DNA of 64,000 bases, from NCBI RefSeq assembly GCF_963921235.1, contig NC_086105.1:59396001-59460000 (forward strand), read 5' to 3'. How positions within the stretch are numbered: the stretch's first letter is position 1; the number at the start of each line of letters is the position of its first letter. Source of the stretch: Mobula hypostoma (lineage: Eukaryota). Under the pieces are notes generated by a model. The model saw only the letters and a program-made list of their open reading frames with translations, was not told the origin of the DNA and searched no databases. This document shows positions 1 through 64,000 of this stretch, piece by piece. A program made the translations under genes and the position numbers.

Positions 1-133
1 CTGCTATGCCAGCCTCCTTTCGAGTCTCTCTGAGTTCCTGTCGAAGCTCCTCATTTCTCCCAGTCAGCTGATCCACCTGGGCTTTCAGGTGCACATTGCT
101 CTCATGCTTCCCTGTGTTCTTTGCCTCAATTAC
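1..133 (-). CDS. CEP290: CEP290 exon 21 (partial, cut by the window edge)
   Basis: ttttcag|VIEAKNTGKHESNVHLKAQVDQLTGRNEELRQELRETRKEAGIA. Confidence 0.95.
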
Positions 134-1468
134 CTGAAAATTTGGAACAGCTTGATTAGAACATCAATATGCTTTGAATCAGGATACCAAGATAAAGAGT
201 CACCACAATAAATATTCAATGGAAAACGTTATGTCATGATGATTGGACTCATCCAAGTTAGTGACATTGACCTTTGTGAAAGCCCGTTAGTATAGACTGC
301 CGAGCCGAAAAATGACCCATTTATTCCAAGACTAGCACCCAAGAATTAGAGGAAATCAGTGGGTCTAGCAATATCTATGAAGGGAAATGGACAGTTAACA
401 TTTTGGGTCAAGACTGGCAGGTAGGGTCTTAACTCGAAGCATCAACTGTCCATTTCTCTCCATAGATACTGTCTGACCACAGAGTTCCTCCAGTGCTTTG
501 TTTGCTGATCCAGATTTCCAGCGTCTTGTGTCTCCATGTATTCCTACTTAGTATTAGTATTGGTTTATTATTGTCACACGTACCAAGATACAGTGTAAAG
601 CTTGTCCTGCCTAACAGGCTCTTCTGGCCCAACAAGCTGTGCCGTCCAACAACCCACCTATCAAACCCTAGCCTAATCACAGGACAGTTTACAATGACCA
701 ATTAACCTACTACCTGGTATGTCTTTGGACAGTGACTTTACACCTGGAGGAAACACATGTGGTCACAGGAAGAACATACAAGCTCCTAGAGACTACGCTG
801 TTCAAACAGATCAGATCATTACACAGTGCAGGCATTGAGGTAGAAAAGGTAAATCATAACAACGCAGAATAAAGTGTAAAGGTTACAGAGAAAGTGCAGT
901 GCAGGTAAATGATAAAGTGCAAGATCATTATGAGGTAGATTATGAATTCAAGTATTCATCTTATTGTACAAGAGTTGCATTCAAGAGTCTAATAAATGGG
1001 GGATAATGTTTTCTTTAGACTAACAAATAAACTCACTGTACTAATATTTAACCCTATTTTGTGTAACATACAATGTAGTAAAATATCAAATGCCTTTTAA
1101 AAATTCATACGTTACATCCACTGGTTCATCCTATTTTACCTTTCATATTCAAAATCTCAGCTTTGTCAATCACAGTAGATATTTATAAAAGCATGCTGAC
1201 TTTGCCAAATGATATGATGCTCTGTTACCACTTGGTTAACAGAACCTAGCATTTTATTTTGTGATAACCAGCTTTGATACAACTAGTCTTTAGTTCCTCA
1301 TTCTGTTTTTGTTTTCTTGACTATGTCACATTTGCTAGTCTTCTCATCATTTCCTGAAATTCCCGAAGACCAGTCTTAAGAAGCCATGTCTTACCTTAAA
1401 CAGAGTGCGATGTTGGTGGAGTAAACGTTAGCAGAGTGGTTAGCATAATGCTATTACAGTGTCAGTGA

Positions 1469-2830
1469 ACACGAGGAATTCTGCATATGCTGGAAATTCA
1501 AGCAACACACATCAAAGTTGCTGGTAAACGCAGCAGGCCAGGCAGCATCTCTAGGAAGAGGGACAGTCGATGTTTCAGGCCGAGACCCTTCGTCAGGACT
1601 AACTGAAGGAAGAGCTAGTAAGAGATTTGAAAGTGGGAGGAGGAGGGGGAGATCCAAAATGATAGGAGAAGACAGGAGGGGGAGGGATGGAGCCAAGAGC
1701 TGGACAGGTGATTGGCAAAAGGGATATGAGAGGATCACGGGACAGGAGGCCTAGGGGGAAAGAAAAGGGGGAAGGGGGGTAAAAGCCCAGAGGATGGGCA
1801 AGGGGTATAGACGGAGGGACAGAGGGAGAAAAAGGAGAGAGAGAGAAAGAATGTGTGTATATAAATAAATAGCGGATGGGGTACGAGGGGGAGGTGGGGC
1901 ATTAGCGGAAGTTAGAGAAGTCAATGTTCATGCCATCAGGTTGGAGGCTACCCAGACGGAATATAAGGTGTTGTTCCTCCAACCTGAGTGTGGCTTCATC
2001 TTTGCAGTAGAGGAGGCCGTGGATAGACATGTCAGAATGGGAATGGGATGTGGAATTAAAATGTGTGGCCACTGGGAGATCCTGCTTTCTCTGGCAGACA
2101 GAGTGTAGGTCTTCAGCAAAACGGTCTCCCAGTCTGCGTCGGGTCTCGCCAATATATAGAAGGCCACATTGGGAGCACCAGACTCAGTATATCACCCCAG
2201 CCAACTCACAGGTGAAGTGTCGCCTCACTGAACACCTATGCTCTGTCCGCCAGAGAAAGCAGGATCTCCCAGTGGCCACACATTTTAATTCCACATCCCA
2301 CTCCCATTCTGACATGTCTATCCATGGCCTCCTCTACTGTAAAATGAAGCCACACTGAGGATGGAGGAACAACACCTTATATTCCGTCTGGGTAGCCTCC
2401 AACCTGATGGCATGAACATCAACTTCTCTAACTTCTGCTAATGCCCCACCTCCCCCTCGTACCCCATCCGCTATTTATTTATATACACGCATTCTTTCTC
2501 TCTCTCCTTTTTCTCCCTCTGTCCCTCTGACTATACCCCTTGCCCATCCTCTGGGTTTTTTCCCCCCTCCCCCTTTTCCTTCTCCCTGGGCCTCCTGTCC
2601 CATGATCCTCTCATATTTCCCTTTTGCCAATCAACTGTCCAGCTCTTGGCTCCATCCCTCCCGCTCCTGTCTTCTCCTATCATTTTGGATCTCCCCCTCC
2701 CACTTTCAAATCTCTTACTAGCTCTTCCTTCAGTTAGTCCTGACGAAGGGTCTCGGCCCAAAACGTCAACTGTACCTCTTCCTAGAAATGCTGCCTGTTC
2801 TGCTGCGTTCACCAGCAACTTTGATGTGTG
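1469..2830. mobile_element. Penelope-like element as two inverted 3' fragments (GIY-YIG C-terminus plus 3' end), inserted in a tRNA-SINE
   Basis: Left arm (minus) encodes a degenerate GVIY..C..CGLLYIGETRRRLGDRFAE...LPVATHFN...EEQHLIFRLGSLQPDGMN. The right arm is its reverse complement. TSD ttacagtgtcagtga 1454-1468 / ttacagcatcagtga 2831-2845. Confidence 0.9.
1565..1600 (-). ncRNA. Hammerhead ribozyme motif copy (core intact, stem III ACGU changed to ACAU)
   Basis: Reverse complement reads agtc ctgacga agggtctcggcct gaaa ca tc gact. Confidence 0.6.
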
Positions 2831-3444
2831 TTACAGCATCAGTGACCTGGGTTCAATTTCAAGTGCTGTCTATAAGGAATTTGTATGTTAGCCCTGTGAC
2901 TGCATGTGTTTCCTCCCACAATCCAAAGAAAAATAGTATGCATCAGTAGGTTAATTGGTCACATATGTGTAATTGGGCAGCACGGGCTCATGGGCCAGAA
3001 AGGCCTGCTACTGTGCTGTATCTCTAAATAAAATAATAAATAACTGAGTAAAATTGAGAGCAGAGGAGAGTTAAAGTACATGTATCTGATTCAAATTCAA
3101 AGTATGATTAGGCTTTCAGGTTGATATCAAATAAATAATTAGATTGGAGAATAATTCTGTATGATACAAATCAGTAGAGGGGAGTGGGAAGAGAAAGGGA
3201 AAGAATGTAAGAAAATCAATGAGATTGAGAACAATTTAACAACTGATAGAGAAGAGTGGAAGGAAGGTAAATGCAAGGCAAGATACAGTTTGTTCATTTC
3301 TGTGCAACAGAGGATCCATTTGTTTGGCTCTCAAGAACTTGCATCGATAATCATTTCATGTGTCAATGCACAATGTAAAACAAACATTTTTCAATGACTC
3401 AGTGACCAATGAGAGTATAACTTGAGAAAAACGATACTACTTAC

Positions 3445-3587
3445 AGAAACTAGTCGTTCCAAACTTTCCATCCTCAGGATTTCATGTCCTCCCTTTGAAA
3501 TGGATTCCACTTGTGTATCCTTCACAGCTTGCAAAATTTCTTTCATACCATGCTCAAATTTTTTGTTTTCTTCTCTCAGTTCATTTA
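3445..3587 (-). CDS. CEP290: CEP290 exon 20 (143 nt)
   Basis: (I)NELREENKKFEHGMKEILQAVKDTQVESISKGGHEILRMESLERLVS; donor gtaagt. Confidence 0.95.
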
Positions 3588-6057
3588 CTGTAACCAATAT
3601 TACTTACATTAGTAAAGGACCAATAGTTTTATGCCAGATTTTGTTGGCATCACTAAACTATACTGATACTTGGAATATTACACAGAAAATAATTAGACCA
3701 CAGACAAGGTGGCAGAATTAGGCCATGCAGCCCATCGAGTTTGCTCTACCATTCCATCATGATCGAGTTATTACCACTCTCAAATGATTTCTTCTGCCTT
3801 TTTCCCTTACACTGACACCCTCACTAACCAAGAACTTATTAACCTCTACTTTTAATATACTCAATGACATGGCCTCCAATGAATTCCAGATTCACCATGT
3901 TCTGATGAAAGAAATTCCCCCTTGTCTCTGTCCTAAAGGGATGACCTTCTATCCTGAGGCTGTGTTCTCTGGTTTTACAATCTCCCACTATTGGAAATAT
4001 CTTCCCCACGTTCACTCTATCTAGGCCTTTCAGTATTCAAAGGATTTCGATGAGATCCCACCTGGATATGGAATTCTGGAACACTTAAAACAAAATAAGA
4101 AATGCATTTACACAGTATCTTTCCTCATTCCAGGACATTCTAACGTGCTTTACCACAAAAGGAATACTATGTAATAGCAGGCGTGCTGGCGTCCTGTAAC
4201 AGTAGCTGCCATTTACTGCTCTGAAAGTTCTTATTAAGAACTCAAACCTTTTCATATCAGGGAAGGTTTCCATTTTGTCAATGTGTAGCTTAATGTGGAT
4301 CATGTGGAATTCCTGATGTAAATACACATGAAATACTGGGTGAACTCAGCAAGGCAATAAACAGTTGACGTTTTGGGCCGAGACCTTTCACTGAGACTGA
4401 TGAAAGGTCTCAGCTTGAAACACTGACTGTTCATTTCGCTCCATAGATCCTGCTGAATTTATCCAGCATTTCATGTGTCCATGTTTCCAGAAAGAAAATA
4501 GGACTCTCTCATTCTGGATGCTCTACATTACTGAACATATTTGGTGGCCAAGTACTCGCTGTGCTTCCATGGCAGTGTACACCATTGCACTCTCCAGCCA
4601 TGGCAGCCAAGCACATACATAGCTTGAGCCACATACATACCAAGATGACACTGGTCCACTCAAAGTGTGACTACGTGGCCTTTATCAGGAATTATACACC
4701 ATGCATGTGTGAAGACTATTATTGTGTGCTGCACAATCTTGCAAACCAAAGACAGCAACCAGTGCTCAAAGACAAAACAAGCAACTTAAAGGCCATGAGA
4801 TGTAGACTGAAGGAGAAAGATGCCTAGGATGAAGGTGGTGCAACAGAGGATCCATTTGTTGGCACTCAGCAACCATACCCTCCAACCAGCTATAAGGGAC
4901 TCCCTGACGGAGTGACACATCTCCCAACTAGCCTGCAACATTCACAATTCCTAGTGGCAGGCAAGTGACACTGTGCACACATGAACTCTATCTCACCATT
5001 TTGCTCTTTTTTGTACTATTATTTATTCAAATACTCCTTATTGTACCTTATAGTATTTTTTATACATATTGCACTGTACGGCTGTCACGAAACATGACTG
5101 ATTCATTGAAATCAATACCACCAAAATAATAAACCAATAATCAGTTTGCAATTCCAAAATGGTGCATAAAACTTCCTTATATCCCGCTTTACATATCCAC
5201 CTGGTCTGCTTTTAACATGTAACTGAATGAATCCTTACTTCAATTACTTAAATGGATTGTTACAATATCTCTATACTTCCTGGTGAGTGGTACCTCAAAC
5301 CTCCAAATAACATACACTTTCTTTCTCAATTTCCATGCTGCAAATAGAAGCAGTGGATCATTCCAACATATCTTATGAGGACATGATTTTTTTCCTGTAA
5401 TCCTCCAGAATGAAATTCAAGCTCCTGAAGCCAATGTAGCTAAGTTCTCTAATGGTGGACACAATGGAGGCTGCACATGTTGGAAATCTTGAGCAACACA
5501 CACACAGCACCTATGGTGGGAAACAAATAGCCAATGTTTCAGCACAGAAGGTTCTCAGGCTGAAATGACGACAGCTTATTTCCCTCATTAGATGCTGCCT
5601 GACTCGCTGAGTTCCTCTGTGGTTAGCTTGACAGGTCTCACTAACCCGCTGGAGCTCCTTCCTGGGATGCATCTCACTACAGCTACCTCTCTCTTCTCTG
5701 TAAATGCCTTATCTATGACAGCTATAACACGAGCTGCTGCTGTCTGGCTGCCATTTGAAGTGTGTGCTTAACAGCCAATGCCCTTCTCTGACCACAGTGT
5801 GAAGTTCTGCTGAAATACATTAAGTTCCATCAGGAACTGTCCAAGTCCTAACTTAGTAAGTTTCTCTGTATAAACCATCTTAACATGTTTCACTGTGGAT
5901 TTCGCCCAATTTCACATGATGGGCCCAATGTAGCTGTAGAACTGAATGGAACACCAAGCTAATGTACTGGTATGCAATCCAGTTTCAAGGCAGGAATCTG
6001 TTAAGTCCATTAATGAAAACAGAAGAACGCTTGGTTTAACCCTCACCTGAAAGAATA

Positions 6058-6562
6058 TTTATACTTTTATACTTTATACTTCATAGTCGCCGAACAATTG
6101 ATACTAGAATGTACAATCATCACAGCGATATTTGATTCTGCGCTTCCCGCTCCCTAGATCACAAATCGACAGTAAATATTAAAAATTTAAATTATAAATC
6201 ATAAATAGAAAATAGAAAAATGGAAAGTAAGGTAGTGCAAAAAACTGAGAGGCAGGTCCAGATATTTGGAGGGTACGGCCTGGATCCGGGTCAGGATCCG
6301 TTCAGCAGTCTTATCACAGTTGGAAAGAAGCTGTTCCCAAATCTGGCCGTACGAGTCTTCAAGCTCCTAAGCATTCTCCTGGAGGGAAGAGGGACAAAAA
6401 GTGTGTTGGCTGGGTGGGTCGTGTCCTTGATTATCCTGGCAGCACTGCACCGACAGCGTGCGTGGTAAAGTGAGTCCAAGGACGGAAAATTAGTTTGTGT
6501 GATGTGCTGCGCCGTGTTCATGATCTTCTGCAGCTTCTTTCGGTCTTGGACAGGACAATTTC
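6058..6562 (-). mobile_element. Rex1-like LINE 3' fragment
   Basis: IIKDTTHPANTLFVPLPSRR.LRSLKTRTARFGNSFFPTVIRLLN; (TAAAGTA)n tail. Confidence 0.8.
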
Positions 6563-6846
6563 ATTGCACATCCTCAGTACTCTTCAATTGCACATCCTCA
6601 GTACTCTTCATTGGAATGTCAACTGAGATTTCTTGGTATGGGATAAGACACATTAACCACTAACTTTGTGACACTGTCATGATGGACTATCAGTTACATA
6701 TATAACATATATTAAAAAAACATAAAACAGTGCATTATTTACTGTTAGGCACTAATCGTGGAATTACAAATACAATCAGAAAAGTTATCTACTTCCTTTT
6801 GTACACATGTTCCTATAAACAATTTTAATGAATGAAAGGGACTTAC

Positions 6847-6931
6847 ATTTTGCTTGCAGCTCAGCATTTTCCGTCTTCCTTTGTTCCAATTCCTTCTCTT
6901 TTCTTTCCAGTTCTCTGGAAATATATTCATT
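6847..6931 (-). CDS. CEP290: CEP290 exon 19 (85 nt)
   Basis: NEYISRELERKEKELEQRKTENAELQAK; donor gtaagt. Confidence 0.95.
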
Positions 6932-8268
6932 CTAAAATGAAATGAAAAATTAAATATGATTAGTTGCCCAGTTCAGGCTTGAGTTTTCAGAACTATAACT
7001 GCCCCTTTTCTCTACACATTTTTATTTCAGCCTCTGGAAGTGCTTATCGTAAAAAATGAAGACCCAGATGAATTCAGGTGCAGGAGGATTGGACACCAAA
7101 ACGGAAAGGGCTGTTGCACCACTAACTATAAACTCCTAATGTAAGGATTTGGTAATTAAACACTAGTGGATCGCTATCAATGATTGGGGTACAATTCCCA
7201 CTGCCATCCATGTACGTTCTCCCCGTGCCCATGTGGAATACTTCTGGGTGCTCCAGATTCCACCCACATTCTTAAGACACACAGGTTAGAGTTATTGAGT
7301 TGTGGGCATGCTATATTGGTGCCAGAAGCACGGCAACACTTGCGGGTTGCTCAGCACAATCTTCGCTGTTTTGAGTTGATGCAAACGACACATTTCACTG
7401 TATGTTTCGATGTACATGTGACAAATAAAACTCATGTTTAAAATTCTAAAGATCTTTATCATTATTTAAAAATTTTAAATACTGCATATCTCCCATCCAC
7501 CAAACTTCCTCAGACTGTTCATTTGTCCATCATTTTTGTTGAAGTGAATTAGTTTCCCCAGCTATTTCAGCTCTCTTAAAATTTAATCGATGTTCCCTTT
7601 CTTTGCTCTGCTGTGCCATTCTCTTCTTCCAATTGCCTGCACCAGCTCATACCTTGGCCCATATTCTCCCAAGCATTCCAACCCTGTATCCCATTCCAGG
7701 ACTGCTGCCTATTTTCCACATAACCTTAATGATCAAAGGAATGAACTGCAAAGGAATTAATGTATAAATCAGTGGTCTTAGTAGCAAAAGAACATGTTAC
7801 AATGTTCAAGCTCCCCACTTCCGGAATATAGTTACTCTTGTACTACCTGCATCATTTGTCGGTTGAGTTTGGCAAGCTCAAATTCTGCATTCTGGTACTC
7901 CCCTTCCTTTTTCAGTAATTCTTTGCGTATCTGATGGTTCTAAAGATGCATTAATTCAATTAGAATACAGATACAGTTTAAATCTCTGAAAAATATCCCT
8001 ATATTAATAATTTTAATAACAGATCCAGCTCTTTTGTGAGTCCTATATGTTTGATCTGAAGCTTGCTCTGAATGTACACTCGTATAAGTTGACTATGTTA
8101 TCAGACAATGGTGGGGAACCTGATGTGGCTATGGTGTTGAAAGCAACACCATGCTGGTGCACTAATGTGAATTTTGAGGCACAAACACAAAATACTGGAG
8201 GAATTCAGCAGGTCAGGCCGCAACCACAGACAGGAATGAACAGTCGATGTTTCGAGCTGAGACCTCTT

Positions 8269-9615
8269 GGCCAGTTTAGTCTGATTTCAGTGTTTGCGAA
8301 GATGGAGTCCATTATTAATGGTGAAGTTTGGGGGTATTTGGAGGCGCACGATAAAGTAGGCCAAAGACAGCATGGTTTCCTTAAGGGAAAATCTGGCTTA
8401 ACAAATACAGCATGTAGGAATTTTTTGGGGAAATAACAGGATAGACAAAGGAAGAGTCAGTGGATGTTGTTTACTTGGATTTTCAGGAGGCAAGGTGCCG
8501 CACTTGAGCTGCTTAACAAGAGCCCATGCTATTACAGGAAAGATACTGACGTGGATAACTTCGGCTGATTAGCAGGAAGCAAAGAATGGGAACAAAGGGG
8601 GACTATTCTGGCTGGCTACCAGTGACTAATGGTGTTCCACAGCGGTCGGTATCAGGACTGCTTCTTTTCACATTATACGTCAACGATTTGGATGACAGAA
8701 TTGATGGCTTTACACCTAAGTTTGCAGACAATACAAAGGTAGCTGGAAGGGCAGGTAGTGTCGAGGGAACAGGGAGCCTGCAGAAGGACTTGGATCGAGA
8801 GAATGGGCAAAGTAGTGGAAGATGGAATATAGTTTAGGGAAATGTATGGTCACGCACTTTGGTAGAAGGAATAAAAGCATTGACTATATTCTAAATGTCG
8901 AGAAAATTCAGAAATCTGAGGTGCAAAGGGACCTGGGAGTCCTTTTGCAGGATTCCCTACAGGTTAACTTACAGGATGTGTCAGTGGAAATAAAAGCAAA
9001 TGCAATGCTAGCATTCTTTTCAAAAGATCTAGAGTTTAAAAGGATGTAATGCTGAGGCTTTAATGAGGTATTGGTCAGACCATTGGGAGCAGTTTTGGGC
9101 TCCTAATGCTGACAATGGGGAGGATCCAGAGGAGGTTCAAGAGAATAATTCCAGGAATGAAAAGGGTTAATGTATGAAGAGCATTTGATGGCTTTAGGCC
9201 TATACCCACTGGAGTTTAGAGGAAGAATGTGGGGGCTGGGGGTTGGATATGATTGAAACATATTGAATATTGAAAGGCCTAGATAGAGTGGATACGGAAG
9301 AGATGTTTCCTAAATTGGGCAAGTCTAGGACCAGAAGATCAGATCAGATGAAAGGGATGTCCAATTAGAACAGAGATGGAGGAATTTCTTTTGGAGTGTG
9401 GTGAATCTGTGGAATTCATTGTCATATATGAGTGTGGAGGACATAATTAAAGAACTATTAAAGCAGAGGTTGATAGGTTCATGATTAGAAAGGGCGTCAG
9501 AGGTTACAGGGAGAAGGCAGAAGCATGTGGTTGAGAGGGATAATAAATTAGTCATGATAGAATGACTGAGCAGACTCACTGGTCCGCATGCTTTAATTCT
9601 GCTCCTCTGTCTTAT
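8269..9615 (+). mobile_element. CR1-clade LINE, 5'-truncated and decayed
   Basis: QHGFLKGKS.LTN, WLPVTNGVPQ.SV.G.LLFTLYVNDLD, KFADNTK, QRDLGV; CR1 3' UTR. Confidence 0.9.
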
Positions 9616-11046
9616 GATCATGATGCTGCCTGACCTCCTGAGTTCCTCAAATATTTTGTGTGTGTTACTCTGGATTTCCAGCATCTGCAGAATCTTTTGT
9701 GTTCGATTTTGGGGCAGGAATCTTTTATGTTCACTACTGAGAGTAGATGAAAGCCTTGGTTTAACCCCTCATCTGAAAGACTATTGCACTTCCTCAGTAC
9801 TCTGAACTGGAATGTCAGCTGAGATTTCTTGGTATGGAATTTAAGCTAATGGCTTGACTTGTAACAACTTTGGAACAATGCTTTATTTTCCCTCCTTTTC
9901 CCGGGTTGCACAGATCCTACAACATTGGTTTAAAGGTTCCAATTTGACAGGAAAAGTAAGGAGGGGAACAGTAAGCAAAGGGTACAGATGCAAACAGAGA
10001 TGAGGTACAATTTATTTAGCCAGAGGGTGTTGAATCTGTTGAATTCATTGCCACAGACAGCTGTGGAGGACAGTCCATTGGATATATTCAAAGTGGAGGT
10101 TTATAACTTCTTGATTAGTCGGGGTGTTAAAGGTTAAGAGGAGAAGGCAGGAAAATGTGGTTGAAAAGGATAATAAATCAGCCATGATGGAATGGTAGAG
10201 CAGACTCGATAGACCAAGTGGCCTAATTCTGCTCCTATGTCTTATGGTCTAAAGAGGGATGGGGAAGTGTGAGACAGGGACAAGAAATAGGTGGACCAAG
10301 GAAGGGCAAAGGATGGTAGACAGATGGAGCCAGGCAGGGAAGGGGTGGGGAGACAGAGTTAAGGGAACCAGGTGGACAGGAGAAGAGAACGAAGGTGGAG
10401 GCAGCTGCTGTAGAACGCAAAGACTACCAGTGCTGGGACGTAATAGGTAAAGAAGTTGATAAGGGAAAGATGGAAAAGCATGTGGAATGAGATGTGGAGA
10501 GAATCTGGAGGATAAAACATGTGAGAAGAAATGGACGGAACTGAGGGTGGGGGAGTGGACAGAGACAGACATCACAAGAGACAAGGGTTACTTGAAATGC
10601 AAAGTCTAAGGGGTGATTGTAAGTGATGTGAATTCCAAAAAACACGAACATTGACTACTTGGTCAGTTCTGAGTTACAAGTTCTGTGAATCTCTCGGCTT
10701 TTTAAACTGTGGCAGATTGTAATGTTTCTTCTAAAGAACGAATCATTTTTCAAAATAAAAATTAAGGCATCCATTACCAAAAAAAAAGCATCTGGGCAAA
10801 AGTGGGAAGAAGTGGGAAAAACTATGGCTGTGAAGAATAAATTAACCAAATATTGAGAACTTATGATCATTAGATTTGCTTTGTCAATTTGTCTGTGCAT
10901 ATTTAACAAAGAATAATTTAATAATAGTGTAGTTTTAGAAGACAGGTCTCAGCTGTAAACATGCTATGTTTTGTTGTTATAGAACATAGGTAATGGTAAT
11001 ATTAAACAAGTTGTACAGCATTATCTGAATTAGAAACCTTTGACAA

Positions 11047-11321
11047 GGGCTGGCTGGTGGCGCAATGACATCGGCGCTGGACCCGGGAGCGGAGGATCCC
11101 GGGTTCAAAACCAGTCGGGTCCGCTCCCGAGTACGCTTTCCATTTGTGCCGGGTTGAGTGTCGAGATCGCAACTTGGCCCCGTAAAATAAAGGGAAAAAT
11201 ACTGCGAAATGGCTGTGTGAGGAGTGGCGCGCCACGCAGTCTCTCTCTCGTGGAGCCACACAGTCTCTTGTAAAAGCCATGAAAAAGACATCATCACGGA
11301 CGCACACACGCACCAAAAAAA
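11047..11321 (+). mobile_element. Young tRNA-derived SINE
   Basis: A box TGGCGCAATG, B box GGTTCAAAACC, CpGs retained, poly-A tail, 13-bp TSD aaacctttgacaa at 11034-11046 and 11322-11334. Confidence 0.9.
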
Positions 11322-11353
11322 AAACCTTTGACAAAAAGTTGAAAGAATCTAAC

Positions 11354-11881
11354 CTGTGATTTAAGCCTCGATAGTTCTACCCTTAGCTGCTCTATAAGAT
11401 CGTCTAATGGTTCGTGGTTTCTCGCTAGGTTCTCAGCTGCCTCAGTTGAACTGATTGCTTGCACTGGTTGAATACTCTCAGACTTGTGGACACCTTCCTC
11501 CCCAAGTGGCATCGTTGTATTATTTGTTTGTGTCTCTGCCAAAAATCCCTCTGATGACTGAGACCTGTTCGGTGTTTTCTGTTCATACTGATCAGTTTGT
11601 ACAGATTGTTCCTTTTCAAAACGTTCTATCACTCTCGGTAGGGAAAAAGACTGTCTTCCTCCCTGGGAAGATACAGAACTGTCCCATTGTACGGATTCCC
11701 TTTTAGAATTCCACGAATGCTTTTGTGGCCTTTCTGACTGCACTATTGACTTCCGAAGAATATCTGAAATCTGATCAGACATTTTCCTCAATGCCAGGGC
11801 CCTATAGTCTTCAGCATTATAAGATCCACCAGCAAAGCCTCTTCGTACTTTGTCATCGCTATCAATGTTTCTACCGCTGGC
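11354..11881 (-). CDS. CEP290: Candidate extra 528-nt in-frame CEP290 exon (176 aa)
   Basis: ctattttaatacag|GCC AGC GGT ... AAA TCA CAG|gttaga. 176 codons with no stop, phase 0-0, non-repetitive, ending in coiled-coil-like LDDLIEQLRVELSRLKSQ. Confidence 0.75.
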
Positions 11882-14158
11882 CTGTATTAAAATAGAGCAG
11901 ATTCAATTCTACATTTAATTATGTTATTTCCTCTCAACACCCTATTGTAGTATTGTAAATACTCTAAGCTAGAAATAGGTAAATAATTTCAAAGAGGAGG
12001 GAAAACTGCTACAAAATTACCTTAAATGAATCATCAAAAATTATTTATAGCTCATCATCTGGTTAGCATTGCCAACAAATATTTCTTGTGATAATTTGGA
12101 TTTAAATTTTGAGAAAATCTTTATCATTCAGTAGGTCACATATTGTAGGCTGGCTCATTTTAGAAATATTATCTCAACTGGCACTGGTCACACCAGTTAC
12201 TGCAAATGTCTGCACGACTGGAGCGATGGCTGTTACATTGTATGAGACATAACCATCTTGGAAATAATTTTTTTTACATTAATGCTTTATTAATCATAAT
12301 CGAGAATCAGAGAACTGTGGACACATTTCAGCATATCATGGAAAGCAGCCTCCCCTCCGTGGACTCTGTATAGCAGCCAGCATAACCTTAATGCATGGGG
12401 CAGCGTGGTAGTGTTGTATTAACATAATACTTTACAGTGCCAGCAATCAGGATTCAAATCCTCAGATTTTTCAAGGAGTCACATAGGTAGGAACTGTGGT
12501 CAGTTGAGGGAAAAAAAATGAGTGAACAAAAAACAGAACAACACAATTTAAATCCCACCCATGCAGTCAGGGAATTTAGCCAGTAAATTCTGTAATTAAA
12601 ATTTTCCAGTGTTGGTAATGGTGAAATGAAAATTCTTCAGTTGCCAGAGAAGGAAATCTGCCATTTTGAACACAAACAGGTTATTTGGTCCATCTAGTCC
12701 ATGCCAAACTATTATTCTGCCTAGACCTATCACCCACACCTGGACCATAGATCTCCATATCCCTCCATCCACGTACTTATCCAATCTTCTCTTAAATAAT
12801 GCAATTGGACGCGCATCCAACACGTACTCTGGCAGCTTGTTCCACAGTCGCACCATCCAGTGAGTGAAGAAGTTCCCCTTAAAAACTTCACCTTTCATCC
12901 TTTACCACTAGTTCAAATCTCACCCAACCTCACTGGAAAAAACCTCCTTGCATTTATCCTAACCATACAAAGTTCAAAGTATGTTTATCATCAAAGTATG
13001 CATAAATTATACAAGCCTGAGATTCATCTCCTTACTGGCAGCCACAAAACGAGAAACCCGAAAGAACCCATTACAAAATAAAGACTAACAAACACCTAAT
13101 GCACAGAGAGAAAAAAAAACACAAAATCATTCAAACAATGAAAGAAAGCAACAGCATTCAGAACTAAAGTGAGTCCATAGATGTGAAGCCCAGAGCAGGC
13201 CACAGCCTCAGCCTCAGTTCATCACACAGTGGAGCAAAACCGAGCTCACACAGCTGAAGTGAGTCCATAGATGCGAAGCCCAGAGTACCCGGAGCAGGCC
13301 ACAGCCTCAGTCTTGGAGTCCGTGCCGCAGAGAGCGGACTAAACGTTGCAGAGTAGTGAGCAGAACTGGCTTGATCCCAGCCTCCGGTCCCAACAACCAA
13401 CCTTTTCAATCCATCCAGCCTGGTGTTTAAATTCTCCAAACAATGGGTCGTCCCTCGTACTGTCACATCAGTACGTTTTGGGCCTGGATCCCGCTGCCAC
13501 GTTCTGGCCTGTACCTGACCTTTCCAAATGAACCCAGCACTTAGATCGATCCAACCTTGCTATTGATTTAAGTGGACAGGCTCTGAAACTCCTCTGCTGC
13601 GACTTGGATCAATCCAACCTTGCTATTGATTGAGGTGGACAGGCTCCGAAGCTCCTCTGCTTCCAACTTCTTTCCGCTTCGCACAGCCCAACTCTGTCTC
13701 AATCTCGCCCCTTGACTATGTGTAGACCTCGCTCCCACTTTGCATCGCGCACACACACACTTCAACCCTCAAGTCAGCTTCACCTTCACTTGCCTTATTG
13801 TTTGCAGTGATCATTTACCACAATTTTCCACAAAAAGTGTTACTAATAAAGTATTTAGTTGTATTTCTTGCTTTATGAACCACCAGTAAGCTGCTGTTAT
13901 TTTCAGTTGCGCCAACTAAAACCAGAAGGGTTACACCCCTCATAATTTTGTATTTTATTATGTGTCTTCACAGAACCACACAGGAATATGGTTGACTCCT
14001 AACTGCTCACTGAAATGGGCTAGTCAGCTTCTTAGCTCATGGGTACCAAGTCCTGACCTTGACCACAATAGAGGTATGTGCATAGGGGAGTGATCTGCAC
14101 ACCCACAGCTTCAATAAAGTTGATAGAATTTAAAATCAAGATAAAGCAAAGGCATTAC

Positions 14159-14259
14159 CTTACTCTTTAAATCTGAGGCGGATGTACCCAACGATGTTTT
14201 CGCTGTTGCTTCCCCATCAGTAAATCGATCGAACAACCCCAAATCATCTGATGAAAATG
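14159..14259 (-). CDS. CEP290: CEP290 exon 18 equivalent (101 nt, divergent)
   Basis: ctttatag|(A)FSSDDLGLFDRFTDGEATAKTSLGTSASDLKSK|gtaatg. Correct phase 1-0, weakly similar to human LTTEDLNL...QSK. Confidence 0.85.
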
Positions 14260-16027
14260 CTATAAAGTACAATATGTTAACTACTGCTTTTACTTAACAG
14301 TATTTATTGGTAACACTGCAGTATATGATGGTATGAGGTGTTGTAGGGTCACAGTGTCGTACGGCATGGAAACAGGCCCTTTGGCCCAACTCATCTCTGC
14401 TGACCAAGACACCCATTTGAGCTCGTCCCATTTGACTGTGTTTGACCCATATCTCTCTAAACCTTAACTATTCATTAAAATACCTTTTAAATCTTGTTAC
14501 TGTGTCTGTCTCAACCATTTCCTTCGGCAGCACATACCACATATATATCCCACTCTGTGTGACAAGTTAAACCTCAGGTTCATATTAAATCTTTTCCATC
14601 TCTTCTTAAACATATGCCCTCTAGTTCTTGATTCCACATCCCTGGAATAAAAGACTGTGTGCATTTATCCCCATCTACACCCATCATGATTTTTCACATC
14701 CCTCAACCTCACTTTAAGGAATAAACTGTCCAACCTTTCCCTATGACCCAATCCTTCAGATCATCATAAATCTTTGAACTTTTTCCTATAGAGCAGTGGT
14801 CCCCAACCTCTGGGCCGTGGACCGATACATTGCCGCGAAGAATGCAGTGGTGCAGCGGTAGTCCGAACGCACCCAGCATATCTTTAAGAAAAGAGCCGAA
14901 ATAAACAAGCTAATTAATTAGGTGCCGCCCGGCATGTAAATGTCGGCCCAGCTCAGAGGCGACCATTCACTATGAATACCCAAGTGTTCACTGCGGCAGA
15001 ACGTATGACTGGGGTCACACCAACAACTGTAAAGAAGCAAAATGAACTAAGAAAGTCTGCAGGGCAGAAAAAACAGAAATTTCTCCTCATAAGAGCAGGA
15101 TCATTTCCTCATAGATATATCATGTGTAATGCACTGTTCCTTTAAGTTCTATATATTGAACAAATCCCAGTCACTTTCTACACACACTGTGGTATAGTTT
15201 TACAGGTGAATTACCAAACCAGCCCCCTTTCTAAACTGATCCATACTGGTGACACTATGTTGTCCAAGTATCATCAACAGTTGTGGATGTTCCTCTGATG
15301 GTTCCATCAGACATAGCACTTGCCCTTTAAAAATGCCAGCAAACTTAGAGTCAAAGAGTTATAAGGTAATAGTGCACAGAAACAGGCCCTTCAGCAAACA
15401 TCTCTACAAGGGCTTCCGTGATTTCTTCTCTGACCTTCCGTAAGGTCTCGGGGTGTACTTGGTCAAGTCTTGGGGATATGCTCACCCTGCTTCCTGCTTA
15501 TGGAAAAATTTTTGCAATAACATTTACTCATGGAAATTCCACTAAACAATATTAAAAAAATGGCAGAGATAGGCCTTCAGCTACCATGTAATAACACCGC
15601 TAATTTGAATTTAACCTCACCTCAACATTCCTTCCTGTTCCCAGTAACACTCAATTTCCCTGTGAACCAAATACCTCAGCCTTGAATATAATCAATTACT
15701 CCCAGGGATGGGAAACTAAAAACTAGAGCGTAAAGGTTTAAGAGAGAGGGGAAAGATGTAAAATGGGTTTCTTTACCCAGATGGCAGTTGATATACAGAA
15801 CAAGCTTCCGGAGGGAATGCTTTAGACAGGTACAATTACAACATTTAAAAGACATTTGGATAAGTACATGGATAGGTTGGGTCTGGAAGGATATGGGTCA
15901 AACACAGAAAAATGCCTAGTAAGCACCATGGTCGGCATGGATGAGCTCGGCTAACTTGGATAATTCTCTGAGATAAAGAATTCCAAAGATTCACACACCT
16001 TAAGAGAAGAAATTTCTTTGCACCTAC

Positions 16028-16907
16028 TGTTACGAGAATACACATAAAATTAAGATGTTTGCTGGCCTGGGCTAGCATCAGTGGCATCAGCAGTTGGTCT
16101 GCCACCTGCCCTCAGGGGAAGGAGAGATAAGGAACAATGGAGCAGCGTCTGGAGATGTGTAATGAAGGGATGTGGGAGAGAGAGCTGTCTGGAGCGGCTC
16201 CCCCCTTTGAACCTTGAACTGTTTGAAGTGATGGACAGGCGATACCCCAGCAGGGGGATAAAAAGGGACAGGTTCGCTAAGGCGACACACACGCCACCCG
16301 AGGTAACAAGACCCTGGAAGCGGTGCGCCTCTCACGAGTGGGTGAGAAGTGCCAGACAACGACAAGGGTGGAAAGGTACGATCAGCGGGAACCCGGTGTG
16401 TGTCCGCCCTTGCCTGGGTGCCGGGTTCACTGCAAAGGATCGACCGCATCTGGAGGAGGGGTCACAGTCGGTGACCTCAGGTGACATCACCAAGGACCCG
16501 CCCAAAAGCTGTTTGTGAGCCATCTCGCTGGTCTGTGAGCCATCTTGCTGGTCTGTGAGTGAAGCAGTGTTCTGAATGATCAGTTGTTCCTATTCTATCT
16601 CTCTCTTCCCCCACGTTGTCCACCGCCATGGCAACGATTACTGCGAACTGAACTACTAACTGGACTGAACTTTGAGTCATTTTGAAATTGGTCATTTACC
16701 CCTAGACGACGATAGAGCTTGATTGATGCTGTTATCTTAATGCTGTGCACATGTGTGTTTATCATCACTGAACTGTTGCATTTATTATCCTTTCGATTAC
16801 TGTGTTGCTTGTTTCTTTAATAAAACTTTCTTAGTTCTAGTACTCCAGACTCCAACTGAGTGATCCATTTCTGCTGGTTTGGCAACCCAGTTACGGGGTA
16901 CGTAACA
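16028..16907 (+). mobile_element. Solo LTR (Ty3/Gypsy-like)
   Basis: TGTTACG...CGTAACA termini, 4-bp TSD CTAC, TATA-like GATAAAAA and AATAAA; interrupts a CR1 fragment. Confidence 0.9.
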
Positions 16908-17254
16908 CTACATATTAAATGGATAAATGTTTACTCTTAAACTATACCCCATAGTTCTAGATTCCCCTACACTGAGTATGTCAAATCCACTCAGCATCTT
17001 TTAATTTCAAATATACTTCATCTGGACTGTAATGTGTACTGGCCCAATTGGCTCACCTCATTAGCCAACTCTGTCATCCCAGGACTGAATTCAGCGAACC
17101 TCACAGAACTATGTTCATTGCAATATAATTTTCTTTCCAGTATCCAGCGTTGGCAGACTTTTTAAAATCAACTTCTACTGTTTGTTAAATTTCTGTATTT
17201 CATGCAAGATTCCAAGAAATCTTAATAATATATTAAAATGAAACTAAAACATAC

Positions 17255-17342
17255 CTATAGAACTTGCACATGTGCTTTTATCTTGGGCCATCTTGCGAAT
17301 TTGCCTCTTTAACACTAGTCTTTCTTCCTCTAGGCGTTCAAT
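17255..17342 (-). CDS. CEP290: CEP290 exon 17 (88 nt)
   Basis: IERLEEERLVLKRQIRKMAQDKSTCASSI; donor gtatgt. Confidence 0.95.
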
Positions 17343-17437
17343 CTGAAATTGGGAGTGTTGTGAGCATTTGGATTTATAAATGAAACAAACTTACCAAAGC
17401 CAAGCAGGTACATGGCAGGCTATTATAAATAACCAAC

Positions 17438-17538
17438 CTCTTTTAGCAGGATCTGGTTCTCCGCTTGAAACTGCTGTTGCTTCAAGTGCTTCCTCTGTTT
17501 AAATTCAGTCAAATCAATTAATTCTTTTGTTTCAAGGC
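17438..17538 (-). CDS. CEP290: CEP290 exon 16 (101 nt)
   Basis: (G)LETKELIDLTEFKQRKHLKQQQFQAENQILLKE. Confidence 0.96.
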
Positions 17539-19529
17539 CTAAATGCAAATTATTTTCCATGAGTGTGGAAAAACAAAACTTTCATATCAGCATTCTTCAA
17601 CAACAGAAGCCACAAAGAAATAACTGGTAGAACACACTTCACTGAATTAATTCCGGTGACAATGTTAAATTTTGGGAGTATTATCATGTACACCTGTACT
17701 TCACTTTTAGTGTGATACACTGTAAAAAAAATGCATAAACCCCACTGATCAATTTTACTTGCTTGTAATATCTAAAGAATCAAAAAAGAAACATTTGATC
17801 TCCGTGAAATTGATCATGGTGAGCTGAAAGATCAACAAGGATAACACACAGCTGCTATGGAGGCTGGTGACCATAGGCCATAATTATGGGTGTGAGTGGG
17901 TGGGTGGCTGGCTGGGAGGAAAGGGACTTGCTTTGCTGTTGTTGGTTTGTTATTGAACAATGTCAGCATGCTATGTCGATGCTGGAATGTGTGGTAACAC
18001 GTGCGGGCTGCCCCCAGCCTGTCCTTAGGTTGTGTTGGTTGTTAACGCAAACAACACATTTCTCTATATGACCATAAGACATACGAGCAGAATTAGCCAA
18101 TTTGGTTCATCAAGTCTGTTCTTACCTTTCAACATGTGACAAGTAAATTAATCTGAATCTAAACACTGCAAACGTGTTTATTTGGAATTGTCAGCACAAC
18201 AGGTTGCATAAGAATTTTCAAAACTGAACTGAAATCATGATCAAATATTCTGACAAATATGTGCCTGTGTATAGGAAATACAATGACAAAATAGGCACTC
18301 CCCTGGTTACAGATGCCCAACTTACCAGAATCAGGTTTATTATCACTGATATATGTCATGAAATTTGTTGTTTGATGGCAGCAGTACAGTGCAAGACAGA
18401 ACAATTATAAGTTACATTAAAAAATAAACTAAATAGAACAAAAGAGGAAAAATGATGCAGTGTTCTTAGCACCTTTACACTTGTGTACTGAAGGTTTGCA
18501 ATATACAATTGAATTAAATGGACTGTTCAGAAATATGATAGCAGAGGGGAGGAAGGTGTTCATAAAATATAGAGTGTGGGTCTTCAGTCTCTTGCACCCC
18601 CTCCCTAATAGTAGCAATGAGAAGAAGACACGTTGCAGATGCTGAGGGTTTTTAACAATCAGTGTTTGGGAGAACATTGGGAATGGATGGTGATGAAAGG
18701 CTGTGAGGAACCTGGCACATTCTGCTGGGTGGGAACTGGGCATTTCCAGATGCCTTCTCTTCCCCACTCCTCTTCCAGAACTATCACAATCAGGGCTGGG
18801 AAGAACCAAGCAGAGCTGGGAATGACAAGCAGACTCATTGAGTCAGTGAGACTGGCAGCCAGCTACTCTTCCCGCATCTTCTCACTCTCCTTTCACCACT
18901 GTCCTGGGGTTAGAGGATTGTGTATGTGCATGAGTTGGTGGGTGAAACAGGACGTGTTTCATTGTTATTGCTTTGTTACTTGGTACATTCTGTTTTGTGG
19001 TGTTCTGCTGAGCTATGTGGACATGCTATGTTGGCAACCGAAAGTGAAGTGACACTTGCTGCCGTCTCCAACACATCCATTGGTGTGTCAGTTGTTAGTG
19101 CAAATGACACATTTCACTGCACGCTTTGATGTACATTTGATAAATAAATCCGAATCTGAATGTTGAGTTATGTTGGTTGTTAACGCGAACAAAGCATTTC
19201 ACTGTATACTTCAATGTGATAAATAATGAATCTGAATCTGACTCCAAGTGCATTATCAAGTGTTAAATGGTTATTACTAGTTGAATGAGCAGTCTTTCCG
19301 TTTCGTGCCAGTTATGTTTTGCAAATCAGGCTGCAAAAGCAATTAATAACACCTACAATTTCCATCAAATGACTAACAAGAATAAAAATGTGGAATGCTT
19401 CAAGCAACACTAATCCTCCATCATAGGAAAACATTGGTAAATGTTAATCTGAGCTACTGATGATAATAACTTCAAGCTAATCTAGGGCTGCACTGCACTG
19501 AGAGTTAGAGCTCTGATATGCTTATGTAC

Positions 19530-19692
19530 CTAACTGTTCTCGCATGCTCTCGTTTTCATCCAAAAGATCATTTATCTTCAATTCAAGCATATTGATGTCT
19601 TTGGTCATTGCTTCAATTTGACGATCTCGAATTCTGATATTGTTCTTGCATTCTTTTATTTCAGCAACGGCATTTTCCAATCCATATATACC
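19530..19692 (-). CDS. CEP290: CEP290 exon 15 (163 nt)
   Basis: [54 protein letters not shown]. Confidence 0.96.
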
Positions 19693-19939
19693 CTAGTACA
19701 GGATGAGAGTCAACAGTGTTAATTGTATCTTTTTGCTCTATGATAATCAGATGTGGCTGTATATTATTGGACTTAAGACACAAATAAGCTATGATCTCAA
19801 TGAATAGTGAAAGAAGCCCTGTAAAACCTACCCTCTGTCCCATGTTATTTCTCACAATATCCATTTGATCTCTAAAAACCAAAACTGCCTCAAAAAGAGC
19901 AGAAAGGATTTGCAAAAATGATACTTCATTAGTGCAAGT

Positions 19940-20380
19940 CATAGAGTGCTACAGCGCAGAAATAGGCCCTTTGGCCCATTTAGTCAGTGCAAAACTGTTA
20001 TTCTGCCTAGTCCCATTGACCTACACCTGGACCATAGCCTTCTATATTCCTCCAATCTACATACTTATCCAGACTTACCTAAATGTTGTAATCGAACCCA
20101 CATCCACCACTTCCTCTGGCAGCTCGATCCACACTCTTACCACCCTCTGAGTGAAAAAGTCTTCCCTCAGGTTCCCCATAAATATTTCACCTTTTACCCT
20201 TAACCAACGTCCACCATTTCTAGTCTCACCCAATCTCAATGGAAAAAGCCTGCTTGCATTTATTATACCTACACCTTTCATCTATCAAATCTTCCTTCAT
20301 TTCCTACACTCCAGGAAATAAAGTCTTAACCTATTTAACCTTTCCCTATAACTCAGGTGCTCAAATCCCAGCACCATCTA
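19940..20380 (-). mobile_element. CR1 3' fragment (representative; similar fragments at about 3700, 10000, 12670, 14350, 20680, 29270, 30820, 32890, 35790, 42950 and 44640)
   Basis: FFTQRVVRVWIELPEEVV. Confidence 0.75.
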
Positions 20381-22889
20381 TAAAGATACAAAGATCTGGG
20401 ATTGCTGTCTATGGAAGGGAGGGGTCATGGTAAATTTTAAATAAGTGTTAAAAGATTCTGAAGAATTTTGATTCATTAAGGGCAAACTATTTACTTTAGA
20501 AGGAGGAATGGTAACAAAATGACATACTTTTATAAATTGGAACCCTCTGAATAAAAGATGATTCAATAGTGCCTGACAAATTTTAATAGGAAATGAAAAT
20601 AAAAGATATTGATGAAAGAGCAAGAGAATGCAGTTGATTAGATTGTTCTTTCAAAGAACTAGTTTAGGTACAATGATCTTCATCACTCACAGGGTGGTGA
20701 CAGTGTGGAACAAGCTGCCAGAGGGAGTGGTAAATACGAGTTCAACTGTAACATTTAAGAGAAGCTCGGATAAGTATATGGATGAGAGGGGTATGGAGTT
20801 GTCCAGGAGCAGGTAAATGGGAGAAGGCAGCAGGCCAGATCAACACAGACTAGAGGTACCGAAGGGTCTATTTCTATACTGCACTACTCTATGACTGTAC
20901 ATTGTTTAAATGTTGCATAGTTGTTTTAACACTGTTTGATGCAGGAACTAATGACCAATCATTCAATTGCTGATATATGGTATATTTGCAAAACTGAGAG
21001 AATGGACACAAAGTCTTTTTTTTAAATGAAATTGTGTTAGATAAAAATTTTGGCCATAAAATGTTCCTGTTCTTTATAGAATAGTACTATGCTATCTTAT
21101 AGACTGAATTAATAGGGATAGAAGGTACACTTCCAACGGTGTGGCACTTTTCTCAGTGCTCCAATGGACCATCTAGATTATGTGCTCAAACCTAGATAGT
21201 AGAATTTAAATCCATAATCTTCTGACAGCTCTCAATGAGTTAAGGTAACTTTATCAAGCCAAATTTAAAAAAATACACCATGATCATTTAAAATACATCA
21301 TGTCTTTTGATTAAGTAAAGATAGAAGGTTTGATGAAAAAATAAGGAAAAGAGTTCCCGAGCTTATATTTATAAATGAGAAACTAATGACTTATTTTACT
21401 TCTTTATGAAGCACACTGTTTCAAAAATATTCACTGTTATGCAATTTAAAAAAAAGAATTAGGAAAACAAGGCAAAAACAATGCATTTGTTCGAAAGTCA
21501 AGTGAGTACAAGGTTAGGTAGTCGTTTTCATAACAATAGATTTTATGCATTTTTCCTGATGATATACATCACTCATTTACATATCACTTTTAACTCAGTA
21601 ATGTATTTCACTGGAGTATTATTAAAGAATAATGATACTCAACTAAATAAAACAATATTAACATTGACAACAAAAATTTTGCTCAAAGAGGTAGGTTCTC
21701 AGGAACATAAGGAGAAGAGAGCAGTTGACAAGCAGAGTTTTGATAGTGAATACCAAGACTGGAGAAGATTACAAAGCGGTAAAACCATGAAAAGGATTTA
21801 GAAACAAGAAGAAATAATTCTAAACAGAATCAGAGCTCAAGATAAAAAAAAACAAACACACATGTTGGAAATGTGAAATAAAAACAGGAAATGCTGGAAA
21901 AAAGTTTGGCAGATCAAGCAACATTAGGGGAAATACGAATAGTATATGTTTTGGGTCTGTGACCTATAACTAGGATTTATTTTCACTGCTGGGAGAGTCT
22001 TGAACAATGAGACATAGTTACAAGATAAGGGGCTGGTCATTTAAAACACAGACGATATAAATTTGGAATTCTCATCCCCAGAACCCTTATCTTTCGAAGT
22101 TCTCAAGGGAAGGGTAGACAACTTTTGAAACATTAGAGAGCTGAAGACTACGGTGAACTGGCACAGAGTTCAGGTCATCAACAGCAGGGCAGGCTTAAGG
22201 GTCCAGGTAGCCTCCTCCTGTTCTTACTTTCTTGTGTTCCTATAAAATATAGTAAAGGCATGTAAGCACAGTGGTGGTCGTGAATGGGACGTGGTGGGGA
22301 ATAAAATATAAACAACAGGATATTGGATGATTTCAGCCTAACAGAGAGCAAATAGATGATGGCCAGCCAGGCATGCATTAGGATTATCAAATCTGGAACT
22401 AACAAAAACAAGGATGAGGGTTTCAGGAGCAGATGAGCCAAGATAAACTAGAATTGGGCAATGTTATGAGATGACAAGAGATGGTCTAAAAGGCAGTATG
22501 GTTTGCAGAGAGGAGCACAGACAAGTAAGGCCATCAGAATTGTAGATCAGTTGTCAGAAGGAGATATGGCATCCACTGCTACAGAGTAGTTCCTGCCAGG
22601 GATTTAAGACATCACAATATTTGCTGAAGGAATTTCTGCCATTGTTTTACTGGATATTCGAAGACTGGAGGACTGGTTAAGTAAAACTGTCAATAATACA
22701 AATACAGAAAGTGACAATGTGACTATTGTAGATAATTTTTGGCAGCAATTTTGACTCAGATAAGGGAAAGAAAAAGATTGGACACCATCTCTAACCCATT
22801 TCGCTCTCACCTCACCCTGAAAACTCAGAATTAGTGATTTTTTCCTTATAGGGAAGTTAACTGAATATTTTAGCTGTGAAATTAAAACA

Positions 22890-23520
22890 AAAAGTGGTTC
22901 CATTAGACAAACGCAGCATGGATTCAGAAAGGGCAGGTCCTGTTTGACAAACTTACTGGAGTTCTTTGAGGACATAATGAGTGCTGTGGATAGAAGGGAA
23001 CAGGTGAATGTCGCATACAGTGCAGAGGAGGTTCACCAGGTTGAAGCCAGAGATGAAGGGGTTAACCTATGAGGAGAGATTGAGTCGCCTGGAACTATAC
23101 TCTCTGGAGTTCAGAAGAACGAGAGGGGATCTTATAGAAAGATACAAAATTTTGAAAGGGATAAATAAGATAGAATTAGGAAAGTTGTTTCCATTGGTAG
23201 GTGAGACTAGAACTAGGGGACATTGCCTCAAGATTCAGGGGAGAAGATTTAGGACAGAGATGAGGAGAAACTATTTTTCCCAGAGAGTGGTGAATCTGTG
23301 GAATTCTCTGCCCAGGGAAGCAGTTGAGGCTTCTTCACTAAATATATTTAAGAAACAGATAGGTTTTTACATAGTAAGTGAATTAAAGGGCTATGGAGAA
23401 AAGGCAGGTAGATGGAGCTGAGTTTACGGACAGATCAGCCATGATCTTATTAAATGATGGGACAGGCCCGATGGGCCGGATGGCCTACTCCTGCTCCTAT
23501 TTATGTTCTTCATGTTCTTA
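22890..23520 (+). mobile_element. CR1 LINE 3' fragment with a large internal deletion (junction at about 23018)
   Basis: QHGFRKGRSCLTNLLEFFE joined directly to VQRRFTRL...RGDLIE.YKILKG...FSQRVVNLWNSLP; ends just before exon 14 donor region. Confidence 0.88.
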
Positions 23521-23538
23521 AAAAAAATGATCACTTAC

Positions 23539-23711
23539 AGATTCATAAGCCCTCAAACGAATTAGTGATTCCCCCAGTTCCTTGTCTTTTTCTTTTGCAT
23601 CTTTCTCTGCAATCTCTGCAATTCGTTGTGCTTCAATGGCTGTTTTCTCCGATGCCCGTAGCTTCTCCTGTAGTGCTCCGATTCTGGATTGCTGATTAAG
23701 TGCTGGAAAAC
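23539..23711 (-). CDS. CEP290: CEP290 exon 14 (173 nt; alternative in-frame acceptor at 23702)
   Basis: (S)FPALNQQSRIGALQEKLRASEKTAIEAQRIAEIAEKDAKEKDKELGESLIRLRAYES; donor gtaagt. Confidence 0.9.
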
Positions 23712-24754
23712 CTTGAAGAAGCCAGAACTGTGTTACAGTGCCAAACTGATCCACACCTACTACTAAGTTACTTTACATTTAGATTGTGTAAATGTCTACA
23801 GTAATTCAAAGTCAAACCCTCAAATCCCTTATTTGTTATGCATCACCCAGCTTCAAAATTTCCAAATAATTGATGTACTTAAGAAACAAAAATAGTTCCA
23901 TAACTTCCCTCTGCTAAGATGCTGCTCTTAATTACTCCCCAATTTTCCTGGTACATAACCATTTTTCTGTCAGTTATGGCCTCCTCTACTGCCACATTGA
24001 CGCCATTCTCAGGTTGGAGGAGCACCTCTTTTCCCAGCTGGGTAGCATCCAATTTGACAGTATGAACATCAATTTCCCAAAATGTTGACCATCTATTTCT
24101 CTCCATAGATGCTGCTGAGATCTTCCAGCATTCTGTGTTTGTTGTTCTGGATTTGCAACATTTGCAGAATCCGTTGTGTTTACAAGTTGCTGTCCAATTT
24201 GCTATTTTCTCCCCAATCCTTAACCTTCTTGTAACCCGTTTTCTGAAAATAGATTTCCACCAGAGCCACCATTCACTAATTTCAAAGTCCATTGGAGTTT
24301 ACTTTCCAGATTTACATTTCACTTCTTTTTAAACTCAACCAGTTATTAATTTCTTTTTTACCTGAAGGTTCCAGAAGTTGCTAAACAACTGTGGGAAAAT
24401 CAACCCCAGATGGCTACCTTTGCTTTTGACCGTAGCTGCTATAAAGGACACTAACAAACACACTTCCACACTCAACTGAATATGTTTTTTTAAATAGCCT
24501 CCTCTATTTCCTCAATTTCCCTCAGGGTCCTTAGACCAAACTAATCATCTATCAGTACCTCTTCCTTAAGATCCACTAATTCCTCTGGTAATGTCCTACT
24601 ACTTCACCTTTAATGCCGTTTTTAATAAATTTGGCCATTTACCTCCTTCATTTTCAATCTCACCATAATATTTCAACAGCTTCAATCATTTAGGATGTTC
24701 TGTATACATTCATATCATTTACTTGCTTCATAACATATACAAAATAACAAGTAC

Positions 24755-24878
24755 TTGATTCCTTCTCGAGCTGCAATTTTAAATCTTCGATGATTTGAGC
24801 ATTTGTATTCATCTCATTGGTGTACTGTTCTATTTGCTCCAACAAAACCTTAACTTGGTTGTCTCGCTCTTGCAGAAT
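24755..24878 (-). CDS. CEP290: CEP290 exon 13 (124 nt)
   Basis: [41 protein letters not shown]. Confidence 0.95.
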
Positions 24879-25949
24879 CTGCAAAAAGAAAAAGAAAAAT
24901 TGTATTCACTTCTTATTTATTTAGATATACAGCATGGTAACAGGCCCTTCTGGCCCACAAACCTGTGCTGCCCAATTACATCCATGTGACCAATTATCCT
25001 GCTAACCCATATGCCTGCCTTTTAAATGTGGACGGAAACAATACTACACGGAGGAAACCCACAAGGTCACAAGGAGAATGTACAAACTTCTTACAGACAA
25101 AGGTGGAAATGAACCCAGGTCCCTGCCACTATAATAATGCTACGCCAACAGCTACATTACTGTGCCTTAAAAGCAGACCTTTTAAAAATAAATAGTAATA
25201 ATAACAAATGAGAAATCTAATCTAAGCATTAACAGAAGCAAGAGTCTTATAGTTTTTTTATATTGTGTTTTTCCCCGATCTTTCTCATTTTTGTGTGCGG
25301 GGGAAGGGGACTTGGGGGGTTGATGAGCCTGTTCTGTTTTTGTTCCATTATTTTGTGTGGGGGGGGAGGAGGGGGGGATTTGGGGGTTGATGATCATGGT
25401 CCCGTTCTTTTCTCTCTTGGTTTTGTGGTTATCTGGAGAAGAATAATTTCAGACTTGTATACTTTGATTATAAATTAACCTTTGAACATTTACAAAGCTC
25501 AGTGCATGATGTTTATTTGCCAATGGTCTTTATCCTCTCTCAAATATTCTGTCTCCAAAACTTGAGCATTAAGTGTCGGCATGGGGTGGGGGGGGGGGGT
25601 GTCATGATGACAGGATGCTGGTGAGACTGAACTTAGTGTTGTGTTCAGTTTTGACTGTCCTGCTATAGGAAAGATGTCATTAAACTGAAAAGTGTGCAGA
25701 AAAGATTCACAAGAACTTGAGGGATTGAGCTACAGGGAGAAATTGCACAGGCTAGAAATTTATTTCTTGGACTGTAGGAGATAGGAGAAGTGGTCTTATA
25801 GAACTGTGTAAAATCATAAGGGGCTTACGGAGGGTGAACACACACAGTATTTTTCAGAGGGTTGGGAAATAAAGAACTTGCAGCCGTAGGTTTAAGGTAA
25901 GATGAGAAAGATTTAACAGGAGCCCGAAGGGCAGCTTTTTTAACAAGTT

Positions 25950-27686
25950 GTTTTTACATAAAGTGAAATCCAATAGTATGAATGGCAGTGATGCTTCACT
26001 ACCAGATGAACTCAATGCCTTCTACGCCCGCTTTGAAAGGGAGAATTCAACTACAGCTGTGAAGATCCCTGCTACACCGAATGACCCTGTGATCTCTGTT
26101 TCAGAGGCCGATGTCAGGCTGTCTTTAAAGAGAGTGAACCCTTGGAAATGGAAGGTCCTGATGGAGTACCCGGTAAGGCTCTGAAAACCTGTGGCAACCA
26201 ACCAGCAGGAGTATTCAAGGACATTTTCAACCTCTTACTGCTACGGGCAGAAGTTCCCACTTGCTTCAAAAAGACAACAATTATACCAGTGCCTAAGAAG
26301 AAAAATGTGATCTGCCTTAATGATTATCGCCCAGTAGCGCTCATATCTACAGTGATGAAATGCTTTGACGGGTTGGTTATGACTAGGCTGAACTCCTGCC
26401 TCAGCAAGGACCTGGACCCATTGCAATTTGCCTATCTCCACAATAGTTGAACGGCAGATGCAATCGCAATGGCTCTCCACACGGCTTTAGACCACCTAGA
26501 CAACACAACGCCTACGTCAGAATGCTGTCATCAACTATAGCTCAGCATTTAAACCATCATTCCCACAATCCTGATTGAGAAGTTGCAGAACCTGGGCCTC
26601 TGTACCTCCCTCTGCAATTGGATCCTCGACTTCCTAACTGGAAGACCACAATCTCTGTGGATTGGTGATAACATATCCTCCTCGCTGATGATCAACACTG
26701 GCGCACCTCGGGTGTGTGTTTAGCCCACTGCTCTACTCTCTGTATACACATGACTGTGTGGCTAGGCATAGCTCAAATACCATCTATAAATTTGCTGATG
26801 ATACAACCACTGTTGGTAGAATCTCAGGTGGTGACGAGAGGGCATACAGGTGTGAGCTATGCCAACTAGTGGAGTGGTGCCACAGCATCAACCTGGCACT
26901 CAATGTCAGTAAGATGAAAGAGCTGATTGTAGACTTCAGGAAGGGTAAGATGAAGGAACACATACCAATCCTCATCGAGATCAGAAGTGGAGAGAGTGAG
27001 CAGTTTCAAGTTCCTGTTTGTCAAGATCTGAGGATCTAACCTGGTCCCAACATATCGATGTAGTTATAAAGAAGGCAAGACAGCGGCTATATTTCATTAG
27101 GAGTTTGAAGAGGTTTGGCATGTCAACAAATACACTCAAAAACTTCTATAGATGTACCGTGGAGAGCATTCTGACTGGCTGCATCACTGACTCGTAAGGG
27201 GGGGGTGGGGGGCGGAGCTACTGCACAGGACCGAAAGAAGGTTGTAAATCTAGTTAGCTCCATCTTGGGTATTAGCTTACAAAGTACCCAGGACATCTTT
27301 AGAGAGCGGTGTCTCAGAAAGGCAGCATCCATTATTAAGGACCTCCAGCACCCAGGTCATGCCCTTTTCTCACTGTTGCCATCAGGTAGGAGGTACAGAA
27401 GCCTGAAGGCACACACTCAGTGATTCAAGAACAGCTTCTTCCCCTCTGCCATCCAATTCCTAAATGGACTTTGAACCCTTGGACACTACCTTACCTTTTT
27501 TAAAAATATACAGTGTTTCTGGGTTTTTTTGCACATTTTTTAAGCTATTCAATATATGTATACTGTAATTGATTTATTATTATTATATTTTTTTTCTCTT
27601 CTATATCATGTATTACATTGAACTGCTGCTGCTAAGTTAACAAATTTCACATCACATGCCGGTGATAATAAACCCGATTCTGATTC
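25950..27686 (+). mobile_element. Rex1/Babar-type non-LTR retrotransposon, 5'-truncated, inserted in a CR1
   Basis: SLPDELNAFYARFE, GPDGVPG, CLNDYRPVAL, SPLLYSLYTHDC..KFADDTT, HALFSLLPSGRRYRS; AATAAA plus (GATTCT)n tail. Confidence 0.85.
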
Positions 27687-28532
27687 AAAGGGTGATATGT
27701 ATGTACAAGTAGTGGCCAGAGGAAGGGTCAAGGCTGGTACAATAACAACTTTTATAAGACTTTTGGACCAGGTACATGGATTCAAAGTTCAAAGTAAATT
27801 TATTATTAAAGTACATATATGCTCCATGAGATTAATTTTCTTGCAGACATTCACAAAGAAATACAATGGAATACGAAACTAAAAAGACTGACAAATCAAC
27901 CAATATGCAAAAGACAAATTGCAAATACAAAAAAAATGAATAAGCAATAAAAAAAAATACTGAAAGCATGAATTGTAGAGACCTTGAAAGTGATTGGAAA
28001 GGTTTAGATGCCTGCAAGCCAAATGGTGGCTAATAGATCCAGTTTGGATGGAGCATCTTGGCTGGAATGGCACCAGTAAGGACCAAGTCCTGTTTCTGTG
28101 CTGCATAACTCTATGATTCCAAAATACAGTGGCTTCCAGTTAATTGGGACAGCTCCTAAAGAACAAAAATTAATCAAGAAAATACCCAGGATTCTCTTTG
28201 TTTATTTGGGATGCTATGCCACTTAATTGGGACTGGAGACTGCTGCCAAACAGTTTTTAACAAGCATCAGTTGTGTGCATGTGCATGGCCATTAGATACT
28301 ACACTGTATTTAGAGCGAAAAGTTTTGAAATAGTGTCGAATGCATGTGTTTAAAATAAAACTGTAGATGCCAATAATCTAAAAAAAAGACAGAAAATGCT
28401 GGATATGCTCTGCTTGGCCAACTGAGTACCAGTTTGAGTACCATAATTTGCTAAACATGGATATGTACCTCTTTGATTTAAATCTATGACATAATACTAA
28501 AATAAATTTGGTAGCAATCGAAAACTATGAAA

Positions 28533-28774
28533 CGCAACCATCTCTCACTGCTCCCCATCTGTAATTTCTTCGGCTCTTCAACTTTTCGACCACATTTTGA
28601 CTCAGACTCGCCTATCATTTTGGATCTCCCCCTCCCCCTCCAACTTTCAAATCTCTTACTCACTCTTCCTTCAGTTAGTCCTGACGAAGGGTCTCGGCCT
28701 GAAACGTCGACTGTAGCTCTTCCTAGAGATGCTGCCTGGCCTGCTGCGTTCACCAGCAACTTTGATGTGTGTTG
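28533..28774 (+). mobile_element. Short young Penelope-like 3' fragment with a 14-bp TSD
   Basis: TSD cgaaaactatgaaa at 28519-28532 and 28775-28788; near-identical to the 3' end of the 1469-2830 element. Confidence 0.88.
28677..28712 (+). ncRNA. Minimal type I hammerhead ribozyme motif (Penelope-associated), intact
   Basis: AGTC-CTGACGA-AGG(GTCTCGG)CCT-GAAA-CG-TC-GACT: stem I AGUC/GACU, core CUGANGA and GAAA, palindromic ACGU stem III, GUC cleavage triplet ending at 28708. Confidence 0.8.
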
Positions 28775-30333
28775 CGAAAACTATGAAATTTCTTTTTAAT
28801 TTTATAAAAGGGCAAACTGATGCATTCTTCCTCATTTGAGAGAATATTTGAAAAAATATTTAAAATGGACCTCAAGTAAAATAACCAAAGCTTCATGGAA
28901 CCCAGTCTCCCCTCCATGGGCTCTGCCTAAACTTCTTACTGCTTCAGTAAAGCAGCCAGCACAATTAAAGAGCCCACTCACTCCAGACGTTCTCTCTTCT
29001 CTGCTCTCCCATCGGCGGAAGATGAAAACTTGAAAAGTACCATGCCCCTAGGCTCAAGGACAGCTTCCACCCTGCTCTTACAAAACTATTGAATGGTTCC
29101 CTAAAGTGATAAGATGGACTCTTTACTTCACAATCTAATTTGTTATGACCTTGCAACTTACTATCTACTTGCATTACACTTCCTCTGTAGCTGTTACACT
29201 TCATTCTGCCTTCTGTAATTGTTTCCCTTGTATATCTCAATGCACTGTGTAAGCAATTTATAGTCCTAGAGCACTATTACACAGAAACACGCGTTCATCC
29301 TAGCTAAGCCCTGCCGAACCGTTATTCTGCCAAGTCTCATCAACCCACACCTGAACCATAGCCTTCCATATCACTCCCACTCATGTGCCTATCCAAACCT
29401 CTTAAATGTTGAGAGAGAGCCTGCATCCAGCACCTCCACTGGCAAATCATTCCACACTTTAACACCCTGAGTGAACTTGTTCCCCCTCATGTCCCCCTTA
29501 AATGTTTTACCTTCCACACTTAACTAGTTCTAGTCTCAGCCAACCTCAGTGGAAAAAGCCTGATTGCATTTACTCTATCGATACTCATCATTTTGCATAC
29601 CTCCATCAGATCTAGAGGCAGTTTCCAACAAGAAGGTTTGGTGTGCAGGAGTCCGTGAGGTCATGAAGAGTTAGACTCGACTTAACGACTGAACAACATC
29701 AAATCTACCCTCATTCTCCTAGGCTCCAGGGGCTAAAATCAAAGGTTCTTTTTATTGGCAAAGTATGTAAATAACAATACAATCCTAACCTCTTTTGTAT
29801 GAACAGTATGCAAGACAAATTGTACCATACCTCGGTAAATAAGACAATAATAAACCAATTCAGATTCCAATTTCAGCAAACAAAAAGGGTGGTTTTGTTT
29901 GAAATTTAATGTATCTTCTTAAATAACATTTCAAATTATCAAAGGCAGAATCGTCATAACTAATTTCAATGCCAGTAACCTTTACTGGAATTTGTGCGAG
30001 GTACAAGATGATCAGAAAACTCCTGTTAGGCTGAGTGACGAGATTCTCTTGGAAAGAAAGGCAGTGAGAGAAAATATAAAATAACGCAAAGTTAGTAAAG
30101 CAACTTTATAATGAACATTAAAGCGGAATACTTACAATTAAGAGTTCTTCTATGGCCTAATGATGATCATGATAAATGGAAAGCATTGGGAAAGGATGAA
30201 TACAAGAGGTTGTGACAACTATTTAGTTATAACAGATGCAAAATGAATCTGGCAAGAAACAAAGCATGACCCAAAAAAAAAATCAAAACTCTAAAACTTC
30301 AAGAGGAAATTCCAATCTGTCCGGCTCTTTTAC

Positions 30334-30456
30334 CTGTTGCAGATTAATGACGCTGTTCTTGTCACTGTCTAACTCAGCAAATATAAGTTTAGATCGGAGA
30401 TCTTGCAGCTTCTCCTGATATTCTCTGATTTCATTATCCTTGGCAAATAACACTTT
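30334..30456 (-). CDS. CEP290: CEP290 exon 12 (123 nt)
   Basis: KVLFAKDNEIREYQEKLQDLRSKLIFAELDSDKNSVINLQQ. Confidence 0.95.
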
Positions 30457-30551
30457 CTGAAAGAGTGTTTAACAACAATCGTAAAAATTATAATTTAAGT
30501 TTTAAACGGTAGTAACAAATAAAACATTCCTGAGTAGAGTATACAATTTAC

Positions 30552-30641
30552 CTTCCACTCCTCAATTTTTGTGTTTACTGCCATCATTACAGGATCCTCC
30601 TCTTCTGTTACTGCTCGGAGCCGGTCAGTAAGATCTTGTAC
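30552..30641 (-). CDS. CEP290: CEP290 exon 11 (90 nt)
   Basis: VQDLTDRLRAVTEEEDPVMMAVNTKIEEWK. Confidence 0.95.
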
Positions 30642-33600
30642 CTGAAATGATAGTATGACATTGCTGGCAGAAACAGTTAAACTTCACAAAGGTGTGCTCA
30701 AGATGAAGATGGCTTTTCTCTTAATTGTAAGTCAGCTGAAAATAAGTATCTCCAAGCACAAGACTCAATGACTGACTCAGTGATTGCCCCTCCCAACAGT
30801 TTTCTTTGGTGGATGGGGTGGTTAAGGAGGTGTATGGTATGTTGGCCTAGTATGGTATGGCATGGCATGCATGTTCATTAGTCAGTGCATTGTGTTAAAG
30901 ACGCACGAGGTTTATAAAACTCTGGCTGACCAGACTTGAAATATTGTGTTCAATTCTGATCGCTTCACTAGAGGAAGTTTTAGAGGGTACAGAGGAGATT
31001 TACCAGGATTAGAGATTATGTTTTATGAGGATAGGTTGAGTCAGGGCTTTTCTCTTTGGGGACAAGGATGAGAGGTGACCTGATAGAGGTGTACAAGATG
31101 ACAAGAAGCATAGATAGAGTGTACAGCCAGAGATTTTTTTCCCTAATATGAAGGGGTATGATTTTAAAGTGATCGGGGAGAAGCATGGGGGGGGGCGGGA
31201 ATGCAGAGGCAGTTTAAAAAATATATATATTAAAGAGAGAGTGGTGGATGCGTGGAACACACTGCTAGAGCTGTAGTAGAGGCAGACATATTAGGGATAT
31301 TTAAAAGATTCTTAGATAGGCATTAGGATGAAAGAAAAAAAAATGGAGGGTTATATGGGAGGGAAGGGTATGAGTGATGTTACAGTAGGTTAAGAGGTCA
31401 GCACAACATTGTTGCCCGAAGGATCTGCATTGTGCTCTACTGTTTTGTTCAATGTTCATTAAAAACAAACACCAACTCTCAAACATATGTAGTGCCTTGC
31501 TCCTTTAGTTGATGACTGTTTATGACACCTGATTCAAATTTATCGTACACATTTCTAAATCTCTCAATCTGAAAACCTTCTAAATATCAAAGTATGAGCT
31601 TTCACTATCTCAAAGTTATTAATTTTTAAAAAATATACAGATTTGGAATTTCTCCGAACATTTGTTTGTGGCCTAAAGAATGACCACAAGCAGACCACAG
31701 GGGAAGAAATTAGCCTCCAGTCACATTAAACTTCCCATATAATGTAGTATGAAGTCATTGGAACCAAATTTTAGAATCATAATTCGATACACTTATCACG
31801 CATTTAGCATATGCAAACCATACAAGCATCTTCCTCAAACGGACTATAAACTAACATTTATTTCTTTCAAATTTGTCATATAGCAACTGGCCTGCTCTAA
31901 CCAATTACGTGGCAAGTCGATCCAAGAAGTGCAAATAATGTTTGACCACTATATTCAGGCCAAGATAGTTACATGATAGATGGAAAGAAGTAATATTAAT
32001 CCTACACATGAAAAAAATTATTTAAGAAAAGAGTCTTTGCAGACTCTAATGGTCTTTCGAGAAACTTCTGTCCAAGTTGCTTCAAATAATTATAAGGGTC
32101 AACTTATTTTGAAGTTGTTTAATTCTTCTGTTCAAGTAACTCAATTTCTGTTATTATTTAGCCTGACTGTATATGTCAGTGGGTCATATAATGGCTCTGG
32201 TAATCATGCAGCCACAAAATTGTTATGTTTAGAAAGTATTATTTTGAGATAATAATTGAACATTACAGACCCAGTCTAACAATTAACAAAAGCTTAAAAA
32301 TCCACATCATTGATATGCTCCATCACTTCTGCATCGGTGATTCCATTTTATTTACAGTAACACACACAAGATACTGGAGGAACTCAGCAATACCTCTTCC
32401 ACCTATTATCTCCTGGCTACTTACTTCATCCCCCACTTCACTCACCCACTCATCTCCCCCCTCACCTGGTCTCAACCATCACCCAACAGCTTGTACTCCA
32501 ACTCCTCCTCCCACCTTCTTATTCTGGTTTAGCCCCCTTCCTTCCCAGTCCTGATAAAGTTCATGGCTTAATTGTGTACTATTTATTCCCCTCCATTAAT
32601 GCTGCCTGAATTGCTGAGTTCCTTCAGCATTTTGTGTGTTGCTCAAGATTTCAAGCATCTGCAGAACCTCTTATGTTTACCATATTTCCATTTCTATGAG
32701 TAAATACCAGTATAAGCTTTAACAAATTATGGACGATGCTCCTCTTCCCTGGTTTAACAGAAGCCAAACGATATTTCTTATCTTGGCACACCAACCTAAC
32801 AGTAATTCTTTAACATTTTAAGCTGGATCCATAAGGAAATAAGGACACTCTCTTTTAAGATCATTAACTGATAAGAACACATTCCTTTAAGACCAGAAGA
32901 GCAAGGCAGTTCAGCCCATTGATTCTACTCCATCATTCTATCATGGCTGATCTTTCTCAACCCTATTCCCACTCTTCCTCTTCCTCCCTGTGACTCTTAA
33001 ACCTCTTACAAATCAAGAACCTGTCAATCTCAGCCTTAACTACAATTAATAAATGGGCCCCACAGCCCTCTATGGCTATAAATTTCACAGATTCATCAGC
33101 CTCTGGAGAAAGAAATTCCTCTTTTTCTCTTGTATTATGCATTTTTGCATTTTTTAACTATAATCCATCAAAACTGTCCTAAACTATTTGAAGCTAAATT
33201 TGCTCTTATCAAATATTAACTTTTGATTTTGGAATGAGAGGTAAAAATAGAAACAAGGCTAAATCAATGCTATTGGGATTTAGTAAAAAGAACATTTTTT
33301 CCTTAATTTACGTCTCAGTCACCAATTCATGCTGTTAGTTTCTCTTTCTCAGATTAACTGCTTTTCCTATCTCTCCAACTAAACTCCCATGTAAAGTAAT
33401 CTTGTGTTGAGAGACCTTTTCTTTCTGGAGATCAGTGGGTCAGGCTCACTCCCTATACAATCTCCTTCCCTACCACACTGGACATGTCTAAAATTCCCCA
33501 CGAAGATGGAAGTTTGCAGAGATCAGTGCATGACATCAGTCACAGATAAGAACTCTAGTGTATTTCCAAATTCAAGTGCCCTGGCATTATAGACTACTGA

Positions 33601-33650
33601 CACATATTATTCAGTTAGATTTGGTTATTGGAATTAACACAGAGCCTTGC

Positions 33651-33833
33651 CTGAAATAACAGCTGATCCTTTTCCCTTTTGAACTGATCCATGGTCTTAT
33701 CAGTTTGCTGGACAATCATCTTCATTCTGTTGTATTCATCAGTCATCTGCTCCATCTCTTGCGCAGACTCCTTCAGATTGCTCTGCATCTCTTTGTTCTG
33801 TGCCTCCAGCTTTTCATTGGCTTCAGACAAATT
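33651..33833 (-). CDS. CEP290: CEP290 exon 10 (183 nt, GC donor)
   Basis: NLSEANEKLEAQNKEMQSNLKESAQEMEQMTDEYNRMKMIVQQTDKTMDQFKREKDQLLFQ; ends CAG|gcaagg. Confidence 0.92.
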
Positions 33834-34127
33834 CTAGAGAGCATTGGAAGGAAAATAATTTAATTAAGATATTAGTTTTATTTGTCACATGTACATTGAA
33901 ACATTCAGTGAAATTTCTTGTTGCATCAAACCAAATCAGCGAGGATTATACTGGGGCAACCCGCAATTGTCATTATGCTTCCAGTGCCAAAAAAAGTAAC
34001 CCCAGAACTCACTAACCCTAACTGTTTATCTTTGGAATATGAGAGGAAACAAAATCCTTACAAGAGCAATAACAATATTTATTCCGATAGGTACTTAGCA
34101 GTAAAATATAAAGAATATTTAAAGTAC

Positions 34128-34280
34128 CTGAATTTCATCTAAATACTGTGCGAGCTCCATGTTCTTCTTGGAAAGTTGAGTTCTGTAGTCCGATTCATCA
34201 CCCCTCCTGTTAAGAAGAGTCTCTCGCTGAGAATCAATTTGCTTCTGATAATCCACAACATCTTGGCGCAGTTGATCATT
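34128..34280 (-). CDS. CEP290: CEP290 exon 9 (153 nt)
   Basis: NDQLRQDVVDYQKQIDSQRETLLNRRGDESDYRTQLSKKNMELAQYLDEIQ. Confidence 0.96.
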
Positions 34281-34425
34281 CTGCAAAAAAAAAGGAATAG
34301 AAAATCAGAATTGATCCAACAATTAAACAATCCAAAAAATCTGAAGACTAAGTAAATGATTCAAGTGCACATGCACTATTGGAGATCACTGATTACTTAG
34401 CTCCAGTTGGGTAAAGCTCTCTTAC

Positions 34426-34446
34426 CTTTCTTTTAAGTCCTTTTTT
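34426..34446 (-). CDS. CEP290: CEP290 exon 8 (21-nt micro-exon)
   Basis: ctttgtcaaag|AAAAAAGGACTTAAAAGAAAG|gtaaga encodes KKGLKRK (human NKRLKKK); same size and phase. Confidence 0.85.
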
Positions 34447-34656
34447 CTTTGACAAAGTAAAGAGAATGATGTGAATGGAAGAAAGAAAAGACTAAGATAC
34501 TGAAGAACAAGAATAAATATTTTAGTGAGAAAATATTTGACAGCAAATAAAATTAACCAAGCAGGGCTGGAGATGAATAGAAACTAAAATAAAGCTTTAA
34601 GTAGTTAAATTTTATTGAACATTTATTCAAATCTGAATGATATCAGATTCACTGAC

Positions 34657-34710
34657 CTCCCTTCTTAGCTTGTTGTTTTCATTTTCTATTTCCTTGATAC
34701 GAATTCCCAC
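34657..34710 (-). CDS. CEP290: CEP290 exon 7 (54 nt)
   Basis: VGIRIKEIENENNKLRRE; donor gtcagt. Confidence 0.93.
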
Positions 34711-35077
34711 CTGAAAGAAAAGCAAAATATATAATGCCACAAACAAGAAATATACAATTTAAAAGCAGTAACAAAACAGATAACATTTAAAAATATAATT
34801 AAAACTAAACTGCATTATGAAACTATACTTTCAGTGCTTTGTGTAATTGTAGAATATAGCACAGGAATAGGCCAGTTGGCCCACAGGAGGATGATATGAA
34901 ACATCATGAAATCTGGCTGACTGGTGTGCTTCCATTCTATATATTCCATACAATTCAATCATTCCTTACAGCCTTTATTGATTAAATAAACCAAAAGGAT
35001 TATTTAACAAAAATTTAATTAAAAAGGAATGCGCAAGTTGTTTACTTCCAGAGTTATTTCTGTTCTAAACTCCTTAC

Positions 35078-35221
35078 TTGCTCAACGAGTTTCTTTTCCT
35101 TGTTCAGCTCCTTTTCCATTTCAGAAACCTCACGGTCCTTAAACTGCAGCTGATTTTCCAGTTGGCGAAGTTCTTCTCGCAGGAATCTGGTATCACGCCC
35201 TCCAGCAGTCACCTGAGCCAT
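35078..35221 (-). CDS. CEP290: CEP290 exon 6 (144 nt)
   Basis: MAQVTAGGRDTRFLREELRQLENQLQFKDREVSEMEKELNKEKKLVEQ; donor gtaagg. Confidence 0.96.
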
Positions 35222-36382
35222 CTAGACCAAAAAAAATGGAACACTACTCACCCTCTGAATTCACCAGTATTTTAAGGAAGGGACAGAGAAAAAAAAATCT
35301 GATTGTAAGTTACTTCACGGTAACTAAAATCAACACACATACACAAGAACCTATACCTGTATATTTCAATTAATTACAAAAACATCAAAATCTTACTCTG
35401 TTGCAAAAGAAATATATCCATTCCCAAACAACATTCTCACTTAGAGAACAAATTGAACATTAAAATTAACTCCCTCTACCTGGTAACATCCTTGTAAATC
35501 TTTTGTTGGTCTCTCTCTTGTCTGTTCTGTTATTTATTTATTATTTACTTAGAGATACAGTATGGTAACATGCCCTTTCTGCCTAGTGAACCCGTGCCAC
35601 TCAATTACACCCATGTGACTAATTGCCCTTTTAACCCACGTCATGGGAATGTGGGAGGAAACTGGAACACCTGGAGGAAACTCACGTGGTCACGGGGGGA
35701 ACATACAAACTCCTTACAGATAGCAGTGGAATCGATCCCAGGTCGTTGGGGTTGCAATACTGTTACTCTAACCACTATGCTACCATAATGTTGATGAACA
35801 GAGGAACCTTAGTGTTCGAGTTTATAGGTCCATGAAAATAAGGCATTGCAGGTGGGTAGAGTAGAGAAAAGGGCAAACAGCAAGATTCCGTCATAGGTTG
35901 GGGTACAGAACTCAAAACTTGGGGTGTTATGTTGCAACTTCAGGAAACACTGTTCAAACTGCACTATACGGAAGTGATTGCACTAAAAAGTGCAGGGGAG
36001 ATTCACCAGAATGTTGTTTGGATTGGAAGACCTTTGTCATGAGGGGTGTTCATTTTTGTGGCGTGAAGGAGGATACAGGTGATGACCTGATACAGGTATA
36101 TAAAGGCATAGATAGGGTAGATAGTTGGAACCGTCTTCATCAGAAAAAAGAAACCATAGGTTTAAGCTAAGAGTAAGCAGAAGGGGTTTTTAATAGGATT
36201 TTTGAGGGAGAGTTCTATTTTACACAGAATGGTTAACATCTGCAAATTGCTGCTAAAAGAGACCTCATGTAGGCAAACAGGGTTAAAGTGGATGGGCAAA
36301 AAGGTTGTCATGGATGTGGTGGGTCAAAGGGACTGTTTCTGCAATGTACAATTCTTAACTGTTTTCGCACCAAAATAGTACA

Positions 36383-37790
36383 AATACAAGAGATGCTGGA
36401 AATCCAGAATAACACGTAGAAAAAGCTGGAGTAGCTCAGCAGATCAGGCAGCATCTATGGAAATGAAAATAGTCAATGTTTTGGGCCAAGGCTCTTCATC
36501 AGGACTGGAAAGGAAGGTGGGAAGAAGACAGAATAAGAAGGTGGGTGAAGAGGAGGAGTACAAGCTAGATGATGATAGGTGAAGCCAGGTAGGTGAGGGA
36601 GGTGGAATGAAGTGAGAAGCTGGGAGGTGATAGGTGGGACAGGTAAAGGGCTGGTGAGGAAGTAATCTGTTCGAAGAGGAGAGTTAACCAAGGGAGAAAA
36701 GAAAGGAGGAGGGGCACCAAGGGTAGGTTTTAGGCACGTGAGGAGAACAGGTAAGAGGGGAACCAGAGCAGGGAATGGAAGAATGGGGGAGGGGAAAAAT
36801 TATCGAAAGTTAGAGATATCAATGTTCATGCCGTCAGGTTGGAGGCTACCCAGATAGAATGAGGAGTTGCCCCTCCAACCTGAGAGTGGCCTCATCTGAC
36901 AACAGATCGACATATCTGAATGAGAATGGAGACTGGAATTAAAATGGTTGGCCACCAGGAATTCTTGCTTTTTGCGAATGGAACAAAGGTGATCAATCAA
37001 GTGGCCCCCCAATCTACATCGGGTCTCACCAATATAAAGGAAGCCAGGAGCACTGGTACGATAGACCACCACAACAGATATACAGATGAAGTGTTGCCTC
37101 ACCTGGAAGGACTGTCTGGGGCCCTGAATGGAGATGAGGGAGTAGGTTAAAAGGGCAGGTGTAGCACTTCTTTCACATACAGGGATAAGTGCCAGGAGGG
37201 TATTGGTGGAGAGGGACAAACGGACAAGGAAATCATGGAGGGACTGATCCCTACGGAAAGTGAAGAGTGGCGGGGAGGGAGAGTAAAGATGTGTTTGGTA
37301 GTAGGATCCCACTGAACAAGGCAGAATGATGTCCTGGATGCAAGGGTTCATGGGGTTCATAACTCTACTCCTGTTAAGGCGGTGAGAAGATGAGGTGAGG
37401 GTGGATGCACAGCAAATGCAGGAGATGCAGGTGAGGGCAGCAAAGTGGTGGAGGAAGGGAAACCCAGTGTCTTTGAAGAAGGATAGCTCTGATGTTCTGG
37501 AAAGGTTCATCCTGGGAATAGATGCAGCAGAGACAAAGGAACTGAGAAAAGGGAATGGCATTTTTACAGGAGACAGGGTGAAACAAGGTATAGGCGAGAT
37601 AACCATGGGAATTGGTAGGTTTATAAAAGATATTAGGAGACAGTTGTCCCCAGAGATGGAGACAGAGAGATTGAGAAAGAGAAGAGAGATGTCAGAAATG
37701 GACCAAGTGTATTTAAGGGTAGGGTGGGAGTTGGAAGCAAAGTTGATGAAATTGACAAACTCAACAGAGATGCTTGAAGCAACACCATTT
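36383..37790 (-). mobile_element. Older Penelope-like element remnant (RT C-terminus, GIY-YIG and 3' end)
   Basis: ORF 36800-37870 contains FINFASNSHPTLKYTWSIS...FLNLSVSI and GFLYIGETRCRLGGHLIDHL...LGSLQPDGMNIDISNFR; frameshifted. Confidence 0.9.
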
Positions 37791-38174
37791 TTCTCCCTAC
37801 ATAATGATTCACTGTGGCATATTATATAGATGAGCAGTATTGGCAAGGAAACTGCTAGACAGAATACCAAAAATATCCTGCTTTTCTTTGAATGAAGTAC
37901 TGGAACTTTTATTAACTTCCTAGATACAGCTTTGGTTTAATATCTCCTTTGATTCACGACACATTGGATAATGGACCACCTCCTCAGTATTGCACTGGAG
38001 TGCCAGCTAGGACTTATGGGTTCTCTATTTAAACCCAGTTAGAAAGTACTAAGTGTAAGATAAAAAGAATTCAGCTTACTTTGGAGGTTCCAGATCAAAC
38101 AAGATGAAGAGAAGTAAACAGAAGTTTGAGCAGAACATAAAAATTATATGGACCTCTCAGACTTGTGCACTCAC

Positions 38175-38221
38175 CTCCAGTTCATTTTCAAGCTTAAGAA
38201 CTTTTGCTTTCAGCTGACTTT
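38175..38221 (-). CDS. CEP290: CEP290 exon 5 (47 nt)
   Basis: (E)SQLKAKVLKLENELE; donor gtgagt. Confidence 0.95.
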
Positions 38222-38321
38222 CTGCGGGAAAAGAAATAAACCAAATATACAGTAAGTACAACATATAAAACATTATGATCTGTATATTTGGTACCAACCA
38301 AATTGCCAAACAACTACTGAC

Positions 38322-38391
38322 CTGTTTTAGCTTGCTCTTCTCCAGCCTTTTCAACTTCCTCTAGAGCCAACTCAATCTCTTGAGCTTTCAT
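38322..38391 (-). CDS. CEP290: CEP290 exon 4 (70 nt)
   Basis: MKAQEIELALEEVEKAGEEQAKT; ag/gt flanks. Confidence 0.95.
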
Positions 38392-39448
38392 CTATCCATA
38401 TATTTTAAGAGACAAACATGTTAATTTTGAAAGAAAAATAGCACAAACTTTAAAAACATGCATGCAATCACAGTGCATGCCTCAAGCCTCTCTGCTTAAA
38501 TCATCCTTCACATGAAGAAACTGGAATAAGTTTCCATGGGTATCTGAATTAATCAATAATTTTGAAAGAATTTAATCGAATTTCAAAGTAACATAAATTT
38601 ATTATTGAAGTACATATATGTCACCATATACAAACCTGAGATTAGTTTTCTTGTGGGCATACTCAATCCAATAACCATAATAGGAATCAATGAAAGACTG
38701 CACCAACAGGGAAGGCAACAAGTGTGCAAGAGGCACAAACTGTGCAAACACAAAAGAAAAAAAAAATATCGAGAACATGAGATGAAGAATCCTTGAAAAT
38801 GAGTCTACATGTTGTGTGAACAGTACAGAGATGGGGCAAGTGAAGTTCAGTGAAGTTTTCACTTCTGATTCAGGATCCTGATGGTTGAGGGGTAATAACT
38901 ATTCCTGAACCTGGTAGTGTGAGTCCTGAGGCTCCTGTACCTGACTGCAGGTGCGAGAAGAGAACATGTCTTGGGTGGCGAGGGTTCCTGATGATGGATG
39001 CTGCTTTTCTATAACAATGCACTGTGTAGATGTGCTGAATGGTGGGGAGGGCTTTACCTATGATGAACTGGGCCATATCCACTAAACCAGATTTCTAATC
39101 TCCCTCCTATATGCTGAATCATCCTGTTCACAAAATAAATTAAACTGTGCAACAGAACTTGCGTGCCACAATATCCAAACTTATTCTCAATTCCTCTTGC
39201 CAAAACAATGCTATTCTAATGCCCAAGGCCATTAATTTTATTAACTTATTACCCAGCTATAAAAGATTGAAACAGACTCCTTGTAATAGAATTAATATCC
39301 ATGTAGTTAATTACTTATCCATTTAAGTAAATGTTCCACATGCTTTATGGCTTATTAATAACAAAACATGGATATGCTTCCATCACTACTTTTGTTAATA
39401 ATCATTAACCCTGTGCATAACTCAGGAACCTAGCCCACACACACATAC

Positions 39449-39526
39449 CTTCATCAGGGACTGAGTGATGCAGAAAAGTTGAATCAGCTTCTCAGGCTCT
39501 TCTGCTGTCAATTCATTTCCTTCAAC
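39449..39526 (-). CDS. CEP290: CEP290 exon 3 (78 nt)
   Basis: VEGNELTAEEPEKLIQLFCITQSLMK; ag/gt flanks. Confidence 0.95.
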
Positions 39527-39618
39527 CTATGAAGAGAAATTCCGTTATTGCTTAAAATTATCAAATGGGGAGAAAAAAAAGGTCAACACTGAAGCTCAAT
39601 GGAAGTGAAAAGGAATAC

Positions 39619-39720
39619 CTTAGATATAGTGTCTAACAGTTTATCTGCTAGTTTCTCTCGGCTTGGCAAAGAATCCGGATCAACTTTCATTAACTTCTCC
39701 CAATCCAGAATAGGAGCCAT
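39619..39720 (-). CDS. CEP290: CEP290 exon 2 (first coding exon, 102 nt coding; exon begins at 39732)
   Basis: Acceptor ttttcccaccag|ctctccaccaacATGG (strong Kozak); MAPILDWEKLMKVDPDSLPSREKLADKLLDTISK; donor gtattc. Confidence 0.95.
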
Positions 39721-41133
39721 GTTGGTGGAGAGCTGGTGGGAAAAAAAAACAAGAATGTCAATGGATCAAACCACTCTGAAAACCAAGACTTCCTCCTGGT
39801 GCTCCAATTTTCCCCACACTACAAAGAAGTACGGGTTATTACGCATTACTAAGTTGTGGGCGTGCTGCGTCAGTACCAGAAGTATGGTGAAATTTGTGGA
39901 CTACCCCAGTATAACCCCGGACTGAGTTGGTCATTGAAGCACAGGATGCATTTCACTGTTTGTTTTGCACTACAATCTTTTCATCGTTCTGCTGTTTTGC
40001 TCTTATTGCGGTATTTATTATTACCACGGTCACTGTTCTCTCTGAGCTTCATGCGAGCAAGGAATTTCATTGCACCCTGGTGTATGTGACGATAAAATAA
40101 TATGATTGTAAATCTGAATCAAAAACATTTCTTTCCTCTGGTCATCGGATGAACTTCTGATGTACATAGACAATGGGGTAATGACTATATAGTTCTTTGT
40201 CTGTATTGGGGCACCCTATAACACCTCTTTGGGACAGCACGGTAGTGTGGTGGTTAGCACAACACTTTATAGTACAGGTAACCAGATTCAATTCATGCCC
40301 GCTGCCTGTAAGGAGTTTGTACGTTCTCTACGTTACCACATGTCTGTTGGGAGGCGTGGCTTGAAGGGCAGGAAGGACCTATTCTGACTTTATCTCAATA
40401 AAATAAAAAAAATCATCTAAGTGAAATTTGCAGTCCTTTCCAATAATTACATTTACCAATTACAAACATTTGCTTCTAGTTGCAAGTATCACTACTAGGC
40501 TCAATTGTTAACAGTTTTAATAAATTATCAACTTATTTGACATCTGATTTCATTCCATCCCAAATTTTTCTTTCGAAGGAAGTAGAGTTCGAACAATTTG
40601 AGAAAAGATATGCGGAATGCACTGAGAATGCAGTTGAGATGCACTTCTCATGAGATGAATGGTTCAGGAAAGCATTTCTTTCTCATGTTGACTAATTGAT
40701 GGAGATTGATTTCATTATATTACTATTGGGAAGGACTGCAAACTAGATGAGCCTGTTTTATTTCTTTCCAAACATCCCAGGAGATCCTGGGTTTAAATAT
40801 CCGCCTTTTTGCTAGCATCGCAAATTTGTAGTCAGGACCAAATCAATAGTTTGCCATCCATTCCCTCATTATGTATGGCCACAAAGCACAGGAATTAATC
40901 ATCAACAGCTGGTACCATAAATTAAATTTAAGCATAATCTTGTATTAATCTCCATCAGAAGCAGCTCATCAGAGCTGACAGATAGTTCATGGTCCATTCC
41001 TTTGATTGGCGAGCATAACCATTAGAGATTTTCATGAGATTTAGGACATGATGGCTTTGGAAAGGGTGCAGATGAGGTTCATCAGGATGTTGCCTGTATG
41101 GAACATTCCAGTTATTAGGACAGGATAGGCTGA

Positions 41134-41258
41134 ACAACAGGAATTCTGCAGATGCTGGAAATTCAAGCAACACACATCAAAGTTGCTGGTGAACGCAGCA
41201 GGCCAGGCAGCATCTATAGGAAGAGGCGCAGTCGACGTTTCAGGCCGAGACCCTTCGT
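41134..41258 (-). mobile_element. About 125-bp Penelope-like 3' end, truncated at the hammerhead, inserted in a CR1 fragment
   Basis: TSD caggataggctga at 41121-41133 and 41259-41271; hammerhead core at about 41230-41263. Confidence 0.85.
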
Positions 41259-42106
41259 CAGGATAGGCTGAGTTTGTTTTCTTTGGAGAGGAAACAGCAT
41301 TGATTGTGGCTTTTATATCTTCCTTTTCAACTCCATTCTCCTGCCTTCTCCCCAGAACCTTTGACACCCTTACCAATCGACCTCTGCTTTAAATATATCC
41401 AACGACTTGGCCTGCAAAGCCATCTGTGACAATGAACTCCACAGATTCACCACATACTTGCTAAAAAAAAAAACCCTCCTCATCTTTGTACTAGACAGGA
41501 TTGGATTGACCATGGACAATCTACACCTCAGTCCAGGAACAACATGCTGGCTGATCGGTACCCAGAACCAAACAACTCTCAAGTGGCTCCTTGTCTGCAA
41601 CAATCACGATGCATATATTGATCCATATTTCCCATGTAAATGATACCATAACAACATACATGTGGTATCCATTGATTGCCTGTAGATTTTTTTCCTGCAA
41701 ATACTTCACCACACTAAAATTTAGACTATCTCCTCTTCATAGATTTGCTCTGCTTTAAAAAGTACCAATGAGCTTTTGGAATAATGTCCATTTTCTCACC
41801 ACTGGCAAACAGACTGATATATATTGATCACCAGCTATTAGCAATGAATCTTTCTAGAAAGAGGTTTGTTTACTTAAAGGAGAAAATTAGATCTGCATAA
41901 TTATCTCTAGGAAGGTTAGATTTTATTGTTTATTAAACTTGGAGTTACTTTAAGATGGACCAGAGAACATAAAACAGTATAGAACAGAACTGGCCCTTCA
42001 ACCCATAGTGCTCTGCTGACTTGTATTAACCAACTCCATAATCAATCCAACTCCCCTCTCTTTCATCACCCATAACCCTATATTTTTCTTACATCCATGT
42101 GCCTAT

Positions 42107-42948
42107 TGTGACGAGAATACACATAGATAAGATGTTAGCTGTCCTGTGTGATCAGCAGTTGGTCTGCCACCTGTCTTCAAGAGAGAGATAAGGAACACAA
42201 TGAAACAGCATCTGGAGATGTGTAATGAAGGGACGGGAGAGAGAGAGCTGTCTGGAGCGGCTCCCCCTTTGAACCCTGAACTGTTTGAAGTGATGGACAG
42301 GTGATACCCCAGCAGGGGGATAAAAAGGGACAGGTTCACTAAGGCAGGACACACGACACCCGAGGTAACGAGACCCTGGAAGCGGTGCACCTCTCACGAG
42401 TCGGTGGGAAGTACCGGACAACGCACAGGGTAGAAAGGCACGATCAGCGGGAACCCGGTGTGTGTCCGCCCTTGCTTGGGTGCCGGGTTCACTGCCGAGG
42501 ATCGACCGCATCTGGAGGAGGGGTCACAGTCGGTGACCTCAGGTGACATCACCAAGGACCTGCCCAAAAGCTGTTTGTGAGCAATTATCGCCGGTCTGTG
42601 AGTGGAAGTCGTTTCTGAATGATCAGTCGTTCCCGTTCTCTCTCTCTCCCCCCCCACGTTGTCCATCGCCATGGCAACGATTACTGCGAACTGAACTAAA
42701 TTGGACTGAACTTTTGTGTCACTTTGAAATTTGGTCATTTACCCCTAGACAACGATAGAGCTTGATTGATGCTGTTATCTTAATTCTGTGCACGTGTGTT
42801 TATCATTGCTGAACTGTTGCATTTATTATCCTTCCGATTACTGTGTTGCTTGTTTCTTTAATAAAACTTTCTTAGTTCTAGTAATCCAGACTCCAACTGA
42901 GTGATCCATTTCTGCTGGTTTGGCAACCCAGCTACGGGGTACGTAACA
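42107..42948 (+). mobile_element. Solo LTR, same family as 16028-16907
   Basis: TGTGACG...CGTAACA, 4-bp TSD CTAT, alignable along its whole length to the first copy; interrupts a CR1 fragment. Confidence 0.9.
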
Positions 42949-44932
42949 CTATCTAATAGTCTCGTAAATGTTCCTAATGCATCTACCTCAACCATCACCC
43001 CTGGCAGTGCATTCCAGGCACTTACCACTGTGTGCATATAAAAAAAAACTACCTCTGATATCTCCCCTGAAAAGGATATCCTCTGGTATCAGTAATTTCT
43101 CCCATGGGAAAAGGTGCTATATTTCCACACTATCTATGCCTTTTTTCAGTTTATTCATGTCTAGCAAGTCACCTTTCACCCTTCTGTGCTCCAAAGAGAA
43201 AATCCTTAGCTCAATCAACCAATTCTCAGAAGACACGCACTCTAATCCAGGCAGCACCCTGGTAAATCTCCTCTACATCCTCTCTAAAACGTACACATTC
43301 TTCTTACAATGAGATGACCGGAACTGAACACAATACTCCAGGTCTGGTCTTACCAGCTGTTTATAAATATGCACTACTACCTTGCAGCTCTTGAACTCAG
43401 TACCCCAACTAACCAAGGCCAACACACCATACACTTTCTTAACAACCCTATCAACTTGAGCAGCAACTTTAAGGGATCTATGGATTTGGACCCTAATCTC
43501 TGTTCCTCCACACTGGTGAAAATGGATGAGATAAGTATCAAATTAAAATTCCCAGAAAAATGAGGAATTTGATTGAACAAAACACTCGATTGCGGTATCC
43601 GTAAGAGAAGTCCACCTGTCCCACGTAATTTCAATATTTTATCTTCAGTGCAGAGGTTTGTGATGGACCCCATCAATAGCAAATAAAACTGCAGGGACAT
43701 ATTGCCTGCATCAAATCTAATCTCCCAACAAACTATTAAGAAAATCAGAATAGGAAGAAAATCTGCAGTGAGATCTGCATATTATAATAGATAAGACTGA
43801 TGCTGAAGGCAGATAAAGCTTAGATGATTAGCATTGAAATTTGCCTCTGCATATTCTTGCAGTTTGTCTTCCCCGTTTTCTCTGCAGCTGCTACACTTTA
43901 TTCTGCATTCAGTTATTGTCTTACCTTGTACTACCTCAATGCAGTGTAATCAACTGATTTGTATCAGCAGTATGCAAGACAAGCTTTTTCACTGTATCTT
44001 GATACACGTCATAATAATCAATTCAATTAGCTAAAAATTGATTCACCCAGAAATACTTGCTACATACACAAAATTAACTGCCCATATTTATAACATATGG
44101 TATATCTTATTGTCACAAATGTGACAAACATTATATTTACTGTTGGAAATTTGTGCTATATCATAGCAGGATCATGGAATCACACAATCATCGGAGCATG
44201 AGTGGCAGGTATTTGAACCATCACCCATACCAGCTCCCCAAGCAGGAAAGCAATAAATACTGCCTCCATTTTCATCCAGCATGGATAGGATGCGCTCAGT
44301 GGTTTCCATCTGTGCTGCAAGTTTCTATGATTAATTCAATGCTCTCACAACTTGAAAATCTGAATTCAAAACAGAAAATATTATGTACACTCATTAGGTC
44401 AGGCAGCATCTAGGTATAAAAACACAGGTCACAGACCCTTCATCAGAACAGATATTCTCAGATTTTTTTTCCAGAGTAAGGGAAAGGCAAAGGCAGAGCA
44501 CAATTCCCATGGCCCAATGATCTTTATCCAAACATTCATCAGGATTTTACTTTCTTGACTACCAACAAAATTCCTATCAGCCCTTAGTTTTTATTTCAAG
44601 ATTTACATTTTCTAACATGACTTCATATTTTTCTAACCTTACCAAATATTGAAAAGCCTAGATAGAGGGGAAGTGCAGAGGTCATTTTCAGTAGTGGAAG
44701 AGTTTAGGATCAGAGGGCAAAGCCTCAGAATAAAAGGACACCCCTTTACAGAAGAGATGGGGAGGAATTTCTTTAGCCAGGGGCTGGTGAATTTGTGGAA
44801 TTCATTGCCATAGGTGGCTGTAGAGGTCAAGTCATTGAGTTTATTTAAAGCAGAGGTTGATAGGTATGTAAATAGTAAGGGTGTCAAAGGTAATGGGGAG
44901 TAGGCACAAGAATGTGGTTGAGACAGAAAATA

Positions 44933-46236
44933 TAGTGGATTCCAGTTAATTGGGACACATCAGGACACATCATTTTCACCCAATTAAGCAGCTGCTCCAA
45001 TTAGCCGAAGTTTCATAGAAATAGTTAAAAAGGTATAAAAAAGACAAATTAGTTTAACTGAGTAACTAATTATGTATTTAAATGAAATATAAAACAAATT
45101 AGAATACTACCAATAGTACTACAGTACTATAAAACTGTGTATTAGTTTCGAATAGTTATCGATGGGGCAATTCATCGGGTGTATGTGCTGTGTATGGGGT
45201 GTCCAGGGAGGGGTAGCACCTCTGGTAAAGGGGCTGTTTGGTCCATTCTGGGGCAGCCCACTCACCTTTGGTCCCTACTCAGCTCTTAGCTGTGTCTCCA
45301 AGTAACTGTTTGTATGCAATAGCAGCCATACCCTAGGATAACCATTTCGACAGACAGGCTAAACTCAGTGAAATAGGGACGTCCCTGTCCTAGTATGTGA
45401 AGTCATCTCCGGTGGACTGAGCAGATAAGATCAAAAGTGAGATCCAATGGCCAAGAAGGCAGTTCTTCGCTGCTTCGTGGAGAGTGAGACAGATAAGACA
45501 TGATAACACATGATAAGACACAGAAGAACCACTGCAACCAAGCTTGTGACAACAACTTGTACCACTGGACCCAGATTTCCAAGGTTGAGAGAATGGAACT
45601 GTCCCAGTGCAATGGTTTTTCCACTTTAAAAACGCTCCTACACAGGTTTCACTATCATTGACAGACATCCAACACACTACTGTGTTCTTTTGATTGAGTT
45701 AGTACAGACACATAATGCAAATAATGGACTGCCTTCATACAATTCTTTCAGTGGTTGCATCCTCCAAATCTTCACTTTCATTGTAACATTCAAGATGACT
45801 GTTGATACCTTCACATTCTCCATACCTCCTAACTTTTTAAAGTAATAGTTTTGTTTTTACTCCTGGCCATTTCTGGCATCTCCAAGCCTGAATCCTTGAA
45901 ACTGCAGTAAGCAAAACTTGTCTAAATTGTCTTCCTGCTCATTTCTCACCAACTCTCAGTACAAAAATCACTGCTTTTTGAACACAAACACACACAACTA
46001 ACACCACTTAAAAACTCTAAGCACAGTGTGGTGTCCAACAGCCACACAAATGCACTTGACTGATACCAGTTAGAAACTGTTTGGCATCAGTCTTCTGACC
46101 CAATTAAGCCACGTAGGGTTCCAAATAAACAAAGGGAATCCTGGCTATTTTCTTGACTAGTTTTTGTCCTTTAATAGTTGACCCAAATAAGCAGCTGCCT
46201 CGATTAACCAATGGACTAAGTAGCTGGAATCCACAG
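44933..46236. mobile_element. Same Tigger-like MITE family in the opposite orientation, inserted in a CR1 3' UTR, with an internal insertion at about 45195-45675
   Basis: tagtggattccagttaattggg ... gctggaatccacag with TA flanks; a further partial copy at about 28126-28360. Confidence 0.8.
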
Positions 46237-46541
46237 TAAATCAATCATGATTGAATGGTGGAGCAGACCCAAATGGCCTAACTCTGATCTGATCTTCACT
46301 TGTGTCTCTTATGTACACAGCAATCCCATAATATCAAAAGTGAGTACACTGTATATTTGATAACTACACCTCCAAATCATAGCCGAAAGGAAATACATTG
46401 GTTATCAGCAAACAGTATTAAAACACAATGTTACACACTTACCTAAATCATGCAGGTAATTAACAGACATTTCCAAACAGCCATTTGCCGACATCACTGC
46501 AATCCAGTGGGTAAAAGCCATTTACTAACATAAGACCTGTG

Positions 46542-47747
46542 CAATGTTTCCTTTAAGGTGTGTGCGCACACACACACACATCTTTTGCTACTAGTGCACA
46601 AAGGAATTTAAACTACGCACAAAAGGCTGTCACCCTTTACAACTTTGGTATGTTAAGTATATTTCATGATCATACACAATCACATTTCCTTTTCCGGTTT
46701 CTGATGCGGACTGTAACATGGACTATAACACCAGAACTCCAAAGAAACTTAGAAGCAACAGAAATGTGGTTTCTTAGAAGAATGCTGAAAATATCATATA
46801 CAGATAGGGTAACTAATGAGACATACTCCAACGTGCCCATACAAAAAGATCTTTAATAAGAACATTAAATGAGAGGAAACTTAAATTCCTGGGCCATGTC
46901 ATCAGAAAGCGAGAAATAGAATGCCTTACATTATAAGGCCGTATGCCTGGGAAACGCAGCAGAGGAAGTCAAAGAAGAAAATATATGGACACTGTGAAAG
47001 AACTAACAGATCTAAGTGTGCGAGATATCATTGATGCTGCGAGGGATCGTTCGATGTGGACAGCCAGGATCACCCAAGCGTGTAACGTGCAAGGCACATG
47101 AAGAAGATGCGGACTGTGTTGACAACGTGGAGTTTGCGATTATTTGTTTGCACATTGTGGAACTGGCTTATTTATACTTTCTTATTGAAGAAATTATTGA
47201 TTATGTCAAATTCTAAAGAAGCAAAGGGTGTGATGCACAAAAGAACTACTAGTTCATTTAAAGCAGAATGGCTTAATGAAACAGTAGAAACTGCTACACT
47301 GAAAGCTCATGAGGTCAAGAACATGCAGTTCTGAGAAATATTTATGTACAATACAGCAACTGGTGTTACCTGTGTGTATTGTCACGATGCAAAAGTTGCT
47401 GGAGAATTTGCAAGTGGGAAGAAGTGGAGTGATATTTGGAAACTTGACTTTTAAAGCATCATTTAGTAAGCAGATCACATATGGACGGTGTCCAAAAGCT
47501 CTAGTGGGAAAATCCTTCATTACCTGCTGCAGATCTGCTACGCATGTTTTGTGAGAGTGCAGATGGATGAGAGCAAAAGCAATCAAACCCAAAGGAGATC
47601 AAATTTCTTATTGACAGTGTTTTGCTAGCTGTTAAAATGGTTACCTCTATATATAAAATTCGGTGCGCATATGTTGCCACCGAGCAAAAAATTGCACAGC
47701 ACAAGATTTTTGCGCATACTGGTCATTACAAATTAGAGGGAACACTG
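46542..47747 (+). mobile_element. hAT-type DNA transposon remnant
   Basis: TIRs caatgtttcctttaa / ttagagggaacactg; degenerate 8-bp TSD gacctgtg/gaccagta; transposase N-terminal remnant (FKAEWL...CVYC). Confidence 0.75.
46715..47105 (+). mobile_element. RTE-clade LINE 3' fragment nested in the hAT element
   Basis: TWTIT...LEATEMWFLRRMLKISYTDRVTNE; (GAA)n tail; TSD gatgcggactgt at 46703-46714 and 47106-47117. Confidence 0.85.
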
Positions 47748-48079
47748 GACCAGTATACCACAGACACTTGTCTGCAATCCTCCAAGTTAACTGGAAGGAT
47801 AAAGATCCAATGTCAAGTACCCTCTCCCAGCCCAGGCTCCCTGTATTGAGACCATTGGCTCAGTTATTGCTATTGAACTGAATACATTATTCTGATTACA
47901 TCGCTGATCCCTGACACTTTATTCCAAGCACTGCCACAGGATTAGATAACCAGATGTATAAAACAGAAAATTCACAGAGGTGCTCAGATCTTCCCTCAAG
48001 AAATGCAACATTCTGACTAAATCCGAGGACTCTTTGCCCCAAGTCTGCTCAAAGTGGAAAAGCAGCATTCAGGATGGTA

Positions 48080-48807
48080 CAGGTTTTGTAACCCTTAACC
48101 AAAATTTCAAAATCCAAAAGCCTCTGAAATTCCCAAAAAATTTTTAGTGCTGACATGACGTCACAAATGGAAAATTCCACAAAGTGCTGGGAAGGTTCCC
48201 AGGTGATGTGCAGGTCTCTCGGCACCACAGACAGTTCTGAGATGTGACCTCACAAATGCAATGAACATTTGGCTCCTAACTCTCCACATCGAACAATCCC
48301 TCCAAGCGTCAATGATATCTCGCACACTTAGATCTGTCAGTCCTTTCACAGCGTTAATGCGAAATTTAAGAAAAGCACATACAGTAAGATCTCAATGTGT
48401 ACTGAAAGAGTGGATTCATCAGCGGAATGAACATTTGCCACTTAACTGTATGCTGGTCATGAAACAAGCAAAAATCTACACAAAGAACTGAAAAATTGAA
48501 GGTTATTGTGAATATTCAGCAGGCTGGCTGCAGAAATTTAAGAAAAGGCATGGCATTTTTTTTAACGTTTGTGTTGATAAAGCATCACGAACCAGCAGAG
48601 AAATTCATCGATGAGTTTGCCAAGATCGGTGCTGATGAAAATCCAGCACGCTGAACGGCTACACCAGTAGTGATGAACAAGACTGCTTACCGGTAGCGCG
48701 TAAACTCAGAGTTGTAAATCTTGGCAATCTCGAACTATCTCATCGTATATTCTGAAGTCCAAAATACTCCCAGCCCCAAGCATTTCAGATAAGGGGAACT
48801 TAACCTG
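48080..48807 (+). mobile_element. Tigger/pogo element with CENP-B-like HTH remnant
   Basis: TA-flanked TIRs caggttt...cccttaa / taagggg...aacctg; LKEWIHQR...KQAKIY...SAGWLQKFKKRHG. Confidence 0.8.
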
Positions 48808-49131
48808 TACTGAGAATTGCAAGTCCAAGCAAAAGGATGTAGAACCCTTTCATTTGATAGAACGAATACCTGTACCTACTTCACAAACCACCCACCCTAC
48901 CTGCTACCCGCCCCCCCATCTTCTTGTAGAAGAGTCTGTGGTCCCCATTTTCCTGTAGAAGAGTCTGTGGTCCCCACAAATAAAAAAAACTAGAATGGGA
49001 GCAAGTCACCCTCGATCACAAGGAACCGCCGGAGTAGACATTTCCAAAAAATCTTTGACGGATCCTCGACCTGCCATACCCCACCAGGGCATTATAGGAT
49101 ACCACCCGCTCCGCCTTCCCCCTCTCGCTAC

Positions 49132-49360
49132 GGCCTTACGGGTCACCTTACATCCCCTCCCCGCTACCTTCTGCTCCCAGCCCGGGACCGTACGAACCGC
49201 CAACACACCACTCCCCGCTTCCTAGCCTCCATCCCGGGGCCTTACGGGTCACCCTACATCCCCTCCCCGCTACCTTCTGCTCCCAGCCCGGGACCGTACG
49301 AACCACCAACACACCACTCCCCGCTTCCCAGCCTCCATCCCGGGGCCTTACGGGTCACCC
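49132..49360. repeat. 106-bp GC-rich tandem repeat, about 2.2 copies
   Basis: ggccttacgggtcacc recurs at 49132, 49238 and 49344, and the units are nearly identical. Confidence 0.92.
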
Positions 49361-49433
49361 AAGCCCCCACCCGGGGCCGTACAGGACGCCCCGAGCCTGC
49401 GATTAGCAGGACCCCGCCCAGAGATGCTCTCAC

Positions 49434-49550
49434 CTCCCTCGGGCCGGAGTCTAGATCAGCGCGGGGAAGAAAGTGGGCCCGGTACCGGCTGCTAGGCGAC
49501 CACTCAAGCTCTTCACGGCAGCTGGCAACCCGCTTTACGGCAAAACGAGC
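49434..49550 (-). other. CEP290: Putative non-coding exon 1 of CEP290 (5' end approximate)
   Basis: In a CpG island, with minus-strand donor GAG|gtgaga at 49434/49433. The ATG exon has an acceptor only 12 nt upstream of the ATG, so an upstream non-coding exon is required. Confidence 0.6.
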
Positions 49551-50179
49551 ATGCTCGCGAGACTCGGCGCCAAAAGAGGGCGGGGCCTGGGAGGGGAGGG
49601 ATGCGGAGGCATCGGTGATGAGGGTAGTGATGGGGCAATGGAGCATCTGTGACCATCCATCTCATGCAGAACCCTCATGACTTTATAAACTTCAGTAGGT
49701 CATTCCTCATTCTTCACCATCCAGGCCACTTGCACAATGGTTTCTACCCCCTTCCTCTCCAGTCCTGATGAAGAGTCTCAACCCAAAAGAACAACTCTAT
49801 TCCTTTCCACGGTTTTGGCCTGACCTGCTCAGTTCCTCCAGCATTTCTTTTGGTTTACTCCAGATTTTCAGCATCTGCAGAATCTCTTGTGTTTTTAATG
49901 GGGTTTGGGGTATGCACATGGAGTTATACCTCACTGACATAAGCCCTTAAGATGCCATGTCCAATCTGACCTTTTTAATCTGTCTACAGTCTTTCCATTT
50001 GTCTGCTCGCTGGCACAACGACTCCTGGATCAGGCACAGGAAACAACAAAGAAGAAAGATTAAATAGGCCGGGGCCCTTTCAGATAGATGAGGTGTGATC
50101 TTATCAAAGCATACAGTTCTTAAGGAGATGGACAGGATAGCAGACCGGGCTACACCTGCCCATTCACCTCCTATCTTCA

Positions 50180-50805
50180 TTCCAGGTGAGGCAAACTTCA
50201 CCTGCGAATCTGTTGGGGTTGTCTATTATATCCAATGCTCCAAATACAACCTTCTCATTGGTGAGTCCCAGTGTAAATTCGGGGCCACTTTGTCGCGCAC
50301 CTCCACTCCATCTGCCAAAAGCTGAATTTCCTGATGGAGAACCCTTTCAAATCCACTTTCAGGATGGAGGAGCAACAGCTTATATTCTGTCGAGGAAGCC
50401 TCCAACCTGATGTCAGAAGCATCAATCTTTCCCTTCAGTAAATATTTTCCTCCCCCCTTCCCTCTTCTATTCCCCACTCTTACCTCTTCTCCTCACCTGT
50501 CTATCACCTGTCCCTGGTGCCCCTCCTTTTCTGCCATAGTCCACTCTCCTCTCCTATTAGATTCCTTTTTCTCCTGTCCTTTACCATTCCCACCCACCAG
50601 GCTTCACCTTCTAGCTATTCCTCTTCCCCTCCCCTCACCTTTTATTCCAACATCTTCTCTCTTCCTTTCCTGTCCTGAAAAAGGGTCTCGGCCCGAAACA
50701 TCGACTGTTTATTCATTTCTATAGATGCTGCTTGACTTGCTAATTTCCTCTGGCACTTTGTGTGCGTCGCTCCGGATTTCCAGCGTCTGCAGAATTTCTT
50801 GTGAT
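50180..50805 (+). mobile_element. Penelope-like 3' fragment (degenerate) between the two promoters
   Basis: FTCESVGVVYYIQCSKYNLLIGE remnant; mutated hammerhead at about 50672-50706. Confidence 0.8.
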
Positions 50806-50904
50806 TTCAGTTGGTTCTGATGAACAGGTTGAGCCAATAAAAAGTCAGTCACTAGATCCTTGAATGTTCCTGGAGTCTGTTCCAGGCTCTTCTGTGGTAC
50901 GATT

Positions 50905-51220
50905 CGGTGGGCAATATAGTGGTTAGCTTAATGCTCCACAGCACCAGCTGTAAGGTCAGGGTTCAATTCTGGCCATTCTCTGTAAGGAGTTTGTACGTTC
51001 TCTATGTGACCACTTGTGTTGCCTTTGGGTGATCCGATTTCCTCTCACATTCCAAAGATTTATGAGTGGGATTAGTGAATTGTGGGGTGCTATGTTGGCA
51101 CTCCAAGTGTGGCGATACTTGCAGCCTGACCCTAGCACATCTTGGACTGTGTTGGTTGATGATGCAAACAACAAATTTCACTCTTTCGATTCACATGCGA
51201 CAAGTAAAGCAAACCTTTAA
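50905..51220 (+). mobile_element. tRNA-derived SINE (representative; related copies at about 620, 1428/2846, 7160, 24915, 35545, 40230 and 52375)
   Basis: tagtggttagc...gggttcaattc boxes followed by tgtaaggagtttgtacgttctc core. Confidence 0.7.
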
Positions 51221-53009
51221 CCCTTAAACACCACGCGCCTGAATGCTAGATATTCTGTTGCAAGTTTTATCGTGGTAAGTCATGAACTCCACACCACTGG
51301 GGAGCTGATTAGGGTTTCTGTCCAAAATCGTGGTAAGGAAGACTGAGAAAAAATGCTGGCTGATGATGCAGCCTTCCTTGACACCAGAATGCAAAGCGAC
51401 TGGGTCTGCTGCATTGAGATCACATCCTGGGTATCATCATGACGCAGATGTAAAATGGAGACGGATTTCTTCAGGCAGCCAAATTTAACAAGGATGCTCC
51501 CTCATGGGTGGTAGAATTAAATTTACTGTCAGAAAGGGTCACTTGTTGTGTTAATGTTGATCCTTGCATTTCTTGTAAAATGCTTCTCTTGAAGAGTACC
51601 TGAATCATCTATATATATTAGGCTTCCATGATTCCTTAAGGTTGTTATAGCTGGGGTGGTAATGGGGGTGAGTTCCCACTACCTATTAAATACTCCCAAT
51701 GGTGTGTATCTCAAATAGCCTCTGACAACCATGTCCATCTCGTGGCCTTTACGTAGGCTTAGCTACTAAGCCTGGCGAAACCGTTTCTGCTGACAGGAGA
51801 AAGGGCAAAGGCGGGTTACTGGCGCCTTAAAATCAGTCATTTTGGGAATTTGGGGTTCGTCAGCTGTGGTTGGTGGCTCATCTAGGAGAAGGAAAACTCC
51901 GATCTCAAACCTCCACTGCCTTGCAGCTATACCCACTCATGGGGAGGGCTTTGGGAGTAAGCCAGAGCTGGAATCCCTAAGGCAGTCCTACATTGAGTTC
52001 AATGTTGACTGGCAACTCCTGTGACGCTTCTGGTACCAAACTGTGACAATGTTTTCCGTCCCTTTGGATTCATCAGCCGTGTGGAGAGGGGGATCCTGCT
52101 ACATGGGCAACAGCTTGCTCACCATGTCATACTGCCTGGCTTGCACATCACATAAGCAGCTGAGACACAATGTCCATTGTCAATCCCAAACAGTGGAGGG
52201 CCTCAGTTGGCTTCCACCAAATAATGGTAAATGGGATTATTCTTGATAGGCGCCTGATGGTGGGATGAAGGGATTACTTCTATGTACTCTATGATTCTGA
52301 GTTACTGTATAACGAAGATCACATCTGGCTGGCATGCTTACAGAAGAACAGAACCCACACTGTGAACTCCTCATCACTTAGAGATACAGCCCAGTAACTG
52401 ACCTTTCTGACCCCAGAAGCCCTCGCCGCCAAAGTACACCCATCTGACAAATTAACCTAATAACGTACATCTTTGGAATGAGGAAGGAAACTTGAGCACC
52501 CAGAGTAAACCACAGAGTTACTGGGAGAATGTACAAACCCCTTACAGAAAGCGGCAGGAATTGAACCCCAAACTTGCAGCTGTCTACAGTGAAGCCTCAT
52601 GCTAACCACCACACTCCCATGCTGGCTAATTTGGAGAGCAACTCTGACTGTTAGGAGAGATGATTCAAGGGGAGCCTAGTGATAGCCTTGTATGACAATT
52701 CTCAGTACAAGTGGACCTGTTTGCTCTCTTGAGAATGGTCATGCCTCTGAGGTTGCTGGTTTGTCCTCCTCTCCCCACACGTGGGTAACAAGGCAGTTCT
52801 GATGGCTGTGCGTCTTACAAGTTGTTACACTTCATAAAAAGTGTGATGTGCTTCCAAAGGATTACTGAATAAATTGAATCTATTTTTTAATCTCAATATA
52901 TAGCAACCCCCTACAGATTTTAATTATTATTTATTTCACCCTAGTAAGATTTAGCTGTTTTTCTAAAATTTATAAACGATATTTTTCTTGATTTTCTGTG
53001 TATTATTGA

Positions 53010-53240
53010 TTTCCAGTCGTCACGTTTGAACATTGGAGTAGTTTTTGGTGAGAGGGAGCGCAGTTGGGCAGCAGACGATTCGTGGTCCGGACGTCATACT
53101 CGCAGCTGTTGCTGCAGCCCGGTCCGCGTGGGCGGACGGGATCGGCACGGACCGGAAGTGAGGTGCGGGGCTCGGGTCGGTGATGCCGCTGGAAAAGGCC
53201 GAGGGAGAAGTTGGAAGCGGCGTCTAGTCGATCAGGTAGA
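53010..53240 (+). promoter_or_regulatory. Second CpG island: divergent promoter and non-coding first exon (TMTC3 by synteny, unconfirmed)
   Basis: CpG cluster with GACGTCA (CRE-like) and ACCGGAAGTG (ETS/GABPA, 53151-53160). Candidate donor AG|gtgcgg at 53162/53163, then a strongly G-skewed plus strand. No coding exon found in the window. Confidence 0.55.
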
Positions 53241-54350
53241 GGGAGAGGAGGATGGGGAAGCGTGTTGTGGATTAAGTATGGGTTAGGGGGAGGGAGTGGT
53301 GGATGGTGAGGATGGGAAGATGTATTGTGGATCAGGTTGTGGATACGGGAGGAAGGAGTGAGAGGATAGGGAGATGTGTGATTGATAAGGTAGGGAAGAA
53401 GGGAGACTGAGGAGGGGGTGGTGAGAGTGGGGAAGGAGCGTCTAGTGAAGGGGGACAGTGAGAGGGCCAGGTAGGGGTAGAGAAAGGAGCGGTGGTGGAG
53501 GTGGGGTAAGGATGGGGAAGCAGCTTCTAGTGGATCACGTAGGGGAGAGGAGGGACTGAGGGTGGTGAGGTATGGGAGCAAGTGGTGGGGTGGGAAGGTA
53601 TGTTGTGGATCAGGGAGGAGGAGGGAGAGGGAAGGATGAGTCTGGAGGTGATGACGTGTGCTGTGGATCGGGTAGAGGAGAAAGGGGAGAAGAAGGAAAG
53701 GTGAGAGTTGGGAGGTGTGTGGTAGATTAAGTAGAAGAGAGGAAGTGGGTATTGGCGTTAGTTTATTATTGTCACATGTTCTGAGATATGGTGAAAAGTT
53801 TTTCTTGCACACTGTTCACACAGATTAGATCCTTACACAGTATATTGAGCTTGAACACGGTAAAACAATAACGATACAGAATAAAGTGTAAAATCTGCAG
53901 TGCAGGTAAACAATAAAGTGTGGGGTCATAGCAAGGTTGGATGTGAGGCCAAAAGTCCATTTTATCCGACTGAGTAGGGTTGGGAGGTGTATGGTTGATC
54001 AGATAGGGGAGAGGAGGGACCAGGGCTGATGGTGCGGAAGAGAAGGCAAGTTTCAATTTGATAGGGGAGAGGTTGGTGTGGGTGGGAAAGTGAGGTTGAG
54101 TATGTGAGGAGGGATGAGTGTGTGTTGGATGGTTCAGGAGGGAGATGGTTAGAGCCATGTGTAGGTGGGTGCTTAATATATTGGGGTGTGGAGAGTAGTG
54201 TGGGAGATAGTTGGGGCAGGTATAGTATTGGAGGGAGGTGGAGTTTGGTTAACAATGCCTTGGTACAGGTGGGCAATTTGGGACAGGAGTGGGGAAGAGT
54301 GAAAAGCTTAGTAAGAGGACACCTGATAGGAGTTCAGGTTTGGCTGGGGA
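53230..54350 (+). repeat. G/purine-rich degenerate low-complexity repeat (interrupted by a LINE 3' fragment at about 53755-53965)
   Basis: Recurring tgttgtggatcagg and ggggagaggaggga motifs. Confidence 0.7.
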
Positions 54351-55431
54351 TGGACAAATAAAGCTCATCTTATCTTTAAATCTTTGGTCTGAAGAGTCTG
54401 GCCTAGATGGAGACTAATGGAAAATTGGTGGGCCTGAAAAGGTGGGGAAGAGATGTATGAGACGGATCAAGAGGGTGTGAGGTGGGTTGCAGAGGGTGTT
54501 TGGTAATTGGAGCTTAATATGTCAAGGAGATTATTTACGAGCATCTCGTGGCAAGTGTGGCGCAATCTTACTAGTTTTTACTTTCTAAAGTGGCTAATTT
54601 GCCAAGGTGAGGAGGGAAGAGGGCAGATGGATCCTTGTACCAATTTAATGTTTAACGAGTATGATTGAAATGTCCAAAAAGAAAGTTAAAATATGCAAAA
54701 TGGACTTAAATGGCTGACATATGTATGTGGTATTATGAGAGAGAGTTGCATTTCTCTAGCGCTGTATGCAGTTTGGAGATATCCCAAAGCCTTAATTCTG
54801 AGTTGTAATCTTTGCAGCAATGCTGCAGACTATAGGTGGTTAGTGTTTATTTGTGTGAAATGTGATGTAGATTATGAGGTCAATGTTTTTTTTCTAATTA
54901 ACAACGGCTGATGAGTTGCTCTTGTTCAAAGTAAATTTACTGGCCAAGTACACATATGTCACCCTGTACAATCCTGAGATTCATTGTCTTGCAGACATAC
55001 TCACTAAATCCGTAGAATAATGAGCACATTGAGTGGATCCTGTTGTAAGTGGAATGAGAATTCAGTGGGTGTAATGTGCATCGACAAGTGAAACCGATGT
55101 GGCTGCACATCTGGAACTGAGCTTATTACTGCATCTGTCTTGCTGAGGCCAGTGATGGTTCAAAATCAGGTTTATTGTCACTGTCATAAAATTTGTTTTT
55201 GTGCCAGCAGTTACAGTGCACACATAAAATACGGTGGATTCTGGTTAATTGGGATGGCAGTTAATGGGGACAGCCATTTGTTTGGGACAACTCTTAAAGA
55301 ACAAAAACAAATGGAGAAAATAGCCAGGATTCCTTCATTTATTTGGGACACTATGTCACTTAATTGGGGCAGGAGGCTGTTGCAGAACAGTTCCTTAACT
55401 ACTGTCAGTCATGTGCAAGTTGTGTGGCAGT

Positions 55432-55882
55432 TACTTTAATACTTTATACTTTATTGTCGCCAAACAATTGATACTAGAACGTGTAATCATCACAGCGATA
55501 TTTGATTCTGTGCTTCCCACGCCCTGGATTACAAATATTAAATATTAAAAATAGTAAAAATTAGTATATTAAAAAAATTTAATTATAAATCATAAATAGA
55601 AAATAGAAAAATGGAAAGTAAAGTAGTGCAAAAAAACCGAGAGGCAGGTTCGGATATTTGGAGGGTACGGCCCAGATCCGGGTTAGGATCCGTTCAGCAG
55701 TCTTATCACAGTTGGAAAGAAGCTGTTCCCAAATCTGGCCTTACGAGTCTTCAAGCTCCTGAGCCTTCTCCCGGAGGGAAAAGGGACGAAAAGTGTGTTG
55801 GCTGGGTGGGTCATGTCCTTGATTATCCTGGCAGCACTGCTCTGACAGCGTGCGGTGTAAAGTGAGTCCAATGACGGAAGAT
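55432..55882 (-). mobile_element. Rex1-like LINE 3' fragment (same family as 6058-6562), nested in a MITE
   Basis: Near-identical to the 6058-6490 copy. Confidence 0.8.
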
Positions 55883-56152
55883 TAGACCTTACACTGTGTT
55901 TGGAGCAAACCGTTTTTAATTAGCATCATTTGTGCGGTTGTGTTCAAAAACCAGGCTGATAATTGGTGAGTAATAAACAGTAAGACAATTCAGAACTGTT
56001 CGCTGTGGTCTCAAGCATTCAGGTTTGGGGCCACAAATGGCTGGGAGTGAAAATGAAATGATTTCACTATTTCAACAAGTTAGGAACTACGAAAAATTTG
56101 AAGGTACTGGCAATCATCTTGAATGTTACAATGAAAATGTAGATTTGGAAGA

Positions 56153-56726
56153 CAAGAAAATCTGCAGATGCTGGAAATCCAAGCAACACAGACAAAATGC
56201 TCGAGGAACTCAGCAGGCCAGGCAGCATCTATGGAAGAGAGTAAGCAGCCAATATTTTGGGCTGAGACCATTCTTCAGGACTGGAAAAACAGATGAGAAG
56301 TTAGAGCAAGGAGGTGGGAGGAGGGGAGGAAGAAGTACAAGGTCGTAGGTGATAGGTGAAACTGGGGGAGGGGGAGCGGTGACATAAAGGGCTGGGAAGC
56401 TGATAGGTGAAAGAGATAAAGGGCTGGAGAAGGGAATCTGATAGGAGCGGGTAAAAGACCATGGAAGAAAGAAAGGGAAGGGGGAAGAGCACCGGGGGAA
56501 GGTGAGGGGTAGGTAAGAAGATGAGATGAGAAAAGGAAAAGGGAATGGGAATAGTGAAAGGGGAGGCAATCACTGGAAGTTTGAGAAACCGATGTTCGTG
56601 CCATCAGGTTGGTGGCTACCCAGACAGAATGTAAGGTGTTGCTGATACTCCTGAGTGAGGCCTCATCGCAGCAGTAGAGGAGGCCGTGGACTGACGTGTT
56701 GGAATGGGAATAGGAAGTAGAATGAA
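56153..56726 (-). mobile_element. Penelope-like 3' fragment nested in a Tigger-like MITE
   Basis: TSD agatttggaaga at 56141-56152 and 56727-56738; GIY-YIG C-terminal remnant. Confidence 0.82.
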
Positions 56727-59700
56727 AGATTTGGAAGATGCAATCATTTTGAAGGCAGTCCATTATCAGGTGTCAGTGCTGATTTTGTTCATTTACGGTC
56801 AAAAGAATGTGACGTGGATGAATTGCTCCATTGACAAAGTATTAGGAACCAGTACACAATTTTATAGTACTATAGTAGTTTTGGTAGTGTACTAATTTCT
56901 TCTGTATTTCATTTAAATACATCATTTGTTACTCAGTTAAATGGTAGTTTTTCTTTCTTATACCTTTTTAACTATTAATGTGAAACCTCAGCTATTTAGT
57001 GCAGTTGCTTAATCGGGCCAAAATGTACTGGTCCTGATGTGTCCCAATTAACTGGAATCCACTGTATACTGTAAATTGCAGTAAGAAATGTATATAATTT
57101 TTAAAAAGTAGTGCCGAATGAGAGCAGAATTAGTGAAGTAGTGTTCATGAGATCATTATCTGTTTAGAAATCTGATGGTAGAGGGGAAGAAACTGTTCCT
57201 AAAACATTGTGTGTGTGTCTTCAGGCTCCTGTATCTCCTCCCTGATGGTAGTAGGCCTGCTCTGGGTGGTGGGGTCCACTATTCTGGTACACAGAATAGT
57301 GACAGCTTTGATTAAGTTTTCTAATTCCAGGAAGGATAGGTTTTTGATGCTCATAGTGTAGCAAATGAAATTAACTCTCCAGAAAGAAAAGGATAATTTC
57401 ATCATATAGTTTTGAGAATAGAGTTGTGGTTCATTTTATAATGCTATTGTCTCCTCTTCTATCGATTGACTGGGAACAGCGGTTATAAATTACAGTTGTT
57501 CGGCTTTGATTAACAGTTCTGTGCCGCCTTTGAGAGCTACATTGTCTCTGTAATGGCACTGTCAAATTTGTCCAGATGGTTGACTTTCATATGCTCTATG
57601 ATTTAATTATCGTCTCTGAGAGGGCCGAGGATTCAAAGCCACCTAAGAAATCTGCTCATATTTTGGCTTTATAGTGCTGAGGGAAATGTAGACTTGACAG
57701 AGATACTTTTATGAGACATGAGGGTCAAGAATCAACCTTGTTCACCATTTATGTTTACATGTATTAGGAATTTGCTGTGGTTTGTTGGTGAGGCACACAA
57801 CAAAAACAACATTCAACATTGATGGAGAAGAAGAAAGGAATACACTTGGGGAAGGTGTAGCACCTGCTTAGCATCACGTGAAACCGTGGGAGCAGCTGGT
57901 GCATATCACAGTGCTGCTTATGTGACCACTGATACCAGGCAAGACCATCTCTGAAGAATATTGATGACGACTGGGGTCACTCGTCTTGTAAAGACACTGC
58001 CCAGAAGAAGGCAATGGGAAACTACTTCTGTTGAAAAATTTGCCAAGAACTATCATGGTCATGGAAAGTCCTTGATCACCCACGTCATATGACAGGCACA
58101 TAATGAACGAAAATATATAATTTTCATAGATTTTAAGGTTAAATTATGGACGTGGAATAAAAAGTGTCTAAGTACATAAATGCCAGCAATGTAAGTAGCA
58201 TTATAAAAAGTGTTTACAGTGCAGTGACTGAGGTAATTGATGAGGGGTGAGGAGCTAACTAAAATGGTTGATCATATTAACTGCCTGGAAGAAGAAACTG
58301 ATGGTGTGAAGTTTTTGTTTTAAGTAGCTTTATAGTGCTTTCCAGTGGGAGCTTTTGGAAAAGGCAGTTTGCTGGGTGGGCAACCAATGACCAAACAGGT
58401 CACTGTAGTTCAGAGGTTCAATTAATATCAGAGAAATCTATACAATATACATCCTGATATGCTTTTTCTTTGTAACCATCCACAAAAACAGAGGAGTGCG
58501 CCAAAGAATGAATGACAGTTGAATGTTAGAACCCCAAAGTCCCCCACCAGCTCCCCAACGAGTGAGCGGCAGCAAGCAACAATCCCCCCTCCCCCCACCG
58601 GCAAAAAAAAACATTGGCACCCGCCACCGAGCACTCAAGTGTGAGCAAAGCAATAGCAAAGACACAGACTTGCAGTTACCCCCAACACTTCACGTTTCAC
58701 CCGGTATACGACATACCACAGGCACTCTCTGTCCCTAATAAGGGAGAAGGAAGTGTCTCTTTTCCCAGCGAGCCTTGATTGTCTATTTTTTGTACATTGT
58801 GAGAGGATGCTGCATCAAACCAGACAGTAATGGTAAATCAAAGGTTCATCTTCTATCTCGAGTGAATGTGAAGATGATGAGTGGTGTTCTCTTGGTTTTA
58901 CGGCGGTAATTTACCCTTTATTATAAAATTACTACTTTAGTTTTAAAGTGGTTGAGGCATCCTGAGATAATGGAAGATGTTATATAAGCATCATTGTTAA
59001 ATGTGCCTTTGGATGCTAAATTAGAGACTGAAATGCTGTTGCTAATCCTGATGTTTCGGGCAGGCAGAATGTCAAGACCATGTTCGTCCATTTAGTATCC
59101 TTTGGCATTATGAAGGACACTTCAATAGTTTGATATGTATTGTGTCTTGTGTTCTATGCAATGGGATGCCTAGGCATCTCTTATTATTCAAACTTTTGAA
59201 TTATTTCTAATTGCAACAGCCTTTTCAAGGCTTGTTCATATTGATTTTTGGCCTTTTGCATTTATCAGAATCAGGTTTATCATCACTAACAGGTAATGAA
59301 ATTTTCTTTGCGGTAGCAGTACAATCCAATGCTTAAACATGACTATAAATAAGTGGTGTAAAAAGAGAGCAGAATAGCGAATTAGTGTTCATGGCATCAT
59401 GCACCATTCAGAAATGTGACGACAGGGAAAGAAGCTGTTCCTGAAACGTTGGGTGTGGTCTTCAGGCTCCTGCCACCTCACTGAGAGCGGCAAAGAGAAG
59501 AGGCCGTGCCCTCGATGGTGAGGAGTCTAGTGCCCATGATGGAACTGGCTTGAGCTTTGAACCTCCTGCAGTATTTTCTGTGCATTGGAGCCTTCCTACC
59601 AGTCAGAATGCTGTCTGCAGTACATCTATAGAAATTTCCTAAAGACTTAGGTGATGCATGTACCAAATTATTTTGTTAGAGGCTGATTTAACATTTTGTA

Positions 59701-61636
59701 GACTTGTTTTTCCACTGAGTTAATGTATGAACCCCCAAGGGATCCATACTTAATCCTTTTAAAATTTCTTCTTAACACCTCTAACAGATTCACTTTCTGC
59801 TCCTTGAGTGTCTAGATGCTGCGGTTCATCATTCCAAATTAGCAAGTTACTGTACGCGTGTTAAAGCTGGATTAATTGTTCTAATCACATGGATATCATT
59901 TAAAAATGAAAGGCCACTCAAACTAGATTGTGAAATGATCTCAGATGTTACTTGTATTTATCTCCCTCATTCTGGCTTCTGTTACAGAAAAAGCTGGAAA
60001 TACTCAGCAACAAGAAGAGTTTATGTTCCAAGTCAAAGACCCTTCATCAGAGCTGTGAGAGAGAAAGCTGCAAACCTTTGAGTGTTTCCAGCATTTTCTG
60101 TTTTAATTCAGACTTTGCAGTTTTTAAATTATTATTTTCCAATTTCCTTGTGTTGCCCTTGAGTAGGGAGAAAGGTTTTGGATTGGACTCCCCTTTCCCG
60201 GTGAGACCATATAAAATGAATTGCTTTTTGGTTTAATATTAAAAGCAGAGGTGTATGTAATTAATGTTCAAGGAAACCTTCAAACGTTTTCTCACTCGAC
60301 CATTTCTTCTCGGAAGCTGGGAATTAGTTCTCTCAGAATCAGGTTTATTGTCACTGACATGGCAGAGATGATTCTGAACTTGTGCCTTTCTGTAGTTTTT
60401 CTTTCTCCTGCCAGATTTCTGCAGGCTCATCTTGTCCATGAGATCAATGGTCTGCTTCCTTGTCATGATCCCATCCAACTTCTACCCACACAGCTTCATG
60501 TACTGGTGCTGATTTTAACTGATATTTCTCTTCCCCGCTCCTTCAAATTTTGTAATTCCTGCCTGCCCCAGGCAATTTTTGCTTGTTGTTAAAGCAAAGT
60601 GCTTTGTGGAAACAGACTGTATCTTATCAGACATTTTATGTCTCTTGTAATAAAAACCATCGATGCTTTACATAGCTGTGCAAGTCAGTCCTAATGAGTT
60701 GAAGCTAGAATGTGAAAGTAATATCGAAGTCCAAAGCTTGTCAAGTCCGGAGGTAGAAGGTCGAAGATTGAATTTGACGAGTCCAGAGGTAGAAGGTCGA
60801 AGACCGAAGTCGACGTGTCCACATATCAGAATCCCGATGTCTGAGAGGCTGGGCCAATGACTGGAGCCCTGGAGCTGGCCTGTCCTGGGGCTGAAGGCCT
60901 GTTTATGTGGATGGGAAAGAGGCTTGTTTTGCTACTGGTGTTCTGTTCTTATTGCTTGTGGTGTTCTGCTGAACACTGAGCAAGTTACGTTAGCGCCGGA
61001 ATGTGTGGTTACACTTGCAGACTGCCTCCGGCACATCCTTGGGTGTGTTGCTTGTTAATGCAAGCGATGCATGTCACTGTATGTTTTGATGTACATGTGA
61101 TAAATCTGAATCTATTTTCGGTACCAGTGTCCAATGGGTAATGAGCACAGAGTCAAATTTTATGTGATGATTCTAAATGGCAGCTGGAGGAATACTGTAG
61201 AGCTCAACCATGGGTCCCTAAAATAACAAACTTGCTTACAATATGTTGAAAAAATGAGCACACTGTTTGTTAATTACAAACATTAAACGTCAGACAGATA
61301 TGTGATTTTTGAATACGCTGGAGGTACCAAGTATGATGCTCGTCTTCTGTCACATCACAGATGTTAATGTTTCAAACTCAGTATTATGTCTGACTGTTTT
61401 TACAAACTTCTATCTACTTATCAGCATATGTCCCAAGGGCTGGAAGGTCCTTTCCAGAACCATTCTCGCTGATGACTTGCATTGTGCGGTATAATGGCAT
61501 TCTACATCTCTCCCAGAATTCCCCACCCGACCTTCTACAAGGATATGGGCACCATATTCAAATAGTTCAACCAACATAGCGCTACATTCCCAAACAATGT
61601 TCAAAGTAAATTTATTATCAAAGTATATATGTTACC

Positions 61637-62810
61637 ATATCAAAGTTGCTGGTGAACGCAGCAGGCCAGGCAGCATGTCTAGGAAGAGGTACAGTCGATG
61701 TTTCAGGCTGAGACCCTTCATCAGGACTACCTGAAGGAAGAGTTAGTAAGAGATTTGAAAGTGGGAGGGGGAGGGGGAGATTCAAAATGATAGGAGAAGA
61801 CCGGAGGGGGAGGGATGGAGTCAAGAGCTGGACAGGTGATTGGCAAAGGGGATATGAGAGGATCATGGGACAGGAGGCTCATGGAGAAAGACAAGGCGGG
61901 GGAAACCCAGAGGATGGGCAAGGGGTATAGTCAGAGGGACAGAGGGAGAAAAAGGAGAGTGAGAGAAAGAATGTGTGTATAAAAATAAATAACGGTGGGG
62001 TACGAGGGGGAGGTGGGGCATTAGCAGAAGTTAGCGAAGTCAATGTTCATGCCATCAGGTTGGAGGCTATCCAGACGGAATACAAGGTGTTCCTCCAACC
62101 TGAGTGTGGCTTCATCTTTACAGTAGAGGAGGCTGTGCATAGACATGTCAGAATGGGAATGGGATGTGGAATTAAAATGTGTGGCCACTGGGAGATCACT
62201 GTTCAGCAAAGCGGTCTCCCAGTCTGCGTCGGGTCTCGCCAATATATAGAAGGCCACATCGGGAGCACCGGACGCAGTATATCACCCCAGCCGACTCACA
62301 GGTGAAGTGTCGCCTCACCTGGAAGGACTGTCTGGGGCCCTGAATGGTGGTAAAGGAGGAAGTGTAAGGGCATGTGTAGCACTTGTTCCACTTACAAGGA
62401 TATTTGCCAGGAGGGAGATCAGTGGGGAGGGATGGGGGGGACGAATGGTCAAGGGAGTCGCGTAGGGAGCGATCCCTGCGGAAAGCAGAGGTGGGGGGGA
62501 GGGAAAGATGTGCTTAGTGGTGGGATCCCGTTGGAGGTGGCGGAAGTTACGGAGAATAATATGTTGGACCCGGAGGCTGGTGGGGTGGTAGGTGAGGACC
62601 AGAGGAACCCTATTCCTAGTGGGATGCCGGGAGGATGGAGTGAGAGCGGATGTGCGTGAAATGGGGGAGATGCGTTTGAGAGCAGAGTTGATGGTGGAGG
62701 AAGGGAAGCCCCTTTCTTTAAAAAAAGGAGGACATCTCCCTCATCCTGGAATGAAAAGCCTCATCCTGAGAGCATATGCGGCGGAGATGGAGGAATTGTG
62801 AGAAGGGGAT
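61637..62810 (-). mobile_element. Penelope-like element, 5'-truncated
   Basis: Highly similar to 1469-2227, extending further into the RT-endonuclease linker. Confidence 0.9.
61693..61728 (-). ncRNA. Hammerhead ribozyme motif copy (core intact, stem III palindrome mutated)
   Basis: Reverse complement reads agtc ctgatga agggtctcagcct gaaa ca tc gact. Confidence 0.6.
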
Positions 62811-63221
62811 AATACATATACCTTGAGGTTAATTTTCTTGCGGGCATTTACAGGAAAAAAATAAATATAGAATTTATTTATATATTTATAAAACAGAATG
62901 ACAAACAATCAATGAGCAAATATAAAATAATACTAAGAACATGAGTCCTTCAAAGTGAGTGTTTTGGTTGTGGAATCAGTTTAATATTGAAGTGAGTGAA
63001 ATTATCCATGAGGAGCCTGATTGTTGTATGGTGGTAACTGTTCCTGAACTTGGTGGTGTGGGATCTAAGGCTTCTGTGTCTCCTGCTCGATGGTGGTAGT
63101 GAGAAGGAGTCATGTCCTGGATGGTGGGGGTCTTTGCTGGTTGCTGCTTTTTTGTGGCAACACTCCTTGCAAATGTGGTCAGTGGTAGAGAAGGCCTTGC
63201 CTATGTAGGTCCACTATGGCA

Positions 63222-63930
63222 ACAGTCCCCAACCACCGGGCCGCAAAGCGTATGCTACCAGGCCATGAGGAAACGATATGAGTCAGCTGCACCTTTCCTC
63301 ATTCCCTGTCACGCACTGTTGAACTTGAACATAGGGTTGCCAGCTGTCCCATATTAGCCGGGACATCCAGTATATTGGGCTAAATTGGTTTGTCCCATAT
63401 GGGACCGCCCTTGTATCGTATTTCCCCGGCTAAGGTAGAGCGTTCCTATGAAACCTTTCGTGCAGAAATGGCGTGAAGCGAAGAAGTAATTACCATTAAT
63501 TTATATGTGAAAAATTTTTGAGCGTTCCCAGACCCAAAAAATAACCTAACAGATCATACCAAATAACACATAAAACTGAAAATAACACTACCATATAGTA
63601 AAAGCAGGAATGATATGATAAATACACAGCCTATATAAAGTAGAAATAATGTATGTATAGTATAGTCGGGAAGATGAAGGCAAAACCGATTTGTGGGGGG
63701 AAAAGATCGGCACGTATGCACATGTGCACATCATATGCGCACACAGGTGCCCGTGCAAGGCTTCATTGTCATGGTAGACTTTCCTGGGGTAAAGTGTCCC
63801 GGGAGTTGATTGCTGTTTTTGTCCCTTATTTGGGAGTGAGAAAGTTGGCAACTCGAACTGTAAAAGACCTGTTGAGGTGAGTTTAACCCTACTTGAACAC
63901 CCCCCCCCCCACCCCCACCGGTCAGCCGGT
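63222..63930. mobile_element. hAT-like non-autonomous DNA element(s)
   Basis: cagtccccaacc and tagggttgccagctgtccc terminal motifs; CpG-retaining internal sequence. Confidence 0.45.
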
Positions 63931-64000
63931 CCGCAAGGCTTGGGAGCATCACTGAATTACAGCACTCCATCACTCCTTTAATTGTTGAGGGTCTGTATTC

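What the first reader, a model, noticed from the sequence alone, without database searches (positions are those of the whole stretch)
11354..11881. Unexpected 528-nt in-frame exon inside CEP290 between the exon 18 and 19 equivalents
Seen: a unique (non-TE) 176-codon stop-free block on the gene's strand, bounded by ctattttaatacag| and CAG|gttaga. It is phase 0-0, matching exon 18 (ends phase 0) and exon 19 (starts phase 0), so it can be included or skipped without a frameshift. The peptide ASGRNIDSDDKVRRG...LDDLIEQLRVELSRLKSQ is Ser/Gln/Glu-rich with a C-terminal heptad helix. Knowledge: the human protein, as I recall it, runs directly ...EAQSK|NEFLSRE... with no such insert, while almost all other exons here match human sizes. 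Inference: a lineage-restricted or ancestral cassette exon that gives a longer, possibly tissue-specific (retina, testis, sensory cilia) transition-zone isoform.
Basis: partly seen in the sequence, partly recalled or inferred. Interest (0 to 1): 0.78.

Follow-up and report, generated by a model that had tools for sequence, protein, structure and literature searches.

The report
Extra conserved CEP290 exon in rays
A ray's copy of the cilium gene CEP290 carries an extra 528-base in-frame exon that a skate-like relative has also kept open, so it is very likely a real coding exon adding a flexible 176-residue insert to the protein, but I could not show when or how often it is spliced in.

Summary
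Window 11354-11881 (minus strand) is a unique 176-codon stop-free block with AG and GT borders. It is phase 0-0 between the CEP290 exon 18 and exon 19 equivalents.

A search of 1.84 billion representative proteins gave one hit: a genomic ORF from a related fish, probably a skate. It holds the same exon (159 codons) with the same borders.
- The two copies differ at 26% of aligned bases, yet both frames are open. Neutral simulation gives 1-1.5%.
- All four internal indels are multiples of three.

The amino-acid sequence itself is barely constrained: omega is 0.78 overall (not significant), about 1.0 in the disordered middle and 0.44 in the two predicted helices.

AlphaFold gives helix, about 95 mostly disordered residues, then helix in both species. 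The last helix shares a heptad register with exon 19.

Runs that hold a constitutive CEP290 exon lack this one, but it is only a guess that they are RNA.

Best reading: a real CEP290 exon shared by rays and skates, probably alternative, that lengthens the hinge of the protein. Tissue specificity, age and annotation status are untested. Interest is modest.

The parts
11354..11881 (-). Candidate CEP290 exon: 528 nt, 176 codons, phase 0-0
   Evidence: Stop-free translation. Orthologous 477-nt open exon at L001 292-768. Only frame 0 is open in both species.
11882..11905 (-). Acceptor region: pyrimidine-rich tract and AG (ctgctctattttaatacag)
   Evidence: Read. Nearly identical in the relative, with one substitution and one 1-nt indel in the last ~21 nt of intron.
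11346..11353 (-). Donor gttagatt: GT present, T at +3, so a weak match to the GTRAGT consensus
   Evidence: Read. The last 12 exon bases and first 8 intron bases are identical in the relative. The other mapped CEP290 donors in the window are gtaag, gtaat, gtatg or gtac.
11735..11815 (-). N-terminal conserved helix, residues 23-49 (AEDYRALALRKMSDQISDILRKSIVQS)
   Evidence: AlphaFold pLDDT 81-95. A helix is also predicted for the relative's copy folded alone. Identity to the relative is 55-70% in sliding 20-residue windows.
11450..11734 (-). Ser/Gln/Glu-rich middle, residues 50-144, mostly disordered; one short low-confidence helix at 85-93
   Evidence: pLDDT 34-48 over most of it. Outside the helices (this middle plus the first 22 residues) omega is 1.03. 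Apart from one single-codon gap at the start of the N-terminal helix, all indels lie here or in the first 21 residues.
11357..11449 (-). C-terminal conserved helices, residues 145-154 and 157-175 (...SSTEAAE...PLDDLIEQLRVELSRLKS)
   Evidence: pLDDT up to 95. The relative's copy gives pLDDT 84-90. 65-75% identity. One heptad register runs on into exon 19, with 9 of 13 a/d positions hydrophobic.
14159..14247 (-). Upstream CEP290 exon (exon 18 equivalent), 89 nt, ends in phase 0
   Evidence: Translation xDLGLFDRFTDGEATAKTSLGTSASDLKSK.
6847..6931 (-). Downstream CEP290 exon (exon 19 equivalent), 85 nt, starts in phase 0
   Evidence: Translation NEYISRELERKEKELEQRKTENAELQAK.

Best explanation
The block is a genuine coding exon of CEP290 in rays and skates. 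It is spliced between the exon 18 and exon 19 equivalents in at least a meaningful share of transcripts. It inserts 176 residues at the one non-coiled hinge of the protein: a conserved helix, then about 95 mostly disordered Ser/Gln/Glu-rich residues, then a conserved helix that continues in heptad register into the coiled coil of exon 19.

What selection visibly protects is the reading frame and the two helices, not the sequence of the middle. A stop or frameshift in an included exon would truncate an essential cilium protein. That alone explains why the frame is kept while the linker drifts.

The weak donor, the length divisible by three, the conserved intron flanks and the exon's absence from runs that hold a constitutive CEP290 exon make an alternative (cassette) exon the more likely mode.

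Shown: the anatomy, orthology, frame conservation and helix-linker-helix prediction.

Inferred: splicing into CEP290 mRNA, alternative use, and any effect on the reach or flexibility of CEP290 at the transition zone.
For: - Anatomy and phase.
- The open frame of 202 codons is the fourth longest of all six frames in the window.
- It is not a repeat. There is no second copy in the window, and one relative among 1.84 billion representatives and among the 97-308 aa proteins of 5.8 billion clusters.
- The ortholog on three genomic contigs (P0001-P0003; L001, L002) has the same AG and GT borders.
- 459 aligned nt carry 120 differences. Random substitution at that level leaves the frame open in only 0.9-1.5% of trials.
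- The four internal indels are 57, 9, 6 and 9 nt. Only one of the six indels in the aligned intron flanks is a multiple of three.
- Every other frame has 4-17 stops in both species.
- Nonsynonymous divergence in the predicted helices is half that elsewhere (0.148 against 0.279, Fisher p 0.006) at equal synonymous divergence. ML omega is 0.44 in the helices.
- Both copies give a helix-disorder-helix model. The relative's was folded alone.
- Heptad continuity with exon 19.
- Runs X6, X8-X10 and X16-X18 hold all words of a constitutive exon, and X11-X14 and X19 hold 0.67-0.93. None of them holds a twentieth of this exon's words.
Against: - There is no RNA evidence at all.
- Over the whole exon omega is 0.78, not different from 1 (p 0.33). 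Outside the helices it is 1.03.
- Differences are spread evenly over the three codon positions: 38, 41, 41.
- The Nei-Gojobori ratio of 0.54 is no more than transition bias gives (p 0.24).
- The exon (74% identity) is hardly better conserved than the alignable intron flanks (68-78%).
- The helix result is borderline by likelihood (p 0.059), and the helices were partly defined on a model that saw the alignment.
- The ortholog was found through an ORF-based protein database, which can only return relatives whose frame is open.
- The kind of runs X6-X19 is a guess. They could be exon-capture DNA, which would say nothing about splicing.
Confidence: 0.6

Rival explanations
1. It is a constitutive CEP290 exon of rays and skates, present in every transcript and probably already in their gene models. 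It looks unexpected only against the mammalian gene.
For: Frame and splice sites are conserved between two distant batoid-like genomes. The exon is in phase with its neighbours. The kind of the runs that lack it is only guessed.
Against: No protein of any length among 1.84 billion cluster representatives contains it, apart from one genomic read-through ORF. No transcript-derived fragment of 97-308 aa contains it. Run X6 holds all words of a constitutive exon and none of this exon's. The donor has T at +3. These are all arguments from absence.
Confidence: 0.13
2. It is a non-functional intronic ORF, either a dead former exon or a chance open frame. It is still open in two slowly evolving genomes and is not spliced into mRNA today.
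For: Omega is about 1 over most of its length, and substitutions are spread evenly over codon positions. Identity is no higher than in the neighbouring intron. No RNA-like run holds more than 13% of its words. The protein database is biased towards open frames.
Against: Neutral drift at the observed divergence keeps the frame in about 1% of trials, and four of four indels are 3n, so the joint chance is of the order of 1e-4. The helices show reduced nonsynonymous change at unchanged synonymous change. The 20 bases across the donor are identical.
Confidence: 0.15
3. It is an exon of a different transcript on the same strand, such as a nested gene or an alternative CEP290 start or end, and not an internal cassette of full-length CEP290.
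For: Nothing positive. It is not excluded only because no transcript could be examined.
Against: Both an acceptor and a donor are conserved. The frame and phase match both CEP290 neighbours, and the last helix continues the heptads of exon 19. No other protein family matches it.
Confidence: 0.05

Closest known systems
Canonical vertebrate CEP290 (NPHP6) as known from human and mouse, exon 18 to exon 19 junction
   Same: Same gene and same place. The 88-nt and 85-nt exons on either side have the sizes I recall for human exons 17 and 19. The flanking peptides (IERLEEERL......SK|NE..SRE...) read like the human ones.
   Different: This rests on memory and was not tested here. The ray's exon 18 equivalent is 89 nt, against about 113 nt recalled for human.
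Photoreceptor-specific, Musashi-promoted 'switch-like' exons in cilium genes, including one in mouse Cep290 (PMC4991804)
   Same: An in-frame alternative exon in CEP290 would belong to this kind. That paper shows that CEP290 does have a tissue-switched exon in mouse retina.
   Different: In mouse the splicing was shown by RNA-seq and RT-PCR. Here no RNA was seen. The passages read do not say where the mouse exon lies, and I have no evidence that it is this one. The exon here is very large (528 nt) and is known so far only from a ray and a skate-like fish.
Human CEP290 intron 26 pseudoexon (c.2991+1655A>G), from general knowledge
   Same: Intronic sequence of CEP290 that can be spliced in as an extra exon.
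   Different: That one is a 128-nt disease-causing insertion with a premature stop, created by a mutation. This one is open, in phase and conserved between species.

Membership tests
Coding exon of the CEP290 transcription unit | Lies on the gene's strand inside the gene, between recognised exons | tested here: met
   Minus strand, between 14247-14159 and 6931-6847. The further CEP290 exons found are 24878-24755, 23702-23539, 19692-19530, about 17545-17438, 17342-17255 and 3602-3445.
Coding exon of the CEP290 transcription unit | AG acceptor and GT donor, with a frame and phase that fit both neighbours | tested here: met
   phase 0-0, 176 codons.
Coding exon of the CEP290 transcription unit | Reading frame conserved in orthologous sequence beyond neutral expectation | tested here: met
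   L001 and L002 hold a 159-codon open frame with the same borders. Indels are 57, 9, 6 and 9 nt. Neutral retention is 0.9-1.5%.
Coding exon of the CEP290 transcription unit | Purifying selection on the amino-acid sequence (omega below 1) | tested here: inconclusive
   Omega is 0.78 overall (p 0.33), 0.44 in the helices (p 0.059) and 1.03 elsewhere. Fisher test of helix against the rest for nonsynonymous change gives p 0.006.
Coding exon of the CEP290 transcription unit | Spliced junction reads or cDNA joining it to the neighbouring exons | not testable with these tools
Coding exon of the CEP290 transcription unit | Present in known or annotated CEP290 proteins | tested here: inconclusive
   No full-length protein among the representatives matches it. 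Isoforms may be hidden inside 50% clusters, and the 90% database could be searched only for proteins of 97-308 aa.
Alternatively spliced cassette exon | Length divisible by three, so that skipping keeps the frame | tested here: met
   528 nt in the ray and 477 nt in the relative.
Alternatively spliced cassette exon | Both inclusion and skipping forms observed in RNA | tested here: inconclusive
   Twelve small runs hold most or all words of a constitutive exon (share 0.67-1.00), but none holds a twentieth of this exon's words. Their kind (RNA or capture DNA) is only guessed, and no inclusion form was seen.
Alternatively spliced cassette exon | Weak splice site and conserved flanking intron sequence | tested here: met
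   The donor gttaga has T at +3, while the other mapped donors are gtaag, gtaat, gtatg or gtac. About 60 nt upstream and 25 nt downstream align well with the relative.
Exonised or relic transposable element | Many copies, or similarity to transposon proteins or repeats | tested here: not met
   Single copy in the window. One relative in 1.84 billion representatives. No Pfam family above its cut-off.

The most novel reading that the evidence does not exclude
The exon is an old cartilaginous-fish, or even jawed-vertebrate, CEP290 cassette that bony vertebrates lost. It is included only in particular ciliated cells such as photoreceptors or sperm. There the 176-residue helix-linker-helix module lengthens the hinge of CEP290 and changes the geometry or regulation of the transition zone.
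Probability: 0.12. Interest if true: 0.55.

Novelty: new member of a known kind. Interest (0 to 1): 0.3.

Why it matters
CEP290 is the most often mutated gene in Leber congenital amaurosis and a major Joubert and Meckel syndrome gene. How its long coiled coil spans the ciliary transition zone is still debated.

A natural isoform with 176 extra residues at the hinge between the N-terminal region and the rest of the rod would show that this site tolerates, or makes use of, a large flexible insert. That bears on the design of shortened or exon-skipped therapeutic CEP290 forms.

In evolutionary terms it would be one more exon kept by cartilaginous fishes and absent from mammals. The weak constraint on most of the peptide and the missing RNA evidence keep its present weight modest.

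Tried and rejected
- **Read laying.** I sent window 11345-17344 with runs X1, X2, X6 and X16, so that the exon 17>18 junction would serve as a control. Only local scripts read the whole window file.
- **Pfam.** DUF7295 matches at E 3e-4, below its cut-off. It is absent for the relative's copy, so I rejected it as chance.
- **ESM Atlas.** Best score 0.79, uninformative.
- **Nei-Gojobori dN/dS.** The ratio of 0.54 with Fisher p 0.005 looked like purifying selection. I rejected it after a null with the observed transition bias and stops forbidden gave the same synonymous count, and after ML gave omega 0.78.
- **Profile search with the ray and relative alignment.** No further relatives.
- **Metagenome DNA pattern scan of the most conserved block.** No matches.
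- **Papers.** Nothing on an extra CEP290 exon at this place, nor on the SRA accessions.
- **Paralogous origin.** The peptide matches no other part of the window.
- **tRNA scan around the exon.** Nothing found.
- **Full-length CEP290 proteins.** They could not be searched, because a spliced query cannot be given by reference.

Full report

Yes. It is preceded by ctgctctattttaatacag and followed by gttaga.

The stop-to-stop open frame runs from 11902 to 11297, 202 codons. That is the fourth longest of all six frames of the 64-kb window.

The upstream exon is 14247-14159 (89 nt) and ends in phase 0 with ...DLKSK. The downstream exon is 6931-6847 (85 nt) and starts in phase 0 with NEYISRELE.

The local exon chain on the minus strand is:
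- 19692-19530 (163 nt)
- about 17545-17438
- 17342-17255 (88 nt)
- 14247-14159 (89 nt)
- the candidate, 11881-11354 (528 nt)
- 6931-6847 (85 nt)
- 3602-3445

. That comparison rests on memory.

**2. Is it a repeat or a chance ORF?**

It is not a repeat.
- It has no second copy in the window and resembles no other CEP290 exon there.
- It matches no Pfam family above threshold.
- A phmmer search of 1.84 billion cluster representatives returned a single protein. A transposon ORF would return thousands.

**3. The one relative**

P0001 (214 aa) and its cluster mates P0002 and P0003 come from short genomic contigs assembled from three sequencing runs: SRR089296, SRR090301 and SRR17051962. The protein reads through both splice sites into intron on each side, so it is a genomic ORF and not a cDNA.

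Earlier notes of this scan call the window's genome a lesser devil ray (unchecked). The age of two of the runs fits the little skate genome project. I could not verify either organism, so I speak of 'the relative'.

The aligned DNA shows:
- the same acceptor (ctgctctatttt-acacag|GCCA);
- an identical stretch of 20 bases across the donor (CTTAAATCACAG|gttagatt);
- a 477-nt, 159-codon open exon at L001 292-768.

**4. What is conserved, and what is not**

Over 459 aligned exon bases there are 120 differences, so identity is 74%. The alignable intron flanks are 68-78% identical. In plain identity the exon is therefore barely better kept than its surroundings.

Three things do stand out.
- **The frame is open in both species.** Every other frame has 4-17 stops. 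Scattering 120 substitutions with the observed transition bias leaves the frame open in only 0.9-1.5% of 20,000 trials.
- **All internal indels are multiples of three.** The four are 57, 9, 6 and 9 nt. The six indels in the aligned intron flanks are 8, 17, 1, 1, 3 and 26 nt. Under neutrality, four of four has a chance of about 0.012. Together with the open frame, the joint chance is of the order of 1e-4.
- **Change is unevenly spread.** In the predicted helices the nonsynonymous proportion is 0.148 against 0.279 elsewhere (Fisher p 0.006). The synonymous proportions are equal at 0.35 and 0.39.

**5. A correction to my own first reading**

The Nei-Gojobori ratio of 0.54 (Fisher p 0.005) is not evidence of selection.
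- Differences are spread evenly over the three codon positions: 38, 41, 41.
- A null with the observed transition bias and only stops forbidden gives 34.6 +/- 4.3 synonymous differences, against 37.7 observed (p 0.24).
- A pairwise codon-model fit gives omega 0.78 for the whole exon (p 0.33 against 1), 0.44 for the helices (p 0.059) and 1.03 for the rest.

So selection has protected the frame and, probably, the two helices. The sequence of the middle has drifted freely.

One caveat on ascertainment. The relative was found through a database of predicted ORFs, which can only return open copies. Copies broken in other species would have gone unseen.

**6. What the peptide looks like**

AlphaFold on the three-row alignment gives helices at residues 23-49 (pLDDT 81-95) and at 145-154 and 157-175 (pLDDT up to 95). 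The residues between them are mostly disordered, apart from one short low-confidence helix at 85-93.

The relative's copy, folded alone, gives the same layout: a helix at 2-57, a disordered stretch, then a helix at 142-159.

The middle is rich in Ser, Gln and Glu. Apart from one single-codon gap at the start of the N-terminal helix, all indels lie outside the helices.

Placed before exon 19, the last helix shares one heptad register with the start of the exon 19 coiled coil. Nine of 13 a/d positions are hydrophobic, against 7 of 13 for the exon 18 to exon 19 join.

**7. Expression**

This is the weak point. The decisive test was junction reads. My one read-laying run covered exon 17, exon 18 and the candidate.

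What remains is indirect.
- No run holds half of the candidate's 53 sampled words. Four runs of four organisms hold 7-24%.
- A constitutive 164-nt CEP290 exon (23539-23702) is held at 0.67-1.00 by twelve small runs of three organisms.
- None of those twelve holds even a twentieth of the candidate's words. One of them, X6, is listed at 0.00.

If those runs are RNA, the exon is skipped or rare in them. If they are exon-capture DNA, which their size and dates also allow, they say nothing. The tool marks their kind as a guess.

Two further points from the protein searches:
- No transcript-like protein fragment of 97-308 aa contains the exon.
- No representative of any length does, apart from the genomic ORF.

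These are arguments from absence, without a positive control.

**8. Most likely explanation**

It is a real CEP290 exon shared by rays and skates. It is included often enough that a stop or frameshift in it would be harmful, which explains frame conservation with a drifting linker.

The following make an alternative cassette exon more likely than a constitutive one:
- the weak donor (T at +3);
- the length divisible by three in both species;
- the conserved intron flanks;
- the indirect signs of skipping.

The insert sits in the only non-coiled stretch of this part of the protein, the exon 17-18 linker. The simplest functional guess is a longer, more flexible hinge whose last helix extends the following coiled coil by about three heptads. 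Splicing, tissue pattern and function are all inferred.

Rivals:
- constitutive exon of batoids (0.13);
- dead or unused ORF still open by luck in slowly evolving genomes (0.15);
- exon of another transcript (0.05).

**9. Comparison with what is known**

CEP290 is known to have a tissue-switched exon in mouse photoreceptors, promoted by Musashi 1 (PMC4991804). Nothing I read places that exon here.

I found no paper on an extra exon between exons 18 and 19, nor on CEP290 in cartilaginous fishes.

Whether public gene models of rays already include the exon could not be checked. Full-length proteins were out of reach of the length-limited search, and a spliced query cannot be given by reference.

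**10. Verdict**

- The exon reading is supported by comparative evidence.
- The cassette, tissue-specific and ancestral readings are untested.

This is an apparently undescribed exon of a well-known gene, a known kind of thing. Interest is modest at 0.3.

Noticed in passing
window 11047-11322 (flanking repeats at 11323-11334 and 11035-11046): A 276-nt insertion lies about 20-30 nt downstream of the exon's donor. It is flanked by a 12-nt direct repeat (TTGTCAAAGGTT) and is absent from the relative's contig. On the plus strand it has a tRNA-like head and an A-rich tail, so it looks like a SINE that landed next to the splice site in the ray lineage. ARAGORN calls no tRNA there.
   Followed up: partly
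window 36803-37936 (-), 53006-53815 (-), 48994-49677 (+), 8586-8837 (+): These are the three longest open frames of the window (378, 270 and 228 codons), plus a shorter ORF with a reverse-transcriptase-like motif (...LFTLYVNDLDD...). They lie in CEP290 introns or beside the gene and are probably transposon remains.
   Followed up: no
window 14159-14247 (-): The exon 18 equivalent is 89 nt, against about 113 nt as I recall the human exon. The neighbouring 163, 88 and 85-nt exons keep the human sizes. The hinge-coding part of the gene therefore varies in length apart from the extra exon (the human sizes are from memory).
   Followed up: no
window 11957-12018 and 10814-11047 against L001 174-235 and 784-1022: Intron sequence on both sides of the exon still aligns with the relative at 68-78% identity. 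Either the two genomes evolve slowly or these flanks carry splicing signals.
   Followed up: partly
I did not examine them and sent them nowhere afterwards.
   Followed up: no
window 13539-13661: Two tandem copies of a 63-nt unit, 90% alike, lie in the intron between exon 18 and the candidate exon.
   Followed up: no
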